From: a virus
Taxonomy: Duplodnaviria; Caudoviricetes
Virus record (IMG/VR): IMGVR_UViG_3300023179_000347
Location: 1 to 31,131 of that record
DNA length: 31,131 nt
Strand: one strand, 5' to 3'
Numbering within the stretch: the first letter of the stretch is position 1; each line of letters begins with the position of its first letter. This document shows positions 1 to 31,131 of this stretch, one piece after another. The notes under the pieces are model-generated. The model ran no database searches. It saw only the letters and a program-made list of their open reading frames with translations, and was not told where the DNA came from. The position numbers and the translations under genes are program-made.

Positions 1-2
1 AA

Positions 3-185
3 TTAGTTGTTGACCATGACCACAAAACTGGGCAAGTAAGAGGAATGTTGTGCAATCACTGCAACAGGGGTCTTGGGCATTTTAGGGATGACCCGATGCT
101 GTTAGAATTTGCAGCACAATATTTATACGCTGCGCATGATGCGCCTGAATGGAAAAAATATTTAGAAAAGGCAGAAACAGCATGA
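3..185 (+). CDS. Endonuclease VII-like (His-Me finger) nuclease, 5'-truncated by the window edge
   Basis: Not in the ORF track. Frame 3 reads [31 protein letters not shown]...ETA*, the DHDH-x-TG-x-VRG-x-LCxxCN-x-GLG signature of the Endo VII family. Its TGA overlaps the next ATG (ATGA at 182-185). Confidence 0.9.
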
Positions 186-382
186 CTGAACATCACGAAA
201 CCGTAAAACAGGCAGTTGATGCAGCATCTGTAATTACAGTAGTTGGGACACTTATGAATGCATTACCGGCAGTCGCTGCAATATTCTCAATTGTCTGGTC
301 TGCCATCCGCATTTATGAAACCAAGACCGTCCAAGATTGGATTAAAACTTGGAAGGAATATAAAGATGCCAAGCGTAAGTAA
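182..382 (+). CDS. Small membrane protein, holin-like
   Basis: 66 aa with a hydrophobic core ([28 protein letters not shown]) and a basic C-terminus (KDAKRK). The start at 182 is preferred over 149 because of ATGA coupling to the upstream gene. Confidence 0.55.
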
Positions 383-758
383 AAAGCAACATAACTTTAT
401 GGCAGCGGTGGCGAATAACCCGAAGTTTGCCAAGAAGGTCGGTGTTCCCAAAAGTGTTGGTGAAGAATTTACAAAGTCCGACAAAGGCAAACAATTTAAA
501 CGAGGTGGTGAAATGGCTGAATCGAAGAAGATGGTTAAGAAGGAAGTGGCCTTTATGAAGGCCAAGGGCGCGCCGAAGTCGATGGTCAAGCATGAGATGG
601 CCGAAGCCGGTATGAAGAAGGGTGGCTGCGCCAAGATGGCTCGCGGTGGCGGCATTGAAATCCGTGGTAAGACCAAGGGTAAAAACCTTGGCAATTCGGG
701 TCCGAATGTTGGTATTCAAAGCGGCGCTCGCAATATGAAGCGCGGCGGAAAGTGCTAA
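366..758 (+). CDS. Small basic K/G/M-rich phage protein with four [FM]xxGG motifs
   Basis: ATG at 366 preceded by GGAAGGA. Reads [16 protein letters not shown]... and contains FKRGG, MKKGG, MARGG, MKRGG and RGKTKG. Confidence 0.8.
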   Translation: MPSVSKKQHNFMAAVANNPKFAKKVGVPKSVGEEFTKSDKGKQFKRGGEMAESKKMVKKEVAFMKAKGAPKSMVKHEMAEAGMKKGGCAKMARGGGIEIRGKTKGKNLGNSGPNVGIQSGARNMKRGGKC

Positions 759-768
759 GGAGACGGAA

Positions 769-1299
769 ATGGCAACCATGATGGATATGGACAAAAATCG
801 CAAACCGATTGTCCGCACTACCGCTAAAGAAGAAAGCGAGCGCATGGCTAAGGAATCTGAGGCCGACCGCGAAGCAAAAGCAGCCAATCTGAAAAGTCAG
901 AAGCAAGCATATTCTGACCTTAAGACTGGTAAGAGCTTTGACTTAACCAAGCAAGGTTTAGACATTGCACGTTCGGTTGGTAAGGCCGAAAAGCCGCAAT
1001 CGTTTAAAGAAGCATTTGCTGATGCGCGGAATGCTGGCAAGGCCAACTTTACTTGGAATGGCAAAAAGTACACCACTGAAATGGCTAAGAAGCCTTCGGC
1101 CACCACTCGCGAAACGTCTGACTATGGTTTTGGCGTTACCAATCCTGATGAATTTGGTAATGCTGATATGTCTATGGCTCATGACGAAGCCACCCGCTTT
1201 AAGAAGGGTGGTTGCGTGAAAATGGCTAAAGGTGGCAGCGCTTCTAACCGTGCTGATGGCTGCGCTCAACGCGGCAAAACTAAAGGTAAGGTGGTGTAA
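769..1299 (+). CDS. Basic phage protein with C-terminal FKKGG/MAKGG/RADGCAQRGKTKG tail
   Basis: TAAGGAG RBS at 756-762; 176-aa ORF with an internal SFKEAFADAR...FTWNGKKYTT mini-domain. Confidence 0.85.
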   Translation: MATMMDMDKNRKPIVRTTAKEESERMAKESEADREAKAANLKSQKQAYSDLKTGKSFDLTKQGLDIARSVGKAEKPQSFKEAFADARNAGKANFTWNGKKYTTEMAKKPSATTRETSDYGFGVTNPDEFGNADMSMAHDEATRFKKGGCVKMAKGGSASNRADGCAQRGKTKGKVV

Positions 1300-1301
1300 T
1301 C

Positions 1302-1991
1302 ATGGGGCGCGCATCTGGATTTAAAGCCACAACGCCAGAGGATGACGATTTACCTTGGTATGTTTTTGGTGATGCAAGGCGTGCCGCTTTGGCCGCTAAA
1401 AAAGACAAAACAACTGGTCGAGCACTTCCAGCCGTTGAGCGCGCAATGCCGGGTTCTGAGTTTTTGCCCAAGAAGCGTGAACAATCGCGCATGGGTTCTG
1501 ACAAAAACGTTGATGTTGGTCGGGGTCGTGGGACTGTTCCTATGAAGCCTTCGGAACCCGCTCCCAAAGACATGACCAAACGCGCTACAACGCCGTCTGT
1601 TGCACGCAAACCTGCTGGTGAGTATGTAGCCCCATCTAGCGTTGAATCTGCGCTTACGGCAGGCATTCAGGGCTTGCCCGGCGGTCAAAGCGGCGTATCC
1701 CAAGAGGCTGGTTCTGACTATGGTCGCACCACCTATTTTGGTGAAACTCCCGAAGCAGCAACTCAAGTAGCACAACAAATGCGTAAGGGTTTGTTTGGCG
1801 AAGACATTAGTCAAGAAGACTATGACGCCATGACTCAGCGCAACAAAGATGCAAGTTTTTTCGGTCGCTTTAAGAAGGGCGGTCAAGTCAAAAAGACAAA
1901 GAAGATGGCAAAAGGCGGTTCCGTGTCGCCCGCTTCTAAGCGTGGTGATGGCTGTTGTCAGCGCGGTAAGACTAAAGGTCGCATGGTATGA
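1302..1991 (+). CDS. Phage protein with C-terminal FKKGG/MAKGG/RGDGCCQRGKTKG tail
   Basis: 229-aa ORF starting 2 nt after the previous stop. Its C-terminal ~40 aa is clearly homologous to that of 769..1299. Confidence 0.85.
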   Translation: MGRASGFKATTPEDDDLPWYVFGDARRAALAAKKDKTTGRALPAVERAMPGSEFLPKKREQSRMGSDKNVDVGRGRGTVPMKPSEPAPKDMTKRATTPSVARKPAGEYVAPSSVESALTAGIQGLPGGQSGVSQEAGSDYGRTTYFGETPEAATQVAQQMRKGLFGEDISQEDYDAMTQRNKDASFFGRFKKGGQVKKTKKMAKGGSVSPASKRGDGCCQRGKTKGRMV

Positions 1992-2260
1992 GACCGTGCC
2001 GTGGAATGGGTGCAGTAAATCCGGCCAAGCTGAAGCGCATCAAGAAGCGTGACGGTAATGAGCCGGTTGAACTCTATTCTAAGGGCGGTGAAAGTCGTGT
2101 AAACGAAGCTGGTAATTACACCAAGCCGGGTATGCGTAAGTCATTGTTTAACCGTATTAAAAGCGGTGGGAAGGGCGGTTCACCCGGACAATGGTCTGCT
2201 CGAAAAGCACAAATGCTTGCTATGCAATATAAAAAGCATGGCGGCGGATATAAAGATTAG
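1988..2260 (+). CDS. Small basic protein with GGKGGxPGQWSARKAQ motif (N-terminal half of a DUF5872-associated protein)
   Basis: ATGA overlap with the previous gene; contains YTKPGMRK...GGKGGSPGQWSARKAQMLAMQYKKHGGGY and YSKGG. Confidence 0.8.
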   Translation: MRPCRGMGAVNPAKLKRIKKRDGNEPVELYSKGGESRVNEAGNYTKPGMRKSLFNRIKSGGKGGSPGQWSARKAQMLAMQYKKHGGGYKD

Positions 2261-2269
2261 GAGATAGAG

Positions 2270-3835
2270 ATGTCTGGAAGCGGCGCTGGTGGATTGGGAA
2301 TGAGTGGAAATTTGTTTGGAACTTCCACGAACCAACAAACAGGTAGTCAACAAGTTGGCACTGGCGGACAGTTCCAAATGCCTAACTATATGCAGCCGTA
2401 TGCAAATAATTTGTTTGGTGGAAATCAACAAACAAATCAACCTACGCAACAACAAAGTCAAACAAATCAGCCGTTTGGCAGAAATATTTACGGCTATAAC
2501 ATGAACCGTCTGTCTTCTATGATGGACCCGTCTGCCTCGCTGCCGCAATACCAAAACCCGTATCAGTCAAATTATTCAGATACTGAGTTTCCGCAGCGAA
2601 ATCAACAATATCAAAATTACCAATATGGATTGGGCGATTTGCTTAATCTTGGTTATTTATTTGGTCAGCCAAACTTTTTTTCTCCCACTCCGACTCCGGC
2701 TCCGGCTCCGCAAACTTTTGGGCAAACTGCAAATCAACCTTCATTTGATACCTCTGGTTTAGAAAAGCAAATTAGGGATTTGCAAAGCCAAATTGAAGCT
2801 ATGAGCAAGCCCAAAACCAGTACTAGTGAGGTTGTTGCAGACCTTGGCAAGGGTTTTGAAGAGCAAGGAGTTAAACCGGGAACTACCGCAAGCGCCGATA
2901 CTGCGGCACCCGCTCCGGTAACCCCAGCCCCCCCGCCTTCTGCATTAACTTCTGGCGCTGGATTCCGCGACATTAATACGCAATTTGGTGGGAATTTGGG
3001 CAATGTTAATGCCGTTGTTAATAAAAACGGCACAGTAACACTCGTTAGCAATACAAATAGCAATATTAAAACTACATTGCCTGCTGGCAGTTATTTTGAC
3101 AGCAAATCTGGAAAAATAGTTAATGCGCAAGGACAACCAATTAATATTGGTAGTCAATTTATTAGTAGTAGTGCTCCCACAGCATTATCAACTGGCATTC
3201 AGTTTGGTGATACTTCCGCAGATATTCGCCGTGAATTTGGTAATGCGGTTAATGTTACTGATAAAGCTGTAGTTAATTCTGATGGAAGCATTAAACTTGC
3301 AAGTGGAACAAAAATTCCTGCAAATTCATATGTAGATTCTAGTGGTGTTTTGCGCCAACCAAATGGTGCACCGGTTGTTCTTAAGCCTCAAGATAAAGCT
3401 ATTGTTAGCGCTCCTGCTCCAGCAACTTCTGCTGCATCTCCGGCCCCGGCACCGGCTACTTCATCGTCTGCTGCGCCCGCTTCTTCTACTGCGTCTGCGC
3501 CCGCGCCAGCACCCGCTACAGCAGCTGCGTCTGCTCCCGCTACAGCAGCTGCACCTGCGCCCGCACCCGCACCCGCACCCGCACCCGCTCCAGCGTCCGC
3601 TCCAAAACCAATTACTCAAGCACAGGCAATTGCTGCAATTAAAGCTCAGGGTTTGTCATCGTCAAAAGACCCCAATGGCAAGGCTTGGACAACTCAATCA
3701 TTGGCAAATGCAACTGGTCAACCAATTGTCAAAGGCAATCAAACATACACACCTCAATCAAATCTGGCTAAAGGCGGCACAATTATTGTCAATAATGGCA
3801 TGACAAATAATTTAAAAAGAATGTTAAGGGGTTAA
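2270..3835 (+). CDS. Low-complexity 521-aa protein (Q/N/Y/G-rich N-terminus, two internal repeats, Pro/Ala linker, C-terminal LAKGG)
   Basis: AGGAG RBS upstream; the long ORF exactly fills the gap between its neighbours; composition is visible in the translation. Confidence 0.8.
   Translation: MSGSGAGGLGMSGNLFGTSTNQQTGSQQVGTGGQFQMPNYMQPYANNLFGGNQQTNQPTQQQSQTNQPFGRNIYGYNMNRLSSMMDPSASLPQYQNPYQSNYSDTEFPQRNQQYQNYQYGLGDLLNLGYLFGQPNFFSPTPTPAPAPQTFGQTANQPSFDTSGLEKQIRDLQSQIEAMSKPKTSTSEVVADLGKGFEEQGVKPGTTASADTAAPAPVTPAPPPSALTSGAGFRDINTQFGGNLGNVNAVVNKNGTVTLVSNTNSNIKTTLPAGSYFDSKSGKIVNAQGQPINIGSQFISSSAPTALSTGIQFGDTSADIRREFGNAVNVTDKAVVNSDGSIKLASGTKIPANSYVDSSGVLRQPNGAPVVLKPQDKAIVSAPAPATSAASPAPAPATSSSAAPASSTASAPAPAPATAAASAPATAAAPAPAPAPAPAPAPASAPKPITQAQAIAAIKAQGLSSSKDPNGKAWTTQSLANATGQPIVKGNQTYTPQSNLAKGGTIIVNNGMTNNLKRMLRG
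3560..3589 (+). repeat. Hexamer tandem repeat (CCCGCA)4 + CCCGCT encoding a Pro-Ala run
   Basis: Read directly from the sequence; lies within the wider A/P/S/T-rich linker at about 3409-3605. Confidence 0.9.
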
Positions 3836-3836
3836 C

Positions 3837-4091
3837 GTGAAAGCGCCTCAGAAAAGCCTTAAAGCATGGACTGAGCAGAAGTGGAGAACAAAAAGTGGTA
3901 AACCGTCAACGCAAGGTTCAAAAGCCACAGGCGAACGATACCTACCGGAGGCAGCGATTAAGTCGTTATCTCCGTCAGAATATGCTGCTACGACTAGAGC
4001 AAAAAGAGCGGGAAAGAAATCGGGAAAGCAGTTCGTAGCACAACCAAAAGGCATAGCCAAAAAAGTTGCACCATATAGGAAAGTTAAATGA
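3837..4091 (+). CDS. Small basic protein, DUF5872-like
   Basis: GTG start 1 nt after the previous stop; SLKAWTEQKWRTKSG...GERYLP...GKQFVAQP motif recognised from memory. Confidence 0.7.
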   Translation: MKAPQKSLKAWTEQKWRTKSGKPSTQGSKATGERYLPEAAIKSLSPSEYAATTRAKRAGKKSGKQFVAQPKGIAKKVAPYRKVK

Positions 4092-4813
4092 CAACAAGCG
4101 GAACCAACACTTTCAATCTTGATTTAAACAATCTTGTTGAAGAGGCGTTTGAACGTTGTGGTTCCGAGCTAAGGACCGGATATGACTTGCGCACGGCTAG
4201 GCGCAGTCTTAACTTGTTAACAATTGAATGGGCAAATCGCGGCATTAACTTGTGGACAATTGAGCAAGGCTCCATTCCTTTGGTAAGCGGAACTGCAACA
4301 TACAACATACCAATTGACACAATTGATTTGTTGGACCATGTTATTAGAACAGGTTCTGGAACAAACCAAACCGACATTACTTGCAGCCGGATTAGCGTTG
4401 AAACCTACTTAACGATTCCAAACAAAAATTCACAAGGTCGCCCAATTCAGGTTTGGTTCAACAAACAGTCTGGAGCGACATATCCAGATGGCGCTGGCAC
4501 AACTATAGAAAACCCAACAATTACTGTTTGGCCTGTGCCAAACGTTAACAATACATACACATTTGTTTATTGGCGCTTGCGCCGTATTGAAGATGCGGGA
4601 GAAGGCGGCACTAGGACACAAGATATTCCGTTCCGTTTTCTTCCGTGCATGGTTGCCGGTCTAGCCTATTACCTATCAATGAAGTTGCCGGATGCGTCTC
4701 AACGCATTCAAATGCTCAAGGCGGACTATGAAGAGCAGTTTAAACTTGCGGCAGAAGAAGACCGCGAGCGCGCTCCGATTAGATTTGTTCCGCGCACTAT
4801 GTTTTATAGGTGA
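4088..4813 (+). CDS. Putative head-tail adaptor / tail tubular protein
   Basis: 241 aa; LNLLTIEWANRGINLW motif and a helical C-terminus (GLAYYLS...YEEQFKLA) typical of podovirus adaptor proteins; position in the morphogenesis module. Confidence 0.6.
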   Translation: MTTSGTNTFNLDLNNLVEEAFERCGSELRTGYDLRTARRSLNLLTIEWANRGINLWTIEQGSIPLVSGTATYNIPIDTIDLLDHVIRTGSGTNQTDITCSRISVETYLTIPNKNSQGRPIQVWFNKQSGATYPDGAGTTIENPTITVWPVPNVNNTYTFVYWRLRRIEDAGEGGTRTQDIPFRFLPCMVAGLAYYLSMKLPDASQRIQMLKADYEEQFKLAAEEDRERAPIRFVPRTMFYR

Positions 4814-4817
4814 TTAA

Positions 4818-5201
4818 ATGCCAAACAGATTTTCATCTGGCAAGCATTCAATCGCTGAATGTGACCGGTGTGGCTTCCGTTTTAAACTGAAGCAGCTGCG
4901 GAAACTAACGATTAAAACAAAGCAAGTTAGCATTAAAGTTTGTAATGAATGCTGGGAACCAGACCAACCTCAATTGCAGTTGGGTATGTATCCGGTAAAT
5001 GACCCGCAAGCAGTGCGTGAACCAAGACCGGATAACAGTTATTATGTGTCCGGTACTGATGTAAATGGCTTTCCGTCAGAAGGCAGTCGGGTTATTAATT
5101 GGGGCTGGAATCCTGTTGGTCAGGCAAATGATGGTGGATTAACACCAAATCCGCTGCAAGCCGCCGGTCAAGTCGGAACGGTAACTGTAAATATCACTTA
5201 G
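4818..5201 (+). CDS. Zn-ribbon (CxxC...CxxC) phage protein
   Basis: CDRC and CNEC pairs; PQLQLG...PRPD motif; AGGTG RBS upstream. Confidence 0.8.
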   Translation: MPNRFSSGKHSIAECDRCGFRFKLKQLRKLTIKTKQVSIKVCNECWEPDQPQLQLGMYPVNDPQAVREPRPDNSYYVSGTDVNGFPSEGSRVINWGWNPVGQANDGGLTPNPLQAAGQVGTVTVNIT

Positions 5202-5209
5202 GAGTAATC

Positions 5210-5395
5210 ATGAACAAGAATGAAGTTAAACAAATTGCCGACAAAGAAGTAAAGGCGCATGAAAAGCGCTTGCACGGCAAGGGTTATCGCGCCGGTGGTA
5301 AGACTAGCCTTGAAATGAAAAAGGTTGGCCGAGGCATGGCAAAGGTTTTGAACCAACGCGATTCTGTTGGCAAAGTCAAAAAGGCGGGCATTTAA
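5210..5395 (+). CDS. Small basic phage protein with YRAGG motif
   Basis: TAGGAG RBS; 61-aa K-rich ORF. Confidence 0.8.
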   Translation: MNKNEVKQIADKEVKAHEKRLHGKGYRAGGKTSLEMKKVGRGMAKVLNQRDSVGKVKKAGI

Positions 5396-5602
5396 ATGAA
5401 CAGCGATAAATTTAATTATTTTCCGGCAGAAACCTCTGACCCGATTGGCAAATACACCCAACCCAAGGAATACTCGGTTGATATGGGCGGTAAAGAAAAT
5501 GTTGGCTATCCGTCTGATGTTGGCACAACGGCCAAAGTAACCGTTCGTGGGTGTGGAGCTTGCACCAAGGGCAATAAATTTATTGGTTCAGTTATCAAAT
5601 GA
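5396..5602 (+). CDS. Small phage protein with C-terminal RGCGACTKG motif
   Basis: Abuts the previous stop (TAAATG) and has an ATGA overlap with the next gene. Confidence 0.75.
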   Translation: MNSDKFNYFPAETSDPIGKYTQPKEYSVDMGGKENVGYPSDVGTTAKVTVRGCGACTKGNKFIGSVIK

Positions 5603-6228
5603 ATTATTCGGAATTAGTATCAGCAATTCAGGATTACACTGAGAATACATTCTCAAATGCTGATATAAACATTTTTATTAAACAGGCTGAACAGCGTATT
5701 TACAACACTGTTCAATTGCCTGCTTTGCGTAAAAATGTAACTGGAAATACTACGGCCAGTAATAAATATTTAGCAGCACCGTCTGATTGGCTTGCAACAT
5801 TTTCAATGGCAATTGTCAGCGCTAGCGGAAGTTATTCATATCTTTTAAATAAAGATGTGAACTTTATTAGGGCAGCATATCCGGAGCCAACTGATACTGG
5901 CGCTCCAGAATATTATGCTTTATTTGACCAAAATACTTTTATTCTTGGTCCAACGCCTAATAGTTCTTATACGGTAGAACTTCACTATTTTTATTATCCA
6001 GAATCTATTGTCACAGCTAATACAACTTGGTTGGGTAATAATTTTGATTCTGCATTGCTTTATGGTTCGCTTCTTGAGGCTTATACATACATGAAGGGCG
6101 AATCTGACATGGTTGCTTTGTATAAACAGCGCTATGATGAAGCGCTTGCTTTGTTGAAACAACTTGGTGATGGCAAGGACCGACAAGATGCTTATCGCAG
6201 CGGTCAAGTTCGATATAAGGTTCAGTAA
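5599..6228 (+). CDS. Putative head-tail adaptor protein (second)
   Basis: MNYSEL...IQDYTEN...FIKQAEQRI, PTPNSSYTVELHY and LLYGSLLEAY motifs resemble phage adaptor/connector proteins. Confidence 0.6.
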   Translation: MNYSELVSAIQDYTENTFSNADINIFIKQAEQRIYNTVQLPALRKNVTGNTTASNKYLAAPSDWLATFSMAIVSASGSYSYLLNKDVNFIRAAYPEPTDTGAPEYYALFDQNTFILGPTPNSSYTVELHYFYYPESIVTANTTWLGNNFDSALLYGSLLEAYTYMKGESDMVALYKQRYDEALALLKQLGDGKDRQDAYRSGQVRYKVQ

Positions 6229-6515
6229 TGACTATTAGTGTTGAAATTCCAGTTTTGTTGGGTGGTGTCGTGGTTCATACCTCGGACAACAGGGGTTTTA
6301 CTCCAGAAGAATTAACTGAACGGGCAATTGAAAAGATTATTTATGTAGGCAGCAATTCACATCCTGCTGTGCGCGCCCAAGCGGAAGCGTTTAAAGAATC
6401 AATAAAGGGTGTAGTTCTTGCGTATATGAAAGAAGCGGTTGCGTGTCATAACGTGACCATTGCAAACAAACTGACTCAGGCGGGACATCCTGAGTTGGTT
6501 AAACTTTTAGATTAA
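6228..6515 (+). CDS. Hypothetical phage protein
   Basis: 95 aa; TAATG coupling with the upstream gene; fills the gap between neighbours. Confidence 0.8.
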   Translation: MTISVEIPVLLGGVVVHTSDNRGFTPEELTERAIEKIIYVGSNSHPAVRAQAEAFKESIKGVVLAYMKEAVACHNVTIANKLTQAGHPELVKLLD

Positions 6516-6525
6516 GGAGCCTACT

Positions 6526-6954
6526 ATGGCAATCAGTCAAGCAATGTGCACTTCGTTCAAGGTCGAGTTAATGACCGCGACGCACAACTTCACCACCTCT
6601 AGCGGCAATACGTTCAAGATTGCGCTGTACACCTCGTCGGCCACTCTGGATGCCGCCACTACCGCATACACTACCTCCAACGAAGTTGTTGGTACTGGAT
6701 ACACGGCTGGCGGCAACACTCTGACCAACGTCACCCCGACCTCTTCGGGCACTACCGCCTTTACGGACTTTGCTGATACGACTTGGAGTACCGCCACCAT
6801 TACGGCTCGCGGCGCTTTGATTTACAACAGCAGCGCTTCTAATAAGTCTGTGTGTGTTCTGGACTTTGGCTCGGACAAGACTTCGACTGCTGGTAACTTC
6901 ACCATCGTGTTCCCGACTGCTGACGCTAGCAATGCAATTATTCGTATTGCCTAA
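6526..6954 (+). CDS. Virion structural protein (tail/appendage subunit)
   Basis: Strong TAAGGAG RBS; Thr/Ala-rich beta protein (FKIALYTS, YTAGG, ARGALIYN, VLDFG motifs). Confidence 0.7.
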   Translation: MAISQAMCTSFKVELMTATHNFTTSSGNTFKIALYTSSATLDAATTAYTTSNEVVGTGYTAGGNTLTNVTPTSSGTTAFTDFADTTWSTATITARGALIYNSSASNKSVCVLDFGSDKTSTAGNFTIVFPTADASNAIIRIA

Positions 6955-6969
6955 TCTTAAGGAATCCTC

Positions 6970-7989
6970 ATGGCCGGATGGGGCAGCAATGGATGGGGTC
7001 TTAGCTCTTGGGGGGCAGGCGAAGATATCGTCGTGCCTCTCGGGGGCTGGGGGTCCGTTGCTGGCTGGGGTCAAGGACAGTGGGGCTATGGTAGTTCAAA
7101 TGTAGTAGCAACCGGCGATGTTGGTAGCGTAACCGTATCAACCCAAACTAATGCGCTTGTAAATGTAACAGGCGTTCAGGGTACAGGTCAGGTTGAAACA
7201 GTTGTAGTAAACGGGATAGCCAATATATATCCCTCTGATGTTCAGGGTATTGGATTTGTTGGAACTGTTGCAGTAAATGCCGCAGCCAATGTTTATCCCA
7301 CGGGAGTTCAAGGTTCTGGGCAATTAGGAAGCGTTTCATTTAGTCTTGATTGCATTGTTTACACGACAGGCGTTCAAGCAACAGTAGTTCAAGGCAACAT
7401 AGCGGTTGAAGCAGATGGAGCGATTGATGCTCTTGGTAATGCCGCCACAGGATTTGTTGGGAATGTAACTGTAACGGGTATAGCAAATGTTTACCCGACA
7501 GGAGTTCAGGGTACTGGGCAGTTGGGCGCGGCAGAAGTAAATGCCATAGCCAATGTATACCCGACGGGCGTTTCTGCTTCAGTTGTTCAGGGTTCTGTAA
7601 CGGTTCAAGGAAATTCTGATGTTCTTGTTACAGGAGTCGAGACTTCTGGTGTTCTTGGCAACATAAATGTTAACGGTCAGGGATTTGTTTATCCCACTGG
7701 TGTTGAAGCAGCAAATGACGAAGGTGATGTAACCGTACTTCTTAGCCAAACTATTTTGGTTACTGGATTAAGTGCTGCGGGTGGAATTGGAACAGTACAA
7801 AATACCGGAACTGCAACAGTAGAACCCACTGGAGTACGGGCAATTGGACAAATAGGTTCAGTTTTGATATGGAGTCAAATTAACGACAACCAAAATCCGA
7901 ACTGGCAGAATATAGATGACAGCCAAACATCAATTTGGCAGAATATCAATGATACACAAACGCCCTCTTGGATACCAATAGCGGCTTAG
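6970..7989 (+). CDS. Val/Gly/Thr-rich repeat structural protein (fiber/appendage)
   Basis: N-terminal GWG repeats, then about ten ~27-aa repeats of the form ANVYPTGVQGTGQLGxV, and C-terminal WQNI[DN]DxQ repeats. Confidence 0.75.
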   Translation: MAGWGSNGWGLSSWGAGEDIVVPLGGWGSVAGWGQGQWGYGSSNVVATGDVGSVTVSTQTNALVNVTGVQGTGQVETVVVNGIANIYPSDVQGIGFVGTVAVNAAANVYPTGVQGSGQLGSVSFSLDCIVYTTGVQATVVQGNIAVEADGAIDALGNAATGFVGNVTVTGIANVYPTGVQGTGQLGAAEVNAIANVYPTGVSASVVQGSVTVQGNSDVLVTGVETSGVLGNINVNGQGFVYPTGVEAANDEGDVTVLLSQTILVTGLSAAGGIGTVQNTGTATVEPTGVRAIGQIGSVLIWSQINDNQNPNWQNIDDSQTSIWQNINDTQTPSWIPIAA

Positions 7990-7998
7990 GAGTTTTAA

Positions 7999-8574
7999 AT
8001 GGCAAGTACTTACTCAAGTCTTAAAATTGAATTAATTGGCACCGGGGAGCAATCGGGTACTTGGGGCAATACTACCAACACCAACCTAGGCACGGCTATT
8101 GAACAAGCGTTGGCTGGATATGGTACTGCAAACTTTACTAGTGACGCAGACCTTACCCTTGGATATACCGATAGTAACGGTTCGCAAATTTTCCGCAATT
8201 TGGTTTTAAACGTTACGTCTAGCGGTTCACTTACTGCCACACGAAACCTTATTGTACCGACCACCGCAAAACAATATTACATTTTTAATAATACGTCGGG
8301 TAGCCAAAGCATTACGGTAAAAACTTCCGCAGGTACTGGCGTTATAGTTCCCAATGGCGGCAAGGCTCTTGTTTATTGTGATGGCACTAATGTGGTTCCG
8401 GCTATTAATTCTTTGCCGGTTTCTGCAACGGTTACTTACAAACTCCCAACCACTGACGGCACTAATGGTCAACTACTACAAACAAACGGTTCCGGAACGT
8501 TGTCTTTTACTACTGTCACTCCGGGCATTTCAACAGGCAAAAGTATCGCTATGGCGATGATTTTCGGATTCTGA
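7999..8574 (+). CDS. Tail fiber proximal/anchor protein
   Basis: MASTYS...GEQSGTWGNTTNTNL N-terminus and LPTTDGTNGQLLQTNGSGTLSF knob-like motif; TAGGAG RBS. Confidence 0.65.
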   Translation: MASTYSSLKIELIGTGEQSGTWGNTTNTNLGTAIEQALAGYGTANFTSDADLTLGYTDSNGSQIFRNLVLNVTSSGSLTATRNLIVPTTAKQYYIFNNTSGSQSITVKTSAGTGVIVPNGGKALVYCDGTNVVPAINSLPVSATVTYKLPTTDGTNGQLLQTNGSGTLSFTTVTPGISTGKSIAMAMIFGF

Positions 8575-8584
8575 GGACTAACAA

Positions 8585-8977
8585 ATGGCTAATCCAAATA
8601 TTGTTGCCGTAACGACTATTTATGGCACCACAACGTATTACACCCCATCCGGCACATCAGCTGTTGTGCTGCTTCCTAACGCTGCTTCATCCGGCAAGGT
8701 ATATAAAATTAACCAGATTGTCGCGGCCAACACGACTGGCACTGCGGCCAACGCTACGGTAAGTATTTATACCAACGGCGCTGTAGCTCAAGGCTCGGCC
8801 CCTTCTAGCGGTACTGCATACCCCGTGGTGTCGGCGGTGTCGGTTCCGGGCAACGCTTCGCTGATTTGCGTAGACAAGACGACTGCCATCTATCTTCAAG
8901 AAGGCACGTCTATCACGATTACCTCGGGCACGGCCAACGCGCTGACGTTCAGCATTAGTTACGAAGACATTTCCTAA
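8585..8977 (+). CDS. Small virion protein (fiber-associated)
   Basis: 130-aa beta-rich ORF MANPNIV...ISYEDIS; GAGG RBS; located in the fiber cluster. Confidence 0.7.
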   Translation: MANPNIVAVTTIYGTTTYYTPSGTSAVVLLPNAASSGKVYKINQIVAANTTGTAANATVSIYTNGAVAQGSAPSSGTAYPVVSAVSVPGNASLICVDKTTAIYLQEGTSITITSGTANALTFSISYEDIS

Positions 8978-8988
8978 CAGGGGCATCT

Positions 8989-10710
8989 ATGTCGATGCGT
9001 TACAAGGGCGGTTTTATCAACGCCACGGCTCCAACGGTTACGTCTAGCTCTGCTATTGGCGTGTGGACGCTTGCACAGCAACTCCAGTATCTGGCTGCTG
9101 GTACTTGGCCCGCCCCGTCTGGCCCCGCTACTGTTATTCAGGTCTTCACCTCTTCCGGCTCGTGGACTTGCCCGACTGGTGTTACCACGGTTGACTATCT
9201 GGTAGTTGCTGGTGGGGGTGCTGGCGGATATGGAAATAGTGATGTGAGTGGCGGTGGTGGTGGTGCTGGGGGCTTCCGAACTGGAACTGGCCTATCGGTT
9301 ACTGCTGGTACCACTTACACGATTACTGTTGGGGCTGGAGGGACTGCTCCCGCAAATGGAAGCACAGCTGCTCCAAATGGCTCAAATTCTGTATTCAGCA
9401 CCATTACATCTGCTGGCGGCGGCGGCGGGAACAATTTCCCTTGGGCAAATACTGCCGGAAATAACGCTGGCAGCGGCGGCTCCGGTGGAGGCGCAACTAG
9501 AACGGTTGGCACATTTGGGTCTGGTAATACTCCATCAGTAAGCCCCTCACAAGGAAATAATGGAGGCAACACTGGCTCGCCCACCAATACAGATTATGGT
9601 GGCGGCGGCGGCGGTTCGTCGGCTGTTGGTGGCAACACAAGAAGTGGCCCATTGGCCGGTTTGGGTGGCGCTGGCACAGCATCAACTATTTCTGGTTCAT
9701 CTGTAACTTACGCTGGTGGTGGTGGAGGAGGCGGCCCATTGGCTGCCACTGGCGGTGCTGGCGGGACAGGCGGCGGTGGTGCTGGAGGCTCTACTACAAC
9801 TGCGGGAACATCTGGCACTGCCAATACCGGTGGTGGCGGCGGCGGGGGTGGTGGAACTTCTAACGCTGGCTCTAGTGGCGGCTCAGGCATCGTAATCATC
9901 TCTTACGTCATCCCAATTACCAACAAAGTCGCAATCTTCTATACCTCTGGCTCGTGGACCTGCCCGACTGGTGTGACTAGTGTGGATTACCTAGTTGTCG
10001 CTGGTGGTGGTGGTGGCGGTGGAGCTGCAAATTCTGCTGGTGGAGGGGGCGGTGGTGCGGGTGGTTTTCGCGCTGGTACTGGTCTATCAGTAACTGCTGG
10101 AACCACTTATACAATTACTGTTGGAAGTGGGGGTGCTGGGTCATTTAGCACTGGTGGATTTGGTACGTCAGGGTCAAATTCAGTATTTAGCACGGTAACC
10201 TCTGCCGGAGGTGGCGGAGGTGCTGCTGAAGGATTGGTTTCGCCATATAGTGCAGCCGGAGTTTCTGGCGGCTCTGGTGGAGGTGGTTGTAGAGCTGGGG
10301 CGGGCGGTTCTGGAAATACACCATCAGTAAGCCCCGCACAAGGCAATAATGGCGGAAATGGTACTGCGTCAGGGCCGGGATTTGGTGGAGGTGGTGGTGG
10401 TGGTGCCGCCGCAGTTGGCAGCACTGGTTCTGGTTCTGCTGGTGGTAATGGTGGCAGCGGCACGGCATCAACAATTTCAGGAACCTCTGTCACATATGCT
10501 GGAGGTGGCGGAGGCTCCGTGTTTGGGGCGTCTACCCCCGGCAGCGGTGGTTCTGGAGGCGGAGGAGCTGGCGGAACTGCGGGTGGTGTAAACGGCAACA
10601 ATGGCACAATAAATACTGGTGGCGGCGGTGGCGGTGCTAGTGGAGCTGTGGGTGTAAATACCACTGGCGGCTCCGGCGGCTCCGGCATTGTAATCATCAA
10701 GTGGACCTAA
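8989..10710 (+). CDS. Glycine-rich tail fiber / receptor-binding protein with two tandem Gly-rich domains
   Basis: Two copies of SGSWTCPTGVTxVDYLVVAGGG...GGSGIVII; N-terminal G[VI]WTL...GTWP module. Confidence 0.85.
   Translation: MSMRYKGGFINATAPTVTSSSAIGVWTLAQQLQYLAAGTWPAPSGPATVIQVFTSSGSWTCPTGVTTVDYLVVAGGGAGGYGNSDVSGGGGGAGGFRTGTGLSVTAGTTYTITVGAGGTAPANGSTAAPNGSNSVFSTITSAGGGGGNNFPWANTAGNNAGSGGSGGGATRTVGTFGSGNTPSVSPSQGNNGGNTGSPTNTDYGGGGGGSSAVGGNTRSGPLAGLGGAGTASTISGSSVTYAGGGGGGGPLAATGGAGGTGGGGAGGSTTTAGTSGTANTGGGGGGGGGTSNAGSSGGSGIVIISYVIPITNKVAIFYTSGSWTCPTGVTSVDYLVVAGGGGGGGAANSAGGGGGGAGGFRAGTGLSVTAGTTYTITVGSGGAGSFSTGGFGTSGSNSVFSTVTSAGGGGGAAEGLVSPYSAAGVSGGSGGGGCRAGAGGSGNTPSVSPAQGNNGGNGTASGPGFGGGGGGGAAAVGSTGSGSAGGNGGSGTASTISGTSVTYAGGGGGSVFGASTPGSGGSGGGGAGGTAGGVNGNNGTINTGGGGGGASGAVGVNTTGGSGGSGIVIIKWT
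9139..10700 (+). repeat. Intragenic tandem duplication of a ~255-codon Gly-rich domain (copies at about 9139-9900 and 9928-10700)
   Basis: DNA-level similarity between copies, e.g. GGCTCGTGGACxTGCCCGACTGGTGT and CCATCAGTAAGCCCCxCACAAGGxAATAATGG in both. Confidence 0.9.
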
Positions 10711-10712
10711 TA

Positions 10713-10961
10713 ATGGAAACTAAGATTTACCTGATGTATGGGATTGACACGGCAATGCACCTGCTTCGTCCGGGTGCTAAGTGGGAAATCTCCAACACCA
10801 TGATTACCCGTTGGGAAGACCCGCGCCCGTGTCCTACTTGGGAAGAACTCATGGACACGATGGAGAAGATTAAGGCATTTGAAGATTCCATCAACACCAT
10901 CCTGTTGCCGGAGCAGATTGAACAAATCACCGGCTTTAAGAAGATGATTGAGGCCGCATGA
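10713..10961 (+). CDS. Small fiber-associated protein (XkdW / fiber-chaperone-like)
   Basis: LRPGAKWEI...WEDPRPCPTWEE motif. ATG at 10713, right after the fiber stop, is preferred over the GTG at 10701. Confidence 0.6.
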   Translation: METKIYLMYGIDTAMHLLRPGAKWEISNTMITRWEDPRPCPTWEELMDTMEKIKAFEDSINTILLPEQIEQITGFKKMIEAA

Positions 10962-11542
10962 GGATTGAAACCCTTTTCCCCACGCCTGTAGGGTTTTGGA
11001 ATCTTGTTCTGAACAAGGACGAGATTGACTTTGTTCGTAGTCTTGAACAACGCCCTAACGAGGGAAATACAACAAGTAAGAATAATTATTTGTTGCGTGA
11101 GCCGGAAATGGAGCGGTTGAGTTTGTTTGTTGATAGCTGCCTCGATGAGTACATGAAGGCAACCTACGCGCCTAAGTACGATGTAAAGCCCTATATCACG
11201 CAGTCATGGGCCAACTATACGAAGGCTGGTCAGTATCACCACAAGCACGCACACCCCAATAGCTTCATCTCTGGCTGCGTGTATATCGCTGCCAAGGGCG
11301 ACAAGATTTATTTTTACCGTGATGGGTACCAGCAAATCAAACTGCCAACAGAAAACTGGAACCCATATAACAGTGAGTCTTGGTGGTATGAAGTTAACGA
11401 AGGCGATGTGATTTTATTCCCATCAAGTCTTACACACATGGTTCAAACGGTAGACGGAGAAGAGCGCATCAGCATTGCGTTCAATAGTTTCTTGAAAGGC
11501 ACCATTGGTAGTGCTGATGAATTGACTGAACTGGAGATTTAA
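10958..11542 (+). CDS. 2OG-Fe(II) oxygenase-like protein (TIGR02466-type)
   Basis: LFPTPV N-terminus, SWAN...HxH (HAHPNS), GDVILFPSSLTH and RISIAFN motifs. Confidence 0.85.
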   Translation: MRIETLFPTPVGFWNLVLNKDEIDFVRSLEQRPNEGNTTSKNNYLLREPEMERLSLFVDSCLDEYMKATYAPKYDVKPYITQSWANYTKAGQYHHKHAHPNSFISGCVYIAAKGDKIYFYRDGYQQIKLPTENWNPYNSESWWYEVNEGDVILFPSSLTHMVQTVDGEERISIAFNSFLKGTIGSADELTELEI

Positions 11543-11543
11543 G

Positions 11544-11906
11544 ATGGCACATTTTGCCGAACTCGATGCTAACAATGTCGTACTGCGAGTCATCGTGGTC
11601 GGCAATAAAGATACCGCTGATGCCAATGGTGTAGAGAAAGAATACATTGGTGCTGCTTTTTGCGAGCGCCTGTTTGGCGGCACTTGGAAGCAAACCTCCT
11701 ACAACGGCAACATTCGCAAGAACTACGCTGGTATTGGTTACACCTACCGCGAGGACATCGACGCCTTTGTTCCGCCGCAGCCTTTTGCCTCTTGGGTGTT
11801 GAACGATAAGGCACAGTGGGAAGCGCCGGTGGCTATGCCTACTGATGACAAGCGTTACTCGTGGGATGAAACCCAACAAAATTGGATTGAGGTAACAAAT
11901 GTCTAA
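11544..11906 (+). CDS. Conserved fiber-associated phage protein
   Basis: MAHFAELD...WKQTSYNGNIRKNYAGIGYTY...DAFVPPQPFASW, a type commonly found after Gly-rich fibers. Confidence 0.75.
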   Translation: MAHFAELDANNVVLRVIVVGNKDTADANGVEKEYIGAAFCERLFGGTWKQTSYNGNIRKNYAGIGYTYREDIDAFVPPQPFASWVLNDKAQWEAPVAMPTDDKRYSWDETQQNWIEVTNV

Positions 11907-13995
11907 ACGCTATCCCGGTGGGCTGATTACTAAGACTCCGGTAACGCCGACCACTGCGTCTGCCCCGGGAATCTGGACGCTCGACCAAGCCCTCCAGTAC
12001 ATCAAAGCGGGAACGTGGCCTATTGTGGGCGGCACTGACCCCTACTTCCCCTACGTCACCATGCTGCTTCACGGCGATGGGACTAATGGTGCCCAGAACA
12101 ATACGTTCCTAGACTCCTCGACCAACAACTTTACGATTACGCGGAATGGCAATACCACTCAGGGTTCGTTCTCGCCCTATGGTAGCAATTGGTCGAACTA
12201 CTTTGGCGGTGTTTCTGGCAATTATTTGGCTCCGCAGTCCGCTACTAGTTCTGTTGCGTTTGGAACCGGCAACTTCACTTTTGAGTGTTGGCTTAATGCA
12301 GATTCAACGTCAGGCAACAATTTTGTCTTGGATGCTCGGTCATCTAGCAGTCAAAACAATCTGTGTTTCTTGATTCAAAGCGGTTCTTGGTTATGGCAGT
12401 ACGCCGGAACCAACATCATCTCAACAGCATCGGGGATGATTACTGTTGGGACTTGGAACCACGTTGCATTTGTCCGCAATAGCGGAACTTTGTCGCTGTA
12501 TGTCAATGGGTCTTTAATCACCAGCGTTTCTGACAGCACGAACTATGCTGCGGCAGCGGCTGCTGGTCGCCCCGGAATCGCGGGTGGTGGGTTCAACACC
12601 ACAGAAATCTTTAAGGGCTACATCAGCAATCTTCGTATTGTCGTCGGCACTGCTGTCTACACCTCGGCCTTCACCCCCAGCACCACCCCACTCACCGCCA
12701 TCTCCGGCACCTCGCTGCTGACCTGCCAGTCCAACCGCTTCATCGACAACAGCAGCAACGCCTTTGCCATCACGGTCAACGGCACCCCGTCCGTACAACG
12801 CTTCTGTCCGTTCTCTCCGACTGCTGCTTACTCTACTTCCGTAATTGGTGGTAGTGGGTACTTTGATGGGAGTGGGGATTCTTTAAGTAGTGCCACTACG
12901 CTTCTTCCTGCATTAACAACAAACACATTTACCATTGAAGGTTGGGTGTACCCAACTTCTTTCTCCGCCCTAAATTATATTATTGGGGATATGCAAACTA
13001 ACGCAAGTACAAGTAATGCACTTGCAGTTAGGTTGGAAACAACAGGTGCTGTGACTCTTTATTGGTTTGATGGTGCAATTAAAACTTGTACTGGCAACAG
13101 TACAATGATTAAAAACCAATGGAACTATTTTGCCGTTGTTGTAAATGCAAATGCCATTTCTATATACGTCAACAAAACCACCGCCGACACACTAACCGGC
13201 ACGACGACACTAACAAATAGAACAGTAAGCGTTGGGTTGGGCGTTGGTTCTTATTATAATAATAATTCTCCAGCATACTATTTTAATGGCTGGCTTGGGG
13301 ATTTGCGGGTATCTACTACCAATAGAACAATATCAACCATCCCCACAGCACCATTTGCAAATGATGCAAACACACGCTGGCTAATTCAAGGCACCAACGG
13401 CGGCATCTTTGACAACGCGATGATGAACGACTTGGAGACGGTTGGTAACGCTCAGATTTCTACTAGCGTGTTCAAGTTTGGTACTGGGTCGCTGTCGTTT
13501 GATGGGACGGGGGATTGGCTGACCGCACCAAACAGCAAGGGTCTTTACATCGGCTCTGGTGACTTCACCATTGAAGGTTGGCTATATCTGAATGCTCTTG
13601 GTTCAACCAAAGGCATTGTGTCGCAGTTCAACTCTGGTGGCTCTGGCCCCGGTTGGACGCTATACACAAAAACCACTAACGTACTTGAGTTTTATGGCGG
13701 CAGTGGCACTGTCACAGTGACTGGAACTACGGCAATCTCGGCAACCACATGGACGCATTTTGCGGTTGTTCGTAGTGGCTCCACAATTACGATTTACATC
13801 AACGGTACGGCGGGTGGTACGGCAACAAACTCATCGTTTAGCGATGACACAACCGCGCTTGTCTACGTTGGTGGCCGCGCTGACAACTCCGCTCTTTCAC
13901 TTAACGGCTACATCGACGACCTCCGCATCACCAAGGGCTATGCCCGATACACCTCTAACTTCACTCCGCCGACGGCGGCGTTCCCGAATCAATAA
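11899..13995 (+). CDS. Receptor-binding protein with three LamG / concanavalin A-like domains
   Basis: Three repeats of FT[FI]ExW...WxH/YxAxV...xYxN...G[YW][IL]xxLR[IV]; N-terminal module shared with 8989..10710. Confidence 0.88.
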   Translation: MSKRYPGGLITKTPVTPTTASAPGIWTLDQALQYIKAGTWPIVGGTDPYFPYVTMLLHGDGTNGAQNNTFLDSSTNNFTITRNGNTTQGSFSPYGSNWSNYFGGVSGNYLAPQSATSSVAFGTGNFTFECWLNADSTSGNNFVLDARSSSSQNNLCFLIQSGSWLWQYAGTNIISTASGMITVGTWNHVAFVRNSGTLSLYVNGSLITSVSDSTNYAAAAAAGRPGIAGGGFNTTEIFKGYISNLRIVVGTAVYTSAFTPSTTPLTAISGTSLLTCQSNRFIDNSSNAFAITVNGTPSVQRFCPFSPTAAYSTSVIGGSGYFDGSGDSLSSATTLLPALTTNTFTIEGWVYPTSFSALNYIIGDMQTNASTSNALAVRLETTGAVTLYWFDGAIKTCTGNSTMIKNQWNYFAVVVNANAISIYVNKTTADTLTGTTTLTNRTVSVGLGVGSYYNNNSPAYYFNGWLGDLRVSTTNRTISTIPTAPFANDANTRWLIQGTNGGIFDNAMMNDLETVGNAQISTSVFKFGTGSLSFDGTGDWLTAPNSKGLYIGSGDFTIEGWLYLNALGSTKGIVSQFNSGGSGPGWTLYTKTTNVLEFYGGSGTVTVTGTTAISATTWTHFAVVRSGSTITIYINGTAGGTATNSSFSDDTTALVYVGGRADNSALSLNGYIDDLRITKGYARYTSNFTPPTAAFPNQ

Positions 13996-14004
13996 GGACT
14001 GACC

Positions 14005-14295
14005 ATGCTCTACTCAAAACTTGGTTCTATTCCGAAACCTGAGACTGATGGCACTGAAGGTTGGATTGAAGTACCGGAAGCGCCAGAAGCTCCTGAAGGC
14101 AAGGAGGTGGTCTGGTGGTATCCCCCGGGCTGGGTGGTGCGTGACCCCAAGCCGGAAGGTGATTGGAACTGGAGCCAGTCTGAAGAGCGATGGATAGAGG
14201 CTGTTGTTGCTACTGTTGAAGATACGGTTATTGATATGCCTAGTGCCAATGATTCTATTAACGTCGGTACGGCATCCCCAACAATCATTGTCTAA
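14005..14295 (+). CDS. Small acidic Trp/Pro-rich fiber-associated protein
   Basis: AAGGA RBS; 96 aa; TAATG coupling to the lysozyme gene. Confidence 0.7.
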   Translation: MLYSKLGSIPKPETDGTEGWIEVPEAPEAPEGKEVVWWYPPGWVVRDPKPEGDWNWSQSEERWIEAVVATVEDTVIDMPSANDSINVGTASPTIIV

Positions 14296-14750
14296 TGAAT
14301 CGTTTAAATCCCACTATCCTTGCTCTTAGCGCTTCGGCGCTGGTGGGTATTGCATTACACGAAGGATACAGTCCGGTTGCCTATGAGCCTGTAAAGGGCG
14401 ATGTACCTACAATTGGTTTTGGTACAACAGAAGGTGTTAAACACGGAGATACCATAACTCCAGAACGCGCTCTGACCCGCCTTTTAAATGATGCTAACAA
14501 GTTCCAAACCGCCGTCAAGACCTGTGCACCTGTACCAATGTTTCAATATGAGTTTGATGCGTATGTTTCGTTGACTTACAATATTGGCGCAAAGAACTTT
14601 TGCGGTTCTACGCTAGCAAAAAAACTCAAAGCCGGTGATTATGCCGGGGCGTGTAAAGAAATTCTTCGCTGGGATAGGTTTAAAGGCAAGCCCCTTGCAG
14701 GATTAACAAAACGCAGGCAAAAGGAGTATGAACAATGCTTGGGTTCTTGA
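14295..14750 (+). CDS. Endolysin, GH24 lysozyme, probable SAR type
   Basis: HEG...GDVPTIGFG, FDAYVSLTYNIG and GLTKRRQKE motifs. An Ala/Ser/Leu-rich N-terminal segment directly precedes the catalytic Glu. Confidence 0.92.
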   Translation: MNRLNPTILALSASALVGIALHEGYSPVAYEPVKGDVPTIGFGTTEGVKHGDTITPERALTRLLNDANKFQTAVKTCAPVPMFQYEFDAYVSLTYNIGAKNFCGSTLAKKLKAGDYAGACKEILRWDRFKGKPLAGLTKRRQKEYEQCLGS

Positions 14751-15205
14751 TGAATCGTTGGGTATTGGGCGGATTGGCCGGGCTTGTTATGCTCGGTTTT
14801 GTCTATTTTAAGGGCGTCAACCACGGCAAAGAAGTTGTTCAACAGAAGTGGGATGCGTATAAAGTAGCGCAAGAACGCGAAGTTCAAATACTCAAAGACC
14901 AAGCCCGCGAAACAGAACAAATCCTACAAAAAGAAATAAACAAGATTCAGAAGGAAAAAGTTAATGCAAATCAAATTGCTACTACTCGGTACAACGCTCT
15001 CATTAACAGCCTGCGCAAGCGCCCCGAAGCCCGTCAAGACCCAGTGTCCAACGATTCCGGAAGTGGTGTGGGATGTACGGGTGCGGGATTGGCAAGGGGA
15101 GATGCAGAATTTCTTGCTGGGTACGCTGCCGACGCAGCCCGGCTTCAAGCTGCCTATGACTCCTGTCGAGAAGCCTACGAAGTAATACATCATGCCACTC
15201 GGTAA
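14735..15205 (+). CDS. Rz: Inner-membrane spanin (Rz-like)
   Basis: AAGGAG RBS at 14721-14726; N-terminal TM helix, coiled coil and two Cys; follows the endolysin and hosts an embedded lipoprotein ORF. Confidence 0.88.
   Translation: MLGFLMNRWVLGGLAGLVMLGFVYFKGVNHGKEVVQQKWDAYKVAQEREVQILKDQARETEQILQKEINKIQKEKVNANQIATTRYNALINSLRKRPEARQDPVSNDSGSGVGCTGAGLARGDAEFLAGYAADAARLQAAYDSCREAYEVIHHATR
14964..15185 (+). CDS. Rz1: Outer-membrane lipoprotein spanin (Rz1-like), embedded in Rz in the +1 frame
   Basis: Signal peptide with lipobox LTA/C (MQIKLLLLGTTLSLTAC), Pro-rich mature part, AAGGA upstream. Confidence 0.88.
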   Translation: MQIKLLLLGTTLSLTACASAPKPVKTQCPTIPEVVWDVRVRDWQGEMQNFLLGTLPTQPGFKLPMTPVEKPTK

Positions 15206-15671
15206 ACTCGTATTTAAACCCGGCATTAACCGGGACCAAACAAATTACGCTTCCGAGGGTGGTTGGTATGAGTGCGACAAAATTCGGTTTCGTTCTGGAT
15301 TCCCTGAAAAGATTGGTGGTTGGCTTCAATACAATACGACAAGACTAATTGGCGTTTGTCGTTCTTTGTTTTGCTGGATTACAACAGATGGCAATAATCT
15401 TTTAAGCGCCGCAACAAACAAAAAAGTTTATGTGGAGTCCGGAACTCTTGGTTTTGATATTACCCCAGTTAGAATGATATATACCAACCTTGGTATAACT
15501 GGACTTTCGGCAACGGCATCTGTTGGAACTGTAAACGCAGTAATAGGAAACCCTGTTACTGGGGTATCTGCAAATACTTTTGTTGGTAATGAAACTGTTT
15601 ACACGCCATCTACTGTAAATGGAAATTCCGTAACCAGTTATTTGGGTGTGGTTGGAGTGAGAATAACATGA
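15192..15671 (+). CDS. Tail nozzle / packaged-DNA stabilization-like protein, N-terminal part
   Basis: MPLGKLVFKPGINRD...EGGWYECDKIRFRSGFPEKIGGW...DITP is the typical N-terminus of this podovirus tail protein (recalled from homologs). Confidence 0.6.
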   Translation: MPLGKLVFKPGINRDQTNYASEGGWYECDKIRFRSGFPEKIGGWLQYNTTRLIGVCRSLFCWITTDGNNLLSAATNKKVYVESGTLGFDITPVRMIYTNLGITGLSATASVGTVNAVIGNPVTGVSANTFVGNETVYTPSTVNGNSVTSYLGVVGVRIT

Positions 15672-17251
15672 GCATTCTTCAAACCACAATTGGCTCAAAA
15701 GTGGTTACCGTTAACATTCCAAATAATGGAGCGTTAGACGGTGACTATGTTTTATTTTCTGACATTAATACAACTGTTGGTGGTATTCCTTTATCTGAAT
15801 TAAATACCAATCATCTTATTTCAAATGCTTTAGTCAACTCATTTACTATTAGTGTTGAAACTGCCGCTACGTCTACGGCATCTTATGATGGCCCAATAAC
15901 AGCAACATTTGATATTCATTCCGGTAATGAAATTGGCTCATTCGGTTATGGTTGGGGTGCTGGTCCTTGGAGCAGAGGCGCTTGGGGCAGTGGATGGTCT
16001 ATTCCAATTTACCAACCGCCAAGACTTTATACACAAGACCGATTTAATGATGATTTGATTTTCTGCATAAGAAATGCAGACATTTATTACTGGGCTTACG
16101 ACAATACATTTTCAACCCGCGCGGTCCTTATGTCTTCATTGAGTGGCGCAGCGGACGTCCCACAACTTGTTGGCAGCATTTTAATGTCGCAACAAGATAG
16201 ACACTTGATGGCATTTGGATGTACTGCATACGGCAGTAGTGTTTATGACCCGCTATTGATTAGGTGGGCAAGTCAGGATGCGCCTGAGTTTTGGACGCCG
16301 GGAACTGTGACGGTTCCGTCTACCGGACGACTTAGTTCTGCCGGATTCTTTAGATTGACCAATGGCTCTGAAATCATTGCAACAGAACGCACCCGCCAAG
16401 AAATTCTTGTATTTACAGATTCAAGTCTGTATTCAATTCAATATGCCGGAACCGATGCTGTGTTTACAACGCCACAGCAGATGTCTGATAACACATCCAT
16501 TATTTCTCCGGGCGCATCCACTACTGTAAATAACGTTACATATTGGATGGGTATTGATAAATTCTATGCATATAACGGTCGTGTAGAAACTCTTCCGTGT
16601 ACATTGCGTCAATACATATTCCAAGATATTAATCGTGCAGCATCCGACCAAATTGTTTGTGGAACAAACGAACAATTTAATGAAGTCATTTGGTTTTATG
16701 CATCAGAAGATTCTAACGAAGTAAATCGTTACGTTATTTATAACTATTTAGAACAACTTTGGTACTACGGCAGTCTTGTAAGAACTGCTTGGTTGGATTC
16801 TCCTTTGCGTGAATATCCTCAAGCAGCCTCCACCAATGGTTTTCTTTATGACCATGAAAGAGGCACAAATGATGACCTGCTGCCAATGACTTCATATATT
16901 TCGTCTGGTGATATTGACATTCAAGATGGCGACCAGTTTATGTTGATTCGCCGCATCATTCCTGACGTTAATTTCACCGGCACAAATTCAAACACAGCAA
17001 CTGTAAAAATGACTATTAGTCCCAGAAACTTTCCGGGGGCTGCGTATCAAACAAACAATGCAGAAAATACTGGCCTGACAAAAAATGTTGATTTGTCAAC
17101 TACGGTTCCTATTGACCAATATACAAATCAAGTATTTATTAGAGCCAGAGGCAGGCAGATTCGTTACAAAATTGCTTCGGATGAACTTGACGTTCAGTGG
17201 CAACTTGGCATTCCACGCGTTGATGCAAGACCTGATGGCCGGAGGGGATAA
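15668..17251 (+). CDS. Tail nozzle / packaged-DNA stabilization-like protein (P22 gp10 / T7 gp12 analogue), main part
   Basis: Beta-propeller-like motifs DPLLIRWASQ, YWMGIDKFYAYNG, EVIWFY, RTAWLD, RARGRQ and PDGRR; ATGA overlap and GGAG RBS. Confidence 0.7.
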   Translation: MSILQTTIGSKVVTVNIPNNGALDGDYVLFSDINTTVGGIPLSELNTNHLISNALVNSFTISVETAATSTASYDGPITATFDIHSGNEIGSFGYGWGAGPWSRGAWGSGWSIPIYQPPRLYTQDRFNDDLIFCIRNADIYYWAYDNTFSTRAVLMSSLSGAADVPQLVGSILMSQQDRHLMAFGCTAYGSSVYDPLLIRWASQDAPEFWTPGTVTVPSTGRLSSAGFFRLTNGSEIIATERTRQEILVFTDSSLYSIQYAGTDAVFTTPQQMSDNTSIISPGASTTVNNVTYWMGIDKFYAYNGRVETLPCTLRQYIFQDINRAASDQIVCGTNEQFNEVIWFYASEDSNEVNRYVIYNYLEQLWYYGSLVRTAWLDSPLREYPQAASTNGFLYDHERGTNDDLLPMTSYISSGDIDIQDGDQFMLIRRIIPDVNFTGTNSNTATVKMTISPRNFPGAAYQTNNAENTGLTKNVDLSTTVPIDQYTNQVFIRARGRQIRYKIASDELDVQWQLGIPRVDARPDGRRG

Positions 17252-17898
17252 TGGGCATGATTAAGTTTAGGTCGCCCGCCCTTCCACTTCCTTGGAAAGA
17301 TTACAACCCTGACCAACAAAACCAACTTATTCGGGCGCTCAATATTTATTTCAGTCAACTGGATTCCACCACTCCATTACAAGCTGAATATTTTCGTGGG
17401 CGCGGTGACCAGTTGGTTCAACCATATGCAATGTTGATTAGCAGCGTTGACCAAGCAAGTGCTGGTATTACAAGTGAAAATCTGATTGAGTATGACCCTC
17501 CATCTATAACAAATGGCATCACGGTTGTAAACAATACAAAAATTTATGTACCTTATGCCGGTCAGTATTTGGTTACTTTTTCTCTTCAAGTAACAAATAG
17601 AGGCAATTCGGCTGGTGAATTTGAGGTTTGGGCAAAACGTGGAAATATTAATATTGAATCCAGTAATACACGTTTTGACATTGCGGCAAGAAAAAGCTCA
17701 ACAATTTGGTCACATATAGTTCCAACAATTACATTAATTTTTGATGTAACTGACCCAAATACTGAATATTTTCAGTTAGCTTGGTGGTCTGATAAAACAA
17801 CTGTATACCTTGAAAACTATGCCGCCGGGACAAGTCCTAGCAGACCGGCCATACCTTCTGTAATTTTTACAATCAATTTGATATCTGCCAACCCTTAA
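17251..17898 (+). CDS. Tail-associated structural protein (needle/plug-like position)
   Basis: PALPLP...YxxxQQNQLIRALNIYFSQLD N-terminus followed by a beta-sandwich-like C-terminus; lies directly after the nozzle gene. Confidence 0.55.
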   Translation: MGMIKFRSPALPLPWKDYNPDQQNQLIRALNIYFSQLDSTTPLQAEYFRGRGDQLVQPYAMLISSVDQASAGITSENLIEYDPPSITNGITVVNNTKIYVPYAGQYLVTFSLQVTNRGNSAGEFEVWAKRGNINIESSNTRFDIAARKSSTIWSHIVPTITLIFDVTDPNTEYFQLAWWSDKTTVYLENYAAGTSPSRPAIPSVIFTINLISANP

Positions 17899-17907
17899 CA
17901 GTATGAT
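17878..17907 (+). promoter_or_regulatory. Candidate sigma70-type promoter upstream of the ejection-protein cluster
   Basis: TTGATA (17878-17883), an 18-nt spacer, then TATGAT (17902-17907). It overlaps the largest intergenic gap of the + strand operon. Confidence 0.4.
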
Positions 17908-17934
17908 TATGCCAATTGTTCAGATGGTGCCACT

Positions 17935-19221
17935 ATGAGTCTTCAAAACCTTGCTAATTATTTAGCGGCCCACGGTCGCGGAAAAGACAAAATGCTAATG
18001 CACGTTACCCCGGCGGAAGTGGCTGGCTTGCAAAGCATTGCAATGGCTGCTGGTGGCAGTTTGTCTGTGAATCCTAATACTGGTCTTCCGGAAGCTGGTT
18101 TCTTTGACTTTATAGGGAATATGCTCCCAGAAATTATTGGAACCGCCGCCGGTGTTGCTACGGGCAATCCTTATGTTGGAGCCGCTGTTGCCGGTGCCGG
18201 TAAGACTGCTCAAACAGGCAATTTGATGTCTGGCGTTATGGCAGGGCTTAGTGCATATGGTATGCAGGGTCTTGGTCAGGGTATTGCAAATGCTGCCACC
18301 CCGGCTGCGGGTGCTACTGGCGCTGCCGGAGCCGGTACTGCTGCAACAACCGGTGCTGGAATTACTCCCGCCGCAGCGCAAAGCGCTTTAGGCCAAACCG
18401 CCGGAACAAGTGGATTTACAGGCGCTGGTTCTATTGGATTAAAAGCACCAGAACTTGCTCCGAGCGCTCTGTCTACTTCTGGCGCGCAAGTGGGCGGCGC
18501 GCTCCCCACGTTAGGTGATGTTGGTATTGGCTCAGTAGCAGGTCCAACGGAATTTGGCGGTAGTACACTTGGCACCATGTCGGCAAAAGCACCGCTGACT
18601 TTTGAAAACTTTAAAGCTGGCCTTCAAAATATTACGGGCGAAGGTGGCATCAAGGCTCTTCAAACCGGTCTTGGCGAAGCGGGCAAGCCGCTCACTGGCG
18701 GTCAACTTGCTGCTCGTGCTGCCATGCCACTTGCTCAGGTGGCTATGTCTGCCGCCGCACCAGAACCGTTTAAGCCTGAAGATAACTCAGGTCTGTGGGG
18801 CAAGTACACGCCCCTATCTGAATTCCGCAAGCGCTATCGCGGCTATGCTCAGGGCGGTGTTTTGGAACAAAACCCGATGATGCAAGACACCAGCCGTCAA
18901 GGTTTAAACCTTGATATGCGTGACCATCCGCTTCAGGAACCCATTAATAACAATGCCGGATATGCCAAGGGTGGCTATCTTGATGGTCCCGGCGATGGCA
19001 TGAGCGATGACATCCCGGCAACCATTGAAGGCAAGCAACCCGCTCGTCTGGCAGACGGTGAGTTTGTCATTCCGGCAGATGTCGTATCCCATCTTGGGAA
19101 TGGCTCTACAAAGGCTGGCGCAAAGCGTTTATACGAGATGATGGCTCGGGTTCGTAAGGCTAGAACCGGGAATGAAAAACAAGGCAAACAAATCAATCCC
19201 CATAGATTCGTACCGACATGA
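17935..19221 (+). CDS. Internal virion / DNA ejection protein with C-terminal YAKGG-SDDIPA-GEFV domain
   Basis: GRGKDKMLMHVTPAE...NPNTGLPEAGF N-terminus, a G/A-rich membrane-like segment, and GPGDGMSDDIPA...LADGEFVIPADVV. Confidence 0.75.
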   Translation: MSLQNLANYLAAHGRGKDKMLMHVTPAEVAGLQSIAMAAGGSLSVNPNTGLPEAGFFDFIGNMLPEIIGTAAGVATGNPYVGAAVAGAGKTAQTGNLMSGVMAGLSAYGMQGLGQGIANAATPAAGATGAAGAGTAATTGAGITPAAAQSALGQTAGTSGFTGAGSIGLKAPELAPSALSTSGAQVGGALPTLGDVGIGSVAGPTEFGGSTLGTMSAKAPLTFENFKAGLQNITGEGGIKALQTGLGEAGKPLTGGQLAARAAMPLAQVAMSAAAPEPFKPEDNSGLWGKYTPLSEFRKRYRGYAQGGVLEQNPMMQDTSRQGLNLDMRDHPLQEPINNNAGYAKGGYLDGPGDGMSDDIPATIEGKQPARLADGEFVIPADVVSHLGNGSTKAGAKRLYEMMARVRKARTGNEKQGKQINPHRFVPT

Positions 19222-19628
19222 AGGCACAACACGTTCCACAAACACACATTCATTTTGTGTGGCCGGATGTAAAGGAATATATTGAAAATGCTCTGAATTA
19301 CTGCGGTGGTGAATATACGGCAGAGCAATTAAAGGTTTTATTAGTAAGAGGTGAGCAACATCTATTGGTTGCGGTGGATAAAAATAATAAAATCAACGGA
19401 TGTGCAACTGTACAATTTATTGACTATCCAAATTTTCGGGTGGCATTTATCACAAGCATTGGTGGTAGGCTTATCTCAACGCCCGATACTTTTGAGGAAT
19501 TAATTAATTGGTGCAAATTTAACGGGGCAACTAAAATACAAGGCGCGGCTCGCGAGTCAATTGAAAGATTGTGGAAAAAGTTGTTTAAATTTGAGCGGCG
19601 TTATGCAATTGTGGAGAAAGACATATGA
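19218..19628 (+). CDS. Putative GNAT-fold protein (positional analogue of P22 gp14 / T7 gp13)
   Basis: 136 aa; alpha/beta pattern with AFITSIGG, GATKIQG and W-x-K-LF; located among the ejection genes. Confidence 0.5.
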   Translation: MKAQHVPQTHIHFVWPDVKEYIENALNYCGGEYTAEQLKVLLVRGEQHLLVAVDKNNKINGCATVQFIDYPNFRVAFITSIGGRLISTPDTFEELINWCKFNGATKIQGAARESIERLWKKLFKFERRYAIVEKDI

Positions 19629-20572
19629 GTGGCGGCGGCGGCGGAAATCAAACAGTTAGTCAGGTAACGATTCCAAAGGAGTTGATTCCTTACGTTAAGG
19701 AAAGCATTGAAAATGCTCAAAAGGCTGCTGCGCTTCCTTATGTCGGTTATTCGGGCGAAAGAATTGCCGATTTTACTCCGGAACAACTGGCCGTTCAACG
19801 CAGCGTAATGGGTTTAACCGCACCCGGAGAAATACAAGAAGGTGCACAGGGAACCCGTCAGGCCGGGCAAATGGCAATGAATACGGCAACCCGAGGGCTT
19901 GACCGTGCGCTTGGATTTACACCGGGTACATTTTCTGGTCGGACCGCTCAGTATTACATGAGTCCGTTTCAACAAGCCGTTACAGATTCCTCGCTTCGGG
20001 AAGCGCAACGAAGCTACGACATTGAGGCTCGCCGTGCCGCGCTCAGGTCTGGTGCGGGTGGCGCCGGTAGCAGCGCAGAAGCATTGATGCGCGCCGAAGG
20101 TGCACGCAATATTAATCAGCTTCGCTCTGATATTCAGGCCAAGGGTTCTCAGACCGCTTATGAAAATGCCCAATCTCAATTTGAGCGTGACCGTGCAGCT
20201 GCCGCTACTGCTGCTCAACTGTCTGGTCAGGTTGGTCAAACTGGTCTTGCGCAAACAACTGCTGCGGCAGGTCAAATGGCTGACATTGGTAGCGCCCGTC
20301 AAGCCGCTAATTTGCAACGTTTCCAAGCGCAAAAAACAATTGCAGATACGATTCAAAAGCGCGAACAAGACATCCTGTCGCTCAAGTACGAAGACTTTCT
20401 TCGTCAGCAAGGTTTCCCCAAGGAAACTGCCGCTTGGTATTCGTCGATTGTTCGTGGTCTTCCGATTGCAAATTCCGGTACCACAACAACCACCGGAAGC
20501 GGGTCAAATCAGTATGCACAAGGTCTTGGCGCATTGTTGACCTTGGCCGGTCAATCCAAACTGTTTGGGTGA
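19625..20572 (+). CDS. Internal virion / DNA transfer protein
   Basis: MSGGGGG start, YSGERIADFTPEQ and YMSPFQQAV motifs, A/Q-rich helical body, hydrophobic GLGALLTLAG C-terminus. Confidence 0.7.
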   Translation: MSGGGGGNQTVSQVTIPKELIPYVKESIENAQKAAALPYVGYSGERIADFTPEQLAVQRSVMGLTAPGEIQEGAQGTRQAGQMAMNTATRGLDRALGFTPGTFSGRTAQYYMSPFQQAVTDSSLREAQRSYDIEARRAALRSGAGGAGSSAEALMRAEGARNINQLRSDIQAKGSQTAYENAQSQFERDRAAAATAAQLSGQVGQTGLAQTTAAAGQMADIGSARQAANLQRFQAQKTIADTIQKREQDILSLKYEDFLRQQGFPKETAAWYSSIVRGLPIANSGTTTTTGSGSNQYAQGLGALLTLAGQSKLFG

Positions 20573-20575
20573 TGT

Positions 20576-22165
20576 ATGAACCTTCTTAAAGCGCAAGATT
20601 TATTAAAGGGTGTGCCTGACGCAAAACTGGCGGAACTGACAAACAATCCGCAGGGCGATATTCCGCCCTTTTTGGTTGCCGCAGAAGCCGCCAGACGTTC
20701 TAAGGTGCGTCAGGAATACAGCGCTAATATGCAGGGTAAGGCGCCTTCTTCCACTGTCATGGAAGACCTTATGAACAATCTTGGGCTTGCTAATTTAAAG
20801 CCGCCCGGCCAACAACAAGTTGCCATGCAAGCGCCGCAAATGCCAGCGGCCCCGCAGCAGCCCGTTCAAATGTATGACGGTGGCATTGTTGCCCTTGCTG
20901 AAGGCGGTATGCCTAGACAGGAAGATATTGAAAGTTATTTAAACCCAGAGGCAGGTGGTAGTGAGTCTGGCTTTGGCGCAAGCATTGCTCCATATATTCC
21001 GGGCCTTGAGGGCCGAGTTCGTGCTGGAGTTTTGGGTTCAGCAAATCCCAAACAGCCAACCATTTCTGGATATCAGATTGGGTATGAAGATGGAAAGAAC
21101 GCTGCGCTAGCTAGCATCATCCCAACTCCTATGGGAAATATTGCAAATGCAGAATATCGTCGTCAACTTGGCGATGACTCTGAAATTGCTTTGCGTGGCA
21201 GCTTAAGTCCATTTAAACAAATGGCATCAGATTTCCGTCAGGCTCCGCTATCGATTGAATACACAAAACGTTTTGCTGATGGTGGCATTGCATCCTTCGC
21301 CAGTGGCGGCGAATCTGATATGTACAAATATATGCCTGACTATGCCTCCAAAATTTCTATCCCGGATTTGCCGGGATTTGAAAGTTTTATGAGCCAAGTT
21401 CAAGGCAATTTTGGTGAAAGCGAACTTCCCAAATATCGCAAAGAAATTTCCGAAGAGCGCGAGCGTTTACAGAAAGAAGCGCCCACCGGGATTTCTAGTT
21501 TGTTAAAAAATATTGGTCAGGGTTTAGTTGCATCGAAGCAGCGCGGATTTGTTGGTGCTTTTTCAGAAGGCATTAGTGCTGGTATTTCTATGCAAGATGC
21601 AGCAGAACAAAAACATAAAGAAGCCATGCGTCAACTCCGCACTTCTGAAGTTGAGATTGCACAAAAAGAACGCGCTGAAAAGATGGGCCAATTTGGCCTT
21701 GCCAAGCAACTTGAAGACAGCGCTGTCAATCGCAGGAACTCAGCCATCACTCAAAGCCAACAAGCTGCTCAACTGGCGCTTACTGGTCGTCGTTATGAGG
21801 ATGAAGCCAAAGAAGCGGCGGCAAGGCTTCTGGTTGATAAAGAACGACTTGGAGTCGAACGGGAAAAAGTAGCGTTTGACAAATCACAACGTGGACAACT
21901 TACACCCAGAGATGTAATTGGTTTATCTACAGATATTTACGCAAGACTGAGTTCAGCAAGGGAAAACCTTGACAAACTTTACAAAGATGCATCAGAAAAC
22001 CCAAATCATTGGTATAGCCTTGAAAAAGAAAGAATCAATTCTTTACCAACTAACACAGAACGTCAGGTTGCTTTACAAAGATTACGTCAAGGATTAGAAA
22101 GAGATTATGGAATTACTGGGTTAAAATCCAGACTTCAATCGCTTGAATCAATGTTTTCTAAATAA
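20576..22165 (+). CDS. Internal virion / ejection protein with two paired xxxGG motifs
   Basis: 529 aa; contains MYDGGIVALAEGG and FADGGIASFASGG; coiled-coil C-terminal half. Confidence 0.75.
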   Translation: MNLLKAQDLLKGVPDAKLAELTNNPQGDIPPFLVAAEAARRSKVRQEYSANMQGKAPSSTVMEDLMNNLGLANLKPPGQQQVAMQAPQMPAAPQQPVQMYDGGIVALAEGGMPRQEDIESYLNPEAGGSESGFGASIAPYIPGLEGRVRAGVLGSANPKQPTISGYQIGYEDGKNAALASIIPTPMGNIANAEYRRQLGDDSEIALRGSLSPFKQMASDFRQAPLSIEYTKRFADGGIASFASGGESDMYKYMPDYASKISIPDLPGFESFMSQVQGNFGESELPKYRKEISEERERLQKEAPTGISSLLKNIGQGLVASKQRGFVGAFSEGISAGISMQDAAEQKHKEAMRQLRTSEVEIAQKERAEKMGQFGLAKQLEDSAVNRRNSAITQSQQAAQLALTGRRYEDEAKEAAARLLVDKERLGVEREKVAFDKSQRGQLTPRDVIGLSTDIYARLSSARENLDKLYKDASENPNHWYSLEKERINSLPTNTERQVALQRLRQGLERDYGITGLKSRLQSLESMFSK

Positions 22166-22167
22166 CT

Positions 22168-25100
22168 ATGCCCGTCAGTATTGACGTCCCCGGTCTTGGG
22201 CCGGTATCTATACCAGACAATGTCCCAGAGGGGCAGGTTGACTCATACATCAATGCTTTAGCAAAAAAGCGTGGGGTAGACATTGCTCCGCCGCCTCCTC
22301 CTGCGCCCAAGTCATACGGCATTGGCGCTGCCGCACAAGATATTGGCGTTAGTGCGCTTGGCCTTGTTCCAAGTGTGGTTGAAACGTTTGCGGAATTCAC
22401 TCCCACAGATAGGGCGCTTGCAGCTATTGGCGCTCAACGTGGCATTGCTGGATTAATGCCAGAAACAGAAATTGGCAAAGACATCAGCAAATATGGTGTT
22501 TTGCGCGGTACTGCAAAATCTTTGCGAGACCTTCAAAAAGATTTATACACAGAACAAGCCCAAGCAGCGCAAAAAGAATTCCAACAAAAACTGGCAGAAC
22601 AAGAAGGCATTGCCGGTCAGGCTGGCGTTGCGTTTAAAGAAACCCTTACAACCCCTGAACTTCTTACTTCGCAGCTTCCCGAGTCGCTGCTGTCGATGAT
22701 TGGCGGGCGTGGCATAGTCAAAGGTGCGGAAAAACTCATCAAGGGCGTTGCCCCCGAGTTTGTCAAAGAAGCCGGTGAAAAAGCCGTTGGCAAGGCAGCA
22801 GAAAAACTTGGTGCAGAACGTGTAGCCAAACTTAAAGAATTCACTGGTGGGCCTGAGACGCTTCGTACCGTTGCCGGTGGCGCTGCCTTGCAGGGCGCAA
22901 GCGTTGCAAACCAAAACTTTATTACAACGATGGATATGCCGCTGGAAAAACTGGCGGCAACTCCCGAGTATCAAGAAGCCATCGAATCAGGCATGACCCC
23001 GGATGAAGCGCGTTTAAGCGTTGCCCGAGGTGCAGCAAATGGTGCCCTTGCTCCTGCAACTGCTCTGTCAATTGTTGCGCAATATGCTGTTCCCGGCGGC
23101 TCGTCGTTTGAACGGCTTTTTGCTGGCGCTACGGAACGTACATTAGGTGCTCAAGGTGCGCTTCAGGTTGCTAAACAGATTGGCAAATCCACGCTCGGTG
23201 AAGCCGGTTCTGAAGCTCTGGAAGAGGGCGGTGGACAGTTTATTTCTAACATCTTTACTCCGGGTCAAGAAGACTTAACCCAAGGCGTTGGCGCTGCTGT
23301 TGGTGCAGCTGGTGCATTGGGCGCACTCATGGGTGGTGGTGCCGGTGGCATTAATGCACTTCAAGCAAGACGCGCACAACAAGTCATCGAAGAGCGTCAG
23401 GCTGAAGAAGAGCGTGCACGGCAAGAACTGGATGCGCGTATGCCTCCGGTTGAACAAATTCAACACCCTGAGCCTGCACAGATTGCTCCAGAACAGGTTC
23501 GTAGCACAGCGCAAGGATTGGTCACAAGTCTTCAGCCGGGTGCAACGTTTAATCTTAATGATATTGTCAATACCTCCGGGCTTGCTGGCGGTGACGCAGC
23601 CGCTGTAGCAAATGACCTTTTAAACAGGGGCGAAATTATCCGTGAACCGGGTGACGCCTTTAGTTTCCGCCGGGTAAATGATAACGAACGGGTAGTTCCA
23701 TTAGGCAACCCGGACCAAAGTTACGTTTATACGGTACCTACAACTCGTGCAGGTTCTGAGATAAATGATGGCTATACCGTTGAATCTTCAGCACTTGGTG
23801 TTGCTAGAGATGTAGCCAACCAAGAAGAAGCAGACAAACTTAAACAGTTGATGTTGGACCGGGCCGGGGAACAGGCCGCTGTCGTAGATGAGCAGATAAA
23901 CAATCTAATCGAACAAGAACGACAGGTTACCCGCACCATTGAAGAAGCAATGCTTCGACCTGAAATCACCAGAGAACAGCTTCAAGGTTTAACTGAATCT
24001 GGCACGCAAGCCAGCGAAAAGATTAAACAAGAGATTGCCAAGCTGGAAGAACAGAAAGCGGCAATTCTTGCCGAGCCTGTTGTTACTCCCATCAATCCCC
24101 GCGCAGAAAACGGCTATGAAGTGCGTTTACACACTCCGGGTGAAGCAGCACGCGTGCTTTCAGGCTTTGCCACCGAACAGGAAGCATATGATGCAATCAT
24201 CGACAACGCTTCTCCCGAACAAGAACGAAGCATTGTTGAAGACCCCGCATACGAAGGCGTTCGCAATCGCTTAGAAGAACGTGCCGCCCAACTTGAAGAA
24301 GCACCTTTAGAAGCACCTTTAGAAGTACCTTTAGAAGCACCCGAAGTAACTCCTGAGATGCAGGAAAAGGTCGAGCTGGTTAGCAATCGTATGCGTACTG
24401 TTCTTGACCAGATGGGTTTAAAGAACATTGGCCTAAATGTTCAACAGCGTCTTCAAGAAGCCGTAAACGGTAAATTAACTGCCGTGGATGGGTATTACCT
24501 CAACCGCGTAATTGCAGCCTCACTGGAAGGCTCTCGTGACGTTACATCCACTATTGGACACGAAACCATCCACGCCCTGCGTGAGCTTGGAATGTTCAGT
24601 GATAAAGAATGGAACATCCTTACCAAGAAGGCTAAGTCTGAATGGATTAAAAAGTACGACATTGAAAGTCGTTACGAAGGCGTAAACCTGAGCGACGAGA
24701 AGGTTATCGAGGAAGCTATCGCAGATGCCTTTGGTAACTGGCTTCAAGGCAATCTTGAGGAACGCGGTGTCGTTGCTGGATTGTTTAACCGCATAAAGCT
24801 GTTCTTACAGAAAGTTGGTGATGTCTTCCGGGGGCAGGGTTTCACCAATAGTGAAGATGTATTTAAACGTGCGCGTACCGGAAAACTTCAGGGTGAGCGT
24901 GCAGCTAAAGAAGGCGAAGGCGCACAATACGCAAAGGATATGGTTGGATTTGTTATGCCGTCTGGCATGGCAAAGTTAAAAGGAGCAGAAGATGTTCGAC
25001 AAGCCGGAGACGGAAGAGGACGGGGCGAGGGCAGCAGATTTGCGCCTCTTGAAGGCGCTACATCAGTCCGAGGTTTTCAAGGCCCAGACCCGCGCCTTGT

Positions 25101-28100
25101 TAGGGTCGCAGAAGACTACGCCCGACGAAATGGAATCCAGTTTAAACGACAGTCAGAGTGGGCAAAAGTAGACCCTGACCGGGCAAAGCGTATTGCTGAT
25201 GCCTATGAAGCAATGGAACACGCGCCAACCGACCCGGTTGTGCGTGAAGCATATGACAATTTAATAAATCAAACAGTTGCTCAGTATCAAGCGCTTGCTG
25301 ATGCCGGGTATAAGTTTTGGTTTATTGATTTAAACAATCCTGAAAACGTTGAGTATTTGTCTAGCCCTTGGAATGCCATGCGTGACATTCGCGCAAACAA
25401 GGAAATGGGCGTGTTCCCGACAAACTATGGGTTTGGTTCTGACGAAGAGTTCAGCCCAGAAGCCAATCCGTTGCTTAAAGACACGGGCATTAAGTGGCCG
25501 GTCGGTGGTGTTGATGGTCCGCTTCAACCGGTCCTTGCCAATGACCTATTTCGCGCTGTACATGATGCGTTCGGCCACGGTCTTGAAGGCGCAGGGTTCC
25601 GTGCAGATGGCGAAGAGAATGCTTGGCAAGCACACCGGAAACTGTTTACTGGTTCTGCGGTTGGTGCAATTACATCTGAAACGCGCGGGCAAAATAGCTG
25701 GTTAAACTTTGGCCCGCATGGCGAAAAGAACAGAAACGCAAAGGTTGAAGACACAATCTTTGCCGACCAGAAAACTGGGTTAATGCCAGAGTGGACATGG
25801 AATGAGGGCATTATTCCTGATGCTCAGTATGCCCTGCCGCGCACGGTTAACGTAGATGGCAAGGAACGTCCAACTGGCATTTTTGATTCATCACAATTAA
25901 AAGTGCTTCAGAACGAAGACTTTGATACCTATAGTGTTTACGGTCCGGATGATGAAAGAATTGGCCCGAAGTTTGAAACCGTTGAGGAAGCGCGCGACCT
26001 AGCAAATAGTTTGTCCAAGCCAATCCACCCAACTGTTGAGGGTGTAGAAAACTTTTGGCGTTGGTTTGGCAATAGCAAGACTGTTAATCGTTTCGGCGTT
26101 CCTCAAGTTTGGTACCACGGTACTGCGCGCGAAATCAGTAAATTTGAACCCAAACAAGCAAAAGCAATATTTCTTACACAAGACCCAGAGTTTGCTGAAG
26201 GTTTTGCTTCTGGTTCAGAGAGGTTTATGATAAGGAATGCCACAAAGTTTGTTGACGAAAAAATTGTAGAACAGGCAATTCGACGCGGAATTTCCAATGC
26301 CGTTGCTGACGGTCAGGTAGGTCGCGCCGCCGCGAATGATTGGCTTAAACACAGAAATGAATGGCAGACGAATGAACTTTTAACTGGCGCTCTTATGTCC
26401 CATATGGGCGACTATGTATCTGATGAAATTAAAAAAGAACTGCCATCTGGTCAAAACATCATTCCTATATTTGTCCGTGCCGAAAAACCATTTGATTACC
26501 GTAATGAAGGACACATTGATGACTTGACTGCTTGGGTAGAGTCTTTGGACAAACAAAATCCTGCGCGCAAATTCATCCTTAAAACTATGGATGAAATTGA
26601 AAATGGCGCGTGGGACCGTATTGAATCGCCCGCTGTTCAATCCTTCTTAAAGGAACGCGGCTACGATTCTTTCTTTGTTTCCGAAGGTGGCAAAAAGAAT
26701 CTTGCAGTTTATGACCCGAATCAAGTCAAGTCTGCCGTTGGTAACACGGGTGCGTTTAGCCGTGACTCCGGTGAGATTCAATATGCCCTGCCATTAAACC
26801 GCGAGGAACGAGATGAAATTGTTCGACGCGCTAAGGGCGACCGCGAGCTTGCAATCAAGATGCTTGGTTTTGCCAAGAACATGACGCCAGCAGAACGGAA
26901 TAAGTTAAGCCGTGCAAATGCAGTCAAGATGATTGACTTGCTTGGAACTTTCCCGGATGTTGATGAGTACGCTGCTGTTGCTTACGCTGGCCGTGCCAAG
27001 CGTGGCTGGTATGAAAACTCTGCAAAGGCACTTGTTACCGTATTTGGTAATGATGCCCCACGTTTCGCTGCGCTACTTGCCGCGCTATCACCCCAGTGTT
27101 CCGTTCAGACAAATCTTTTAAACGCACTCAATCTTTGGAAAAACTGGACCGCAGCAGGCCGCCCGCTGGAACGCAGAAAAATCATGGAGATTGCTGGCCG
27201 TTCAGTTCAAGGCAACAAGGGTGAAAAATCTGTTCTTGAGGCGTGGCAAAACAATTCCGTCAGGGCGCTTACAATTCCCGATGTAAACAAGTTGGTTCTT
27301 TCTGGCCCGAAGGTAAACTCGTTTTTCCGAAACTTGGTTGGCGTTACGGATGAGGTAACCAATGACGCATGGATGGCAAATTTTGCTTTCATCGACCAAG
27401 AGCTGTTTAAAGGTGAATTAAACAAAGCTGAAACAGAACCCGGCAAACGTCCGGGATACATGACCCAAAGCGTAATTGTTCGCCGTGCGGCAGACCGTTT
27501 AACCAAACTCACTGGTGAAAAGTGGACGCCAGCAGAAATTCAAGAAACAGTTTGGTCATGGGCTAAGGCTTTGTACGAAGGCGCCGAAAAGGAAGGCATT
27601 AGCGCCGCTCAATTTCTTACGGAAAAGAAACTTACAGACGAACTTATCAACAGCGTTCCTGACTTCAACAGCTTATTCTTTGACGAAGTCTATGAATCTA
27701 TTTTGCGTGGGGCGGGATATGGAAAACAACTTGACGAACTTGTACAACAGCGCAACCGAAATCGCGCAGAGCTATCAAAAGAAGAGCAAGACACTTATGG
27801 CGAAGCAAAACCATTTGGTTCAATTACTCAAGAAAAACTTGAAAAATCCGCAGCAGCGCGTCTTGACCGACTTAAGCAAAAACGAAAAGAAAGCGGTGTA
27901 GAAGAGCAGTTTGCTCTTCCGCAAAACATTCTTGGTCAGCCCGCACGTTTACCAACTTGGAACATCCCAACTGACTCCAAGTTGGACGATACAATTTATT
28001 ACTTGCAGGACAAGATGATTGACCTCAAAAAGGTCATTCAAGAGATTACTAAAATCGCCGGTAATATTGCTGATAGGTGGAATCCATACCTTCAGGAAGA

Positions 28101-30618
28101 GCTTTACCACGGTCGTACCGCGCAGCAGACAGAGCGTTTCCTGCGTACTGAGTTGCGCCCGCTGTTGACTGACCTTGCTAAACACAACATCACCATTACC
28201 GAATTTGAAGAGTTCCTGCACAACCGCCACGCCAAAGAACGTAATGACCAGATTGCCAGCATCAATCCTTCGATGCCGGATGCAGGTTCTGGCATTTCAA
28301 CTCAGGCTGCACAAAACTATTTAAACGCACTGCCACCGGCGCGCCGTCGTCTGTTGAACTCGATTGCACAAAAGGTCGATGACATCAATCGTGGCACCCG
28401 TCAGATTCTTGTTAAGTCTGGTCTTGAAACACCGCAGACGATTGCATCATGGGAGCAGACTTACCCCAACTATGTACCGTTGTTCCGTGAGGATGCAGAT
28501 TATGTGACCTCATCCGGATATGGCGTTGGTCAGGGATTTAACATTCGCGGTGAATTCTCAAAGCGGGCCACAGGTTCCACGCGGAACGTTGTAGACATTA
28601 TGGCGAACATAGTGATGCAACGTGAGCGCGCAATTGTTCGCGCCGAAAAGAATCGTGTGGCAAAGGCTTTGTATGGTCTGGCAGTACAGAACCCCAATCA
28701 AAAATTCTGGATGCCTATTGACCCCGAGGCAATCAAAAATCCAAATCAGATTCGTAATGAAATCATTGCAATGGGCATTAGTCCCAATGATTTGCAAAAC
28801 ATTTTTCAACAGCCGACCAAGCCAACTCTAGACCCAAGGACTGGGCTTGTCACTAACAAACTTGACCCGTTTGTTTTAAACAGCGACAACGTATTGGCTG
28901 TTCGGATTGATGGACGCAATCATTACTTGCTGTTTAACAATAACGAACCGCGCAGCAAACGCATGGTTACCGCCCTAAAGAATCTTGACGCTGACCAACT
29001 TGGTCGCGTGATGAATTTAATGGGCAAGATTAGTCGCTGGGTATCAAAAATTAACACTCAGTACAACCCTATTTTTGGTGTTGTCAACTTATTCCGTGAC
29101 GTACAAGGTGCCGTACTTAATCTATCCACTACCCCGATTGCTAAAAAAACCAAAGAGGTTATGAATTTAAATAACCTTACGGATGCAATGGGTGCAATCT
29201 GGAGTGTTTCCCGCGCAGAACGAAACAATAGCCGAATGCCCAATACACAATGGGCAAAGCTCTGGCAAGAATTTCAGGAAGAAGGCGGTCAGACTGGCTA
29301 CCGCAGCCAATACAGCAGCGCACAAGAACGCGCTGATGCGCTTCAAGATGAAATCAAAAAGATTTCTGAAGGTAAGTTAAGTCGTGCTGGTCGAGCCATG
29401 TTTGATGTCCTCAATGACTACAACACCTCGATGGAAAACGCGGTGCGTTTAAGCGCATACAAGGTGGCACTTGATAGCGGATTGTCAAAAGAACAAGCGG
29501 CTAGCGTCGCCAAGAATCTTACGGTCAACTTTAACCGTAAGGGTAAAATTGCAACTCAGGCTGGTGCGTTGTATTCGTTCTTTAATGCATCCATTCAAGG
29601 TACTGCGCGTTTAATTGAAACGATGGCCGGACCCGCCGGAAAAAAGATTCTTCTCGGTGGTTTTTTGCTTGGTGCAGTACAAGCAGCAATGCTTGCTGCC
29701 GCAGGATTCGATGATGATGAACCCCCTGAGTTCATCAAAGAACGCAACTTCATTATCCCGATAGGCGGGAAAAAGTACATCTCGATTCCGTTGCCGCTTG
29801 GGTATAACGTGATTCCCAACTTCACCCGCCATCTTGCTGAGATTGGAATTTCTGGTGGTAAAAACATTAATGACCACATCGTTGGCATCACGGGTTCTTT
29901 TATTGAATCATTTAACCCGATTGGTGGTGCTGGCTGGTCGTTGCAAACTCTTTTTCCCACGGCTCTTGACCCGTTTATTGCACTGGCAGAAAACAAAGAT
30001 TCTTTTGGTCGCCCGATTTACAGGGAAAACTTTTCCAATCTTGACCCCACGCCGGGTTATCTGCGTACCAAAGATTCGGCCACAGCGTTTAGCAAAGGTC
30101 TGTCAGAGTTTTTAAACGCAGCAAGCGGCGGCACAAAGTACAAGCCGGGGGTTGTTGATGTCACCCCCGACCAGATTGACTACTTGCTTGGTCAGGTTGG
30201 TGGTGGCGTGTTCCGCGAACTTCAGAAGACCGAGCAAACCGTTACAGGCGCTATCACTGGGGAAGAAGTCGCACCATACAAGATTCCGCTTGTTGGTCGT
30301 TTCTATGGGGATGCAGAATCTAACGCGGCCAAATCGCAGCTTTTCTACAAAAACATTGAACGTTTAAATGAACACGAAAACGAAATCAAGGGTCGTTTGA
30401 AGAATCGTGAACCAATTGCTGAATACATCAAAGAAAATCCAGAAGCTCGTTTAATCAAGATGAGCAACAGTATTGAGTACAACATTCGCAAGTTAAAGCA
30501 ACGCCGCGAACTATTGAAAGCGCGCGGCGGCAATGAACAGGCTATCAAGAATATTAACGACAGCATTGTTCGCTTGATGGTTCGCTTAAACGAACAAGTA
30601 GAAAAAGCGCAGGATTAA
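22168..30618 (+). CDS. Large polyvalent virion protein (zincin metallopeptidase + HDxxGH domain + ADP-ribosyltransferase-like + glycosylase-like + LPD38-like)
   Basis: 2816 aa. HETIH at 24559-24573 with downstream EEAIADAF; HDAFGH at 25561; WFGNSK...WYHGT...GYDS...DPNQVKS at about 26060-26740; WY...ALSPQ...GPKVNSF...VTNDAWM at about 27000-27560; KERNFIIP...IPLPLG...NKDSFGRPI at about 29730-30020. Confidence 0.9.
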   Translation: MPVSIDVPGLGPVSIPDNVPEGQVDSYINALAKKRGVDIAPPPPPAPKSYGIGAAAQDIGVSALGLVPSVVETFAEFTPTDRALAAIGAQRGIAGLMPETEIGKDISKYGVLRGTAKSLRDLQKDLYTEQAQAAQKEFQQKLAEQEGIAGQAGVAFKETLTTPELLTSQLPESLLSMIGGRGIVKGAEKLIKGVAPEFVKEAGEKAVGKAAEKLGAERVAKLKEFTGGPETLRTVAGGAALQGASVANQNFITTMDMPLEKLAATPEYQEAIESGMTPDEARLSVARGAANGALAPATALSIVAQYAVPGGSSFERLFAGATERTLGAQGALQVAKQIGKSTLGEAGSEALEEGGGQFISNIFTPGQEDLTQGVGAAVGAAGALGALMGGGAGGINALQARRAQQVIEERQAEEERARQELDARMPPVEQIQHPEPAQIAPEQVRSTAQGLVTSLQPGATFNLNDIVNTSGLAGGDAAAVANDLLNRGEIIREPGDAFSFRRVNDNERVVPLGNPDQSYVYTVPTTRAGSEINDGYTVESSALGVARDVANQEEADKLKQLMLDRAGEQAAVVDEQINNLIEQERQVTRTIEEAMLRPEITREQLQGLTESGTQASEKIKQEIAKLEEQKAAILAEPVVTPINPRAENGYEVRLHTPGEAARVLSGFATEQEAYDAIIDNASPEQERSIVEDPAYEGVRNRLEERAAQLEEAPLEAPLEVPLEAPEVTPEMQEKVELVSNRMRTVLDQMGLKNIGLNVQQRLQEAVNGKLTAVDGYYLNRVIAASLEGSRDVTSTIGHETIHALRELGMFSDKEWNILTKKAKSEWIKKYDIESRYEGVNLSDEKVIEEAIADAFGNWLQGNLEERGVVAGLFNRIKLFLQKVGDVFRGQGFTNSEDVFKRARTGKLQGERAAKEGEGAQYAKDMVGFVMPSGMAKLKGAEDVRQAGDGRGRGEGSRFAPLEGATSVRGFQGPDPRLVRVAEDYARRNGIQFKRQSEWAKVDPDRAKRIADAYEAMEHAPTDPVVREAYDNLINQTVAQYQALADAGYKFWFIDLNNPENVEYLSSPWNAMRDIRANKEMGVFPTNYGFGSDEEFSPEANPLLKDTGIKWPVGGVDGPLQPVLANDLFRAVHDAFGHGLEGAGFRADGEENAWQAHRKLFTGSAVGAITSETRGQNSWLNFGPHGEKNRNAKVEDTIFADQKTGLMPEWTWNEGIIPDAQYALPRTVNVDGKERPTGIFDSSQLKVLQNEDFDTYSVYGPDDERIGPKFETVEEARDLANSLSKPIHPTVEGVENFWRWFGNSKTVNRFGVPQVWYHGTAREISKFEPKQAKAIFLTQDPEFAEGFASGSERFMIRNATKFVDEKIVEQAIRRGISNAVADGQVGRAAANDWLKHRNEWQTNELLTGALMSHMGDYVSDEIKKELPSGQNIIPIFVRAEKPFDYRNEGHIDDLTAWVESLDKQNPARKFILKTMDEIENGAWDRIESPAVQSFLKERGYDSFFVSEGGKKNLAVYDPNQVKSAVGNTGAFSRDSGEIQYALPLNREERDEIVRRAKGDRELAIKMLGFAKNMTPAERNKLSRANAVKMIDLLGTFPDVDEYAAVAYAGRAKRGWYENSAKALVTVFGNDAPRFAALLAALSPQCSVQTNLLNALNLWKNWTAAGRPLERRKIMEIAGRSVQGNKGEKSVLEAWQNNSVRALTIPDVNKLVLSGPKVNSFFRNLVGVTDEVTNDAWMANFAFIDQELFKGELNKAETEPGKRPGYMTQSVIVRRAADRLTKLTGEKWTPAEIQETVWSWAKALYEGAEKEGISAAQFLTEKKLTDELINSVPDFNSLFFDEVYESILRGAGYGKQLDELVQQRNRNRAELSKEEQDTYGEAKPFGSITQEKLEKSAAARLDRLKQKRKESGVEEQFALPQNILGQPARLPTWNIPTDSKLDDTIYYLQDKMIDLKKVIQEITKIAGNIADRWNPYLQEELYHGRTAQQTERFLRTELRPLLTDLAKHNITITEFEEFLHNRHAKERNDQIASINPSMPDAGSGISTQAAQNYLNALPPARRRLLNSIAQKVDDINRGTRQILVKSGLETPQTIASWEQTYPNYVPLFREDADYVTSSGYGVGQGFNIRGEFSKRATGSTRNVVDIMANIVMQRERAIVRAEKNRVAKALYGLAVQNPNQKFWMPIDPEAIKNPNQIRNEIIAMGISPNDLQNIFQQPTKPTLDPRTGLVTNKLDPFVLNSDNVLAVRIDGRNHYLLFNNNEPRSKRMVTALKNLDADQLGRVMNLMGKISRWVSKINTQYNPIFGVVNLFRDVQGAVLNLSTTPIAKKTKEVMNLNNLTDAMGAIWSVSRAERNNSRMPNTQWAKLWQEFQEEGGQTGYRSQYSSAQERADALQDEIKKISEGKLSRAGRAMFDVLNDYNTSMENAVRLSAYKVALDSGLSKEQAASVAKNLTVNFNRKGKIATQAGALYSFFNASIQGTARLIETMAGPAGKKILLGGFLLGAVQAAMLAAAGFDDDEPPEFIKERNFIIPIGGKKYISIPLPLGYNVIPNFTRHLAEIGISGGKNINDHIVGITGSFIESFNPIGGAGWSLQTLFPTALDPFIALAENKDSFGRPIYRENFSNLDPTPGYLRTKDSATAFSKGLSEFLNAASGGTKYKPGVVDVTPDQIDYLLGQVGGGVFRELQKTEQTVTGAITGEEVAPYKIPLVGRFYGDAESNAAKSQLFYKNIERLNEHENEIKGRLKNREPIAEYIKENPEARLIKMSNSIEYNIRKLKQRRELLKARGGNEQAIKNINDSIVRLMVRLNEQVEKAQD
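24298..24342 (+). repeat. 12-bp tandem repeat GAAG(C/T)ACCTTTA, about 3.7 copies, encoding EAPL-EAPL-EVPL-EAP
   Basis: Read directly from the sequence; lies in the linker just before the metallopeptidase domain. Confidence 0.9.
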
Positions 30619-30782
30619 GTTTTGTTTACATGAACGAACGGGCAACTGAACTCGTTCTTCGGGTACTTCTCTTCGTAAACGTGTTGGATGAATTGACAAT
30701 CATCCTGTGAGTCAAAGGTGTTAATCCAATACACCTGACCGGCATGGAACATAATCAGATTAAACCAAATGTAGAACTCCAT
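30615..30782 (-). CDS. Small hypothetical protein (55 aa)
   Basis: Not in the ORF track. Reads MEFYIWFNLIMFHAGQVYWINTFDSQDDCQFIQHVYEEKYPKNEFSCPFVHVNKT*. Its ATG abuts the upstream stop (TAAATG), and its stop shares TTAA with the stop of the giant gene. Confidence 0.7.
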   Translation of the reverse strand: MEFYIWFNLIMFHAGQVYWINTFDSQDDCQFIQHVYEEKYPKNEFSCPFVHVNKT

Positions 30783-31073
30783 TTATTTAACCACCAACCG
30801 TTTGGTTTTGAAAAGATGAAGCAGTGTCGTTTCATGCGCCTTTTGCCATAGGTCAATGCGTTCTTCTTTTGACAGCTTGGAACCTTGGTCAATCTCGTGA
30901 TGGCAACGACTACATAGGAAGGCTATGAAGCAGTCGTGTGCCTTGATGCTCATGCCCTTGCCGTGTCGGCTTTGATTAGAGTGGGCTGAAACTATTGTGC
31001 CGTCATCAGCCCCACAGTTCATGCAGGGCTGGCCTTCGGCTGAGTCGGTGAGTTTTTTGTTGCGGTAGTTCAA
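30783..31073 (-). CDS. DUF1364 / YbcO-like Zn-binding His-Me nuclease-domain protein
   Basis: YRNKKL...CMNCG...VSAHSN...GKGMSIKAHD...LCSRCHHEID; TTG start overlaps an upstream TGA. Confidence 0.8.
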   Translation of the reverse strand: MNYRNKKLTDSAEGQPCMNCGADDGTIVSAHSNQSRHGKGMSIKAHDCFIAFLCSRCHHEIDQGSKLSKEERIDLWQKAHETTLLHLFKTKRLVVK

Positions 31074-31129
31074 TGAACTGTTGCCGCTTCTACTTCGGGA
31101 TTGCCAAGCCAGAACACGGGCTTAACCAC
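31070..31129 (-). CDS. C-terminal fragment of a gene running off the window edge
   Basis: Open frame ...VVKPVFWLGNPEVEAATVH*, whose TGA overlaps the TTG start of the next gene. Confidence 0.45.
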   Translation of the reverse strand: MVKPVFWLGNPEVEAATVH

Positions 31130-31131
31130 GC

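Follow-up and report, generated by a model that had tools for sequence, protein, structure and literature searches.

A giant polyvalent protein and its modules

The window analysed here, the whole 31,131-nucleotide stretch of IMG/VR record IMGVR_UViG_3300023179_000347, is a phage fragment. The sequencing run that contains this DNA best comes from lake water and may be its origin. Upstream of its giant gene, and on the same strand, are found PHROG matches for tail, tail-fibre, lysis and virion structural genes. A gene for a 2OG-Fe(II) oxygenase (10958–11542, PHROG 81) sits among the tail genes. At 15192–17251 two adjacent open reading frames (ORFs) of 159 and 527 residues, in different frames and overlapping at ATGA, each cover one of the two parts of a PHROG 3287 profile, and likewise of a 734-residue gene that L001 has in one piece; they may correspond to a split gene or to a frameshift. 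After the giant gene, an HNH endonuclease-like ORF occupies the opposite strand (30783–31073, minus).

The giant gene (22168–30618, plus strand, as are all features below) codes for a protein of 2816 residues, P0001, delineated by ORF translation and by matches to domain profiles. An initial annotation had given the extent of this ORF, the positions of five copies of a short motif and an HETIH sequence at residues 798–802, and every one of these was recovered exactly. Several unrelated enzymatic or LPD domains, ART-PolyVal, DUF7178 and LPD38, all above Pfam cut-offs, share one chain, and by this domain make-up P0001 is a phage polyvalent protein. An N-terminal region is followed by an HExxH...E domain, by three middle modules (one without a named family, then ART-PolyVal, then DUF7178) and by an LPD38 end. 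Domain content is mosaic and exchangeable among relatives, some of which end in LPD38 and others in LPD39. A contig from another study covers nucleotides 24537–26205, which rules out an assembly artefact for the succession protease, module 1, module 2.

P0001 is likely to be packaged in the virion and ejected, by analogy with its relative in phage phi24B: that giant protein (gp47) was detected in virions and is a proposed ejection protein (bioRxiv 10.64898/2026.04.10.717836). The two are 30% identical over the last ~880 residues, the LPD38-type end, whereas the phi24B protein carries other middle modules (LPD5, LPD1, MuF-C) and two HExxH motifs. Its authors ascribe to the peptidase a role in peptidoglycan breakdown, which counts against self-processing, and the accessible parts of their preprint report no processing.

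The N-terminal region (residues 1–724, 22168–24339), for which a Pfam search returned no significant family, is common to many homologues with differing protease clades. It is followed by a zincin-like domain of the MPTase type (approximately residues 728–910, 24349–24897), with HETIH at 24559–24573 and E848/E849 at 24709–24714. The HExxH...E assignment of the initial annotation is borne out by conservation: H798, E799, H802, E848 and E849 are invariant in all 47 aligned domains of one alignment, as in the 33 and 55 sequences of two others. The best that Pfam offers is a Peptidase_M13 match with an E-value of 0.11 only, and two structure models did not confirm a zincin fold (a three-stranded sheet with flanking helices). 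We regard the domain as a putative zinc protease.

Module 1 (residues 925–1219, 24940–25824) is a conserved domain with invariant HDxxGH (1132–1137) and EE (1149–1150), its invariant columns reading more fully HDxFGH, EENA and ETRGQNS. It has no Pfam or PDB match and occurs in 74 viral loci at 32–79% identity; it is present in genes of cluster-C-type mycobacteriophages, and a relative stands as a separate 433-residue gene in mycobacteriophage Ronan. It is likely to be a metal-dependent enzyme. Module 2 (1225–1537, 25840–26778), matching ART-PolyVal (PF18760, E 6.5e-18, 66.3 bits against a curated cut-off of 31.2), is a predicted ADP-ribosyltransferase, the only middle module belonging to a named family with a proposed activity. 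Module 3 (1543–1913, 26794–27906) is DUF7178 (PF23802, E 5.3e-12), a profile matched by 20 of 20 aligned members, with no PDB match. In an 871-residue protein lacking a protease motif (L100:9368–11983), DUF7178 is flanked by FAVP and FSLP, which may be due to chance or be a relic. Finally, the C-terminal module (1919–2816, 27922–30618) contains LPD38 at residues 2517–2709 (PF18857, E 1.3e-42), preceded by one hydrophobic segment in hydropathy analysis (2493–2514); a threshold of E ≤ 1e-30 retains 3063 of 8000 candidates as its homologues.

Short tags at the joints between modules

The modules are separated by short tags: QYAKD at residue 920 (24925–24939), in the linker after the protease-like domain, a region of low model confidence; QYALP at 1220 (25825–25839), where alignments end at 1219–1224; QYALP again at 1538 (26779–26793), after the end of the ART profile match at residue 1530; and QFALP at 1914 (27907–27921), with alignment ends at 1898–1915. 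They delimit segments of 300, 318, 376 and 903 residues. A look-alike, QYAVP, is found at residue 305 (23080–23094), inside a conserved N-terminal stretch.

Taken by itself, the count of tags is weak evidence. The pattern Q[YF]A[LV]P has four copies in the protein, while even two copies arose in none of 20,000 shuffles, and the five copies of Q[YF]A were equalled in 41 of 20,000; once corrected for the post hoc choice of a motif, however, some degenerate pentamer is repeated at least three times in 73 of 500 shuffles. Outside the giant gene, 28 further ORFs (7037 residues) were scanned, and none contains the tag. The real support comes from position. Local alignments of at least 55% identity and at least 150 residues with the 20 closest of 45 homologues gave 29 internal ends, which share events and hence are not independent; 22 of them fall within 10 residues of the four downstream tags, against 3% expected. 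The ends of this strict set group at 922, 1220 and 1898–1915, those near the third tag (1540–1549) being met only among alignments of lower identity. Two further cases show exchange at the same places: a contig of run X7 has a different upstream sequence up to nucleotide 25824, one base before the second tag, and in relatives LPD38 gives way to LPD39-type ends, which open with LFA[VT]P where the fourth tag would be. At the joint after module 3, five relatives that were inspected displayed no tag. From these alignments, the four downstream tags mark real module joints, as the initial annotation had proposed, and modules are exchanged there. The copy at residue 305, which it had listed as a possible further one, is not a joint: none of the 29 ends comes within 20 residues, and QYA[VI]P is restricted there to eight close relatives, distant ones having the consensus QxLPGG.

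The motif itself was correctly seen to recur at joints, and its wording has to be revised: QYAKD falls outside Q[YF]A[LV]P; what is conserved is a core, [QK][YFH]A, present at the first linker in 19 of 21 close homologues, with QCA and KYE in the two others. In these 21 proteins the first-linker tag is then followed by unrelated modules. Substitutions among tags (Y/F/L/H and L/V/I) are conservative. Copies differ in third positions and in whole codons, which places the signal at the protein level, although the second and third tags are identical at 13 of 15 bases.

Tags change with the protease clade

The initial annotation had suggested that homologues might have boundary motifs of their own, co-varying with the protease, and this is what was found. 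Relatives with other protease clades bear the same modules separated by other tags, among them RYSLR, RYQR, [VI]LxQ, [YF]MPA and ASNRA. Module 1 is a case in point. Cores 60–77% identical to the present one are followed by a [VI]LxQ-type tag in HExxH[FY]xL proteins; the module has [YF]MPA on both sides in HELFHALE proteins and ASNRA on both sides in HE[VG][VF]H proteins; and, over the 74 loci, R[LMF]S tags are also seen behind its core, depending on which HExxH type the host protein has.

A survey covered 59 relatives below 75% identity, out of 137 domain hits. A relaxed pattern, selected post hoc, gave 141 matches in them against 34 in shuffles (maximum 49 in 200); 41 of the 59 had a match, and 27 at least three. 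Tag positions 3, 4 and 5 agree within these 59 proteins (p 5e-4, 0.0025 and 5e-4). The joints were further compared with one another through windows anchored without reference to the motif at non-homologous joints, using the 217 of 269 proteins that have exactly one motif. Between the end of the ART module and that of module 1, over eight clades, the match was 14.15 within clades against 10.2 between them (permutation p 5e-5), and between the end of the ART module and the start of the C-terminal module, over seven clades, 17.07 against 11.69 (p 2.5e-4), with the own clade best in only four of eight and four of seven rows and with clades that are related rather than independent. A third comparison, over three clades, was not significant.

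When 288 proteins were clustered separately by N-terminus, protease and C-terminus, the HExTHLLK clade was spread over five N-terminal clusters and the HETGHFFL clade over four, the type of tag being kept wherever the anchor could be read; conversely, one N-terminal cluster holds several protease clades with differing tags. In these comparisons the protease clade is a better guide to the tag than either end of the protein. An instructive pair is P0062 and P0070, 93% identical downstream, with different proteases and with IRYS in one and INYS in the other; the change from IRYS to IN[YFMA] was seen in all eight proteins examined of the changed clade. Against such a link, two other protease clades share a single tag, DIRYQR. 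In a relative from a Zoogloea metagenome-assembled genome (L199) two ORFs are present, HExxH being in the first, and RYSRRR preceding the C-terminal module in the second.

Of 161 proteins, 50 have no HExxH: 46 of these have HExxxH, a variant known from polyvalent proteins (Iyer et al., 2017, PMC5512222), one begins inside the domain, and three were assigned neither. One of these three, P0047, has three tags and no protease motif. Thirteen further giant proteins have neither HExxH nor HExxxH, and the nine of them with no detectable protease-like domain showed no excess of three tag patterns, a count that other tags could escape. Repeated [GQ]YSI tags are present in L010, L034 and L035, which lack both motifs. 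In L045 (ORF from 7322, near residue 670) the domain shares 54% identity with its L040 counterpart and has EEVFH instead of HELFH, and the S[YF]AR tags are kept. L010:6797–7399 and proteins P0158–P0198 display, at the place of the protease, an [EQ]Exx[EH] domain with a later glutamate. In this EExxE family the second glutamate and the later one are conserved in 30 of 30 sequences, that at the fifth position in 28 of 30, and [YF]S[ILV] tags are strongly enriched. Because the glutamates are invariant, this could be an active, all-acidic variant of the metal site, in a possible relative of the zincins; possibly, it binds tags without cutting.

Cut sites, docking sites or relics

RNA-virus polyproteins, which likewise combine one chain, a repeated junction motif and an embedded protease, are proven to be cleaved, by proteases of types unrelated to the present one and with unrelated cargo. 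The analogy with them was drawn when self-processing of phage polyvalent proteins by a zincin-like MPTase was predicted (Iyer et al., 2017, PMC5512222); both the family and this idea recur in PMC9503650. The proteins described in 2017 are likewise large and combine an HExxH...E domain with ART-PolyVal and LPD38. The sections of that article at hand name no recognition site or linker motif, and its section 8 mentions neither clade-specific tags nor the EExxE variant. DdrB of phage P1 is processed before packaging, which counts for cutting, self-cleavage being only suggested (PMC5512222).

On balance we favour, with some confidence, the view that the built-in zincin-like domain cuts the protein at the tag. 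The whole chain would be packed into the head as one piece, and the protease would be activated there or, more probably, upon refolding after ejection. The HExxH...E domain would then cut its own chain at the tags, at a bond in or adjoining [QK]-[YFH]-A, releasing the three middle modules (module 1, ART, DUF7178) from the N-terminal part on one side and the LPD38 end on the other. That these modules act against the host, as the initial annotation proposed, is a conjecture, ART-PolyVal alone being a named family with a proposed activity. After a transfer, only modules bearing the tag of the host protein would be retained, which would explain why one conserved module has differing flanks in different proteins.

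Other giant proteins of phages bear on this question. In phi24B (L002:3394–11817), [FQY]YSR occurs at residues 1461, 1692 and 1893, adjoining Pfam boundaries; four YSR copies were obtained in 4 of 5000 shuffles, for a pattern chosen post hoc. The N4 virion RNA polymerase (gp50) is also a giant ejected protein, built as beads on a string with an HExxH domain, but, counting against cutting, the recombinant protein stays whole and works as an RNAP-CTD assembly, according to the available part of PMC13434306. Its linkers contain none of four tag patterns, and its likeness to the present domain profile is weak (E 0.01 for one sequence). In the crAss-like phage phi14:2, for gp65, gp66, gp67 and fused virion polyproteins with a zincin-like domain, cleavage was suggested; the cargo there is an RNA polymerase, and the portion of the preprint consulted leaves cleavage open and names no site (bioRxiv 10.1101/2020.03.07.982082).

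The tag might instead bind the zincin-like domain and stay uncut, as a docking site that orders the modules, holds them unfolded or silences them for packaging and ejection. This is unlikely in our judgement, yet it deserves real weight: docking would account equally well for co-variation of tag and protease, and tags persist alongside EExxE and EExxH domains deprived of the zinc histidines. Precedents also exist, since the N4 polymerase is packaged whole and needs its MPTase region for encapsidation (as the relevant part of PMC5512222 has it), and since the tested role of ArdC, as presented in the accessible text of PMC7213743, is independent of the active site, the E229A variant keeping function. 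A binding groove, however, would need neither the glutamate of general-base type nor that of third-ligand type, which are invariant in 47 of 47 HExxH and 30 of 30 EExxE domains, and the tags of one chain, up to six in number, would all have to share a single domain. Cleavage by another protease, whether a host enzyme, another phage protein or module 1 through its HDxxGH...EE residues, appears improbable. To be sure, P0047 has tags and no protease motif, module 1 has invariant residues of metal-ligand type, and the window is a part of the genome, with room for further phage proteases elsewhere. Against this, the tag follows the clade of the resident protease, no HExxH was seen in the other scanned ORFs of the window, and module 1 is missing from most tagged relatives, is accompanied by many different tags where present and has no profile likeness to the zincin domain.

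Two further readings would deprive the tags of a role in processing. As DNA relics of module shuffling, they would be short homologies used in recombination, without function in the protein; the exchange points at or inside the tag, and the 13 of 15 bases common to the second and third copies, are what one would then expect. Yet silent positions differ among copies while residue substitutions are conservative, a relic of 15 nucleotides would decay whereas tags are kept between proteins with protease domains only ~30% identical, and tags track the protease clade, so that we hold this account to be very improbable. The least probable of all is that the tags are structural ends of the adjoining domains, such as the tail of ART-PolyVal, alike by ancestry. 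An I-x-[YF]-S-like tail is indeed widespread after the ART domain and related clades have related tags, but within a single protein the modules followed by a common tag are unrelated, and a given module end is found with unrelated tags in other proteins.

What appears to be new here is the existence of clade-specific junction tags, the protein family and the idea of its self-processing being already known: in the literature searched (main texts of papers outside subscription) we found no description of junction tags or of their link with protease clades. The prediction of 2017 came without a site; the tags now indicate precisely which residues to mutate and which peptides to assay, and their clade specificity makes it possible to compare cross-specificities. 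If the zincin-like domain only binds them, they would constitute a packaging or ejection signal of a kind described in none of the papers found. Under the preferred reading, that of cut sites, a tentative generalization for which the chances seem to us a little short of even is that polyvalent proteins share a protease-tag code, in which each zincin-like clade, including the EExxE...E type, would cut its own tag; readable from sequence alone, the tag would make it possible to predict which mature effectors thousands of giant phage proteins give rise to, and would serve as a socket for the exchange of cassettes. If the tags are indeed cut sites, the mature products would become predictable for a very common class of ejection proteins, with more than 3000 relatives of the C-terminal module; modules without a named function could be excised at their natural ends; and a range of sequence-specific proteases would become available whose candidate sites are already known.
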